The translations under genes and the position numbers were made by a program. Source: a virus (lineage: Duplodnaviria > Heunggongvirae > Uroviricota > Caudoviricetes). From it: a stretch of 10,708 nucleotides of DNA. The DNA lies in IMG/VR virus record IMGVR_UViG_2690316105_000022; one strand, given 5' to 3'. This document shows positions 1 through 10,708 of the stretch, piece after piece. The notes beneath the pieces are model-generated. The model searched no databases and had not been told where the DNA came from. It was given only the letters and a program-made list of their open reading frames with translations. Position 1 is the first letter of the stretch. The number at the start of each line of letters is the position of its first letter.

Positions 1-1539
1 TTATTCAGTCGGCAGTGCTACGCGCCAGGGGAGCAGTTCGCCGACCCGGTTTATCGGCCAGTCGGCTATGACGTCAAGGACATAGCGGAGGTAGCTTTCT
101 GGCTCCACTCCGTTCAGTTTGCACGTCCCGATCAGGCTGTACAGCAGCGCTCCCCGCTCTCCTCCATGATCCGAACCGAAGAACAGGTAGTTTTTGCGGC
201 CCAGACTGACCATCCGCAACGCATTTTCAGCGATGTTATTGTCCGCCTCAGCCCAGCCATCATCTGCATAGTACGTCAGCGCCGGCCACTGGTTCAGGGC
301 GTATGCGAACGCTTTCGCCAGTTCTGAGTGTCGCGACAGGGTTTTCATCTTTTCACGCAGCCAGCTTTCCAGGGATTTCAGCAGCGGTTTCGTTTTCAAC
401 TGACGTTCGGCAAGGCGCTGCTCCGCCGTCATTCCCCTTATCTCTGCCTCGATGGCGTACAGTTCGCCGATCCGTTTCAGCGCTTCCTCCGTCAGGGCTG
501 ACGGGGTGCGAACGTGCACATCGTGGATTTTACGGCGGGCGTGAGCCCAACAGGCGGCTTCCGTTATCCGGCCATCCCGGTACAGCTCGTTGAACCCGGC
601 GTATGCATCCGCCTGCAGTACACCACTGAACCCCGCAAGATGGGTCTGCGGATGGATGCCTTTTCTGTCCGGGCTGTAAGCGAACCACACCGCCGGCGCC
701 AGCGTTGACCCGGCGTTACGGTCGTCACGAACGTAGGTCCATAACCGCCCGGTCTTCGTTTTCTTATTGCCTGGCAACAGCACCGGGACAGGCGTGTCAT
801 CAGCATGGAGCTTACCGTCAGTCAGCACATAGTCCTGAAGCGCTTCTTCCAGCGGTGACAGTAGCCGGCAGCATGCATCCACCCAGCCCGACAGCAGTGA
901 ACGACTCAGCTCCACGCCCTGGCGGCCGTACATTTCAGACTGGCGGTACAGCGGGGTGTGCTCTGCATACTTTGAGATCAGCACGCGGGCCAGCAGCCCC
1001 GGTCCTGCGATACCCCGCTCGATGGGCCGTGAAGGCGCGGGGGCCTGCACGATGGCATCGCACTGAGTACAGGCATGCTTTTCACGTACAGTCCGGATAA
1101 CCCGGAAGGCGCTGCGCATCAGCTCCAGCTGTTCGGCGGCATCCTCACCCAGATAGCTCAGCGAGCCTCCACATTCCGGGCAGCATGACGCTGCCGGCAG
1201 CAGCCGTTTTTCATCGCGGGGGAGTGATTCGGGGAACGGTTTGCGGGTGCGGGTTTGACGCAGCGGGCGCTGCACGGCCGGGTCGTCAACCCGACCGGTA
1301 AGGGTATCACTTTCTTTCTGAAGTGCCTTCAGGTCAGCTTCCATCTGTGCGATACGACGGGAGACTTTTTCCGAGCGGCTGCCGAAGTTCATCCGGCGCA
1401 GCTTATCCAGCTGTGCCTGCAGATGGTCTATTTCGCGTTCACGCTCGTTCAGCTTTTCCTGCAGGGCACGGTTCAGCGCCTCCTGTTCGGCAAGGAGACG
1501 TTTCAGTGCATTGATATCGTCAGGAAGTGAGCTGCTCAT
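1..1539 (-). CDS. tnpC: IS66-family transposase TnpC (Orf3, DDE-type)
   Basis: 512-aa ORF with N-terminal coiled-coil/leucine-zipper-like region, a Cys-rich CCPECGG...CTQCD zinc-finger-like motif and a long catalytic region typical of IS66 Orf3 transposases; follows tnpB after a 48-nt gap. Confidence 0.9.
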
Positions 1540-1587
1540 ACCGGGTATATTACCAGGCTCATTCAGCGTCGACCAGGATAAAGAGGC

Positions 1588-1935
1588 TTACAACATAGTC
1601 AGGGACGTAAGCAGTCTTTTAGGCTGCCGCCAGTCGATACCTTCCAGCAGCATCGCCAGCTGTGCCGGTGTGAGGAACACTTTGCCATCCCGGGCTGACG
1701 GCCAGGCGAAGCGGCCGCGCTCCAGCCGTTTGGTCAGCAGACACAGTCCATCGCCGGTAGACCAGAGGAGCTTTACCTGACTGCCATTACGCCCACGGAA
1801 GATAAAAACGTGACCTGACATCGGATCGTCTTTCAGCGTCGTCTGCACCTTTGCCGCCAGGCCGTTGAAGCCGTTTCTCATATCGGTGATGCCAGCGACC
1901 AGCCAGATCTTTGTCCCTGAGGGTAATGGGATCAA
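1588..1935 (-). CDS. tnpB: IS66-family accessory protein TnpB (Orf2)
   Basis: 115-aa ORF (MIPLPSGTKIWLVAG...DMRNGFNGLAA...) matching the size and conserved N-terminal motif of IS66 Orf2; overlaps tnpA by 4 nt (ATGA). Confidence 0.88.
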   Translation of the reverse strand: MIPLPSGTKIWLVAGITDMRNGFNGLAAKVQTTLKDDPMSGHVFIFRGRNGSQVKLLWSTGDGLCLLTKRLERGRFAWPSARDGKVFLTPAQLAMLLEGIDWRQPKRLLTSLTML

Positions 1936-2336
1936 CGTTTGAGCTCCCGTATCAGCAGGTTCAGGATATTTTCGCTGATGGCACCATTCAGACGGAGTGA
2001 TCCGTGCCGGAACGTCACTTCACAGCTGATATTGAGTGATTCAGGTGTCGCAGCAGCTACAGGTTGTGACCGGGGGGAGGTTGTAGGGACAACATCTTCG
2101 GTATCAAGTGTTATCGGGAGCAGCTCAGGCACGTTGTTTTCTGTTGTTGAAGGAGGACGTAGTTTTCCTTCGCGCCAGTACTGGCGCCACTTGAACAGCA
2201 AATTATCGTTGATCCCATGCTCACGAGCGAGTTGCGCTACGGAGATCTCTGGTCGATGCGAGAGTTCAACCATTTTGATTTTGAACTCAACGGGATAATT
2301 AGGGCTTTTTTTACGCACTGCGGTTAATGATTTCAT
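1932..2336 (-). CDS. tnpA: IS66-family TnpA (Orf1, helix-turn-helix protein)
   Basis: 134-aa ORF first in the IS66 three-gene arrangement; the ISVAQLAREHGINDNLLFKWRQ segment looks like an HTH DNA-binding motif. Confidence 0.85.
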   Translation of the reverse strand: MKSLTAVRKKSPNYPVEFKIKMVELSHRPEISVAQLAREHGINDNLLFKWRQYWREGKLRPPSTTENNVPELLPITLDTEDVVPTTSPRSQPVAAATPESLNISCEVTFRHGSLRLNGAISENILNLLIRELKR

Positions 2337-2389
2337 GGATAGCGTCCACCATATTTGGTGTCCACTATTCTCTCAGGAATTTCAGGATC

Positions 2390-2417
2390 TGCCAGACGGT
2401 GCTGAGACGACGCTTAC
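2390..2417. repeat. Proximal terminal inverted repeat of the IS66-family element
   Basis: Minus-strand reading from 2417 inward gives GTAAGCGTCGTCTCAGCACCGTCTGGCA, beginning with the GTAAGCG motif recalled for IS66-family termini. The exact inner boundary is uncertain because the partner repeat is outside the window. Confidence 0.55.
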
Positions 2418-2419
2418 TC

Positions 2420-2725
2420 ATGAGCGAACCAAAATTTGGTGAAAAATTTTACAAGCACAACGTACGGATCACGATTCTGCAAATAAGCGCAGCTACACCA
2501 GGCTGGTGGGTTGAAACAGACGAAGGATCCTCACCCGTGGCATCATGGGCGCTTTGTGCGCTTAGTTACCCTGACAGCGATGTGTATCAGGATATTCTTC
2601 CTGTGATATCCACTGACAAAGGCATGAAACCCGTAGACATCAAAAACATGGGTTTTCAGTGCGTAATGCTCACTGAAAAAATGATGGAAGAGATGAAAAA
2701 GAACAACGCCGGATCGCTTCACTGA
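2420..2725 (+). CDS. Hypothetical protein; possibly the 3' remnant of a gene interrupted by the IS66 insertion
   Basis: The open frame runs without stops from inside the IS across the IS end to a TGA at 2723-2725, 9 nt before the SSB-like start. The first ATG outside the IS is at 2420, only 3 nt from the IS terminus, with no own ribosome-binding site. No family recognised. Confidence 0.35.
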   Translation: MSEPKFGEKFYKHNVRITILQISAATPGWWVETDEGSSPVASWALCALSYPDSDVYQDILPVISTDKGMKPVDIKNMGFQCVMLTEKMMEEMKKNNAGSLH

Positions 2726-2734
2726 GGTGGCAAT

Positions 2735-3145
2735 ATGACAGCACAAATTGCAGCTTACGGGCGGCTGGTGGACGACCCGCAGGTAAAACAGACCAGCAAG
2801 GGCACACCGATGACGCTGGCGCGTATGGCGGTATCGTTGCCATGCAGTCAGGCGCAGGACGGGCAGGCTACGTTATGGCTGTCGGTCCTGGCATTTGGCA
2901 AACAGGCCGACCAACTGGCAGGACATGAGAAAGGCAACGTAATCAGCGTATCCGGCGTGATGCAGGTCAGTCAGTGGACAGGACAGGACGGGGGGACGCG
3001 TCAGGGTTATCAGATTATTGCCGACAGCGTAATCAGTGCGAAAACGGTGAGACCAGGCGGCAGCAGACGCAAAACCACAGGCACACAGGGTAATCAGCCA
3101 CCAGCGGGAGGCGATGACCCTTACGGTGATGATATTCCGTTCTGA
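2735..3145 (+). CDS. ssb: Single-stranded DNA-binding protein (SSB-like)
   Basis: 136-aa ORF whose pattern (G.L..DP.V....G......A....W..V..FGK.A....KG..V...G.....WT.Q.G..R) aligns by eye to the E. coli SSB OB-fold, followed by a Gly/Pro/Gln-rich linker and a C-terminal acidic tip DDPYGDDIPF resembling the canonical SSB DDDIPF tail. RBS GAGGTGG lies 5-11 nt upstream of the ATG. Confidence 0.8.
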   Translation: MTAQIAAYGRLVDDPQVKQTSKGTPMTLARMAVSLPCSQAQDGQATLWLSVLAFGKQADQLAGHEKGNVISVSGVMQVSQWTGQDGGTRQGYQIIADSVISAKTVRPGGSRRKTTGTQGNQPPAGGDDPYGDDIPF

Positions 3146-3155
3146 GGGGGTGACG

Positions 3156-3428
3156 ATGGTACATGACCGCATAGCGGAAGAACTCGAAGCGAAAGGATTT
3201 TACCGGAGGGCGGCGGCGCGATGGGGTGAAGTTATGATGCTGGTGGAGACAGACAAGGAACGGCATCACATCACGATGCGACGGCTGGAATGTTCCAGGA
3301 AGGCACAGAGGCCACCGGAGACGGCGGATAATTACGGAGACCTGAAAAAGGCAGTCGATCGCACTTATGCCGAAATGGGGATAGATGGCGCTGGTGATGA
3401 AATATGGCGCAATTACCAGGACAGCTAA
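3156..3428 (+). CDS. Small transcriptional regulator, PerC-family-like (assignment from motif memory)
   Basis: 90-aa ORF starting MVHDRIAEELEAKGFYRRAAARW, resembling the A.ELE..GLWRRAA.RW signature I recall for PerC/Pch-type activators. RBS GAGGGGG is 6 nt upstream of the ATG at 3156; the start region overlaps the ssb stop. Followed by a terminator. Confidence 0.5.
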   Translation: MVHDRIAEELEAKGFYRRAAARWGEVMMLVETDKERHHITMRRLECSRKAQRPPETADNYGDLKKAVDRTYAEMGIDGAGDEIWRNYQDS

Positions 3429-3434
3429 TCACAC

Positions 3435-3458
3435 AGCCGGAGAAATCCGGCTTTTTTT
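3435..3458 (+). terminator. Rho-independent terminator after the PerC-like gene
   Basis: Perfect 7-bp stem AGCCGGA / TCCGGCT with GAAA tetraloop, followed by TTTTTT. Confidence 0.7.
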
Positions 3459-3553
3459 GCGCCAGTTGAAACGGTATGGCGCATTACCGGCTTTTCGTCA
3501 CGGTCCGGCATAGTTACTATCTGAAACAAACAGACACAACAGAGGAAAAAACA

Positions 3554-3778
3554 ATGCCGATGAAATTTGATGAGATATTAAAACAGCGTGATAAATACCA
3601 TGCTGACAACATGGAGACGATGAACATCAATGATTACCGCGCATTCCTGGAAACGGGCGCGCTAATCGAAAAGGATCGGCATGGATTTGTCAGATGTGCG
3701 CTATCCGGTGAAATGCTGGCAGTAAATCCTGAACAGATAGATGCATTGATAGAATTTCTGAAAGGGATCAGGGACTGA
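3554..3778 (+). CDS. Hypothetical small protein (74 aa), insulated cassette
   Basis: ORF starting MPMKFDEILKQ with a good RBS AGAGGA 7 nt upstream of the ATG at 3554. The 5' extension back to 3476 given by the ORF track is unlikely because it starts right after the preceding terminator. No recognisable family. Confidence 0.6.
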   Translation: MPMKFDEILKQRDKYHADNMETMNINDYRAFLETGALIEKDRHGFVRCALSGEMLAVNPEQIDALIEFLKGIRD

Positions 3779-3788
3779 GCACCCATAC

Positions 3789-3820
3789 AGCCGGAGCAAT
3801 CCGGCTTTTTGTTATTTTTT
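3789..3820 (+). terminator. Rho-independent terminator after the small ORF, near-duplicate of the terminator at 3435
   Basis: Stem AGCCGGA / TCCGGCT with GCAA tetraloop, followed by TTTTTGTTATTTTTT. The core ACAGCCGGAG[A/C]AATCCGGCTTTTT is shared with the terminator at 3431-3457. Confidence 0.7.
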
Positions 3821-3829
3821 GTAAATTAT

Positions 3830-3877
3830 TTGTTCGTGGTTGTTCCACGTTGTTCACTGAGCGGATCGGCATATTTT
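3830..3877 (+). promoter_or_regulatory. Phased TTGTTC triple direct repeat with possible sigma70-like promoter for the capsid operon
   Basis: TTGTTC occurs at 3830, 3840 and 3850, exactly 10 bp apart (TTGTTCgtggTTGTTCcacgTTGTTCactg). The third copy could serve as a -35 element, with TATTTT at 3872-3877 as a -10 after a 16-nt spacer. No transcription start data. Confidence 0.3.
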
Positions 3878-3931
3878 ACCCGAACTGAATCATGATTATT
3901 CTCGCCAGTGGTGCCAGGACGCTGGGGCCAC

Positions 3932-3979
3932 TTTCCCGCCTGTTAATGTGCTCACCAATATTCATTACCAGGCGGGAAA
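3932..3979. repeat. Long imperfect palindrome (17-bp arms, 14-nt spacer) in the capsid leader
   Basis: Left arm TTTCCCGCCTGTTAATG (3932-3948) and right arm CATTACCAGGCGGGAAA (3963-3979) are reverse complements with one mismatch. Confidence 0.6.
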
Positions 3980-4032
3980 ACGATCGGTGCGATTGCTGAT
4001 TTCCTTATGAAAAACGGTTGAGTTTTTACCGC

Positions 4033-4070
4033 GTCCTGGAGTTCCTTACTTAACCCCAGGACTTTTTTTT
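4033..4070 (+). terminator. Terminator-like hairpin plus T8 tract immediately abutting the capsid start codon
   Basis: Stem GTCCTGG (4033-4039) / CCAGGAC (4056-4062) with a 16-nt loop, followed by TTTTTTTT (4063-4070); the capsid ATG begins at 4071. The loop is long for an efficient intrinsic terminator, so function is uncertain. Confidence 0.4.
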
Positions 4071-5228
4071 ATGCCGAGAATAATCGAATTACGCCAGCAG
4101 AAAACCGCCATTAAAAATCAGATGCGCGACATGCTGGAGAACGCGGAAAAAGAAAACCGCAGCCTTAACGATGCAGAGGGCGCAAAATTTGACGAATTAC
4201 GCGCTAAAGCTGAATCCCTCGATAAAGACATTTCCCGCCTTGAAGCCATTGCAGACGAAGAGCGCAGCAAGCCAGGTAAAAGCAGCCAGACCACTGACCA
4301 GGCAGAACTCCGAAACTACATCCTGACAGGTGAAACCCGTGCATTAAGTACAGGTGTCCCCGCTGATGGTGGTTATACCGTTATCCCTGAACTGAACACC
4401 GAAATCATGCGAATACTGGCGGATGAGTCCACCATGCGCCGCATCTGTACCGTGAAAAAAATCAGCAGCAACGAGTTTAAGCAGCTTGTTTCCGCTGGCG
4501 GTGCGACCGTTAACCTCGGTGAAGAGGGTAAGGCACGCGAACAGACCAGCACCCCGCAGATTAACGAGGTGAGCATCAAGCTGTATCCGGTCTATGCGTA
4601 CCCGCGCACCACGCAGGAAATCGTGGATTTTTCCGATGTGGACATCCTTTCATGGCTGACGGGCGAGATTGGCGACACCTTCACGGAAACCGAAGAAAGC
4701 GATCTGGTTGTGGGCGACGGTGACAAAAAAGCAAAAGGCTTTTTATCCGTACCCCGTGCAGAGAAGAACGACAAAGAACGTGATTTTGGTACGTTGCAGG
4801 TAATTAAGCCTTCTGAGTCTCTTGCGTGGACATCTGCGGACCCGCTGATCGATCTGAAATTTGCATTACGTAAAAAATACCGCAAGAACGCGGTATGGGT
4901 GGTTAACTCCACGACGGCGGCAAAACTCCAGAAGGTGAAGAATGCGAACGGGGATTATATATGGCGTGACCGTTTACAGGCGGGTGATCCTGACACATTG
5001 CTGGGCCTTCCGGTCGAATATCTGGAGTTTATGCCGGATAACGTTATTGCCCTGGGTGACTTCAAACGCGGTTACTACATTGTTGATCACGAAACGGGTG
5101 TTCGCACCAGACCGGACAACCTGACAGAACCAGGATTCATCAAAATTTTCACGCAGAAATATTTAGGCGGTGGCGTGGTGGATTCGAACGCGATCAAGAT
5201 TCTGGAACTGCCACAGGACGACGATTAA
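4071..5228 (+). CDS. Major capsid protein, HK97-fold family, with N-terminal coiled-coil (delta/scaffolding-like) domain
   Basis: 385-aa ORF. The first ~70 residues are a charged, coiled-coil-like region (ELRQQKTAIKNQMRDMLENAEKENRSLNDAEGAKFDELRAKAESLDKDISRLEAIADEE) typical of HK97-type delta domains; the remainder has the size and motif feel of HK97-family capsid proteins. Sits directly upstream of a prohead protease and portal. Confidence 0.88.
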   Translation: MPRIIELRQQKTAIKNQMRDMLENAEKENRSLNDAEGAKFDELRAKAESLDKDISRLEAIADEERSKPGKSSQTTDQAELRNYILTGETRALSTGVPADGGYTVIPELNTEIMRILADESTMRRICTVKKISSNEFKQLVSAGGATVNLGEEGKAREQTSTPQINEVSIKLYPVYAYPRTTQEIVDFSDVDILSWLTGEIGDTFTETEESDLVVGDGDKKAKGFLSVPRAEKNDKERDFGTLQVIKPSESLAWTSADPLIDLKFALRKKYRKNAVWVVNSTTAAKLQKVKNANGDYIWRDRLQAGDPDTLLGLPVEYLEFMPDNVIALGDFKRGYYIVDHETGVRTRPDNLTEPGFIKIFTQKYLGGGVVDSNAIKILELPQDDD

Positions 5229-5238
5229 CAGCATACAG

Positions 5239-5269
5239 AAGGGGCTAAAAAGCCCCTTTAGTGTTTTAT
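5239..5269 (+). terminator. Hairpin with interrupted T tract after the capsid gene (possible partial terminator)
   Basis: 8-bp stem AAGGGGCT / AGCCCCTT with AAAA loop (5239-5258), followed by TAGTGTTTT. Confidence 0.45.
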
Positions 5270-5283
5270 GGGTGAAAAAAATT

Positions 5284-5841
5284 ATGAAGAGTATGGAAAT
5301 CCGGTCATCGGAAATCACCACCAGCGCCAGCAACACGCTGACGGGTTACGTTGTTCGCTGGAATAACCTTTCTGATCTGCTATGGGGTGAGTTTTACGAA
5401 AAATTTCAGCGGGGGGCGTTTACTGAGTGGCTTGCGGCGGGTAATGACGTTCGCGGCCTGTATGAGCATGACCACAGCATGTTACTGGGGCGCACCCGTT
5501 CCGGATCGCTGAAACTGGAAGAGGACGACACAGGGTTACGCTTTGAACTGACGCCACCGGATACCAGTACAGGGCGGGACGTTATCGAACTGGTTAAGCG
5601 TGGTGATATATCCGGCATGAGCTTTGGCTTTCGTTCCCGTAAGGATGTATGGGATACCACAACAGATCCATGCGTGCGCACTGTGCTGGTTGCGGAACTG
5701 TACGAAATTACCGTCACATCCGTACCGGCTTACCCTGATTCCGGCGTGGAGCTGGCCCGCCGTTCCCTGTACGAGCAGCACCCCGAAAAAATGCCGCGTG
5801 CGGATAATCGCCGCTGGTGGGCGGATTTAGCGGGGGTGTGA
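5284..5841 (+). CDS. Prohead maturation protease, HK97 family (S78/U35-like)
   Basis: The ORF contains LTGYVVRWN...GAF...DVRGLYEHDHSMLLGRTRSGSLKLEEDDTGLRFEL..P.T..GRDVIELVKRGDISGMSFGFR...TVPAYPDSGVEL, closely resembling HK97-type prohead protease motifs as I recall them. Start chosen at the ATG at 5284, downstream of the capsid stop; the track's 5170 start would overlap the capsid gene. Confidence 0.82.
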   Translation: MKSMEIRSSEITTSASNTLTGYVVRWNNLSDLLWGEFYEKFQRGAFTEWLAAGNDVRGLYEHDHSMLLGRTRSGSLKLEEDDTGLRFELTPPDTSTGRDVIELVKRGDISGMSFGFRSRKDVWDTTTDPCVRTVLVAELYEITVTSVPAYPDSGVELARRSLYEQHPEKMPRADNRRWWADLAGV

Positions 5842-5842
5842 T

Positions 5843-7054
5843 ATGTGGCCTTTCAGAAGAAAAAAAGAGCAGCGCAGCATGACGCTTGATGAATTTATGG
5901 CGCTGGCTGGCACATCGAACACGGGGGCGGGTGAGTACGTATCATCGGGGACAGCGGAATCACTCCCCGCCGTCATGAACGCCGTCACGGTCATCTCTGA
6001 GGCGGTGGCTACTATGCCATGCTACCTGTACCTGGTACGCAATGAGAAGGGGAAGGAGGCCCGCGAGTGGCTTGATTCTCATCCGGTCGATCATATCCTC
6101 AACGAGCGCCCGAACGCATGGCAAACCCCCTACCAGTTTAAGCGAATGATGATCCGCCACTGCCTGTTAAACGGTAATGCTTACGCGGTGATTCAGTGGG
6201 GGCGTGATGGTTTTCCGGCGGCTTTACATCCTTACCCGCCGCAGTCGGTGAACGTGGAGCAGACAGGAGAACACAACTGGCGCTATTGCATCACTGACGC
6301 CTACACCGGAAACACCCGCAACTATTTACCGTGGGAAGTACTTCACCTTCGTTACTCCACGGATGACGGCTTTATGGGGCGCTCACCTGTAACCATCTGC
6401 CGCGAATCGCTGGGGCTTGGGCTGGCCCAACAACGCCACGGCGCGAGCGTGATGCGTGATGGCATGATGGCGGCAGGGGTTATCACGTCAGGCGAATGGC
6501 TGGACGGCGTGAAGGGCAAACAGGCATTAGCCGCACTGGAACGCTATAAAGGGGCCAAAAACGCCGGAAAAACGCCCATCCTTGAAGGGGGCATGAGTTA
6601 CCAGCAGCTGGGCATGAGTAACCAGGACGCCGAATGGCTGGCCTCCCGTCGCTTCACCATTGAAGACATCGCCCGAATGTTCAACGTCTCGCCGATTTTT
6701 CTGCAGGAATACAGCAACAGCACCTACAGCAATTTCAGCGAGGCAAGCCGCGCATTTCTCACCATGACGATGCGCCCGTGGCTGGCGAACTTTGAGCAGC
6801 AGATAAAAAACGCCTTGCTGGTGGTCTCGCCTGTACCTGGTATCCGGTATCAGGTGGAGTTTGACAGCGCGGACCTGTTACGGGCCACACCTGGCGAACG
6901 CTTTGCCACCTATGAGCGAGGCATCAAATCCGGTGTTATGTGCCCGAACGAAGCCCGCGAACGAGAAGGGTTGTCTCCGCGTGATGGTGGTGATGAGTTC
7001 AGCCAGGCATGGAAACAGGAAGTAAAAATCAGCGAGGGAGAAAAACCGGAATGA
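5843..7054 (+). CDS. Portal protein, HK97 family
   Basis: 403-aa ORF of portal size and character lying between the protease and head-completion genes. RBS-like GGGGG is 6 nt upstream; the start is 2 nt after the protease stop. Confidence 0.85.
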   Translation: MWPFRRKKEQRSMTLDEFMALAGTSNTGAGEYVSSGTAESLPAVMNAVTVISEAVATMPCYLYLVRNEKGKEAREWLDSHPVDHILNERPNAWQTPYQFKRMMIRHCLLNGNAYAVIQWGRDGFPAALHPYPPQSVNVEQTGEHNWRYCITDAYTGNTRNYLPWEVLHLRYSTDDGFMGRSPVTICRESLGLGLAQQRHGASVMRDGMMAAGVITSGEWLDGVKGKQALAALERYKGAKNAGKTPILEGGMSYQQLGMSNQDAEWLASRRFTIEDIARMFNVSPIFLQEYSNSTYSNFSEASRAFLTMTMRPWLANFEQQIKNALLVVSPVPGIRYQVEFDSADLLRATPGERFATYERGIKSGVMCPNEAREREGLSPRDGGDEFSQAWKQEVKISEGEKPE

Positions 7055-7389
7055 ACATAGGGCGACTGCGTGACAGGGTAACGATTCAGACCCTGAAACA
7101 GACCAGAGCCATGACGGGCGAAATACTCGAAACGTGGGAGGACGGTCACACACTCTGGGCAAGCGTGAACATGGTCAGCAGCAAGGAGTCCATTTCATCG
7201 GGTGCAGAGCTGGCGATTGGTACCGTAAGGATCTGGATACGGTACCGGAAGGACATTAACGCCACCAGCCGGATAAAGGTCAATACGGGGCCGCTGGCGG
7301 GGCGTGTACTGAATATCATCGGGCAGCCGCTGCCGGATGCCGCCAGGACACGCCTTGAAATTCTTTGTCGTGAGGGCGCGGAAAAATGA
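7051..7389 (+). CDS. Head-tail adaptor / head closure protein (Phage_H_T_join-like)
   Basis: 112-aa ORF starting MNIGRLRDRVTIQ with W...LWASV and IWIRYRKDI...RI motifs typical of head closure proteins. The ATG at 7051 overlaps the portal stop (ATGA), suggesting translational coupling. Confidence 0.7.
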   Translation: MNIGRLRDRVTIQTLKQTRAMTGEILETWEDGHTLWASVNMVSSKESISSGAELAIGTVRIWIRYRKDINATSRIKVNTGPLAGRVLNIIGQPLPDAARTRLEILCREGAEK

Positions 7390-7682
7390 CAGAAGAACTT
7401 ATCACCCTGGAAGAAGTGAAACTCCATTGCCGCATCGATGGCGACGAGGAAGACCAGTTAATCAGCGGATACATTGCCGCATCGCTTGAGGCGTGCCAGA
7501 TACACATAGGCAGGCGCTTTGATGACGGGCTGGAGTTCACGCCAGCCATAAAGATTGGCTGCATGATGTTTATCGCTCACCTGTATGAGAATCGCCAGAT
7601 TGTCGCGGATAACGCAAAAACACACGTACCCATGACGATTGGCGCACTCTGGACGGCTTACCGTGATGTGGGGGTGTACTGA
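7386..7682 (+). CDS. gp6-like head-tail connector protein
   Basis: 98-aa ORF starting MTEELITLEEVKLHCRIDGDEEDQLISGYIAASLEA, matching the I.LEE.K.HLRID.D.ED.LI...I.AA pattern of gp6-like connector proteins. Start overlaps the preceding stop (ATGA). Confidence 0.7.
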   Translation: MTEELITLEEVKLHCRIDGDEEDQLISGYIAASLEACQIHIGRRFDDGLEFTPAIKIGCMMFIAHLYENRQIVADNAKTHVPMTIGALWTAYRDVGVY

Positions 7683-8122
7683 TGCCGTGGCAACCATTAA
7701 GACGATGTACAGAACCAGGCTGCAACAGGCGCGTGAAGTCCGGCAAGTGTGAGGAGCACAGACGCAGCGCACGCCAGCAGCAGGACAGCCGGAGAGGCAG
7801 CAGCAGGGAGCGAGGGTATACGAGGCAGTGGGAGAAATACCGCGCCATGTATCTGAGTAAAAACCCGTTATGTGCGCATTGCCTGGAAAAAGGAATATAC
7901 ACGCCCGCCGTGGTGGTGGATCACATTATCCCAATCGATGGCGGTAATGATGTTCTCTTCTGGCCTGAGTGGAATCATCAGCCATTGTGCCAGGCGTGTC
8001 ATAACCAGAAAACGAAATGGCTTGATCCGTCCACAAAAAACAAGCGTGCTGCGGGTGGATTCCGTGAGGAGGAAGAACGGGCCGCTAACCGCAATAACTG
8101 GATGTATGGCGCTGATGAATGA
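7682..8122 (+). CDS. HNH endonuclease (terminase-associated type)
   Basis: 146-aa ORF with paired Cys motifs (CTEPGC, CAHC, CQAC) and an HNH core VDHIIPIDGGND...WNHQPLCQACHNQKT, located immediately upstream of terS/terL. Start overlaps the preceding stop (TGATG). Confidence 0.88.
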   Translation: MPWQPLRRCTEPGCNRRVKSGKCEEHRRSARQQQDSRRGSSRERGYTRQWEKYRAMYLSKNPLCAHCLEKGIYTPAVVVDHIIPIDGGNDVLFWPEWNHQPLCQACHNQKTKWLDPSTKNKRAAGGFREEEERAANRNNWMYGADE

Positions 8123-8288
8123 GCGGGAACAAAACCGCCTTATCCGTGGACTTATAAGGCAGCGTGACGCATGGAAGGCACAGGAAACAGGGCATAAAGA
8201 TAAAGCATCAGGACGCGCAGAACGCATCACAGCGACGCGATTAAACGACCGTGACCGCGAGGTTATGGAATGTTTCCGCAATCGCTGA
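8115..8288 (+). CDS. Hypothetical small basic protein (57 aa), uncertain
   Basis: ATG at 8115 overlaps the HNH stop (ATGAATGA) and the ORF runs to a TGA at 8286-8288; an alternative ATG lies at 8106. It fills the otherwise non-coding gap between HNH and the GC-rich intergenic region. No strong RBS and no recognisable family. Confidence 0.3.
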   Translation: MNEREQNRLIRGLIRQRDAWKAQETGHKDKASGRAERITATRLNDRDREVMECFRNR

Positions 8289-8411
8289 TGAGGCAGCCGG
8301 ACGGGGTGGGGGGAGTTTTCAGGACGAACCCGACCCCGCCCAGAACCGAACGCCTCCCCAAATTTTTATGCACGGTAATTTTTTGAAAAATAATCTGGCG
8401 AAAAAATAAGC
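8289..8411. other. Candidate cos / packaging-recognition region upstream of terS
   Basis: GC-rich block with G-runs and complementary C-runs (CGGGGTGGGGGGAG at 8302-8315; CCCGACCCCGCCC at 8329-8341; CGCCTCCCC at 8351-8359), followed by an AT-rich segment (AAATTTTTATGCACGGTAATTTTTTGAAAAATAATCTGGCGAAAAAATAAG) ending at the terS start. Position between HNH and terS is where cos sites sit in HK97-like cos phages. Confidence 0.3.
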
Positions 8412-8768
8412 ATGGCAAGACCACCGAAAGCCCCCGCCTACCTGGATGATATCGCCGTGAAGCAGTGGCGGGAAAAATCGCGGCAGCTTGCGGAACGGGG
8501 AGACCTGACCCCTGCCGACTGGAGTAATCTGGAACTGTATTGCGTCAATTACTCGATATACAGGAAAGCCGTCGCAGACCTTGCGGCGCGCGGGTTCAGC
8601 ATTGTTAACAGTCAGGGCGGAGAGAGCAGAAACCCCGCATTAAGCGCGAAATCCGACGCGGAAAGAGTGATGATAAAAATGGCCTCTTTGCTCGGTTTTG
8701 ACCCGATAAGCCGCCGTAAAAATCCACCGGAAACAGAAGAAGAGGACGAGCTTGACCGCCTGGAATAA
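8412..8768 (+). CDS. terS: Terminase small subunit, P27 family-like
   Basis: 118-aa ORF with the L..YC..Y......A.......G......G.......NP pattern and a C-terminal acidic tail, consistent with P27-family small terminases. Lies directly upstream of, and overlapping, the large terminase gene. Confidence 0.8.
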   Translation: MARPPKAPAYLDDIAVKQWREKSRQLAERGDLTPADWSNLELYCVNYSIYRKAVADLAARGFSIVNSQGGESRNPALSAKSDAERVMIKMASLLGFDPISRRKNPPETEEEDELDRLE

Positions 8769-10413
8769 GTACGCAGAAGACGTAAAAACGGGCAAAATTC
8801 CGGCCTGTAAACGGCTGAAACAGGCCGTTAAACGGTACTTTTCGGACCTTGAAAACCCCCTTTACATGTTCGATCGTGAGGTTGTTGAGCGGTTTATTGC
8901 CTTTCCCAGGGTGTGCCCGCACGTAAAAGGGCCGATGCGTGGAAGACCCATTGAGCTGGAACCGTGGCAGCAGTTTGCCTTTGCGTGCATCCTCGGCTTT
9001 AAGGTTAAGGCCACCGGAAGGCGCAAATACACGAGCGCCTTTATCGAAGTGCCGCGCAAAAATGCGAAATCCACGACAGCCGCGATTCTGGCTAACTGGT
9101 TTCTGATTATGGAGAACGGGCAGCAGGATATTTACACCGCAGCGGTGAGCCGCGACCAGGCGCGGATCGTTTTTGATGATGCGCGTCAGATGTGCCTTTT
9201 ATCCCGACCGTTACGCAAGAGAGTGAATATTCAGGCCCACAAGGTGATGCACCCGAAAAGCAACAGCCTGTTAAAGCCGCTGGCAGCAAAAGCGGCAACC
9301 ATCGAGGGTACTAACCCCAGCCTTGCCATTGTGGACGAATACCACTTACACCCCGATAACGGCGTTTATTCTGCGCTTGAACTGGGGATGGGGGCACGTC
9401 CCGAAGGGCTGTTATTTGCCATTACCACATCAGGCAGCAACGTCGTTTCAGCCTGTAAACAGCACTATGATTATTGCTGCCAGATCCTGGACGGCGAAGA
9501 GGTCAACGATTCAATTTTTGTACTGATTTACGAACTGGACGACGAAAACGAGGTTGATGATCCGGAGATGTGGATAAAGGCGAACCCTAATATTGATGTT
9601 TCCGTGGATCGTGAAAAACTGGCCTCAACCATCCAGAAAGCGCGGGGCATACCGTCGCAATGGGTGGAGATGATGACAAAGCGATTTAATATCTGGTGTC
9701 AGGGGGCTACCCCGTGGATGGGTAACGGAGCATGGGCTGAGTGCGCCGGAAAGTTCACGGAGGAAGATTTACACGGTCAGGAATGTTACGCGGGGCTGGA
9801 TTTATCATCCACAAGCGACATTTCCAGCGTGTGCTATGCCTTTCCGGTCGGTAAAAATATCATGCTGGTTTCCCGTCATTATCTGCCGGAGTTCCAGTTA
9901 CAGAACCCAGCCAATAAAAATCGCGCTATCTATCGCCAGTGGGCACGGGCGGGATGGATACGCACAACGCCAGGGGACTGCATTGATTACGACCGGATAC
10001 GTGATGACATCATGCAGGACGCGGAAAAATTTAATATCAGGCTGGTGGGCTTCGATACGTGGAACGCAACGCATCTCAGGACGCAATTACAGGGGGCAGG
10101 CTTTGAGGTGGAGCCGTTCCCGCAAACCTACCTTCGATTCAGTCCGGCGGCGAAATCGTTCGAAGTTTTTGTTAACCGCAGGGTTATCGTGCATCGTGGT
10201 GATCCGGTGTTGTCCTGGTCGATGAGTAACGTCGTGATGCAGAGTGACGCGAACGCCAATATCAAGCCGAACAAGAAAAAATCACCGAACAAGATAGACC
10301 CGAGCGTGGCGGCACTGATGGCGTTTGGTACATTCCAGGCAGAGCATGAGGATTTTGCTTTTGATATAAGCGACAGCCACCGCCAAAAACTGGAAGAATT
10401 TAGCGGGGTGTAA
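8752..10413 (+). CDS. terL: Terminase large subunit (ATPase plus nuclease)
   Basis: 553-aa ORF with a Walker A-like motif (VPRKNAKSTTAAI), a Walker B-like LAIVDEYH segment and a C-terminal nuclease-like region. Overlaps the terS 3' end by 17 nt. Confidence 0.9.
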   Translation: MTAWNKYAEDVKTGKIPACKRLKQAVKRYFSDLENPLYMFDREVVERFIAFPRVCPHVKGPMRGRPIELEPWQQFAFACILGFKVKATGRRKYTSAFIEVPRKNAKSTTAAILANWFLIMENGQQDIYTAAVSRDQARIVFDDARQMCLLSRPLRKRVNIQAHKVMHPKSNSLLKPLAAKAATIEGTNPSLAIVDEYHLHPDNGVYSALELGMGARPEGLLFAITTSGSNVVSACKQHYDYCCQILDGEEVNDSIFVLIYELDDENEVDDPEMWIKANPNIDVSVDREKLASTIQKARGIPSQWVEMMTKRFNIWCQGATPWMGNGAWAECAGKFTEEDLHGQECYAGLDLSSTSDISSVCYAFPVGKNIMLVSRHYLPEFQLQNPANKNRAIYRQWARAGWIRTTPGDCIDYDRIRDDIMQDAEKFNIRLVGFDTWNATHLRTQLQGAGFEVEPFPQTYLRFSPAAKSFEVFVNRRVIVHRGDPVLSWSMSNVVMQSDANANIKPNKKKSPNKIDPSVAALMAFGTFQAEHEDFAFDISDSHRQKLEEFSGV

Positions 10414-10426
10414 TGAGGTCAGCAGC

Positions 10427-10708
10427 ATGACAGAAGCCGAAATACTGCGATTAATCCGCCGCGTCTCTGGAATCAGCCAGCAGCATGACGAACAGGCCAC
10501 GCAGCCGGACAGCGTGACCGCCGAAAATTATGCGCGTGTTGTTGCTGAGGTGATGCGCCGTGATGGTATCCAGCTTAATGATGTGGATATGCGCAACATA
10601 CGGATCCGCGTTCTTGAAATGCTGGCCTACCGTCGCCGCGTGCAGACGTACAGGGAAAAAGCAAAAATTACGTACCACTGGAAGAAGCCGGAGCGGTTAC
10701 GGCGGTAA
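10427..10708 (+). CDS. Hypothetical protein (93 aa), basic C-terminus
   Basis: ORF with RBS GAGGT 7 nt upstream of the ATG at 10427, beginning 13 nt after the terL stop; the stop codon coincides with the last three bases of the window. No recognisable family. Confidence 0.55.
   Translation: MTEAEILRLIRRVSGISQQHDEQATQPDSVTAENYARVVAEVMRRDGIQLNDVDMRNIRIRVLEMLAYRRRVQTYREKAKITYHWKKPERLRR

Follow-up and report, generated by a model that had tools for sequence, protein, structure and literature searches.

An ISEc22-interrupted segment that very probably represents the head-and-packaging half of an EcCIEDL933-type cf-PICI

The window (the whole stretch of 10,708 nucleotides analysed here, virus record IMGVR_UViG_2690316105_000022) begins with a minus-strand insertion sequence and continues, from 2418 to its end, with genes that all lie on the plus strand: a 101-aa ORF, an SSB, a PerC-family regulator, a 74-aa ORF, a nine-gene packaging module and a 93-aa ORF. 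All domain assignments below were significant in Pfam and PHROGs profile searches.

1–2417, minus: ISEc22 (IS66 family), interrupting the island (Pfam DDE_Tnp_IS66 5.2e-107, TnpB_IS66 1.6e-38, HTH_Tnp_1 9.3e-12)
1–1539, 1588–1935 and 1932–2336, minus: TnpC, TnpB and TnpA genes of ISEc22
2420–2725, plus: 101-aa conserved hypothetical, first island gene past the IS (97% identical to the L001 homologue)
2735–3145, plus: SSB, tail end of the island replication region (PF00436 3.8e-15, phrog_44 3.3e-36)
3156–3428 (alternative start 3114), plus: PerC-family regulator (PF06069 5.8e-43)
3435–3452, plus: terminator-like hairpin past PerC, AGCCGGAGAAATCCGGCT then a T-run
3554–3778, plus: 74-aa conserved hypothetical (phrog_1957 2.1e-40)
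3789–3806, plus: second terminator-like hairpin, near-identical to the first
4071–5228, plus: major capsid protein, HK97 fold (PF05065, Phage_capsid, 3.2e-61)
5238–5259, plus: strong terminator-like hairpin directly 3' of the capsid gene
5284–5841 (alternative start 5170), plus: prohead maturation serine protease, S78 (PF04586 3.6e-47)
5843–7054, plus: portal protein (PF04860 3e-90)
7051–7389 (alternative start 7009), plus: head-closure protein Hc1, Phage_HCP, termed 'head-tail adaptor' in papers on cf-PICIs (PF05521 1.5e-22, phrog_25)
7386–7682, plus: gp6-like protein Ad1, the 'head-tail connector' of cf-PICI papers (PF05135 3.2e-12, phrog_40)
7682–8122, plus: HNH endonuclease, terminase accessory factor for cos cleavage (PF01844 9.4e-08, phrog_144 4.4e-43)
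8106–8288, plus: 60-aa ORF, homologue of EcCIEDL933 gene 1792, ninth packaging-module gene (called in the source contig)
8301–8393, plus: candidate cos/terminase-recognition region (conserved spacer motifs and the ends of LR881103)
8412–8768, plus: small terminase subunit TerS, P27 family (PF05119, Terminase_4, 1.3e-23)
8752–10413, plus: large terminase subunit TerL, ATPase and nuclease (PF03354 2.5e-26, PF20441 8.8e-50)
10427–10708, plus: 93-aa conserved hypothetical, the island's last gene (89% identical to EcCIEDL933's final ORF)

The gene calls of an earlier sequence-only reading, and its order of capsid, protease, portal, adaptor, gp6-like connector, HNH, terS and terL, hold at these positions in both Pfam and PHROGs. 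Its gene list was correct as far as it went, but lacked the 60-aa ORF at 8106–8288 between HNH and terS. Tail, baseplate, lysis, integrase and repressor genes are all absent from the window. The statement that every gene is a head, packaging, regulatory or unknown one applies to most of them, but not to the first, the SSB, which is a replication-type protein. The 101-aa and 93-aa ORFs gave no match in Pfam or PADLOC. For the protease and the head-closure protein, the likelier starts are 5284 and 7051, in agreement with the RefSeq annotation of relatives.

The proposed contrast with the standard HK97 order is borne out by the HK97 record (terS, terL, portal, protease, capsid, Ad1, Hc1, tail genes and, last, HNH) and by ST64B. 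HK97-like phages, such as HK97 and the helper HK106, share with the window island the HK97-fold capsid, the S78 protease, the portal, the Ad1/Hc1 neck and the HNH-assisted TerS/TerL cos packaging. On the packaged linear genome, HK97 also shows the same arrangement of HNH, cos and terS-terL, with HNH and terS adjacent across cos, and a putative terminator follows its capsid gene at the same relative position as the hairpin in the window. However, the morphogenesis genes of the window are reversed in gene order, although not in orientation, and lie upstream of HNH-terS-terL, and on the packaged genome they are separated from terL by integration, regulation and replication genes. Unlike these phages, the island holds no tail, lysis or immunity genes. 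At the protein level, identity to HK97 is 48% for the head-closure protein (against gp7), 28% for TerL and 26% for the portal, while the capsid has no match to that of HK97 at E≤1e-4.

Whether the permuted order matches published examples had been left unconfirmed; it is in fact the conserved order already published for proteobacterial cf-PICIs. It is also found in elements of Shigella, Xenorhabdus and Pasteurella and in Klebsiella-type elements, in each case with a primase gene upstream. The possibility that it is common among complete phages was pursued as well: among records with a related capsid, it is restricted to satellite-sized ones of 15–17 kb, true phages show the standard order, and no complete phage combining a related capsid with the window-type order was found, the nearest phage capsids being at most 37% identical.

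The closest characterized element is EcCIEDL933, the prototype cf-PICI, from E. coli O157:H7 EDL933 (Alqurainy et al., bioRxiv 10.1101/2022.09.08.507074; He et al., bioRxiv 10.1101/2025.02.11.637232), for which own heads, packaging of its own DNA and borrowed tails have been proven by genetics, EM and cryo-EM. It resides between roxA and phoQ in NZ_CP008957.1 and shares 94.7% DNA identity with the segment over 7,987 nt, which supports the earlier proposal of a capsid-forming satellite with borrowed tails. From SSB through to the 93-aa ORF at the end, every gene has its counterpart in the same order, including the PerC, 74-aa and 60-aa ORFs. The nine packaging proteins are 88–100% identical (TerS 100%, Ad1 99%, portal 98.8%, capsid 98.7%, TerL 97%, Hc1 95.5%, protease 95%, 60-aa ORF 93%, HNH 88%), and the other products reach 97% (74-aa ORF), 89% (SSB and 93-aa ORF) and 88% (PerC). 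Against the cryo-EM model of the EcCIEDL933 capsid (PDB 9GYI), 380 of 385 residues of the window capsid are identical and five differ; the EcCIEDL933 protein builds a small T=4 capsid, in contrast to T=7 in HK97-like phages. The att cores of both islands are related (CGGTGTAGT...GGTGTAGT), but the integration sites differ, the window island lying in tqsA. Nucleotide homology starts only at window 2724, and the gene 5' of SSB encodes 101 aa in the window versus an unrelated 83-aa ORF in EcCIEDL933 (22% identity in a forced global alignment). Moreover, the window copy, unlike EcCIEDL933, is interrupted by ISEc22 and split in the assembly from int, alpA and the primase gene.

Classical Gram-negative PICIs, exemplified by EcCICFT073 and EcCIED1a, have the left half (int, alpA, rep) in common with EcCIEDL933, as well as PerC-like cargo. 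However, they have no portal, adaptor, connector or TerL, and their capsids are made by the helper. In SatelliteFinder, these four components are forbidden for PICIs and are the distinguishing core components of cfPICIs. PerC-like genes are common cargo of Gram-negative PICIs, and the copy from EcCIEDL933 has been reported to have no effect on LEE1.

Still closer in sequence are the tqsA cf-PICIs carried by O103:H2, O121 and related E. coli strains (e.g., NZ_CP031908.1, 2464509–2480242), which exhibit 98.2% DNA identity to window 2418–10692 and share its attachment site, att repeat and genes. These intact 15.7-kb islands, flanked by 23-nt att repeats, are complete with int, an AlpA-like HTH regulator, Icd-like and DUF4222 genes and primase, and are free of the IS, unlike the window copy. 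The 15 island ORFs of the window are 91–100% identical to those of a complete island, and all 15 are intact and free of frameshifts. Among complete E. coli genomes, 359 of 5,426 carry 80% or more of the segment.

Extension of the contig, suggested in the sequence-only reading, gave different results on both sides. On the right, no tail or lysis genes follow position 10708; instead, the attR repeat appears 442 nt beyond the window end, followed by a 5' fragment of tqsA, ydgV, mdtJ, mdtI and ydgD, a context also seen in closed chromosomes. On the left, ISEc22 is followed by plasmid-type senB DNA, and neither the window nor as much of the source contig as could be read holds int, alpA, the primase gene or attL. 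Taken together, sequence comparison makes it very probable that window 2418–10708 is the head-and-packaging, right-hand (3') half of an EcCIEDL933-type cf-PICI located in tqsA of an Escherichia-type chromosome. The element has been published before, as has its unusual gene order, and the segment belongs to a known cf-PICI type; the novelty is minor and lies in the ISEc22 cut at 2417/2418 and the draft-assembly join to plasmid-type senB DNA.

Several noncoding blocks are conserved among these elements. The block TTTTTGTAAATTATTTG (3816–3832), 3' of the second hairpin, is maintained from Escherichia to Xenorhabdus and is a candidate for controlling the packaging operon. In the HNH-terS spacer, a G-rich block ACGGGGTGGGGGGAG (8301–8315) and an AT-rich block AAATTTTTATGCACGGTAATTTTTTGAAAAATAA (8360–8393) are kept in Escherichia, Xenorhabdus and Pasteurella elements, where the flanking proteins are only 53–76% identical. 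The linear record LR881103, whose ends may not be true termini, stops at the position corresponding to window 8325 and starts just 5' of terS. These features suggest that cos lies in this spacer, at approximately 8301–8393.

By analogy with EcCIEDL933, where the mechanism has been shown, and given protein identities of 88–100%, a helper phage would induce the island via the island's AlpA regulator, leading to excision and replication. The nine-gene module would then build small T=4 HK97-fold heads, and a complex of TerS, TerL and HNH is expected to cut the island's own cos and to package only island DNA into them. The filled tail-less heads would be joined to helper-made tails to form complete particles, with the adaptor and connector proteins predicted to decide which helper tails fit. 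Mutation of gene 1792 in EcCIEDL933, the homologue of the 60-aa ORF, has been shown to severely reduce transfer.

The insertion sequence deserves separate consideration. The window starts 37 nt inside the 2,454-bp ISEc22, whose terminal repeat ends ...GACGCTTAC at 2417, and homology to the intact islands begins directly after it, at 2418. Many complete E. coli genomes hold full-length copies annotated as ISEc22 (99.9% identity), with a median of three places per genome. The insertion point is an ATGA downstream of the primase gene, where the stop and start codons of two small genes overlap; in intact copies, these are the stop codon of an 83-aa island gene and the ATG of the 101-aa gene downstream of it. 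Comparison of the flanks in contig CXET01000061.1 revealed no 8-bp target-site duplication, since the left flank of the IS reads TTTTGTTT and the right one TCATGAGC. The sequence to the left of the IS, with senB and a Tn3 tnpA fragment, has 99.8% matches in E. coli plasmids, where a related IS66-family copy bears a clean TTTTGTTT duplication; this copy is about 100% identical to the window's IS over the left ~690 bp and 70–90% further right. The IS/island junction of the window was found in no complete E. coli genome. The senB-IS-island join is either a rearrangement or a misassembly. As the int-alpA-primase half is not contiguous with the segment and the left flank is of plasmid type, the window copy may be immobile.

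These data raise the question of whether the copy, although a cf-PICI by descent, is a dead remnant, in which a rearrangement mediated by ISEc22 deleted or moved attL, int, alpA and the replication genes, abolishing autonomous excision, replication and induction. This is a substantial possibility, if somewhat short of an even chance. The unmatched IS flanks, the plasmid-type left side with its cleanly duplicated IS relative and a junction seen in no complete E. coli genome all point in this direction, and elsewhere copies have decayed, as in Rosenbergiella L014, where portal and TerL are fused. However, the intactness of all 15 ORFs argues for a recent interruption or continued selection. The senB join may also be a short-read misassembly through a repeat, because ISEc22 is multi-copy and the sequence breaks off 29 nt into the IS end in an independent Logan assembly of ERR028700, and the int-primase half may sit on another contig behind a simple, ORF-sparing insertion. 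This alternative concerns the functional state of the copy only, and not its identity as a cf-PICI.

Two other origins are very improbable. The presence of HK97-type families in all structural proteins, together with the similarity of the head-closure protein to gp7, would fit a defective HK97-like prophage decaying after the loss of its tail, lysis and immunity genes. Nevertheless, this reading is already contradicted by the recurrence of the tail-less, att-bounded architecture of ~15–16 kb, intact in hundreds of genomes and across several genera, by a gene order that no related phage has, by the low identity (at most 37%) of the nearest phage capsids, by attR so soon after the last gene, and by the experiments establishing the near-identical EcCIEDL933 as a satellite. 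No more credible is a plasmid-borne or phage-plasmid head module, despite senB and a Tn3 remnant adjoining the IS and the existence of CP088587.1, a 32.6-kb record listed under E. coli plasmids in which 92% of the segment is covered at 94.8%. The right flank is chromosomal, CP088587.1 is the only one of 72,556 plasmid records to hold most of the segment, and all but three of the 969 cfPICIs reported by SatelliteFinder sit on chromosomes.

The island part of the window (2418–10708) belongs to an already described lineage of cf-PICIs (phage-inducible chromosomal islands of the capsid-forming kind), in which it represents a close allele of the prototype EcCIEDL933 (bioRxiv 10.1101/2022.09.08.507074; 10.1101/2025.02.11.637232) with the published gene order. 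The ORF map and profile searches divide the window into two parts: the genes of an IS66-family element at 1–2417, on the minus strand, and the island genes from 2418 to the end, all on the plus strand. The E-values of the profile matches range from 1e-12 to 1e-116, so that chance is no concern for the gene assignments, and the gene list and order as first read from the sequence were correct.

Features of the window; percentages are identities to the EcCIEDL933 proteins.
1–1539, minus strand: TnpC of the IS66-family element
1588–1935, minus strand: TnpB of the IS66-family element
1932–2336, minus strand: TnpA of the IS66-family element
Ending at 2417: IS terminal repeat, ending ...GACGCTTAC
2420–2725, plus strand: 101-aa ORF
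2735–3145, plus strand: SSB
3156–3428, plus strand: PerC-family regulator
3554–3778, plus strand: 74-aa ORF
4071–5228, plus strand: major capsid protein (98.7%)
5284–5841, plus strand: S78 prohead protease (95.3%)
5843–7054, plus strand: portal (98.8%)
7051–7389, plus strand: head-closure protein Hc1, the "adaptor" of the cf-PICI literature (95.5%)
7386–7682, plus strand: gp6-like Ad1, the "connector" (99%)
7682–8122, plus strand: HNH endonuclease (88%)
8106–8288, plus strand: 60-aa ORF between HNH and terS, homologue of EcCIEDL933 gene 1792 (93%)
8412–8768, plus strand: TerS (100%)
8752–10413, plus strand: TerL (97.1%)
10427–10708, plus strand: 93-aa ORF

The packaging module is complete, since all eight cf-PICI genes have significant Pfam and PHROG matches, and it also holds the ninth small ORF. 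All 15 island ORFs are intact. The sequence-only reading named the module genes correctly but overlooked the 60-aa ORF, and its description of the range from 2735 as containing only head, packaging, regulatory, or unknown genes applies to most of them, but not to the first, which encodes an SSB. The starts of the protease and Hc1 genes also need correction, and are probably at 5284 and 7051. No tail or lysis genes were found in the window by Pfam and PHROGs profile searches, no Rfam family reached its gathering threshold over the whole window, and a PADLOC scan for defence systems of the 101-, 42-, 74-, 60-, and 93-aa ORFs, SSB, and PerC returned nothing except a negligible HNH match.

EcCIEDL933, which is located between roxA and phoQ in the EDL933 chromosome, shares 94.7% DNA identity over 7,987 nt with window positions 2724–10708, and the gene set and order are identical from SSB and PerC through the terminal 93-aa ORF. 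The capsid matches 380 of 385 residues of PDB 9GYI, the model of the EcCIEDL933 capsid according to its authors. The earlier proposal of a capsid-forming satellite is thus supported. By definition, cf-PICIs possess their own capsid, protease, portal, head–tail adaptor, head–tail connector, HNH, TerS, and TerL, lack genes for tails and lysis (holins), and are about 10–18 kb in size. Their left end carries an integrase, an AlpA regulator, and a primase-replicase module, and att repeats flank the element; gene 1792, the small ORF in the HNH–terS interval, is the ninth module gene in EcCIEDL933. SatelliteFinder treats tails and holins as forbidden components of the cfPICI family, whose members are reported in 13% of Enterobacteriaceae genomes.

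On the right side, the surroundings agree with this assignment. An exact-protein search with the TerL of the window led to the source contig (CXET01000061.1, GCA_001249235.1), in which the window is locus L003, 1250–11957. There, the window end and attR, a repeat of 23 nt (CGGTGTAGTCACTGGTGTAGTCA), are 442 nt apart, and attR is followed by a tqsA 5' fragment, ydgV, mdtJ, mdtI, and ydgD; host genes, and not the tail and lysis genes of a normal prophage, therefore follow position 10708. On the left, the contig turns to plasmid-type DNA at the insertion sequence, and within it int, alpA, primase, and attL are not contiguous with the window copy, of which the contig shows about 8.7 kb, between the IS and attR. 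The DNA of this segment recurs at 98.2% identity in closed E. coli genomes, where it makes up the right-hand half of an island of 15.7 kb in tqsA, bounded by the same 23-nt repeat. In these 98%-identical relatives, attL is present, and the left half encodes an integrase of the tyrosine type, an HTH protein resembling AlpA, Icd-like and DUF4222 proteins, and a primase. No tail or lysis genes occur from att to att in the complete relatives, including EcCIEDL933 (about 15.2–15.4 kb). Among 5,426 complete genomes of E. coli, 359 (~7%) contain at least 80% of the segment.

The order of the genes, which the sequence-only reading had taken as permuted, is the one published for proteobacterial cf-PICIs: capsid, protease, portal, and head connectors, and then hnh–terS–terL. 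The window shares it with EcCIEDL933, Shigella, Xenorhabdus, vB_KppS-Ant, and Pmp8. In the phage collection, capsids more than 40% identical occur only in records of 15–17 kb (vB_KppS-Ant and Pmp8), both with this order, whereas true phages, with capsids at most 37% identical, keep the standard one; among the relatives compared, the arrangement is consequently not the norm of a complete phage family. Among species-representative genomes, Shigella flexneri, Xenorhabdus innexi, and a decayed Rosenbergiella element encode capsids 67–98% identical, in the order of the window and downstream of a primase gene. On the other hand, Bacillota relatives (capsid at most 33% identical) show the order TerL, portal, capsid, Ad1, Hc1, which is also followed by those genes that matched in Rhodovulum. 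A third arrangement—portal, capsid, HNH, about 2 kb of other DNA, TerS, and TerL—is observed in two uncultured Bartonella MAGs (L019, 7657–15280, and L021, 314–7935), whose capsid homologue is distant (30% identical).

Two other identities were considered for the element. An HK97-like temperate prophage would carry tail, lysis, and immunity genes; here, tail and lysis genes are absent, and the gene order differs from those of HK97 and ST64B. The HK97 record shows the series that the sequence-only reading had given for HK97-like phages (terS, terL, portal, protease, capsid, Ad1, Hc1); tail genes come next, and HNH is last before the right end. A gene-transfer agent was likewise rejected, given the TerS, the HNH, the conserved cos-like site, the lack of tail genes, and the att-flanked, mobile nature of the island. 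It had been considered because, after EcCIEDL933, the solved structures nearest in sequence to the capsid (4071–5228) are the Rhodobacter capsulatus GTA capsids (6tb9 and 6tba; E ~4e-47), not HK97.

Two of the relatives deserve separate mention. The element of Rosenbergiella sp. YN46 (L014, 4158–7129) is a decayed cf-PICI that retains primase, SSB, capsid, and protease, and in which the portal ends after ~252 residues and runs straight into the final 83 residues of TerL; the adaptor, the connector, HNH, TerS, and the greater part of TerL have been lost through this internal deletion. The 16.5-kb record LR881103.1 is filed as 'Escherichia phage vB_KppS-Ant', but is in fact a cf-PICI-type satellite. 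The gene after its terL (2036–4333) sits in the variable accessory slot behind the packaging module, and its annotation as 'tail length tape measure protein' is probably wrong.

The cohesive-end site would be placed in the spacer between HNH and terS, at window positions 8301–8393. LR881103, a linear record, starts just before terS and stops just past HNH and a small ORF, with its end aligning to window position 8325. The spacer contains a G-rich block (ACGGGGTGGGGGG, also written ACGGGGTGGGGGGAG) at 8301–8315 and an AT-rich block (AAATTTTTATGCACGGTAATTTTTTGAAAAATAA) at 8360–8393, both kept in Escherichia, Xenorhabdus, and Pasteurella elements whose flanking proteins are only 53–76% identical. 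No published cos mapping for such elements was found in the cf-PICI literature examined. If this candidate site is cos, the arrangement HNH / cos / terS–terL is the same as in HK97, and the real difference from HK97 would be that the morphogenesis genes are reversed and placed after the integration and replication genes.

Regarding the mechanism, EcCIEDL933 is induced in an AlpA-dependent manner by the helpers HK106 and HK446, forms T=4 capsids that are island-encoded, and exclusively packages its own DNA. Mutation of any module gene abolishes transfer, while the helper is unaffected by such mutations; helper tail genes are required, and the tail-less capsids that are released are able to acquire the tails of other phages. 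With protein identities of 88–100%, the window copy, if active, would be predicted to follow the same course of induction, assembly of small capsids of its own, self-packaging, and use of helper tails. cf-PICIs are a recent discovery, of interest for making their own heads and for spreading across species via the tails of different phages. The window adds nothing to this picture, since its gene order has already been published as a hallmark of the family. Its value lies rather in annotation, where such regions should be labelled as cf-PICIs and not as 'incomplete prophages'.

The insertion sequence is ISEc22 (2,454 bp), with the tnpA–tnpB–tnpC trio, GTAAGCG terminal repeats, and the end GTAAGCGTGCAGC; full-length copies 99.9% identical are found in many closed genomes. 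Its insertion point coincides exactly with the ATGA in which the stop codon of the 83-aa island gene overlaps the start codon of the 101-aa one, so that a simple insertion would break no ORF. The exact IS/island junction is absent from the complete E. coli genomes and GTDB species-representative genomes searched, which makes the insertion strain-specific. The left flank of the IS in the contig is not island DNA, but senB/tieB and what is left of a Tn3 tnpA, with 99.8% identity to plasmids of E. coli (NZ_JBLWMF010000004.1, for instance); this plasmid-type DNA and the IS together occupy L003 1–3666. These plasmids carry a related IS copy with a clean TTTTGTTT duplication. That the contig IS is an artificial hybrid was considered because its identity to the plasmid IS falls from 100% to ~70% along its length, and was rejected: all 2,454 bp match annotated ISEc22 at 99.9%, so that the copy on the plasmids is just another variant.

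The 8-bp flanks of the contig IS are unequal (TTTTGTTT on the left, after the Tn3 fragment, and TCATGAGC on the right), with no 8-bp target duplication, which leaves two explanations. Two ISEc22 copies may have recombined, thereby stranding the packaging half of the island; alternatively, the short-read assembly may have joined two contexts through the repeat, in which case nothing more than a simple insertion is present in the island. An independent Logan assembly (ERR028700), which has a single base difference from the contig over 11.6 kb, stops 29 nt into the end of the IS. If the join were real, an intact module comprising nine genes, cos, and attR would be fused to senB DNA; that the join is real and that such a module has been preserved for acting in trans or in situ seems highly improbable. 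Were this the case, it might provide small capsids to another cf-PICI of the same cell or compete with that element for them, or might initiate the cos-dependent packaging of neighbouring chromosomal DNA while still integrated. The question concerns the assembly of one strain and not a new kind of system, and the copy illustrates that half an island can come to resemble an isolated tail-less head module through the insertion of an IS and assembly from short reads.

The packaging genes are bordered by several potential control signals. A strong terminator-like hairpin directly follows the capsid gene (5238–5259, plus strand), as it does in HK97, and two near-identical plus-strand hairpins, likewise strong and terminator-like (AGCCGGAG[A/C]AATCCGGCT followed by a T-run), lie after the PerC gene (3435–3452) and the 74-aa ORF (3789–3806). 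A sigma-70 promoter scan detected no plus-strand promoter ahead of the capsid gene (3806–4071), and its overall yield, 6 against 7.8 expected, was at or below chance. The packaging operon therefore probably relies on an activator, read-through, or anti-termination. Upstream of the capsid gene, the block TTTTTGTAAATTATTTG (3816–3832) is shared by elements ranging from Escherichia to Xenorhabdus. The copies of Escherichia and Shigella also have a hairpin (GTCCTGG...CCAGGAC plus T8, about 4030–4070) that abuts the ATG of the capsid gene and covers part of its probable ribosome-binding site, hinting at translational or transcriptional control.

The module protein most similar to HK97 is Hc1 (7051–7389), 48% identical to gp7 (HK97 5545–5880); TerL and portal are 26–28% identical to their HK97 counterparts, and the capsid yields no tblastn match at E ≤ 1e-4. 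The adaptor and connector have been reported to decide tail compatibility, and this role in tail choice fits with the tail-facing Hc1 resembling the helper more than the rest of the module does.

Follow-up and report, generated by a model that had tools for sequence, protein, structure and literature searches.

How capsid-forming PICIs (cf-PICIs) turn on their capsid and packaging operon is the real question at this locus. The whole stretch of DNA analysed, hereafter the window, is 10,708 nucleotides long and carries a gene for a PerC-type regulator upstream of such an operon. A sequence-only reading had proposed that this regulator, as the last gene before the structural operon, could be the dedicated activator of the capsid and packaging genes, acting on phased TTGTTC repeats in their leader. 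We evaluated this proposal against the gene content of the island, the identity of the protein, the structure of the leader and the distribution of both among related satellites.

The window consists of two parts, an IS66-family element at positions 1–2417 and, from 2418 on, the right arm of a satellite (Table 1). The element gave Pfam matches to DDE_Tnp_IS66 (E 5e-107), TnpB_IS66 (E 1.6e-38) and HTH_Tnp_1, and its end (...GACGACGCTTAC at 2417) lies 2 nt before the ATG of orf101; homology to intact islands begins at 2418. Farther along, genes for capsid, protease, portal, head completion, connector, HNH, TerS and TerL are found together, the gene set of a capsid-forming PICI operon, and the window is the right arm of an EcCIEDL933-like cf-PICI. 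In Sakai Sp7, the order of the SSB gene, pchE, a 74-aa ORF, the leader and the capsid gene is the same as in the window, and the two leaders are about 97% identical. Sp7 (also known as CP-933C, OI-51 and EcCIEDL933) is the prototype capsid-forming PICI (bioRxiv 10.1101/2022.09.08.507074), PchE is listed among the CP-933C genes (PMC3378721), and Gram-negative PICIs are known to carry PerC homologues as accessory genes (PMC6092414, PMC11773190). Transfer of EcCIEDL933 was lowered by mutation of 'hypothetical gene 1792'.

Table 1. Features of the window, and related Q antiterminator loci, with their coordinates.
Feature	Position	Strand	Details
IS66-family insertion sequence	1–2417	−	tnpC 1–1539, tnpB 1588–1935, tnpA 1932–2336
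101-aa ORF (orf101), phrog_27268, function unassigned	2420–2725	+	First island gene after the IS; 97% identical to L001 14003–14305
Island-encoded SSB, 136 aa	2735–3145	+	Pfam SSB E 3.8e-15; phrog_44
PerC-family gene	3156–3428	+	90 aa; ATG 3156, stop 3426–3428; protein begins MVHDRIAEELEAKGFYRRAAARW
Intrinsic terminator closing the SSB-perC transcript	3435–3459	+	AGCCGGAGAAATCCGGCT (3435–3452) + T7; strong
74-aa ORF, phrog_1957, function unassigned	3554–3778	+	E 8e-41
Second intrinsic terminator	3789–3811	+	AGCCGGAGCAATCCGGCT (3789–3806) + T5; near-copy of the perC terminator
Phased repeat box	3809–3855	+	TTGTTA 3809, TTGTAA 3819, TTGTTC 3830, 3840 and 3850
Weak sigma-70-like promoter candidate	3875–3902	+	TTTACC-N16-TATTCT, 8/12 matches; inferred from sequence and alignment
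Leader hairpin H1	3908–3931	+	GACG loop; predicted transcript start near 3909
Leader hairpin H2	3932–3979	+	11-bp stem TTTCCCGCCTG/CAGGCGGGAAA; the 'palindrome' of the sequence-only reading
Hairpin H3 + T8	4033–4070	+	GTCCTGG-N16-CCAGGAC (4033–4062); terminator-like; abuts the capsid ATG
Capsid and packaging operon	4071–10413	+	Pfam matches for all eight genes; order as in Sp7/EcCIEDL933
HK97-type major capsid	4071–5228	+	
Prohead protease	about 5290–5841	+	
Portal	5843–7054	+	
Head completion	about 7051–7389	+	
Connector	7386–7682	+	
HNH	7682–8122	+	
TerS, P27 type	8412–8768	+	
TerL	8752–10413	+	
Q antiterminator loci (other genera)	L062 1018–1410		Also L063, L080 and L081

Intact relatives are about 16 kb long and contain int, an AlpA-like HTH gene, Icd-like genes, a DUF4222 (RgdR-type) gene and a primase or helicase gene; no tail or lysis genes were found in them. 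The left arm with int, alpA and pri/rep is present in the related islands L001, L003 and L004 and falls outside the window, in which IS66 occupies everything left of 2418. At its other end the window stops at 10708 inside the last small ORF; the L001 island, about 16 kb long, ends right after that ORF, inside tqsA. For an island of the EcCIEDL933 type, a length of roughly 10–18 kb would be expected. Close relatives that retain the left arm have GGTAGAGG iterons after the primase gene, and in L001 (13407–13755) multiple GGTAGAGG/CCCTCTACC iterons surround an AT-rich stretch, as expected of a PICI replication origin. In packaging modules of the HNH/P27 type, the cos site usually lies between the HNH and TerS genes, an interval that in the window is a 290-bp non-coding gap (8123–8411). 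IS66 takes the place of the upstream gene, of the region from which the orthologous SSB-pchE transcript is initiated and of the entire left arm. With the native SSB-perC promoter gone, expression of the window copy is uncertain. Unless its left arm lies beyond the IS, the satellite has probably lost its mobility in this genome.

The sequence-only reading had recognised a PerC/Pch-type motif and named a profile search against PF06069 as its check; both were borne out. PF06069 (PerC) matches the 90-aa protein with E 3.5e-43 and 146.2 bits, versus a cut-off of 22.6, and residues 1–89 align with profile positions 1–89 of 90, a similarity far greater than chance would give. The ORF is real, and the motif is present at its start. 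A match to phrog_994 (E 3.7e-46) was also obtained, as were matches to further PHROGs labelled transcriptional activator, and RefSeq labels the identical 273-nt frame in relatives 'PerC family transcriptional regulator'. The frame is preceded by a Shine–Dalgarno sequence, GAGGGGG, at 3145–3151 (5–11 nt 5′ of the ATG). Because it starts only 10 nt past the SSB stop codon, we read perC as co-transcribed with the SSB gene. The protein shares 79 of 90 residues (88%) with Sakai PchE (ECs_1588), the 11 substitutions falling mostly in residues 53–90, and the 1-kb region aligns at 98% mean column identity. Judged by this identity and by its position after the island SSB gene, which together mark a PchE (group 3 Pch) orthologue, the window gene is an allele of the known E. 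coli pchE. The closest allele found, at 94% amino-acid identity, is the PerC of a PICI in O157:H7 TR01 that is classed as non-capsid-forming, and the N-terminal 52 residues are identical to those of L001.

The window protein contains the N-terminal signature of the family, AE-LE--G-[LF]-[YW]-RRAA-RW, together with the later RR--C and MG motifs. Across 55 aligned PerC members, R17 and A19 never vary, and conservation reaches at least 90% at A7, L10, E11, G14, R18, R22, W23, C46, M74 and G75; the window protein has every one of these residues. An AlphaFold2 model (mean pLDDT 81.9) has helices at residues 5–13, 16–29, 33–50, 60–73 and 82–85, which describes a small all-helical protein of four main helices and a short C-terminal turn. 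A fold search of the PDB with this model returned no match at E < 1, and a sequence search of solved structures returned nothing meaningful. Since there is neither a fold match nor a solved relative, the mechanism of PerC cannot be read from structure. A Pfam scan of the protein detected no HTH or other DNA-binding domain, and neither Pfam nor fold comparison matched it to the late activators and antiterminators Q (PF06530), Mor (PF08765) and Ogr/Delta; this lack of any match to a known late-activator family in sequence or predicted fold counts against the dedicated-activator proposal. Membership of the ANR (AraC negative regulator) family was rejected, given that NF033650 aligned with residues 7–52 at E 4.3e-4 and 20.1 bits, under its curated cut-off of 32.

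Between perC alleles, dN/dS is 0.2–0.44, and most replacements fall in residues 53–90; the corresponding value is 0.04 for the capsid gene and 0.05–0.15 for the 74-aa ORF. Selection on perC is purifying but relaxed. The PerC family is small, with 105 cluster representatives at E up to 0.001 among 1.8 billion. Its members are common on Escherichia plasmids, at 32–44% identity to the window protein, whereas sequenced phage genomes hardly ever contain a PerC-type gene: only 10 of 50,697 records do, and all of these are distant.

The claim that perC lies directly upstream of the structural operon did not survive in the window, where its placement is off by one gene: the 74-aa ORF at 3554–3778 and two terminators intervene. 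The terminator that follows perC is conserved in Sp7 and L001. In L003-type relatives without the 74-aa ORF, PerC abuts the leader directly. In several genera, 22 loci in all have a homologue of the 74-aa ORF (phrog_1957) ahead of the capsid gene, so that phrog_1957 is associated with the capsid leader far more widely than PerC, and, as the dN/dS values above indicate, the ORF is under stronger purifying selection than PerC. It is 40% identical to an 82-aa ORF (L087 4730–4978) of lineage 2, a second E. coli cf-PICI lineage whose capsid is about 74% identical to that of the window. For control of the capsid leader, the evidence favours other candidates over PerC, namely the phrog_1957 protein (as a partner encoded by the island itself), AlpA or a factor from the helper phage. 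Some RefSeq records label the 74-aa phrog_1957 ORF 'trigger factor', which looks like a mis-annotation.

The phased repeats that the sequence-only reading placed in the capsid leader are real. Five units with a period of 10–11 bp form a box that occurs once per island, about 100 to 54 nt 5′ of the predicted leader start. The promoter candidate downstream of the box scores below the threshold of the promoter scan; at the homologous position, L087 has TTTACA-N16-TATGTT. The RNA that would follow folds far better than shuffled sequences (MFE z = −6.7). Over 26 leaders from many genera, 95.4% of cells in H1 and H2 are paired, and 12 of the 17 H1/H2 pairs are changed on both sides. None of 500 shuffles matches the observed H1/H2 covariation, and slid controls drop to 32–50% paired. 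The third hairpin contains the only SD-like AGGA of the leader and was left unflagged by the terminator scan because its 16-nt loop exceeds the scan's loop limit of 8. The cf-PICI capsid leader is a conserved structured RNA with strong covariation, in which the long hairpin H2 varies between islands. The cis element is seen at 3809–4070 of the window and also in L008–L014, L053, L060 and L064–L089; an Rfam search of the window and seven loci returned no family for it.

Other interpretations of the leader were considered. Its GC content of 42–48% makes it only mildly AT-rich, which is not distinctive of an H-NS target by composition. The TTGT box was rejected as a replication origin, both because the origin iterons (GGTAGAGG) lie right after the primase gene and because islands share an identical box although their replicases are of three kinds (primase family, RepA helicase and DUF927). 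The idea of an AlpA/excisionase-type array that is also present in the att region gained nothing from the scanned stretches of L001, L002, L003, L087 and the window, which hold no second TTGT-repeat cluster; the L087 stretch stops short of int and att. In other genera, TGTTTAC-N-TGTTTAC resembles a PhoP box, but its spacing is 10 rather than 11 and it lies far upstream of the −35 element. We also observed a perfect 10-nt complementarity between AUUAUUCUCG (3895–3904, at the predicted promoter/5′ end) and CGAGAAUAAU (4075–4084, capsid codons 2–5), which the MFE fold pairs with each other, closing the whole leader. As AUUAUUCUCG lies upstream of the predicted start near 3909, this pairing matters only if transcription starts further upstream.

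A dedicated regulator and its cis target would be expected to travel together. To compare their distributions, 80 cf-PICI-like loci were fetched by capsid alignment from one-genome-per-species data, and PerC was sought with a PchE-subfamily HMM, with Pfam on 69 cluster representatives of upstream ORFs and with a family-wide six-frame HMM. None of the 79 loci from other genera contained PerC; each search found it only in Escherichia and a Shigella remnant. A homologous box, TTGTAAAT followed by phased TGTT(T)AC-type repeats, is nevertheless present in more than 40 of the 79 loci, about 115–230 nt upstream of the capsid ATG (about 215–230 nt where the leader resembles that of the window). Lineage 2 has the window box except for one base between repeats, and five of its seven sampled islands (L087, L088, L091, L092 and L094) have ProQ/FinO in the PerC slot and no PerC; the other two (L089 and L093) have PerC there. 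The lineage-2 slot lies between the SSB gene and the phrog_1957 ORF.

PerC is likewise found without the box. Many O157:H7 strains carry a PICI at the roxA-phoQ site in which a PerC 94% identical to that of the window is followed by the 74-aa ORF, then by a different leader lacking the TTGT box and by a lambda-like capsid/decoration/TerS module. Early and late modules of these satellites evidently recombine. In L005 and L006, perC is frameshifted and the islands are without capsid genes or box, and in Shigella L007 perC is deleted and the capsid gene and leader are retained. In O157:H7 TR01 (L090, at roxA-phoQ), a 68-aa ORF, a lambda-like major capsid protein, a head decoration protein and TerS were noted at 7001–10659, behind a left part ordered int-alpA-rep-SSB-PerC-orf74 like that of other islands and a leader with TTGCA-type repeats. 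Among E. coli genomes with the window-type leader, 354 of 360 have perC adjoining it, a linkage that may be plain clonal inheritance, these leaders being at least 93% identical and of one lineage. By these comparisons, perC and the capsid leader behave as evolutionarily independent units. The proposal that PerC is the dedicated capsid and packaging activator on the TTGTTC repeats is thus not supported on two counts, the box without PerC in five of seven lineage-2 islands and in more than 40 loci of other genera, and PerC preceding a boxless leader or residing in capsid-less islands.

The slot that perC occupies holds other genes elsewhere, and cf-PICI-like loci carry DUF1240, DUF6201, cloacin immunity, Hcp, methylase or Q antiterminator genes in the same place. 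In loci of Pantoea bathycoeliae and Symbiopectobacterium, a Q antiterminator gene (PF06530, E 1.5e-35) lies directly upstream of the capsid gene, and the leader there contains an intrinsic terminator. The presence of an RNA chaperone gene (ProQ/FinO) beside what folds as a highly structured leader RNA is suggestive. L006 has both ProQ/FinO and PerC, with candidate defence genes downstream.

Published work on PchE bears on the same question. In O157:H7 PA20, one transcript covers ECs1586, the SSB gene and pchE, and its start was mapped 10 nt 5′ of ECs1586 (PMC7369912, section 4.4). Uninduced cells express pchE steadily at a low level, and SOS induction of prophages lowers this more than 6-fold (PMC6265319). 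Such a pattern, with expression before induction and little afterwards, is hard to reconcile with a late activator and is a further argument against PerC as the capsid activator (PMC6265319, PMC7369912). When PchE is over-expressed, csgD and curli are repressed and flagella (flhDC) are activated (PMC7369912); the host-gene phenotypes of PchE come mostly from such plasmid over-expression. PchE has little effect on the LEE (PMC6265319), and its group is described as lacking LEE1 activation in the passage of PMC11773190 that cites Porter 2005. PICI homologues of PerC either have no effect on LEE1 or repress it (PMC11773190). Relief of H-NS/StpA/Hha silencing by Pch proteins (PMC4764244) is known for PchA–C, not PchE. 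Our literature search found no paper testing PerC or PchE on a capsid operon, and the cf-PICI papers make no mention of such a role.

We consider it likely that the PchE-type regulator is a conversion-type gene in a cargo slot and that the capsid operon is run by its own leader. In this reading, PerC is most likely an accessory trans-acting regulator of host genes. The PchE-type PerC occupies the variable slot between the replication/SSB genes and the capsid leader. According to the literature on the orthologue, a short ECs1586-SSB-pchE transcript begins close to the island replication origin and has pchE as its final cistron. As long as the island is resident and uninduced, this transcript is made at a low level, and SOS induction reduces it. 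The PchE protein, when expressed, acts in trans on host regulons, with csgD and curli turned down, flhDC and flagella turned up and LEE1 not activated. We infer that PchE, like PchA–C, may be a small helical modulator of nucleoid or regulator complexes, through H-NS/StpA/Hha-type silencing or an ANR-like contact, and would not be a sequence-specific activator with its own operator. PerC fits a functional, fast-evolving accessory regulator that presumably works through protein or nucleoid contacts. The gene would be of the lysogenic-conversion type for the satellite. The capsid operon would be controlled by its phased box, weak promoter and three-hairpin RNA, with a trans factor other than PerC.

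Several observations weigh against this preferred reading. The perC–leader linkage in the window-type lineage is tight (354/360), and perC closes the early rightward block, with the late operon to follow, at the point where Pantoea and Symbiopectobacterium loci have Q. Late activators are classically encoded in this position. Furthermore, the anti-silencing mechanism comes from PchA–C, and the PchE phenotypes are mostly those of plasmid over-expression. PchE might instead be a lineage-specific auxiliary activator or anti-silencer of the E. coli cf-PICI capsid promoter that works at or near the repeat box, for example by displacing H-NS from T-rich phased DNA. Its position at the end of the early block, the islands in which PerC directly abuts the leader and the near-perfect E. 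coli linkage with leader type (354/360 genomes) are all consistent with such a role, as is the leader promoter, which is probably activator-dependent because it is weak (8/12 matches); the Pch family, moreover, is a proven anti-silencer (PMC4764244). We regard this alternative as unlikely, however, because a near-identical box is found in ProQ/FinO islands and a homologous one in over 40 PerC-free loci from other genera, because a 94%-identical PerC stands upstream of an unrelated leader, because expression of pchE is seen without induction and declines once SOS is induced (PMC6265319) and because the leader is only mildly AT-rich at 42–48% GC. That a PchE-type PerC is a non-essential, lineage-specific booster of the cf-PICI capsid promoter, clearing H-NS from the box for instance, seems to us quite improbable. 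If it were so, one small protein would retune host adhesion and motility as well as the readiness of the satellite to build capsids, and islands with ProQ/FinO in that slot would have found another solution, one that works on the structured leader at the RNA level.

PerC could also serve the conflict between satellite and helper, modulating genes of the helper phage or of competing islands, such as silenced prophage genes, much as other cargo of PICIs is directed at helpers. The slot otherwise holds conflict or accessory cargo, including immunity proteins, a methylase and, downstream in L006, candidate defence genes. We judge this distinctly unlikely, since the PchE phenotypes reported so far concern host adhesins and flagella (PMC7369912) and since PerC-type genes are so nearly absent from phage genomes. 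Alternatively, the window perC might be cargo that is silent or in decay and currently serves no function, cut off by IS66. The IS lies 2 nt before orf101 and removes the promoter region mapped for ECs1586-SSB-pchE (PMC7369912, section 4.4), and perC is frameshifted in other islands. Yet the frame, the Shine–Dalgarno sequence and the terminator of the window gene are intact, its N-terminal 52 residues equal those of L001 and dN/dS is below 0.5; as general background, IS ends often supply outward promoters. We find this reading very unlikely.

The pchE gene and its location in CP-933C/Sp7 were described years ago, and PerC was already recognised as a PICI accessory gene. The present analysis removes an attractive, unsupported idea, that of PerC as the capsid switch. 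The comparison points to the conserved leader as the control region, with its TTGT box, its weak promoter and an RNA of three hairpins in which the ribosome-binding site is contained.

Among known systems, lambda Q, P2 Ogr/P4 Delta and Mu Mor/C resemble perC in position only, at the end of an early block and before a leader with terminator-like hairpins; they are unrelated to PerC in sequence and fold, and PerC neither co-occurs with a target site nor shows the expression of a late activator, its pattern being the opposite. The Q gene and terminator-bearing leader of the Pantoea and Symbiopectobacterium loci, by contrast, recall lambda PR′ inside a satellite. With ANR (Aar-type) proteins there is a weak similarity over residues 7–52 and a common small helical build, and protein–protein action is plausible. 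PerC of EPEC pEAF and PchA/B/C of EHEC lambdoid prophages are LEE1/ler activators that counter H-NS. The window protein shares with them PF06069, the N-terminal signature and the small helical architecture; the plasmid-borne members are about 32–44% identical to it, and the carrier is a plasmid or lambdoid prophage there and a phage satellite here. EcCIMP1_025 of PICI EcCIMP1 is, like the window gene, a PerC-family accessory gene in a Gram-negative PICI, and is said to be about 40% identical to its EcCIEDL933 and EcCICFT073 homologues (PMC11773190). It represses LEE1 in Citrobacter rodentium, and its island is without a capsid module. With PchE of Sp7/EcCIEDL933, the window shares both gene order and 88% identity, the difference being that the island in the window is interrupted upstream by IS66.

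What the first reader, a model, noticed from the sequence alone, without database searches (positions are those of the whole stretch)
3435..3820. Small ORF bracketed by two near-identical terminators (moron-like cassette)
The 74-aa ORF at 3554-3778 has its own strong RBS and is flanked by terminators sharing the core ACAGCCGGAG[A/C]AATCCGGCTTTTT, both with GNRA tetraloops. Duplicated terminators around a single small gene suggest an autonomous, insulated transcription unit inserted between the regulatory gene and the structural operon, as seen for phage morons, which often encode host-interaction, defence or anti-defence functions.
Basis: partly seen in the sequence, partly recalled or inferred. 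Interest (0 to 1): 0.5.

Follow-up and report, generated by a model that had tools for sequence, protein, structure and literature searches.

The report
Optional small gene between duplicated terminators
A real 74-codon gene of unknown function lies between two copies of one terminator in an E. coli phage satellite, and because related satellites either carry it or have one terminator in its place it is an ordinary swappable accessory cassette, not a new kind of system.

Summary
A 27-nt direct repeat (25/27 identical, 354 nt apart) forms two canonical intrinsic terminators around a 74-aa ORF with a GAGG ribosome-binding site.

The window is not a phage. It is a capsid-forming phage-inducible chromosomal island (cf-PICI, EcCIEDL933 type) of E. 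coli, with an IS66 element inserted upstream.

- **Real gene:** pN/pS is 0.15. Homologues at 32-48% identity occur across Enterobacterales.
- **Function unknown:** it has no Pfam, NCBIfam, PADLOC or structural match (phrog_1957).
- **Optional:** 18 of 37 capsid-anchored E. coli cf-PICIs carry it. The others have exactly one terminator in its place. A second PICI backbone shows the same present/absent pattern.
- **Repeated recombination:** the single-terminator junctions are chimeric in at least three different ways, so recombination inside the repeat happened more than once.
- **Junction element:** the same terminator joins the replication/regulatory module to at least three packaging-module types.
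- **Against a classic moron:** no convincing promoter of its own was found. In other genera the family sits in the same slot without a matching terminator pair.

The moron-like reading is partly supported. The protein is most likely a dispensable protein-binding accessory factor. Interest is modest.

The parts
3156..3428 (+). PerC-family regulator gene, the upstream neighbour whose transcript T1 ends. The longest ORF starts at 3114; relatives are annotated from the position equivalent to about 3156.
   Evidence: Pfam PerC 5.8e-43. Annotated as a PerC family transcriptional regulator in relatives.
3430..3456 (+). Terminator copy T1. Hairpin 3435-3452 (AGCCGGA-GAAA-TCCGGCT) followed by T7. Left copy of the 27-nt direct repeat.
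3492..3520 (+). Weak sigma-70-like candidate promoter TTTTCG-17 nt-TACTAT. Both hexamers are unchanged in the E. coli allele sequences printed. Not detected by the scan. Inferred only.
   Evidence: Read. One search lists no promoter here.
3542..3545 (+). Ribosome-binding site GAGG, 8 nt before the ATG.
   Evidence: GGAGG and GGGGG sit at the same place in the divergent homologues.
3554..3778 (+). 74-aa acidic protein gene (phrog_1957 family, no Pfam). Predicted as three helices, a beta-hairpin and a C-terminal helix.
3784..3810 (+). Terminator copy T2. Hairpin 3789-3806 (AGCCGGA-GCAA-TCCGGCT) followed by TTTTTGTTATTTTTT. Right copy of the repeat, and the junction with the packaging module.
3811..4070 (+). 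Conserved leader of the capsid operon, the downstream neighbour. It is the same whether or not the cassette is present.

Best explanation
**What it is.** The window is an E. coli capsid-forming PICI, a phage satellite that makes its own small capsids and steals helper-phage tails. The terminator CAGCCGGAG[A/C]AATCCGGCTTTTT is the standard junction between the replication/regulatory module (ending in perC) and whichever packaging module follows. In this element the junction is present twice, with a 327-bp unit between the two copies: a 97-nt untranslated spacer, a 74-aa gene, and 5 nt before the second repeat copy.

**Shown.**
- The gene is real and under purifying selection.
- It is optional.
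- Its absence always leaves one terminator.
- The single terminators are chimeras of T1 and T2, with the switch point in at least three different places.

**Inferred.**
- The two repeat copies are the substrate for homologous recombination or slippage. That recombination deletes the cassette, or moves it in from a relative. This is why the cassette assorts independently of both flanking modules.
- T1 ends transcription coming from perC and T2 ends the small gene's transcript.
- The gene is expressed either from a weak promoter in the spacer or by read-through when the island is induced. In divergent relatives the homologue follows perC directly, with no terminator and apparently in the same transcript.
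- The protein is small, acidic and helical, has several invariant polar residues (D41, H43, E53, Q61) and no DNA-binding signature. It most likely works by binding another protein (helper or competitor phage, host, or island). It is an accessory factor, not a component needed for capsid formation or packaging.
For: **Identity of the element**
- The genes for capsid, S78 protease, portal, head completion, connector, HNH, TerS and TerL are all present.
- Synteny holds with islands flanked by an integrase and an AlpA gene in E. coli chromosomes.
- This matches the cf-PICI description.

**Repeat and terminators:**

**Presence or absence with one terminator left**
-.
- Capsid-anchored census: 18 of 37 E. 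coli loci carry the gene.
- The interior of the cassette is in 539 of 5426 complete E. coli genomes. The perC region is in 831.
- Two backbones each occur with and without it. Counts of terminator occurrences: cf leader 18 without and 15 with; lambda-like module 16 without and 18 with.

**Chimeric junctions:** three switch intervals are seen.

**Terminator as general junction:** it also follows a different upstream gene and precedes a third downstream module.

**Gene reality**
- pN/pS is 0.15, with 16 of 26 segregating sites at third codon positions.
- 207 clusters at E <= 0.001 in Enterobacterales.
- Nearly always upstream of, and co-oriented with, the capsid gene.

**Not structural or essential**
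- Identical packaging modules exist without it.
- The EcCIEDL933 capsid has no decoration protein.

**Ancestral co-transcription:** in L145 and L147, perC is followed by the homologue with no intervening terminator.
Against: - No promoter passes the scan threshold, and I have no expression data.
- The direction of events (deletion or gain) is not proven. The loop-base variants could partly be ordinary polymorphism shuffled by recombination in the flanks.
- The protein's mode of action rests only on composition, size and lack of matches. The confident AlphaFold model (pLDDT 90) finds nothing in PDB or BFVD.
- Conserved position next to the capsid operon across genera could mean a life-cycle role that is merely dispensable under some conditions.
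Confidence: 0.6

Rival explanations
1. It is a classic moron. It would be an autonomous unit with its own promoter, expressed from the integrated, uninduced island. Its protein would benefit the host, for example by phage defence, superinfection exclusion or anti-defence.
For: - Present or absent between the same two neighbours.
- A terminator on each side.
- Lower G+C and GC3 than its neighbours.
- The region just before the cf-PICI packaging operon is described as a variable region expected to carry immune systems. PICIs have a mid-island accessory region next to pri.
Against: - No promoter detected.
- No PADLOC match.
- No similarity to phi80 AtiEcA or TaiEcA, which are the positional analogues.
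- In other genera the variable cargo lies downstream of this gene. The gene itself stays in place, and it can be directly downstream of perC with no terminator.
Confidence: 0.22
2. It is a life-cycle gene of the island. It could be a regulator of the packaging operon or an assembly or packaging helper. It would be expressed on induction by read-through of T1, possibly AlpA-dependent antitermination as shown for P. aeruginosa AlpA.
For: - Conserved position and orientation immediately upstream of the capsid leader in about 100 loci from many genera.
- All island genes are co-oriented, and intrinsic terminators lie within the gene train.
- The island's AlpA belongs to Pfam Phage_AlpA.
- P. aeruginosa AlpA is a processive antiterminator.
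Against: - About half of E. coli, 30% of Klebsiella-type and 67% of Salmonella/Proteus-type cf-PICIs lack it. Some of these have unrelated small ORFs there.
- The E. coli allele also sits in front of a completely different packaging module.
- It is acidic, with no DNA-binding match.
- Antitermination by a PICI AlpA has not been tested in anything I read.
Confidence: 0.15
3. The ORF is not a gene. Only the duplicated terminator matters, for example as a double stop protecting the capsid operon.
For: It has no annotated function. RefSeq also calls an evidently spurious ORF across T1.
Against: - pN/pS is 0.15.
- Full-length homologues at 32-48% identity share invariant residues.
- The structure model is confident.
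- A good RBS is conserved.
Confidence: 0.02

Closest known systems
Phage morons (as defined for HK97/HK022-type lambdoid phages; recalled from my own knowledge of the literature)
   Same: An extra gene lies between two genes that are adjacent in relatives. A terminator follows it. Its base composition differs from the flanks. It is dispensable.
   Different: The host is a satellite, not a phage. No clear promoter of its own was found. The terminator is duplicated on both sides and is the island's general module junction. The gene family is old and keeps its position in these satellites across genera.
Accessory or immune hot spots of PICIs and cf-PICIs (variable regions before and after the packaging operon; mid-island region next to pri)
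   Same: Same location, between the replication/regulatory genes and the packaging operon. Same present/absent behaviour.
   Different: Described cargo consists of immune systems such as Tai. This protein matches no known defence model. In other genera the variable cargo lies downstream of it.
phi80 AtiEcA (orf64, 76 aa), the small counter-defence gene placed just before the packaging module next to taiEcA
   Same: Size, position before the packaging genes and co-orientation with them.
   Different: No sequence or profile similarity (hhalign probability 0.1%). No Tai or Ati homologue in any of the loci collected. In E. coli there is no adjacent partner gene.
EcCIEDL933, the prototype cf-PICI
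   Same: Same gene order and near-identical packaging genes. The O157:H7 islands carry the same cassette.
   Different: The window copy has an IS66 element upstream. The cassette gene is not discussed in the cf-PICI papers I read. By gene count it is about 1785, outside the mutated packaging module.

Membership tests
Moron (phage accessory transcription unit) | Gene present between two genes that are adjacent in close relatives | tested here: met
   perC-T-capsid leader in L001, L006 and 17 further capsid-anchored loci, against perC-T1-gene-T2-leader.
Moron (phage accessory transcription unit) | Own terminator downstream | tested here: met
   T2 hairpin plus T-run, -12.8 kcal/mol.
Moron (phage accessory transcription unit) | Own promoter upstream | tested here: inconclusive
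   The scan found none between 3457 and 3553. Only a 7/12 match, TTTTCG-17-TACTAT, seen by eye. Homologues in L145 and L147 abut perC without a terminator.
Moron (phage accessory transcription unit) | Base composition unlike the flanking genes | tested here: met
   ORF G+C 43.6% and GC3 48%, against 54-58% and 56-66% in neighbours.
Moron (phage accessory transcription unit) | Expressed from the repressed or integrated element | not testable with these tools
   Needs transcript mapping.
Capsid-forming PICI (cf-PICI) | Own capsid, protease, portal, head-tail connectors, HNH, TerS and TerL, and no tail genes | tested here: met
   Pfam and PHROG assignments for 4071-10413. No tail genes between terL and attR in the intact relatives.
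Capsid-forming PICI (cf-PICI) | PICI-type int, alpA and pri/rep module in the same island of about 15 kb | tested here: inconclusive
   Present in the syntenic relatives L001-L003. In the window itself this part is cut off by the IS66 element and the window edge.
Known anti-phage defence or counter-defence proteins | Match to a defence model (PADLOC) or to AtiEcA/TaiEcA | tested here: not met
   No PADLOC family at E <= 1. hhalign probability 0.1% to AtiEcA. No tblastn hit.
Intrinsic (Rho-independent) terminator | G+C-rich stem-loop immediately followed by a U-tract | tested here: met
   Both copies: 7-bp stem with 5 G-C pairs, GNRA loop, then T7 or T5GTT. Termination activity itself was not tested.

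The most novel reading that the evidence does not exclude
The phrog_1957 family is a previously unrecognised satellite effector. It would occupy a dedicated exchangeable slot just ahead of the cf-PICI packaging operon. Unrelated small genes (60-62 aa, phrog_7232) would be functional alternatives there. It would act on a helper or competitor phage or on a host target, for example by securing tail supply or blunting a host or prophage defence. The duplicated junction terminators would be the device that lets satellites swap these effectors.
Probability: 0.22. Interest if true: 0.6.

Novelty: new member of a known kind. Interest (0 to 1): 0.3.

Why it matters
cf-PICIs are a recently described and widespread way for DNA to move between enterobacteria. 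Their packaging genes are well studied, but the small genes at the module boundary are not.

This cassette is in about one in ten complete E. coli genomes, including O157:H7. Its family is in many Klebsiella, Salmonella, Citrobacter, Serratia and Proteus islands. It has no assigned function.

A shared terminator acting as the recombination joint explains how these islands mix modules and gain or lose small genes. It also gives a clean natural with/without contrast for testing what the protein does. The practical gain is modest unless the protein turns out to act on phages or on host defences.

Tried and rejected
- **Family searches for the 74-aa protein:** Pfam, NCBIfam and PADLOC gave no match. 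PHROGs gave only an unannotated family.
- **PDB by sequence profile:** only a sub-threshold hit to a winged-helix-like stretch of N.BspD6I, E = 0.04 with no significant domain. I did not rely on it.
- **Exhaustive phmmer:** found only family members plus one spurious repeat protein.
- **Phage genome collection:** no tblastn hit, so the family looks satellite-borne, not phage-borne.
- **phi80 Tai/Ati analogy:** no homology.
- **Rfam:** nothing in the window or around the cassette.
- **Does the duplication extend beyond the terminator into a shared promoter?** The in-register CGG..CGGCATA similarity (3501 and 3862) is no better than shuffles.
- **Papers naming the protein accessions or phrog_1957:** none.
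- **Mapping the published 'gene 1792':** by count from capsid = 1786 it is a different small ORF. No supplement was available.
- **Leader alignment across genera:** the multiple alignment was spoiled by one mis-extracted locus. Only the printed raw sequences were used.

Full report
**The observation**

ACAGCCGGAG[A/C]AATCCGGCTTTTT occurs twice in the window, at 3433-3456 and 3787-3810. None is expected by chance. With flanks the repeat is 27 nt, 25/27 identical, 354 nt apart.

Each copy is a 7-bp G+C-rich hairpin with a GNRA loop (GAAA, GCAA) and a T-run. The terminator scan lists both. They fold at -12.6 and -12.8 kcal/mol, z about -4.

Between them lies a 74-codon ORF (3554-3778) with GAGG 8 nt upstream. 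A longer 100-codon reading from 3476 is possible. Homologues from other genera all start at the 'MP' of the short form.

**The context**

The window is not a phage. It has three parts.
- Positions 1-2417 are an IS66-family element.
- Next come a 101-aa ORF, an SSB gene and a PerC-family regulator gene.
- After the cassette comes a complete head and packaging set: HK97-type capsid, S78 protease, portal, head completion, connector, HNH, TerS and TerL.

The same arrangement sits in E. coli chromosomes. It follows a tyrosine integrase, an AlpA-family gene and a primase or helicase, and it lies between host genes such as roxA and phoQ. That is the capsid-forming PICI described with EcCIEDL933 as prototype.

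**The gene is real**

Thirteen distinct E. coli alleles give pN/pS = 0.15. Sixteen of 26 segregating sites are at third codon positions.

A profile search finds 207 clusters at E <= 0.001 in Klebsiella, Raoultella, Citrobacter, Enterobacter, Serratia, Pectobacterium, Proteus, Arsenophonus and others. They are 32-48% identical to the query. P2, Y28, D41, H43, E53, Q61 and L69 are invariant.

AlphaFold gives a confident model (pLDDT 90): three helices, a beta-hairpin and a C-terminal helix.

The protein has no Pfam, NCBIfam or PADLOC match. It has no significant structural neighbour. It has no hit in the phage genome collection. PHROGs places it in phrog_1957, function unknown. By my own count from the sequence it carries 14 acidic and 10 basic residues.

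**The cassette is optional, and its absence leaves one terminator**

- In E. coli CE10 and LB858871, perC is followed by a single terminator and then the same capsid leader.
- Of 37 loci retrieved through the capsid protein (about 98-99% identical) with enough upstream sequence, 18 carry the gene and 19 do not.
- The cassette interior is in 539 of 5426 complete E. coli genomes, always full length. The perC region is in 831.
- A different island backbone behaves the same way. It has a lambda-like capsid, a decoration protein and TerS. It occurs with the cassette (18 terminator occurrences) and without it (16). The cf type shows 15 with and 18 without.

**The terminator is the module junction and the recombination site**

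The same element also follows a different upstream gene and precedes a third kind of downstream module. Homology between backbones ends right at it.

The single terminators of cassette-less islands are chimeras of T1 and T2, with different switch points.
- L006 has the T2-type bases already 5' of the stem.
- CE10 and L114 have the T1 5' flank with the T2 loop and 3' flank.
- L107 has the T1 5' flank and loop with the T2 3' flank.

Several independent exchanges inside the 27-nt repeat are the simplest reading. I cannot tell deletion from gain in each case. The wide and position-constant distribution of the family suggests that presence is old and loss is frequent.

**Why it is not a textbook moron**

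- In about 100 loci found through the protein, the homologue lies upstream of and co-oriented with the cf-PICI capsid gene. The gap is about 220 to 3000 bp and often holds variable, frequently reverse-strand cargo.
- Few of those loci show a terminator upstream of the gene. In those I inspected it was a different hairpin from the one downstream, so I saw no matching pair there.
- In L145 and L147, which came from the E. coli-capsid search, a divergent homologue follows perC directly with no terminator. It then has a different terminator and the same capsid leader.
- The family is present in 54 of 77 Klebsiella-type and 24 of 72 Salmonella/Proteus-type capsid-anchored loci.
- Islands without it often have unrelated small ORFs at the same distance from the capsid gene.
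- No promoter passes the scan between T1 and the ATG. The similarity beyond the terminators is not significant.

In favour of the moron reading, G+C is clearly lower than in the neighbours. The literature also describes this region as a variable one expected to hold immune systems.

**How it most likely works**

Shown:
- two canonical terminators;
- a selected protein-coding gene;
- presence/absence polymorphism with chimeric junctions.

Inferred:
- T1 stops transcription from perC and T2 stops the small gene's transcript.
- The repeat mediates loss and exchange of the cassette.
- The gene is transcribed from a weak promoter (TTTTCG-17-TACTAT, 3492-3520) or by read-through on induction.
- The protein is a dispensable protein-binding accessory factor.

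It is not a capsid component. The EcCIEDL933 capsid has no decoration protein, and identical packaging modules exist without the gene.

A speculative lead concerns read-through. The island's AlpA is in the Pfam family named for AlpA. P. aeruginosa AlpA is a processive antiterminator. That could explain intrinsic terminators inside a co-oriented gene train. Nothing I read tests this for PICIs.

**Comparison and verdict**

The closest concepts are phage morons and PICI accessory hot spots. The positional analogue AtiEcA of phi80 (76 aa, before the packaging module) is not homologous.

The finding is a real and tidy example of a known kind of thing, with an uncharacterised protein family. The 'moron-like' reading is partly supported. 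Defence or anti-defence remains a guess. Interest is modest (0.3).

Noticed in passing
window 1-2417: IS66-family element (tnpC 1-1539, tnpB 1588-1935, tnpA 1932-2336, all on the minus strand). Its end (GTAAGCG..., read on the minus strand) is at 2417. Homology to the intact relative resumes at 2418, 2 nt before the ATG of the 101-aa ORF. This copy of the island is therefore separated from its int/alpA/rep part and may be transcriptionally or functionally crippled.
   Followed up: partly
window 3811-4085: The capsid leader is conserved with or without the cassette and is heavily structured. It has a 17-bp-arm hairpin at 3932-3979 (-23.5 kcal/mol). It has a hairpin at 4033-4062 plus U8 ending right at the capsid ATG at 4071 (-14.1 kcal/mol). 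It has a 14-nt complement between 3894-3907 and 4072-4085 covering the first codons. cf-PICIs of other genera have a different hairpin (GGTTTC...GAAACC) in the same place. This suggests regulated termination or translation of the capsid operon.
   Followed up: partly
loci L193, L237, L252, L302, L164, L186 (about 220-240 nt, or further, upstream of the capsid gene): cf-PICIs lacking the 74-aa family carry unrelated small forward ORFs in the same slot. These are 60-62 aa (weak phrog_33538 match) or 111-114 aa (phrog_7232). A reverse-strand cargo gene (for example phrog_5789, 170 aa) often follows. All are of unknown function.
   Followed up: partly
window 3385-3513: RefSeq relatives annotate a 42-aa 'hypothetical protein', or a frameshifted 'trigger factor' pseudogene, that runs straight across terminator T1. 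It looks like a spurious call.
   Followed up: no
window about 8106-8288 (between the HNH and terS genes): A roughly 60-aa ORF is annotated in relatives. Counting from capsid = gene 1786, it is probably the 'hypothetical gene 1792' whose mutation severely lowers EcCIEDL933 transfer. It is not the cassette gene.
   Followed up: partly
L007 (CP018459.1, 16,971 bp) and L008 (NZ_CP038627.1, 15,977 bp): Small circular 'plasmids' of Klebsiella pneumoniae and Arsenophonus nasoniae carry the cf-PICI packaging set plus a homologue of the 74-aa gene. The Arsenophonus one also has a plasmid-type replication initiator and a toxin-antitoxin pair, and its small gene lies after terL, not before the capsid gene. 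They look like episomal or plasmid-borne satellites.
   Followed up: no
window 3114-3428: The PerC-family gene overlaps the end of the SSB gene if read from 3114. It also gives a sub-threshold match to the ANR family of negative regulators. Published work reports that PerC-like genes of EcCIEDL933 and EcCICFT073 did not affect LEE1 fusions, whereas another PICI's PerC-like protein represses LEE.
   Followed up: no
L360 and L375 (IMG/VR contigs): The identical 23-nt terminator sequence also turns up in two contigs whose flanks matched none of the reference segments (perC, cassette, capsid leader). It is presumably an independent occurrence of a simple GNRA-loop hairpin.
   Followed up: no

Follow-up and report, generated by a model that had tools for sequence, protein, structure and literature searches.

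The DNA sites of recombination directionality factors (RDFs) are direct repeats placed one helix turn apart, as described for Apl (PMC7498355). Apl of phage 186 and Xis of phage lambda bind such repeats cooperatively, bend the DNA, and are used both at att sites and in a promoter region (PMC7498355); Apl acts as a repressor of the early promoters pR and pL, and neither protein is known to control an operon of structural genes. TorI of KplE1 in E. coli, a small excisionase-type winged-helix protein acting at attL and PintS, binds sites with the core GTTCG, GATCG or GTCCG, among them one block of three separated by 2 nt; these sites lie beside the integrase arm sites, and the integrase promoter is repressed from them (PMC2951348). 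The Cox protein of P2 forms filaments on at least six direct repeats 10-11 bp apart, serves excision, represses one promoter, and activates the late promoter PLL of the satellite P4 from an upstream array (PMC3936717). Two further proteins, RdfS of ICEMlSym R7A and BldC of Streptomyces, are small, winged-helix and MerR-like and assemble on DNA as head-to-tail oligomers; RdfS couples excision to transfer functions, and BldC, which is no recombination factor, regulates developmental promoters (PMC11963761, PMC5859096).

The published work on AlpA in the PICIs EcCICFT073 and EcCIEDL933 concerns the same element family and the same regulator as the locus described here. PICI AlpA, whose expression is triggered by helper phage, activates the promoter of its own gene, and induction depends on it (PMC6092414); mutation of alpA abolishes both induction and transfer of EcCIEDL933 (10.1101/2022.09.08.507074). 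Capsid-forming PICIs (cf-PICIs) make capsids of their own, for which no helper phage is needed; tail-less capsids are reported to form in the absence of any helper (10.1101/2025.02.11.637232). In the literature searched, we found no description of how the packaging operon of a cf-PICI is switched on. The two cf-PICI preprints, on EcCIEDL933 and on helper-free capsids, mention no promoter; a keyword search whose scope took in few of the subscription journals returned no paper on a PICI AlpA operator, and searches for P4 Vis binding sites, PDB 8c3t and CP-933C transcription starts gave nothing usable. The AlpA antiterminator of P. aeruginosa, which acts at a GGGACG site, has the name alone in common with PICI AlpA. 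It is much larger and 21Q-like, its authors report no sequence homology to 21Q, and we set it apart by its description (PMC9371919).

The window, that is, the whole stretch of 10,708 nucleotides that was analysed, is an EcCIEDL933-like capsid-forming PICI, a phage satellite whose left part has been lost to an IS66 insertion. Positions 2418-10695 are 98.2% identical to a 15.9-kb island of E. coli 2015C-3163 (L001), which is inserted in tqsA and carries the direct repeat ATAACAGCA on both sides. The gene order of this island (int, alpA, an icd-like gene, a DUF4222 gene, primase, ssb, perC, a small cargo gene, and then the capsid and packaging genes) matches the organisation of EcCIEDL933 (10.1101/2022.09.08.507074). 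A complete IS66-family element (PF03050, PF05717, PF01527) occupies positions 1 to about 2417 of the window, with tnpA at 1932-2336, tnpB at 1588-1935 and the transposase gene at 1-1539, all on the minus strand. Its insertion point is equivalent to position 7979 of L001 and splits the island into a capsid half and a half with int, alpA and primase; because the IS66 element and the window edge remove the left part, int, alpA and the att sites are absent from the window.

The packaging operon begins with the gene for an HK97-family major capsid protein (4071-5228, plus strand) and continues through genes for a protease, a portal, a head completion protein, a connector, an HNH protein, TerS and TerL to 10413 (Pfam matches PF05065, PF04586, PF04860, PF05521, PF05135, PF01844, PF05119, PF03354 and PF20441). 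The expected place of the element's cos site is the non-coding stretch at 8122-8412, which separates the HNH gene from terS. On the other side of the capsid gene, a terminator scan placed an intrinsic terminator, AGCCGGAGCAATCCGGCT followed by a T-run, at 3789-3811 on the plus strand (hairpin 3789-3806), where it ends the upstream cargo cassette and forms the left boundary of the conserved control region of the capsid module. The same hairpin precedes the repeat array described below in relatives with different upstream cargo genes.

Directly past this terminator, in the stretch before the capsid operon that would be expected to contain a dedicated promoter, lie three TTGTTC units on the plus strand, at 3830-3835, 3840-3845 and 3850-3855, with exact 10-bp phasing. 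The first-pass annotation had called both the copies and their location correctly. The hexamer as such is not enriched in the window (8 matches vs 6.5 expected). No other 6-mer is repeated three times at a period of 7 to 15, and a non-trivial 6-mer repeated three times at period 10 turned up in only 0.07% of 3000 first-order Markov random windows. Two degenerate units precede the exact ones, TTGTAA at 3819 (11 bp from the first unit) and TTGTTA at 3809 (21 bp), so that three exact units and weaker upstream ones follow each other as direct repeats 10-11 bp apart. The TTGTAA is part of a conserved box, TTTGTAAATTAT, at 3818-3829 on the plus strand. The best 10-mer form of the repeat unit is TTGTTCCACG. 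In the window the spacers between the units form a 5-bp palindrome, CGTGG...CCACG, which is incidental because relatives have CAGG, or GTGG/GTGG, in its place.

Related elements keep the phased repeats, which bears out the proposal that this is a genuine, helically phased binding array. Among 22 distinct variants, per-position conservation was 1.00 for the box TTTGTAAATTAT, 0.99 for the units, 0.93 for the spacers between them, and only 0.69-0.75 for the flanks. All E. coli/Shigella-type loci that cover the region have the array, about 215-240 bp before the capsid ATG regardless of the upstream cargo gene, and a 39-bp block remains 97% identical even where the flanks are unalignable and the capsid proteins are only 63-75% identical. 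Judged by this comparison of sequences, the array is real and functional, and the interpretation of it as a phased operator upstream of a dedicated capsid promoter holds. No match to the control region was found among 50,697 phage records. A scan of genome contigs with a capsid alignment yielded four loci only, of which those of Symbiopectobacterium lack both the array and the conserved box. Among the matches listed for the exact triple repeat in viral contigs, most were in unrelated contigs; the type of motif is therefore not unique to PICIs.

The intact island shows that the array is one of a set. In L001, pairs of the form TTGTTC-N4-TTGTTC or similar occur 14 times vs 2.4 expected, a number reached in 0 of 200 shuffles, and they cluster at four places: attL, the int-alpA interval, the capsid-upstream region, and attR. 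The attL array (934-969) consists of TTGTTC, TTGTTT, TTGTAG and TTGTGT and is followed by two copies of GGTGTAGTCAC just 5' of int. Between int and alpA there are five units on the minus strand (2296-2345) with an extra pair at 2560-2575, and relatives have runs of four or five units in this interval; the orientation here is opposite to that of the capsid-upstream array. The latter, equivalent to the array of the window, is at 9391-9416. The attR array (16644-16669) is followed by GGTGTAGTCAT, and an IHF-like site, read by eye, lies between the array and the core. A classical PICI that forms no capsids (L176) has arrays at attL, int-alpA and attR, and none before its packaging genes.

The tandem 11-mers directly upstream of int, such as GGTGTAGTCAC, GGTGTAGTTAA and TGTGTGGTCAG (977-999 and 16687-16697 in L001; also upstream of int in L008, L020 and L043), vary with the integrase allele, and TTGTTC does not. 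Therefore the 11-mers, and not the TTGTTC units, are probably the arm-type sites of the integrase. One variant also resembles the lambda arm-type consensus. In both att arms of L001 the TTGTTC repeats abut these integrase-dependent tandem sites, which is the usual layout of an RDF site beside an arm site; the att sites themselves lie outside the window.

Which protein binds the repeats can be approached by elimination. In the 30 complete array-bearing elements, i.e., those in which the sequence from int to capsid is present, the only proteins common to all are Int, AlpA, the Icd-like protein, the DUF4222 protein and the capsid protein; the primase belongs to different families, and some elements lack PerC or SSB. 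DUF4222 is also found in lineages without an array. An AlpA-family gene (PF05930, E = 1e-16), itself outside the window, is present in 30 of the 30, and AlpA is the only candidate RDF present in every array-bearing element. The closest solved structure to PICI AlpA is annotated as an AlpA family phage regulatory protein. The TTGTTC arrays are constant across integrase, primase and PerC alleles, and their occurrence at attL, attR and int-alpA, including in the non-capsid PICI L176, points to AlpA and not to PerC. The existence, conservation and distribution of the arrays are plain observations, and integrase, primase and PerC are ruled out as their binders.

The distribution beyond E. coli is consistent with this assignment. 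The cf-PICIs of Morganella, Proteus, Citrobacter and Salmonella have an AlpA of 92-94 aa or none that was detected, and no TTGTTC array anywhere, and they have the leader, the -10 element and the 5' box in common with the E. coli elements. Elements of the E. coli L002 type have a leader like those of Morganella and Citrobacter, yet a 62-aa AlpA and the array. The array thereby appears to follow the type of AlpA, not that of the capsid or the leader. No alternative repeat common to the att sites and the capsid-upstream region was found in the Morganella, Proteus and Citrobacter elements, and therefore this covariation is one of presence and absence only. Local CATGTTTAC-like repeats do precede the capsid gene in the four non-array genera, and they are absent from the att and alpA regions there. 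Within E. coli, AlpA alleles at only 64-68% identity keep the same motif, so that motif and protein do not covary there. The CP4-57 AlpA of K-12 was tried as a comparator and is uninformative because it is 30% identical to PICI AlpA and its attL has no TTGTTC arrays.

The promoter that the array would serve is probably not the one first proposed. The first-pass annotation had suggested that the third TTGTTC doubles as a -35 element for TATTTT at 3872-3877. This hexamer is indeed present, 16 nt 3' of the third copy, but it is not conserved, the L002/L003 subfamily having TGTTTA there. A better candidate is found at 3875-3902 on the plus strand, with a -35-like TTTACC (3875-3880), a 16-nt spacer and a -10-like TATTCT (3897-3902), from which transcription would start near 3909. 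In the window this candidate has 8 of 12 consensus positions, which is below the scan threshold, and was not called; its positional homologues TTTACA-16-TATGTT in L002 and TTTACA-16-TATCTT in the Salmonella element L182 have 9 of 12, and each was called independently by the scan. The -10 element also has positional homologues in Citrobacter (TATCTT in L181) and in Morganella and Proteus (TATATT), and in all of these, as in E. coli and Salmonella, it lies 5 nt before a conserved hairpin, H1, at the start of the leader. With a start near 3909, the three units would lie at about -79/-74, -69/-64 and -59/-54, centred near -76.5, -66.5 and -56.5. They would then be upstream of the -35 element and on one face of the helix, which is the geometry of a class-I activator.

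We favour, with moderate confidence, the interpretation that the array is an AlpA operator that activates the capsid and packaging operon and couples it to the induction switch of the satellite; AlpA is assigned as the binder by elimination and by analogy with the systems above. AlpA, a small winged-helix RDF and the master activator encoded by the satellite itself, would bind the TTGTTC units head to tail, one monomer per helical turn, which is the binding mode of TorI, Apl, Cox and lambda Xis. Units at attL and attR, beside the integrase arm sites, would serve excision, and those between int and alpA would serve autoregulation of alpA. The units before the capsid gene, in a class-I position about 54-79 bp upstream of the start from the weak candidate sigma-70 promoter TTTACC-16-TATTCT, would turn on transcription of the capsid and packaging genes once AlpA is produced. 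The HK97-like capsid module would thus be under the control of the induction switch that belongs to the satellite, not of a late regulator from the helper phage, and if true this would explain how a phage-derived module was rewired. The AlpA box, with its consensus TTGTTCCACG and 10-bp phasing, would also provide a signature for AlpA regulons and for att-site architecture in the PICIs of E. coli and Shigella.

Compared with its closest analogues, the array would belong with the RDF operator arrays, which are a known class; the advance is incremental and involves no new principle. As with TorI, the repeats lie beside arm sites and are about one helix turn apart, and the TorI core GTTCG is similar to the core (T)TGTTC(G/C) found here. 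However, TorI represses the integrase promoter, whereas the additional array described here precedes the capsid operon and probably activates it. A TorI sequence fell below the PF05930 threshold, with only a weak HTH_17 match, and we therefore treat TorI as a functional analogue rather than a family member. Cox is a product of the helper phage that works on the satellite in trans and recognises the box TTAAA(G/C)NCA; here the factor would be encoded by the satellite, and the array has three strong units and one or two weak ones. RdfS lacks a clear sequence motif, and BldC recognises AATT-N4-C repeats.

The direction of regulation is uncertain, because RDFs of the TorI and Apl type mostly repress promoters and because the arrays near alpA are oppositely oriented. 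AlpA might bind the array and act negatively or architecturally, repressing or insulating the capsid promoter, forming a roadblock to read-through, or bending the DNA. TorI at PintS and Apl at pR and pL do repress via phased repeats (PMC2951348, PMC7498355). The third unit would overlap the -35 element were TTGTTC/TATTTT the real promoter, and the array beside alpA overlaps a promoter-like TTGCCA-17-AACAAT, read by eye. We nevertheless regard a negative role as unlikely: published work presents PICI AlpA as an activator on which induction depends (PMC6092414; 10.1101/2022.09.08.507074), similar arrays serve Cox in activating the P4 PLL promoter (PMC3936717), and the conserved promoter would place the array at -54 to -79, beyond the RNA polymerase footprint.

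It is also conceivable, although improbable, that a host or helper protein that binds direct repeats, e.g., a response regulator of the OmpR/PhoB or ArcA type or an excisionase-like protein of the helper, recognises the array together with the TTTGTAAATTAT box. This box lies 88-90 nt upstream of hairpin H1 in nine of nine lineages from five genera, whatever their type of AlpA and even where none was detected, and because it is kept in lineages with another AlpA or none, a second factor may also act at it. The exact 12-mer TGTAAATTATTT is found in the attR arm of L001 as well (16724-16735). Unrelated viral contigs, too, have arrays of TTGTTC(C) spaced at 10 bp, and TGTAA-N6-TGTTC may resemble the direct repeats of response regulators. 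However, the spacing of the array is 10 bp and not 11, and within PICIs the arrays co-locate with the integrase arm sites in both att arms and with alpA. Helper factors in particular, including the helper-phage late activator named in the first-pass annotation, are unlikely binders because capsids form without a helper (10.1101/2025.02.11.637232) and the region is unmatched in the phage records searched.

The first-pass annotation had also named the adjacent PerC-like protein as a binder, which could then activate the capsid operon. A gene of the PerC family (PF06069, E = 6e-43) does lie about 400 bp upstream, and it is present in 28 of the 30 complete elements. This attribution did not survive the comparison and is very improbable: the array persists in L002, L003, L142 and L054, in which no PerC homologue was detected, L002 and L003 having a ProQ/FinO-family gene in that place, and L176 has PerC yet no array before its packaging genes. 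Binding by PerC would, moreover, leave the identical arrays at attL, attR and int-alpA unexplained. Least credible of all is that the repeats are integrase arm-type sites or replication-origin iterons, which are likewise short phased direct repeats: the integrase does carry an Arm-DNA-bind_3 domain and a similar array directly follows a primase/helicase-like gene in the viral contig L058, but TTGTTC stays the same among integrase alleles that are 66-100% identical while the pairs beside int do change, about 7 kb separate the capsid-upstream copy from either att site, the same array occurs in elements with different primase/helicase families, and separate origin-like GGGTAGAGGG iterons surround an AT-rich stretch directly after the primase gene.

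Downstream of the candidate promoter, the capsid mRNA would begin with a structured leader. The fold of the 160-nt leader is more stable than that of shuffled sequences (z = -5.4). Hairpin H1 (GTGGtgCCAG-GACG-CTGGggCCAC; 3907-3932, plus strand), located where the capsid mRNA is predicted to begin, shows compensatory changes in 5 of its 10 pairs in the consensus fold, and its GACG loop is invariant; the inner stem is 100% paired, with both sides changed in 3 of 4 pairs. Hairpin H2 (TTTCCCGCCTGTTAATG ... CATTACCAGGCGGGAAA; 3932-3979, plus strand), an inverted repeat (I1) that is also part of the minimum-free-energy fold, is kept as a stem in L045 with another loop. Directly before the capsid ATG, at 4033-4070 on the plus strand, the fold and the inverted repeats I3 and I4 give a terminator-like hairpin, GTCCTGG...CCAGGAC followed by T8, which the terminator scan missed because its loop is long. 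The Shine-Dalgarno sequence AGGA lies buried in the 3' arm of this hairpin, and in leaders of the window type the 5' arm, GCGTCCTGG (4031-4039), is perfectly complementary to positions 3914-3922 of H1. In a late operon of the lambda Q type, an intrinsic terminator separates the promoter from the first late gene, and a dedicated antiterminator loads at the promoter; of the leaders compared here, those of window-type elements and of L045 have the hairpin with T8, and those of Morganella, of Salmonella and of the L002 type lack it.

Nine of nine lineages, drawn from five genera, have one CGTC at a distance of 33-38 nt from the capsid ATG. The sequence flanking this CGTC covaries with the 3' side of H1, with 91% of positions paired and two pairs changed on both sides. 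The energy of the duplex between H1 and the downstream leader was, taken alone, not significant against shuffles (z = -1 to -2), and an Rfam scan of 3300-4300 at E <= 1 returned chance matches only. Across these few lineages, the pattern of covariation suggests that the leader of the capsid operon is a conserved RNA switch. A more speculative and, in our view, unlikely extension is that AlpA coordinates excision, its own expression, and capsid and packaging transcription through one kind of filament-forming operator, with the leader as a second checkpoint in which H1 pairs either locally or with the CGTC, opening the hairpin that holds the terminator and the ribosome-binding site. In its boldest version, AlpA loaded on the array would help RNA polymerase past the leader terminator.

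Several minor observations concern the wider element family. In the cf-PICI subfamily of L002 (5191-5960) and L003 (5197-5978), the gene for the ProQ/FinO-family RNA-binding protein and a small ORF replace perC directly upstream of the structured leader. Two near-identical terminator hairpins (AGCCGGAG[A/C]AATCCGGCT), at 3435-3452 and 3789-3806 of the window, flank a small cargo ORF (3555-3778). Differing cargo in the relatives ends in the same hairpin, and therefore the cargo site between the twin hairpins is suggested to be a cassette-exchange hotspot. Some cf-PICIs (L075, on the reverse strand, and L184 at 1201-4274) lie beside or inside phage terminase genes and have two AlpA-family genes; these may be satellites embedded in their helpers. 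In L001, a dense field of GGGTAGAGGG and CCCTCTACC iterons at 7394-7630, directly 3' of the primase gene and around an AT-rich stretch, is the probable replication origin of the PICI. The array of L058 (9586-9611) has four direct TTGTTCC units and one inverted unit with 10-bp spacing, directly 3' of a gene for a primase/helicase-like protein of 777 aa; L058 belongs to an unrelated family of high-GC viral contigs, with at least about 15 similar contigs among the matches listed, in which the TTGTTCC units may be origin iterons.

Follow-up and report, generated by a model that had tools for sequence, protein, structure and literature searches.

What is a near-perfect palindrome doing in the space between the capsid gene of a mobile element and the gene before it? 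The DNA analysed here is a stretch of 10,708 nt assigned to the Caudoviricetes (IMG/VR record IMGVR_UViG_2690316105_000022), and this whole stretch is called the window throughout. The original prediction, drawn from the letters of the window, had described an inverted repeat with 17-bp arms at 3932-3979 and had offered three explanations for it: a dimeric protein-binding operator, a stable hairpin in the leader RNA, and a recombination or packaging signal. Our repeat search confirmed the palindrome. The arms at 3932-3948 (TTTCCCGCCTGTTAATG) and 3963-3979 (CATTACCAGGCGGGAAA) are 17 nt each and are 16/17 (94%) complementary, with 14 nt between them, and the sole mismatch is T3943 opposite C3968. 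When the whole 10.7-kb window was scanned for inverted repeats 17 nt or longer, allowing one mismatch at most and a spacer of 3-40 nt, this was the only one that was found. No such repeat occurred in 30 dinucleotide-preserving shuffles, and the analytic expectation was 0.0012 per window and 3e-5 for the intergenic gap in which the palindrome lies; its rating as far beyond chance was thus upheld. The gap itself proved to be longer than the 250 bp first given for it, measuring 292 nt from the stop codon of the upstream open reading frame (3778) to the capsid ATG (4071).

Capsid-forming phage satellites (cf-PICIs) are a recent discovery; they make capsids of their own and steal the tails of phages, and in this way they spread between species. 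The window is such a satellite. Positions 2724-10708 show 94.8% identity to the island between roxA and phoQ in E. coli O157:H7 EDL933, and this island is EcCIEDL933, the prototype of the capsid-forming PICIs (bioRxiv 10.1101/2022.09.08.507074). On the minus strand, an IS66-family transposase set occupies 1-2336, and the window also encodes an SSB, a PerC-family protein and a small protein without an assigned function. The plus strand carries the capsid and packaging operon. Its first gene, at 4071-5228, encodes a major capsid protein of the HK97 fold (Pfam PF05065, E = 3e-61; also annotated in EDL933), and it is followed by genes for a prohead protease, a portal protein, head-closure and adaptor proteins, an HNH endonuclease, and the small and large terminase subunits. 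Within the capsid gene, a 10-nt repeat of TTTCCCGCCT was seen at 4231-4240, which is within chance for a 1-kb region. The variant of the leader that is present in the window was found in 420-444 of 5426 complete E. coli genomes; it was chromosomal in every case, and the gene directly 3' of it was always annotated as 'phage major capsid protein'.

The plus strand of the gap folds far more strongly than shuffled sequences do (z = -5.35; minus strand, z = -4.08), and its parts can be followed from the upstream gene to the capsid start codon. First, an intrinsic terminator called by the terminator scan on the plus strand at 3789-3811 (AGCCGGAGCAATCCGGCT and a T-run) closes the upstream small gene; a near-identical copy lies at 3435-3452. 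As judged from its sequence, this terminator would insulate the capsid promoter against upstream transcription. Second, a conserved box (TTTTGTAAATTATT) is followed on the same strand by TTGTTC, directly repeated three times at 10-bp spacing (3817-3856). Located upstream of the -35 element, the box and the repeats are a probable, putative activator-binding region, and the box alone is kept in otherwise divergent cf-PICI leaders. Third, a promoter of the sigma-70 type is predicted at 3875-3902 on the plus strand (-35 TTTACC at 3875-3880, a 16-nt spacer, and -10 TATTCT at 3897-3902) from its conservation at a fixed distance from a small hairpin, P1, which occupies 3908-3931. Among 118 distinct upstream sequences, TAT.TT is 90-100% conserved at -11, -10, -9, -7 and -6 relative to the first base of P1, with position -8 variable, and TTT is 97-99% conserved at -33 to -31, followed by A (53%) and C (80%). 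A simple consensus promoter scan did not call this promoter. Because the -10 and -35 elements stand at a fixed distance from P1, transcription is predicted to start on the first 1-3 nt of P1. The palindrome, called P2 in its RNA form, begins without any spacer after P1 in the window, and across the family the linker between the two is 0-3 nt; P1 (24 nt) and P2 (48 nt) are therefore contiguous, two adjacent stem-loops running from the predicted +1. A linker of 49 nt follows on the plus strand (3980-4028), for which folding predicted small hairpins and an A-tract (GAAAAA) was noted, and which is weakly conserved beyond the clade of the window. It is this context, with P1 as a neighbour, a predicted promoter just upstream and a terminator abutting the start codon, that gives P2 its meaning.

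Related leaders were collected by capsid-protein searches, by a scan for the conserved box, and by scans for a P1 word in IMG/VR and metagenomes, and the leader of an annotated divergent E. coli island (L184) was added. The collection comprised 279 stretches with P1, from E. coli, Shigella, Rosenbergiella, IMG/VR contigs, and gut and other metagenomes. A recognisable capsid start was present in 262 of them, representing 131 different leaders of 123-170 nt. The structured leader was present in each sampled lineage that has the conserved promoter box, and the common plan consists of the box, phased GTT(C/T) repeats, -35, -10, P1 and P2, then a linker rich in pyrimidines, and last a hairpin whose end lies 4-6 nt upstream of the AUG. 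Capsid protein identity falls to 67-73% in L003 and L004, and the latter, a Xenorhabdus relative (67% identity), has no leader at all upstream of its capsid gene. A 14-nt scan that included the 3' motif returned mostly chance matches together with five real leaders. One more lineage, marked by a variant P1 (CTCGGAAGCGAGCCGCC), was considered and rejected, as all four of its IMG/VR matches were due to chance. In the phage database, the leader of the window had no real match, and the leader of the main clade was found in only three records, one of which is a 16.5-kb 'induced prophage' of satellite size.

Hairpin P1, which was recognised on the plus strand by folding and in alignments (GACG loop, -15.6 kcal/mol), exists in two types: GUGGCACUCAGACGUGAGCCGCCAC in most lineages, which make up the main clade, and GUGGUGCCAGGACGCUGGGGCCAC in the clade of the window. 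The inner stem is CUCA/UGAG in the main clade and CCAG/CUGG in the clade of the window, a difference of three compensatory pairs, and the GACG loop is unchanged throughout. The outer stem co-varies as well, its terminal pair being A-U or G·U in L375, L389, L369 and L394, and the five leaders recovered by the 14-nt scan added to this covariation. The invariance of P1 is partly a sampling effect, since two of the scans used the exact P1 word; the box-based scan, which made no use of P1, returned the same two P1 types.

P2 is conserved in another manner. A hairpin stands at its position in all 99 distinct related leaders, and the sequences of the arms differ. By lineage, the basal arm pairs are GGCCGUUUAA/UUAAACGGCC, GGCCGUCAG/CUGACGGCC, GUCCACCCGG/CCGGGUGGAC, GCCGCCUGAC/GUCGGGCGGC and GCCCGCCCC/GGGGCGGGC, and in the window UUUCCCGCCUG/CAGGCGGGAAA. 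First, RNAalifold, given a sequence-only MAFFT alignment of 27 whole leaders, predicted P1 and the basal part of P2 without further guidance, and 12 of the 18 pairs showed compensatory changes. Second, in a MAFFT alignment of 30 P1-P2 segments, 9 of the 12 P2 pairs were changed on both sides, and 96.4% of the P2 cells were paired. For the whole P1 and P2 structure in these 30 segments the value was 96.0%, compared with 35-51% when partners were slid, and none of 500 shuffles reached it. Third, a covariance model built from the 30-segment alignment gave 101 matches; in the 99 distinct ones, all eight modelled P2 pairs co-vary and 97.6% of the cells are paired. Fourth, with no alignment at all, 45 of 58 distinct 5' arms gave a perfect stem, 9 bp or longer, whose anchor lay no more than 3 nt from P1, as against 3.4% in shuffles.

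The strand on which this pairing is read can be told from its imperfect cells. Those of P2 hold 46 G·U against 6 A·C, and this excess indicates that the pairing is read on the capsid-sense strand, as RNA. A hairpin in single-stranded plus-strand DNA, which would tolerate G·T, is much less plausible. Within E. coli, a frequent variant has U for C3935 in the left arm, so that U·G takes the place of a C-G pair, and only two disruptive P2 variants were found, both singletons. In the window, P2 as RNA has 11 bp and, beyond a U·C mismatch, another 5 bp, closed by a loop of 14 nt (-22.6 kcal/mol). Across the family, the C-G pairs at P2 positions 3-4 are nearly invariant and the P1-P2 junction region is conserved, and the tip of P2 is variable: the eight basal pairs enclose a segment of 20-47 nt, and inside the clade of the window the loop is 9, 14 or 18 nt. 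Inverted-repeat search, RNA folding, covariation and the strand test thus bear on the same 48 nt of the plus strand, and P2 is shown to be a selected RNA hairpin in the capsid-sense transcript. The option of a stable leader-RNA hairpin was borne out by both of the computational checks proposed with it, as the leader does fold strongly and the comparison revealed compensatory changes in the arms, at a constant place, and not conservation of the arm sequences. We put at roughly 85-90% the probability that the palindrome is stem-loop P2 of a structured, cis-acting 5' leader on the mRNA of the cf-PICI capsid and packaging operon.

If P2 belongs to a leader, the next question is what the leader does, and most likely it helps to decide whether the capsid mRNA is finished and translated. 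Directly before the capsid gene, an inverted repeat and folding revealed an intrinsic terminator on the plus strand (4033-4070): an 11-pair hairpin at 4033-4062 (GUCCUGGAGUU/AACCCCAGGAC, -12.7 kcal/mol) is followed by eight U that reach up to the AUG. The simple terminator scan did not flag it because of an internal mismatch. The only Shine-Dalgarno-like sequence, AGGA at 4058-4061, lies within the 3' arm of this hairpin and is, to judge by its sequence, likely a weak ribosome-binding site. The U8 terminator is kept, with G·U or compensatory variants, in the E. coli relatives and in L053 (69% capsid identity), which belongs to the clade of the window. In the main clade the leader lacks a terminator, and at the aligned position an invariant CUGGUUUCACGUC opens a hairpin without a U-run, P3 (GGUUUC...GAAACC), which ends just before the AUG and holds the only Shine-Dalgarno-like sequence, GGA or GAG, of the main-clade leader. 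At the other end of the capsid gene, immediately after its stop codon, the terminator scan found a GC-rich hairpin with a T-run on the plus strand (5238-5259), and a hairpin of different sequence occupies the same place in L184, L003 and L053. The capsid message is in this way bracketed by structure at its 5' and 3' ends.

The hairpin before the AUG is also linked to P1 by complementarity. In the window, the apex and 3' strand of P1, CCAGGACGC[U]GG (3914-3925), are complementary over 11 bp with one bulge to CCGCGUCCUGG (4029-4039, plus strand), which forms the 5' arm of the terminator and was recognised as the P1-apex partner by enforced folding and alignment. In the main clade, AGACGUGAGCCG is complementary to UGG[U]UUCACGUCU, and across both clades the complementarity extends over 11-12 bp. 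In the eight core columns of the leader alignment, 96.8% of the cells of this alternative helix are paired, compared with 20-58% when partners are slid. Three of its pairs are changed on both sides between the clades, a covariation to which essentially a single split between clades and a single decayed copy contribute, with P1 and the partner motif otherwise invariant. The decayed copy is a second leader in L192, in which U15-to-C is matched by A10-to-G in the P1 partner and by A132-to-G in the alternative partner. In the minimum-energy fold, P1 together with the terminator or P3 beats the alternative helix by 6-9 kcal/mol. According to these folding models, the two folds would be mutually exclusive: either P1 and the terminator or P3 are closed, or a long-range helix forms around P2.

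The leader would then consist of P1 at the predicted start, P2, and an expression-platform hairpin that carries a weak ribosome-binding site before the capsid AUG. By default, P1 would fold first and the platform hairpin would form, so that transcription would stop at 4063-4070 or the ribosome site would be hidden. If P1 were opened or captured, its apex and 3' strand could pair with 4029-4039; the terminator would not form, the polymerase would read through and the ribosome site would be exposed. P2 would be a stable, fast-folding hairpin inside the alternative helix, clamping the competing strands close together, and along with P1 it would give the message a structured 5' end. That the leader acts as a switch through pairing of the P1 apex with the 5' arm of the terminator or P3 is a tentative reading, whose chances we place a little under even; to the best overall explanation, in which the leader RNA and a switch are taken together, we give an even chance. 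Among leader peptides, proteins, tRNAs and ligands, no sensor for such a switch was identified. A small-molecule pocket in P2 is unlikely, because its distal part is not conserved. A candidate leader-peptide ATG lies 16 nt upstream of P1, in frame with the UGA inside P1, in many lineages. A leader peptide ending there was rejected because this ATG is missing in several lineages (L144, L152 and L180), and the ATG also overlaps the -10 hexamer.

The alternative that survives best is that P1 and P2 form only a protective 5' end against entry of RNase E and RppH, so that the capsid mRNA lasts for hundreds of subunits, P2 playing no role in the control of termination or translation. Stem-loops at the 5' terminus do stabilise E. 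coli mRNAs, for example ompA. Transcription is predicted to start at the very beginning of P1, the sequence of P2 is free to vary provided that it pairs, and the conserved GC-rich hairpin after the capsid gene brackets the message at its 3' side too. However, one 5'-terminal hairpin would suffice for protection and P2 is not at the 5' end, and the near-invariance of P1 with its GACG loop, the P1-complementary motif and the terminator before the AUG are all left unexplained. We regard protection as a sufficient explanation as unlikely, though it deserves some weight.

The base of P2, together with P1, might also be the site of an RNA-binding protein, encoded by the satellite, the helper or the host, that sets capsid expression, for instance by keeping P1 closed (off) or capturing either of its strands (on). 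P1, including its loop, is conserved more strongly than the capsid protein itself, and the near-invariance of the C-G pairs at P2 positions 3-4 is what such a site would lead one to expect. In some islands a suitable gene lies just upstream of the leader. A conserved protein of 74-86 aa (phrog_1957) is encoded there in the window, L053, L184, L232, L070 and L003; its predicted model is confident (pLDDT 92.7) and had no match among solved folds. A gene of the ProQ/FinO family was found just upstream of the leader in L184. As an explanation of its own, a protein site is distinctly improbable; a protein-binding platform could be compatible with the switch, as its trigger. The invariance of P1 and of its partner motif would be equally well explained by recognition by a protein or by the polymerase.

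Recognition by the polymerase is the basis of another alternative, in which P1-P2 binds the transcribing RNA polymerase, as the put sites of phage HK022 do, and makes it resistant to terminators and pauses across the 6.6-kb operon; it would then cross both the leader terminator and the post-capsid hairpin. The layout agrees with this proposal in that two adjacent stem-loops, 75-95 nt in total, directly follow the predicted start, with a conserved junction and a P2 tip that is free to vary, and a terminator lies ~100 nt downstream in the clade of the window, with a terminator-like hairpin after the capsid gene. The similarity ends there, however. The covariance model of P1-P2 gave no match at E <= 10 in the HK022 put region, and no sequence similarity to putL or putR was seen by eye; P1 is much shorter than stem I of put, and the main clade has no leader terminator to be crossed. 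Constitutive antitermination would moreover cancel the post-capsid attenuator, and it leaves the complementarity between P1 and the terminator arm unexplained. We consider this quite improbable.

A signal in the DNA, whether a dimeric operator, a cos or pac site, a recombination site or a replication hairpin, would agree with a 16/17 inverted repeat in an intergenic position, and symmetric protein sites are also able to co-vary on both arms. However, the variable spacing of the arms, which a dimeric operator could not tolerate, and the lack of conservation in the half-site sequence speak decisively against the dimeric operator put forward in the original prediction, and the excess of G·U over A·C is a strand asymmetry foreign to sites in double-stranded DNA. 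A recombination or packaging signal is also unlikely. The cos of HK97 lies 50 nt upstream of terS, whereas the palindrome lies 4.4 kb upstream of it, and by synteny with HK97 the cos of the window most probably lies between the HNH and terS genes, where a G-rich/C-rich gap occupies 8288-8412. The HK97 cos junction showed no DNA similarity to the leader or to this terS-upstream gap. A DNA signal is therefore very improbable. Equally little credit can be given to a trans-acting small RNA, directed for example at the helper phage and consisting of the ~160-nt transcript (P1, P2 and terminator) that would end at 4063-4070, because P1-P2 is kept without a terminator in most lineages and its shared function thus cannot depend on a terminated RNA, even though a promoter, a structured RNA of ~160 nt and a strong terminator are the layout of a small-RNA gene.

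Thus, a leader RNA, and tentatively a switch, is the reading that we prefer, and it appears to be new. The literature searched contained no mapped start site, no small RNA and no account of how the capsid operon is regulated, and no promoter, terminator or leader of the packaging operon is mentioned in the cf-PICI literature searched. No family of Rfam 15 had a covariance-model match in the window at E <= 1, nor did any match cover the leader in L003, L184, L088 or L091. Structured leaders with alternative pairings are known as a kind; this leader family, its host element and the P1-P2 domain are not described in the resources searched. We take the leader to be a new cis-regulatory RNA that probably works as a switch, both between terminator and anti-terminator and at the ribosome site. 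The further proposal that P1-P2 and the platform form a new class of RNA switch, by which the satellite would tie the making of its own capsids to a signal that originates in the helper phage or the infected cell, is speculative and, in our estimate, unlikely to hold. In that case the coupling signal could be the factor that opens P1, or P1-P2 could bind the polymerase in the manner of put and render it terminator-resistant. If true, the PICI life cycle would gain its first described RNA-based control point, and the switch would explain the silence of a complete capsid operon until induction. The leader, with its textbook-quality covariation and its absence from Rfam, offers a ready seed alignment for a new RNA family and a testable handle on how and when the satellite switches on capsid production. 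If the switch is real, it would also be a compact natural module for control by terminator and ribosome site.

Several known systems resemble the leader in part. In HK022, putL and putR are likewise two adjacent stem-loops, of ~70-90 nt, in a nascent transcript of an enterobacterial mobile element, promoter-proximal and upstream of terminators. They act in cis, as is proposed for the leader, and they were located through an inverted repeat. putL lies just downstream of PL and shares the two-hairpin, promoter-proximal architecture (PMC9378689). Unlike put, the leader begins with a short hairpin of 9 bp, P1, that has no sign of the triplex or bulged loop of stem I. It precedes the late (capsid) operon of a satellite, whereas put follows early phage promoters, and it is complementary to the arm of a downstream terminator, which put does not need.

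The lambdoid Q and P. aeruginosa AlpA systems are similar to the window's clade in having a promoter, a leader and an intrinsic terminator before the first late gene, the leader being ~160 nt here and ~200 nt there. AlpA of P. aeruginosa bypasses such terminators (PMC7969949, PMC9371919). However, P1, which would be the initially transcribed region, contains no conserved -10-like pause element, the corresponding sequence being GACGCT in the window's clade only and GACGUG in the main clade. The satellite has an AlpA of its own (62 aa, PF05930), which was considered as an antiterminator of the P. aeruginosa type and rejected, as it had no match to the Q-like AlpA among solved structures; the two proteins are unrelated and the shared name is coincidental. 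With stabilisers of the ompA type, the leader shares a message that would start with a hairpin, P1 being placed at the predicted +1. This likeness fits P1 and not P2, and the conserved loop and the complementarity to the platform are left without explanation. The immunity leader of satellite P4 (CI RNA, seqA and seqC) is likewise the leader of a phage satellite, with mutually complementary segments that govern premature termination; it belongs to an immunity region, whereas ours precedes the capsid operon and shows no sign of processing. The Rfam family of the P4 CI RNA, C4 antisense RNA, had no match in the window.

A last comparison is with classical attenuators and the expression platforms of riboswitches. 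The leader differs from them in that neither a leader peptide nor a ligand pocket nor a known protein or tRNA sensor was recognised, and in that P2 varies in sequence and size. An intrinsic terminator between promoter and gene is found in the clade of the window only, and an exclusive alternative pairing with the 5' arm is predicted. As in attenuators and riboswitch platforms, the first gene is immediately preceded by a hairpin that masks the ribosome site or ends transcription; the 5' arm of this hairpin has a complementary segment further upstream, and the type of platform varies behind a constant upstream domain. This exchange of a terminator for a site-hiding hairpin behind a constant P1-P2 is the pattern of known cis-regulatory leaders.

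Upstream of the predicted promoter of the capsid leader, the structured RNA preceding the capsid ATG, we identified a box, TTTTGTAAATTATT, followed by GTT(C/T) repeats phased at 10-11 bp (3817-3856) and running up to the -35 element. The same box and phased GTT(C/T) repeats were present at the equivalent position in the related loci L003, L053 and L184 and in many IMG/VR loci, and this arrangement has been kept across lineages of these capsid-forming satellites (cf-PICIs) with otherwise divergent leaders. The box and its phased repeats look like a putative activator-binding array on one face of the helix. In the Rosenbergiella-type lineage (L003, L088 and related loci), we also observed a terminator-like hairpin (CCCCTGTCTCTGACGGGGG + TTTTCTTT) approximately 20-50 nt upstream of P1, the near-invariant hairpin at the predicted transcription start. 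This hairpin stands where the -35 element would lie, and the promoter architecture of that lineage is therefore different.

The satellite encodes, on the plus strand (3114-3428), a homologue of PerC-family transcriptional activators (PF06069, E = 6e-43). In pathogenic E. coli, the LEE pathogenicity island is under the control of proteins of the PerC type. Two near-identical intrinsic terminators, AGCCGGAG[A/C]AATCCGGCT followed by a T-run, end this gene (3435-3452) and the next small gene (3789-3806). Because a near-identical terminator follows each accessory gene, each resembles a separately insulated cassette. In L184, the cf-PICI of E. coli O169:H41, a gene for a ProQ/FinO-family RNA-binding protein (6191-6721) precedes the capsid leader by two genes, and its product may be relevant to the structured leader RNA.

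L192 contains, besides the intact leader, a decayed copy of it 1.1 kb further upstream (5204-5400); the capsid 5' end that comes after this copy is broken (ATG TAA ...). This copy has the appearance of a recombination scar. It carries matched changes in P1 (CUCG-GAAG-CGAG) and in the P1-complementary 3' motif (UUUCGCGUC).

Between the capsid and protease genes lies a GC-rich hairpin with a T-run (5238-5259). Its position directly after the capsid stop codon is kept in four lineages (the window, L184, L003 and L053) and its sequences differ among them; the hairpin probably acts as an attenuator or 3' stabiliser setting a high ratio of capsid to protease and portal.

Between the HNH-side ORF and terS, a G-rich and then C-rich stretch (GGACGGGGTGGGGGGAG ... 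CCCGACCCCGCCC) is followed by an AT-rich one (8288-8412). This region shows no DNA similarity to the HK97 cos junction, but synteny with HK97 makes it the likely cos site. At the start of the window, a complete IS66-family set occupies 1-2336 on the minus strand, comprising a transposase of 512 aa (1-1539), a middle ORF (1588-1935) and an HTH_Tnp_1 ORF (1932-2336). Homology to the prototype EcCIEDL933 begins only at 2724; therefore, the replication-side region of this island is unlike that of the prototype and bears an IS.

Follow-up and report, generated by a model that had tools for sequence, protein, structure and literature searches.

The hairpin and the run of eight T residues directly ahead of the major capsid gene form a conserved, functional-looking structure. 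This hairpin (SL3) is the last of three stem-loops in a conserved, folded, untranslated leader of approximately 160 nt. Our preferred explanation, which we hold tentatively, is a cis-acting leader gate. The hairpin would sequester the ribosome binding site of the capsid gene, and in this lineage the U-tract would probably add a leaky terminator, with a possible built-in alternative pairing and a promoter driven by AlpA.

The window is the whole stretch of DNA that was analysed, 10,708 nucleotides in length, and all positions refer to it. It is an EcCIEDL933-like capsid-forming phage satellite (cf-PICI) that was truncated upstream by an IS66 element. Three IS66-family transposase genes occupy positions 1-2336, and the satellite homology starts at approximately 2418. 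The satellite part encodes SSB, PerC, a small protein (phrog_1957), an HK97-type major capsid protein, a prohead protease, a portal, head closure and adaptor proteins (connectors), HNH, TerS and TerL. The set from capsid to TerL, lacking any genes for tails or lysis, is that of a cf-PICI. An O157:H7 element is 97-99% identical to the window and also carries int, alpA and a DUF927 primase gene, all on one strand. The genes of the element are unidirectional, and several terminator-like hairpins lie between its modules. EcCIEDL933 is the published prototype of the family; its alpA is required for induction, which is abolished in an alpA mutant (bioRxiv 10.1101/2022.09.08.507074). cf-PICIs make their own DNA-filled capsids even without a helper, and filled tail-less capsids without an inducing helper have been reported for EcCIEDL933 and the related Klebsiella cf-PICI KpCIDSM30104 (bioRxiv 10.1101/2025.02.11.637232). 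The capsid gene and the terminator-like structures around it are as follows.

3789-3811, + strand: canonical intrinsic terminator with a 7-bp stem, a GCAA tetraloop and a T-rich tail, ending the upstream unit.
4071-5228, + strand: major capsid protein gene (HK97 fold), first gene of the packaging operon.
5238-5269, + strand: terminator-like hairpin just 3′ of the capsid gene, with a 9-bp stem, a 4-nt loop and a weak T tail.

The terminator at 3789-3811 is a near-twin of the terminator at 3435-3458. The capsid open reading frame encodes 385 aa and matched Pfam Phage_capsid with E = 3e-61. Its start at ATG 4071 matched the RefSeq annotation in relatives, and N-terminal conservation was found from residue 6 onward. 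The assignment of the capsid start is correct. Three features lie directly before it.

4033-4062, + strand: SL3, a 7-bp stem with a 16-nt loop, identified by reading the sequence and by folding.
4058-4061, + strand: AGGA, the sole Shine-Dalgarno-like element of the capsid gene, within the 3′ arm of SL3.
4063-4070, + strand: T8 tract, which is both the U-tract of the terminator-like structure and the spacer from the Shine-Dalgarno-like element to the AUG.

The arms of SL3 are GTCCTGG (4033-4039) and CCAGGAC (4056-4062), the loop occupies positions 4040-4055, and five of the seven base pairs of the stem are G-C. An inner 3-bp helix was predicted in the loop, which leaves 8 nt open. The T8 tract is contiguous with the stem on its 5′ side and with the capsid ATG (4071-4073) on its 3′ side. 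As the initial annotation had stated, no promoter would fit between the hairpin and the ATG; the T run abuts the start codon. It had also recognized the anatomy of a terminator here, and stem, stability and T8 are indeed all present. The RNA fold of 4025-4075 had an energy of -14.1 kcal/mol; shuffles averaged -5.5 (z = -4.6), and none of the 200 was as stable. SL3 together with T8 is real and beyond chance.

Intrinsic terminators have a G+C-rich stem of approximately 5-14 bp, a loop that is usually 3-8 nt long and a U-tract of at least 6 abutting the stem. The stem of SL3 (7 bp, -12.7 kcal/mol for SL3 alone) falls within this range, and T8 begins at the first base after the stem. In stability, SL3 equals the three canonical tetraloop terminators of the element, whose energies were -12.0, -12.0 and -14.1 kcal/mol. 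The loop of 16 nt is beyond the usual length, a point that the initial annotation had raised and that was borne out; the consensus terminator scan, which allowed loops of 3-8 nt, did not list SL3. T8 is the longest T run of the window (10.7 kb). Three T runs of at least 7 were found on the + strand of the window: two lie within the satellite, each 3′ of a G+C-rich hairpin, and the third (2306-2312) belongs to the IS66 part. A terminator for the minus strand at SL3 was ruled out, there being no T run 3′ of the hairpin on that strand.

The leaders of relatives were compared after sampling loci from one genome per species, viral contigs and metagenomes. The data comprised 121 distinct leaders upstream of homologous capsid genes, namely 30 of type A, the lineage of the window, and 91 of type B. 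Both arms of SL3 and a T7 or T8 tract were kept in 30/30 distinct type A leaders, the T run being T7 in 21 and T8 in 9, with no other length. In two type A leaders (L055 and L088) whose capsids are 69% identical, the arms, T8 and the start region were intact and the loop sequence had diverged. Changes that break the stem of SL3 were found as three single variants (L015, L038 and L052), of which L038 carries G4059T. The type B leaders, with capsids 62-75% identical, carry a hairpin of the form TGGTTTC-N23-GAAACCA that ends 4-5 nt before the ATG. None of these 91 leaders has a T tract, and the longest T run in their last 25 nt was 2. The 5′ arm of SL3 in the window (CGTCCTG) and the 5′ part of the loop in type B are homologous.

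Because the 91 type B hairpins lack a T tract and their GGA is equally spaced from the start codon, the hairpin appears to share a role at the ribosome site, and the U-tract appears to be specific to one lineage. As judged from this comparison, the ribosome-site hairpin is a family-wide feature and the U-tract is a derived feature of a single lineage. Among 50,697 phage records, none matched the type A leader and three matched the type B leader: a 16.5-kb "induced prophage" resembling a cf-PICI, an unannotated fragment of 3.8 kb and a 106-kb Klebsiella phage record. A search against Rfam gave no match in the window at E up to 1, and the matches in four relatives were at chance level and all outside the leader.

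The ribosome site of the capsid gene is embedded in this hairpin. The duplex with the anti-Shine-Dalgarno sequence had an energy of -4.0 kcal/mol, with CAGGAC as the pairing segment, 8 nt before the ATG. It was the second weakest among the ten starts of the window that were checked, and only that of TerS (-1.9) was weaker. In type B leaders, too, the 3′ arm of the hairpin contains a GGA/GAG that is equally spaced from the ATG. In the window leader, the pairing probability of SL3 at equilibrium was 1.0. A ribosome binding site paired in a stable local hairpin, which is what a sequestering structure consists of, is thus present in SL3, and the Shine-Dalgarno element itself is weak. AGGA or GGA lies inside the 3′ arm, and therefore SL3 would limit ribosome access in both leader types. 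For the most abundant protein of the virion, such a weak and strongly sequestered Shine-Dalgarno element is unexpected. The initial annotation had overlooked the Shine-Dalgarno-like element in the 3′ arm, the conserved structured leader and the 91 sister hairpins without T tracts.

The relatives share a common order of elements upstream of the capsid gene, which runs from an AT-rich motif through three direct repeats and a promoter-like site to SL1, SL2, a linker, SL3 and the ATG. Upstream of the linker, they are placed in the window as follows.

3817-3830, + strand: AT-rich 14-mer TTTTGTAAATTATT, identical in the window and in 45/63 of the first loci fetched.
3830-3859, + strand: three TTGTTC direct repeats in exact 10-bp phase, approximately -79 to -50 from the predicted start, a candidate AlpA array.
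3875-3902, + strand: predicted weak sigma-70-type promoter of the capsid operon, with -35 TTTACC (3875-3880), a 16-bp spacer and -10 TATTCT (3897-3902).
3908-3931, + strand: SL1, a stem-loop with a GACG loop at the predicted 5′ end of the transcript, found by folding.
3932-3979, + strand: SL2, a long stem-loop, variable in sequence and conserved in structure, found by folding.

Region 3807-4100 folded with z = -4.3. The evidence for SL1 and SL2 as RNA structures comes from 53 type B leaders. The type B helix homologous to SL1 was 99.8% paired with two compensatory pairs. In type B SL2, 8/9 pairs showed changes on both sides, and 97% of the cells were paired. Taken together, 10 pairs of SL1 and SL2 had changed on both sides, and 0/500 shuffles reached the observed values. 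The covariation signal was lost when the partner columns were slid. SL3 itself showed no compensatory changes; in the 53 type B leaders, too, no covariation was seen, and its arms are conserved in sequence.

In almost every relative, the 10-nt core of the 14-mer, TTGTAAATTA, precedes the capsid ATG by approximately 215-255 nt; TTTTGTAAATTATT may be a promoter-upstream element. A promoter scan of the intergenic region in two relatives (L012 and L086) gave TTTACA-16-TAT(G/C)TT as the sole candidate, and this site is homologous to that of the window. The window promoter has 8/12 matches and lies under the scan threshold. The T, the A and the final two T of the -10 element were invariant in 53 relatives. 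From this site, the transcript is predicted to start near 3908, the first base of SL1, which would give a leader of approximately 160 nt. The initial annotation had placed the transcript start upstream of the hairpin, and the conserved promoter-like site approximately 170 nt upstream supports that part; the leader would be approximately 160 nt rather than the 180-200 nt that it had given.

The repeats upstream of the promoter point to AlpA. Phased direct repeats are sites bound by Xis-like proteins, such as lambda Xis and P2 Cox. The AlpA of these satellites is a 62-aa, Xis-like protein, and the one solved structure to which it is related is that of an AlpA-family regulator. In a complete relative (L011), the 25-nt TTGTTC array recurs in inverted orientation between int and alpA, and strain UMNF18 has similar repeat arrays immediately before int. 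When further copies of the arrays were sought with BLAST, L011 alone yielded a long one. Arrays and proteins were compared by a test of distance correlation instead. That test used 63/80 complete type B elements, which have near-identical capsids and 38 different arrays. The identity of the array followed that of AlpA (Spearman 0.70; 0/300 permutations). No such correlation was seen for the adjacent 86-aa gene (0.06) and for the primase (0.13); the integrase gave 0.41. Variants of the AlpA recognition helix matched the array types in all but a few cases. This evidence linking AlpA to the repeats is correlative. We infer that AlpA directly activates the capsid promoter through the direct repeats, and the main control of the operon is more likely such promoter activation through the AlpA-tracking repeats.

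The 5′ arm of SL3 has a second possible partner in the leader, which is the top of SL1.

4031-4039, + strand: 5′ arm of SL3 plus two bases (GCGTCCTGG; also GCGUCCUGG), able to pair with 4056-4062 (SL3) or with 3914-3922 (top of SL1).

The sequence CCAGGACGC (3914-3922) within SL1 is complementary to 4031-4039. The two segments form a perfect Watson-Crick run of 9 bp, and 1/2000 shuffles of the leader tail reached 9 bp. This longest-run statistic was used in place of RNAduplex energies of SL1 against the tail, which were noisy (p 0.015 to 0.13 for four representatives). The first seven of the nine bases in CCAGGACGC recur as the 3′ arm of SL3. One arm of the hairpin can therefore take part in mutually exclusive pairings, as in an attenuator. 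Type B leaders have an equivalent helix, AGACGUGAG with UUCACGUCU, of 8-9 bp, at the same place (-40 to -29) and with a different sequence. It was 97% paired in 53 leaders and showed a single compensatory pair, in one lineage (L096 and L114), a count that was equalled by 45/500 shuffles.

The folding predictions depend on the length of the transcript. For nascent window RNA ending at 4039-4050, the long-range helix was the minimum-energy pairing. In the full-length window leader, SL1 and SL3 together were better than the alternative by approximately 10 kcal/mol, and the equilibrium probability of the alternative was zero. In the diverged type A leader L055, the long-range helix was the predicted equilibrium fold (P = 0.97). 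Since the alternative is not favored at equilibrium in the window, a switch would need kinetics or a factor. A search for a sensor, which covered leader peptides, ligand pockets and Rfam matches, found none. SL2 has no conserved unpaired core and thus no ligand pocket. Leader-peptide attenuation was rejected: the upstream ATG at 3893 overlaps the predicted -10 element, is replaced in many relatives (e.g., GATCCATATC) and precedes the predicted start, so that no leader peptide is expected. The layout is that of an attenuator with a built-in antiterminator; the evidence for a switch is moderate only, and the alternative pairing may be in use.

In the leader gate that we prefer, AlpA bound to the three phased TTGTTC repeats (3830-3859) would switch on the weak promoter, and transcription would start near 3908. 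SL3, folded over AGGA (4058-4061), would limit the access of ribosomes to the capsid gene. In the EcCIEDL933 lineage, the U7-8 behind SL3 would make some polymerases stop at approximately 4069-4071 and release a leader RNA of approximately 160 nt. We infer both that termination takes place at T8 and how efficient it would be. SL3 would then be a double damper of transcription and translation, by which leaky promoter activity is kept from yielding capsid protein. Pairing of 4031-4039 with 3914-3922 would block both the terminator and the sequestration of the ribosome site. A bolder version, which we consider possible but doubtful, is that the 160-nt leader represents an undescribed, cf-PICI-specific family of cis-regulatory RNA. 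The top of SL1 and the 3′ arm of SL3 would compete for 4031-4039, and this competition would respond to a factor and set read-through and ribosome access together. Leaders released by termination could also survive as a small RNA that carries a hairpin and a U-tail.

The weak Shine-Dalgarno element, the spacing conserved in both leader types and the hairpins of the 91 sister leaders, which lack the U-tract, are consistent with a purely translational role. By that account, no termination occurs in vivo, and the hairpin and U-tract serve translation or mRNA stability, the U-rich spacer being a landing site for S1/30S and the hairpin the 5′ boundary of an open initiation region. A long loop is poor for termination, the capsid protein is needed in large amounts, and E. 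coli rnd provides a case of a G+C-rich hairpin and T8 shortly before a start codon. However, the perfect U7-8 behind a hairpin of -12.7 kcal/mol matches the real terminators of the element, the Shine-Dalgarno sequence of rnd lies 3′ of the U-tract and not inside the stem, and the replacement of the arms by a copy of SL1 sequence is left unexplained. We regard this account as unlikely, although it is to be taken seriously. A constitutive partial terminator that acts as an insulator, with no switch, seems more unlikely still. It would trim upstream read-through and basal promoter activity and would be outrun by strong AlpA-driven initiation. Such an insulator would agree with the terminator anatomy, with the SL3 probability of 1.0 at equilibrium, with the several terminator-like hairpins between the modules of unidirectional genes and with capsids formed without a helper factor (bioRxiv 10.1101/2025.02.11.637232). 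Yet the canonical terminator at 3789-3811 already lies upstream of the promoter, and neither the conserved complementarity of SL1 and SL3 nor the hairpin in lineages without a U-tract is explained.

The initial annotation had drawn an analogy with the late genes of phage lambda, in which RNA polymerase passes the hairpin with the help of a dedicated protein antiterminator; the candidates here would be helper Q, PerC or AlpA. The layout of promoter, approximately 160-nt leader, terminator-like hairpin and late genes does fit, as do the several terminator-like hairpins in a one-directional gene array. Nevertheless, the analogy lost ground at each candidate protein. No Q-like protein was matched among the window ORFs scanned against Pfam or PHROGs, and no Q-like gene is present in the RefSeq annotation of the complete relative L011, where several small proteins are unannotated. 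Since capsid production without a helper has been reported, an antiterminator encoded by the helper is not required (bioRxiv 10.1101/2025.02.11.637232), although this had been raised as a possibility. The PerC-like protein that had been suggested as a regulator is not conserved with the leader: it is absent from one element of the same leader family (L002) and replaced by a ProQ/FinO-family gene in another (L012), and PerC was rejected as a candidate. The AlpA of Pseudomonas is a proven antiterminator, a larger protein with a Q21-like fold (PMC7969949, PMC9371919). It was rejected as a model for the 62-aa, Xis-like AlpA of PICIs, which is unrelated; the shared name is a coincidence. Type B leaders, moreover, have no terminator to be passed. 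A lambda-like module with a protein antiterminator is improbable.

Another candidate regulator, the 74-aa phrog_1957 encoded just upstream, is conserved beside the leader in three lineages. It was rejected, being missing in PCN033-type elements that keep the leader. Its sequence did not track the repeat array (0.06), it had no match in Pfam, NCBIfam or PDB, and its single-sequence structure model (pLDDT 58) was too poor for a fold search. Finally, the feature might act at the DNA level. A DNA-binding protein would then use the CCAGGAC copies at 3914, 4033 (inverted) and 4056 as operators, and the RNA hairpin would be a by-product. The window contains 8 copies of CCAGGAC where 1.09 would be expected, and two inverted motif copies changed together between lineages, which would suit an operator and an RNA pairing equally. 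The compensatory changes in SL1 and SL2 are of the RNA type, however; 5/8 of the copies lie in coding sequence and are explicable by codon bias, and the T tract would have no explanation. We consider operator sites highly improbable, the least probable of the explanations weighed here.

cf-PICIs spread between species through their own DNA-filled capsids, and the literature searched contained no description of the control of their capsid operon. The control region is now placed: it consists of an AlpA-linked repeat array, a weak promoter and a conserved, structured leader. The last hairpin of this leader lies over the capsid ribosome binding site and resembles a terminator in the EcCIEDL933 lineage. 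If the leader is a real gate, it would set the level of spontaneous capsid production and hence the transfer frequency of these elements. Engineered PICI delivery vehicles would then have in it a compact control element. Should the structure be no more than leaky, the finding is an ordinary one.

The late leader of phage lambda, with pR', 6S RNA, tR' and Q, has the same layout as this region, in which a promoter and a short untranslated leader lead to a terminator-like hairpin ahead of the structural genes. Unlike in lambda, no Q gene was found here, and neither a Q-binding element nor a sigma-dependent pause signal was seen; no TAnnnT-like hexamer was seen on reading 3908-3932 (GTGGTGCCAGGACGCTGGGGCCAC), downstream of a transcript start that is itself predicted. 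The terminator here abuts the start codon and contains the Shine-Dalgarno-like element, expression occurs without a helper phage, and sister lineages lack the U-tract. The leader of HK022 has the put RNA, a cis-acting antiterminator that likewise consists of two adjacent stem-loops just after the transcript start, upstream of terminator-like hairpins. When putL and putR were folded, they had no sequence resemblance or evident structural resemblance to the leader, and a put-like RNA was rejected.

The 5′ region of E. coli rnd (RNase D) also has a G+C-rich hairpin and T8 shortly before the start codon and looks like a terminator. Zhang and Deutscher are said to have found, in PNAS in 1992, that the U-tract of rnd is needed for translation and not for termination. 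In rnd the U-tract is 24 nt from the UUG start and the Shine-Dalgarno sequence is 3′ of it, whereas here the stem contains the Shine-Dalgarno-like element, and the U-tract separates it from the AUG. For the promoter, the closest parallel in the comparison is P2 Cox, which activates the late promoter PLL of satellite P4. This small protein is Xis-like, and the phased direct repeats to which it binds lie in the attachment region and also upstream of a late promoter of a satellite. In the present element, the protein would instead be the satellite's own AlpA, as the covariation of AlpA with the repeats and the copies beside int suggest.

Leader attenuators and riboswitch platforms share with this leader a strand (here 4031-4039) that has two possible partners; pairing with one of them forms a terminator and conceals the ribosome site. 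As in riboswitch classes, where control is sometimes of transcription and sometimes of translation, the related leaders here occur with or without a U-tract. The present leader differs from those known systems in that no sensor was found, that it has no leader peptide and no ligand pocket, and that the alternative is unfavored at equilibrium in the window. Overall, the finding adds a further case to a known type of leader control and suggests a family of leader RNAs that Rfam does not contain.

Phased 10-bp direct-repeat arrays were found at two places, upstream of the capsid promoter and adjoining int, at the following locations:

Window 3830-3859: array
L011 (a complete relative) 150-197: array
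L226 (another relative locus) 5413-5502: array
L145-L224 (further relative loci): arrays

The sequence type of the array follows that of AlpA, the 62-aa Xis-like protein of the satellite, which is encoded approximately 6 kb away (Spearman 0.70). This placement, together with the tracking of AlpA, suggests that AlpA serves both as excision factor and as activator of the capsid operon. A 14-mer, TTTTGTAAATTATT, lies at window 3817-3830 and was the same in 45 of the 63 loci fetched first. Its 10-nt core, TTGTAAATTA, is kept in nearly all relatives, and the neighbouring repeats vary freely. Compared by eye, the 14-mer matched neither the IHF consensus, the CRP consensus nor a promoter hexamer pair.

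The small protein gene phrog_1957, just upstream of the leader, is flanked by two near-identical tetraloop terminators (window 3435-3458 and 3789-3811) with the sequence AGCCGGAG[A/C]AATCCGGCT followed by a T run. Elements like that of E. coli PCN033 (L225) lack precisely this gene, as would be expected of recombination between the twin hairpins.

In the divergent type A relative L055 (2829-3012), which belongs to the hairpin-plus-T-tract lineage of the window, the outer stem of the first leader stem-loop, SL1, is weakened. The predicted equilibrium fold of this leader is the long-range pairing between SL1 and SL3, the stem-loop before the capsid ATG, with a predicted probability of P = 0.97, and not the terminator hairpin. 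Since L055 favours the long-range pairing, the balance between the two folds would differ between sublineages. A further hairpin, of 9 bp with a weak T tail, stands immediately 3' of the capsid gene (window 5238-5269); a role as partial terminator, fixing how strongly the capsid gene is expressed relative to those downstream, is possible.

The motif CCAGGAC occurs eight times in the window, against 1.09 copies expected from shuffles. Three of the eight copies are in the leader, and the five in coding sequence may be explained by codon bias.

CCAGGAC copies lie at 2885, 3416, 3914, 4033, 4056, 6622, 7343 and 10212

An IS66-family element is inserted into the satellite at window 1-2417, with these genes:

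1-1539, minus strand: tnpC
1588-1935, minus strand: tnpB
1932-2336, minus strand: tnpA

Homology to intact capsid-forming satellites begins only at about 2418, past this element, which indicates that the int/alpA/primase part is displaced or lost in the window copy. The IS66-satellite junction was found in no genome of the E. coli collection.

In the type B locus L012 (E. coli UMNF18), a ProQ/FinO-family RNA chaperone gene (1634-2176) lies just upstream of the structured leader, in the slot where other elements have PerC. For the PerC-family protein of the window (3153-3425), the ANR anti-activator family also gave a match that was weak and below threshold (E = 4e-4). A repressor role has been suggested in print for a PICI PerC-like protein (PMC11773190), and the match echoes this.

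Follow-up and report, generated by a model that had tools for sequence, protein, structure and literature searches.

The 10,708-nt stretch of DNA analysed here, referred to below as the window, raises the question of where the DNA of a cf-PICI (capsid-forming phage-inducible chromosomal island, a kind of phage satellite) is cut and its packaging begins. These elements package only their own DNA, in small capsids of their own, and spread across species. It is well established that, in systems of this type, the cos site is located between the HNH gene and terS. The original prediction, made from the sequence of the window, had singled out the intergenic gap at 8289-8411 as a candidate cos site. 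We conclude that this gap is very probably the cos site of the cf-PICI, at which its own DNA is cut and packaging starts. This reading is based on the gene set, on a conserved non-coding module, on a link to the cos junctions of phages ST64B and SfI, and on breaks in virion-derived assemblies of related elements.

Results

The packaging genes and their host island

Judged by its gene content, the + strand of the window has the gene order of the packaging operon of Proteobacterial cf-PICIs (Table 1), as described in the available part of 10.1101/2022.09.08.507074, and neither tail nor lysis genes were found in the window. The segment 2418-10695 shares 98.2% identity with a 15.9-kb island located in tqsA of E. 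coli 2015C-3163, which additionally has int, an HTH regulator, primase and SSB. Moreover, the segment 7600-8900 was found in 533 of 5,426 complete E. coli genomes. In the window, the IS66-family element meets the cf-PICI at the gene that lies upstream of SSB. It occupies the side that in the E. coli 2015C-3163 island holds int, regulator and primase; this half has been displaced or lost in the window copy, and whatever follows IS66 falls outside the window. Since IS66 stands in place of that half, the window copy may no longer be mobile.

The prediction had relied on an HK97-like, cos-type packaging set, and the protein matches agree with it. The sole PDB match of TerL is HK97 TerL (6Z6D, E=1e-43), the PDB entry matched by the HNH protein (5H0M) is the packaging HNH of GVE2, and the P27-family TerS is homologous to that of SfV (hhalign probability 98.7%; about 36% identity to the TerS of SfV-like phages by tblastn). 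The HNH protein also shares 37% identity with that of SfI. PDB searches with TerS, both as a single sequence and as a profile, returned only chance-level matches (above E=0.7), and hhalign found no relationship between TerS and HK97 gp1 (probability 0.1%).

The gap had further been placed between HNH and terS. Its downstream border holds, with the terS ATG at 8412, but the HNH gene does not border it, as a 60-aa ORF intervenes. This ORF overlaps the HNH stop codon and ends just before the cos region. It is present in the Klebsiella cf-PICI, as a homologue with a conserved C-terminus, and absent from SfV, SfI and ST64B, where cos follows HNH directly. We speculate that it may encode a packaging accessory protein.

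Table 1. Annotated and predicted features of the 10,708-nt window
Feature	Position	Strand	Supporting matches and remarks
IS66-family element	1 to ~2417	minus	tnpC 1-1539, tnpB 1588-1935, tnpA 1932-2336
HK97-fold major capsid protein	4071-5228	+	
S78 prohead protease	5170-5841	+	
Portal	5843-7054	+	
Head completion protein	7009-7389	+	
gp6-like connector	7386-7682	+	
HNH endonuclease, packaging accessory nuclease	7682-8122	+	Pfam HNH PF01844; phrog_144; PDB 5H0M E=2e-17
Small conserved ORF, 60 aa, hypothetical in RefSeq (closest genome)	8106-8288	+	phrog_3173 E=1e-34
Non-coding gap, predicted cos region as a whole	8289-8411	+	Family profile match 8300-8396
G-box GGGGTGGGGGGAG, upstream of the predicted cut (right genome end)	8303-8315	+	Identity 0.81, 68 elements
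Spacer of fixed length	8316-8343	+	8316-8325 TTTTCAGGAC semi-conserved, identity 0.67; 8326-8343 variable, 0.56
GAACC and C-box	8344-8359	+	Pairwise identity 0.78; in alignment with the HK97 cut and with TGCCCGCCCC, the overhang mapped in SfI
A/T module AAATTTTTATGCACGGTAATTTTTTGAAAAATAATCT, predicted TerS-binding, bendable segment (left genome end)	8360-8396	+	Identity 0.83
terS, small terminase, P27 / Terminase_4 family	8412-8768	+	Pfam PF05119 E=1e-23
terL, large terminase, HK97 type	8752-10413	+	Pfam TerL_ATPase and TerL_nuclease
ORF after terL, final island gene in the complete relative	10427 onward (to window end 10708)	+	phrog_1561 E=1e-56

A conserved non-coding module upstream of terS

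The gap is non-coding, bounded upstream by the TGA stop of the small ORF (8286-8288) and a second in-frame TGA, and downstream by the terS start codon. As anticipated, it passes from GC-rich to AT-rich sequence: GC content is 70.4% at 8289-8359, a value matched by 0.6% of the 71-nt segments of the window, and 25% at 8360-8411, as low as in 0.05% of the 52-nt segments. The sharpest GC-to-AT contrast of the entire window falls here and is greatest precisely at 8289. The density of G/C runs of at least 4 nt (GGGG at 8303, GGGGGG at 8308, CCCC at 8334 and at 8356) and that of A/T runs of at least 5 nt (at 8363, 8379, 8386 and 8401) also peak in the gap.

Scanning one genome per species on the basis of terS yielded 80 loci, which belong to Enterobacterales, Aeromonas, Orbaceae and Pasteurellaceae. 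Nearly all of them carry upstream of terS the same module, shared by ~70 related elements and composed of a G-box, a spacer of fixed length, a C-box and an A/T tract. Read 5' to 3', the consensus starts with the G-box GGGGTGGGGG(AGG), followed by TTTCAGGAC or ATCAAAAATGAC and ~20 variable nt; next come GGAACC-R-CCCGCCCCCTC, AAATTTTTACGCACGG-YRW-TTTTTTTGAAAATAAA, ~20 nt including the ribosome-binding site, and ATG. Among 23 diverse elements, the spacing from G-box to A/T tract is constant within 1 nt. The module is always found at the HNH-terS junction, at a fixed distance from terS. Furthermore, a profile built from the non-E. coli elements gave one match in the window (74.5 bits, E=4e-22), and the profile search found no second copy there.

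Identity figures are mean pairwise values over 68 distinct sequences, a sample rich in Xenorhabdus, with a bias that is equal for all column classes. The A/T module is the best-conserved part of the gap, with 23 of its 37 columns at 90% or above. The core at 8344-8396 reaches a pairwise identity of 0.81, compared with 0.85, 0.91 and 0.55 at terS codon positions 1, 2 and 3, respectively, and displays no 3-nt periodicity. Since this value is near those of codon positions 1 and 2 and far above that of position 3, the alignment shows strong purifying selection on the core, approximately as strong as on amino-acid-determining positions.

Two relatives carry rearrangements in this region. In Xenorhabdus hominickii (L131, ~9855-9890), the G-box has grown to about five tandem GGGGTA units. 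In Shigella flexneri SFBU1023 (L086:9990-10010), a deletion has joined two copies of CCCCGCC, equivalent to window 8334-8340 and 8430-8436. The island is degenerate, as it has lost the cos core together with the first seven terS codons. We considered the start of this deletion in the gap as a possible cos-related event and rejected it in favour of a CCCCGCC microhomology deletion.

The G and C runs do not form a conserved stem

The original prediction had emphasized interdigitated G-runs and complementary C-runs. The inverted repeat is real (GGACGGGGTGGGG at 8299-8311 versus CCCGACCCCGCCC at 8329-8341), but G-run/C-run complementarity in the gap shows no excess over composition, and the first C-run, CCCGACCCCGCCC, sits in the variable part of the spacer and is not conserved. 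A gene start directly preceded by an A/T-rich stretch, combined with a GC-rich inverted repeat for which an RNA fold of -39.8 kcal/mol is possible, might instead suggest that the gap controls transcription of terS-terL, either as an internal promoter or, through a G-run/C-run hairpin, as an intrinsic terminator/attenuator, and holds no packaging site. We regard this as very unlikely. Neither a sigma-70-like site on the + strand nor a terminator-like site was found in the gap, and the hairpin is unsupported, the fold being no better than that of shuffled sequence (z = -1.5 for RNA and +0.44 for DNA). The 3' arm of the repeat is precisely the part that falls in the non-conserved spacer. Over 23 elements, the consensus structure amounts to -5.4 kcal/mol, essentially without covariation, and an Rfam search of the gap returned no match. 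Transcriptional control would also leave unexplained both the match to the ST64B/SfI cos junction and the assembly breaks reported below.

The module aligns with mapped cos sites of phages

When searched against phage records by blastn, the gap matched two small or atypical records and no others, and its link to SfI and ST64B therefore required the profile. The cf-PICI profile matches the HNH-terS junction of ST64B with E=7e-5 in a 0.1-Mb search space. Its best matches in the junction constructs of HK97, SfV and SfI were non-significant (E=0.18 to 2.2, with 0.18 for the HK97 cos), though all of them fell on the cos junction. The ST64B match favours the cos reading.

The cohesive end of SfI was mapped by run-off sequencing of virion DNA as the 10-nt TGCCCGCCCC (PMC3636060). 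The SfI record, whose last gene is HNH, ends in GGGGAGGGGCGGG, 31 nt and TGCCCGCCCC, and restarts with GTCGTTTTTTTATACCCGCGAAAAATGAAATTT ahead of the terS ATG. The ST64B junction, which contains CTGCCCGCCCCCTCGAATTTTTATACCCGCG, is near-identical to this mapped cos, and the core GCCCGCCCCCTC-R-AATTTTTA is common to ST64B and the cf-PICI consensus. The distance between the end of the G-box and the top-strand cut is 41 nt in SfI and 42 nt in HK97. In the Klebsiella island and in the window, a 41-nt offset from the G-box falls on the aligned C-box. Carried over by alignment, the SfI overhang corresponds to CGAACGCCTC at 8347-8356 in the window, and the HK97 alignment gives the same top-strand position. 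We therefore predict from these alignments a 10-nt cohesive end at 8347-8356, bounded by a bottom-strand nick at 8346|8347 and a top-strand nick at 8356|8357, all to within about 3 nt. The window C-box CGAACGCCTC matches the SfI overhang TGCCCGCCCC at 6 of 10 positions.

SfI, SfV and ST64B resemble the window in several respects. The site is located between the gene for HNH and a terS of the P27 family, the G-box GGGG-N-GGGG is found 41 nt upstream of the top-strand cut (predicted in the window), and a C-rich overhang (likewise predicted in the window) is directly followed by T/A tracts. Unlike these phages, the host of the window module is a ~16-kb satellite lacking tail and lysis genes, with an additional small ORF between HNH and cos. 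In the E. coli lineage, moreover, the C-box has diverged (CGAACGCCTC) and the A/T module reads ATGCACGGTAATTTTTTGAAAAAT instead of ATACCCGCGAAAAATGAAATTT; the ends, which were mapped in SfI, are predicted for the window by alignment.

The cos site of HK97 has a 10-nt 3' overhang, and gp74, an HNH protein, stimulates its cleavage (PMC11331095; Kala et al. 2014 as cited there). The segment bound by HK97 TerS, at +15 to +29 downstream of the cut, covers a G/C step and an A-tract of 9 bp (PMC11331095). The window shares with HK97 a homologous TerL (6Z6D), an HNH partner, and a layout consisting of a G-box, ~42 nt, a G/C-rich overhang and an ACGC..GATTTTTTT-like A-tract, ~50 nt before terS. The window sequence ATGCACGGTAATTTTTTGAAAAAT lies at the place equivalent to the HK97 TerS site. 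On the other hand, the window TerS belongs to another sequence family, and HK97 has 319 nt between HNH and cos. As the window TerS has no detectable homology to HK97 gp1, the HK97 TerS-DNA model serves here as an analogy only. The original prediction of a cut site followed by a bendable, terminase-binding stretch agrees with the HK97 layout (PMC11331095), with one correction: the cut is predicted in the second C-run and not in the stem-like G/C pair.

Two described cf-PICIs, EcCIEDL933 and KpCIDSM30104 (10.1101/2022.09.08.507074; 10.1101/2025.02.11.637232), have the same gene order and content as the window, and KpCIDSM30104, the Klebsiella island, carries the same cos module. They differ from the window copy in that the latter is flanked by IS66. 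In the available parts of these two sources, cos packaging is stated for both islands and cos coordinates are not given.

Virion-derived assemblies of relatives break at the gap

The phage record vB_KppS-Ant (LR881103) derives from a virion preparation on K. pneumoniae DSM 30104, sequenced by Nextera XT and assembled with SPAdes, with no reordering described (PMC8006926). It is the cf-PICI KpCIDSM30104 of this strain, whose packaged DNA is reported to form concatemers through cohesive ends (10.1101/2025.02.11.637232, in the part available). The contig ends in GGGGTGGGGGAGGTTTTCAGGAC and starts 22 nt before terS. Compared with the integrated copy in strain ATCC 13883 (locus L087), it lacks exactly 69 nt (L087:9910-9978), which correspond to window 8326-8394 and include the C-box and the A/T module. 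PQ569648, a second virion-derived record, carries in its last 15.9 kb a cf-PICI with 88-89% identity to Ant. This island runs from the second base of terS to a point 3 nt short of the stop codon of the small ORF, and the whole gap is missing (~134 nt).

Linear assemblies without the junction are as expected of unique ends, with tagmentation losing the terminal tens of bases. The 69-nt and ~134-nt breaks in these Klebsiella relatives bracket the cut and do not pinpoint it, and tagmentation bias in sequence of extreme composition could contribute to them. The end of the Ant record at TTTTCAGGAC was considered as the exact cut and rejected, since the integrated copy shows 69 nt missing and not ~10. 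More than 150 related IMG/VR contigs, mostly prophage calls in isolate genomes, were examined for ends at cos, and among those listed none ends there.

In pac phages, TerS typically recognises a site in or close to its own gene, and the gap might accordingly be a pac site, where packaging would start and proceed by headful measurement to yield permuted, terminally redundant DNA. Several observations make this highly improbable. An HK97-type TerL with an HNH partner is a signature of cos systems (Kala et al. 2014 as cited in PMC11331095), the virion assemblies of the relatives are linear with the junction missing and not circular, and the Klebsiella island is reported to form cohesive-end concatemers. 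In addition, the ST64B junction matched by the profile is near-identical to that of SfI, where cos is a true cohesive end of 10 nt.

The region might also be conserved because it serves as a replication origin, a regulator or IHF binding site, a recombination site or some other functional DNA element, with the true cos elsewhere in the island, but this seems to us equally improbable. G-rich and A/T-rich modules do occur at origins too, and a single IHF-like match with one mismatch is present at 8376-8388 on the minus strand. However, this match is not kept across the cf-PICI relatives, which show no conserved IHF site. The constant position of the module at the HNH-terS junction, its fixed distance to terS and its single occurrence in the window also argue against such a function, and the assembly breaks map to the gap and nowhere else. 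The proposal that the gap is a cos site is supported, in contrast, by the conserved module, by the ST64B profile match, and by the Klebsiella breaks together with the reported cohesive ends.

Discussion

We propose the following model for packaging at the cos site. After induction and replication, the P27-family TerS of the island would bind the A/T module (~8360-8396), just downstream of the cut. The HK97-type TerL, with the help of the adjacent HNH protein, would then nick the C-box in a staggered manner (8346|8347 and 8356|8357) to yield, as in HK97 and SfI, a cohesive 3' end of 10 nt. Packaging would proceed rightwards, terS side first, towards terS-terL, into the small capsids made by the island. 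When the next cos is reached, the last conserved element to enter would be the G-box, which lies 41 nt upstream of the cut and may help termination. In this model, we infer the binding of TerS to the A/T module, the exact nick positions, the polarity of the overhang and the role of the G-box, which may be either termination or the positioning of HNH/TerL. As TerS is not detectably related to HK97 gp1, its presumed mode of binding to the A/T module follows from analogy and not from family membership.

The cos site of lambda (cosQ-cosN-cosB) shares the same modular logic, in which an upstream element for termination is followed by a nicking site and, downstream of it, by a bendable TerS-binding region next to the terminase genes. 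It differs from the window in its 12-nt 5' overhang, its Nu1-type TerS with R sites, its IHF site and the lack of an HNH protein. By analogy, one might speculate that the G-box is the equivalent of lambda cosQ.

A broader proposal, which we advance tentatively and consider rather doubtful as a whole, is that one three-part cos layout (a G-box with a spacer fixed at 31 nt, a C-rich overhang of 10 nt, and an A/T module) is common to the cf-PICIs of at least four bacterial families and to phages of the SfV/ST64B/HK97 type. The G-box would then be an unrecognised functional element, cosQ-like or an HNH docking site, and lineage-specific changes in the overhang and the A/T module (E. coli CGAACGCCTC versus Klebsiella CACCCGCCCC) would make cf-PICI packaging exclusive of phages and other cf-PICIs.

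Our analysis adds to the original prediction a conserved consensus and a predicted overhang, and shows that the G/C stem is not the conserved feature. While the understanding of cos packaging itself is unchanged, the DNA site that gives cf-PICIs their packaging specificity, which is without coordinates in the available parts of the cf-PICI papers, is here placed to ~100 bp. This location, together with the consensus and the predicted overhang, is a direct target for cos-plasmid transduction tests, and the consensus offers a way to predict which islands are able to cross-package.

Locating cos also mends annotation, since many database terS models run through the site. In an E. coli lineage of ~89% identity, many TerS models are 165 aa long and extend 47 codons further upstream, across the cos region (equivalents 8271-8411), which is likely a gene-calling artefact. 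Records of the Klebsiella relatives show other peculiarities. PQ569648.1, entitled 'Klebsiella phage P12620-1, complete genome' (106.5 kb), consists of the 15.9-kb cf-PICI (90645-106503, L288) appended to ~90.6 kb of unrelated sequence, and looks like a concatenation of two contigs. vB_KppS-Ant (LR881103.1, L001) was published as a filamentous ssDNA phage of a novel genus; it carries capsid, portal, HNH, terS, terL, integrase and primase genes. The annotation of its segment 2036-4333 as 'tail length tape measure protein' may deserve a look.
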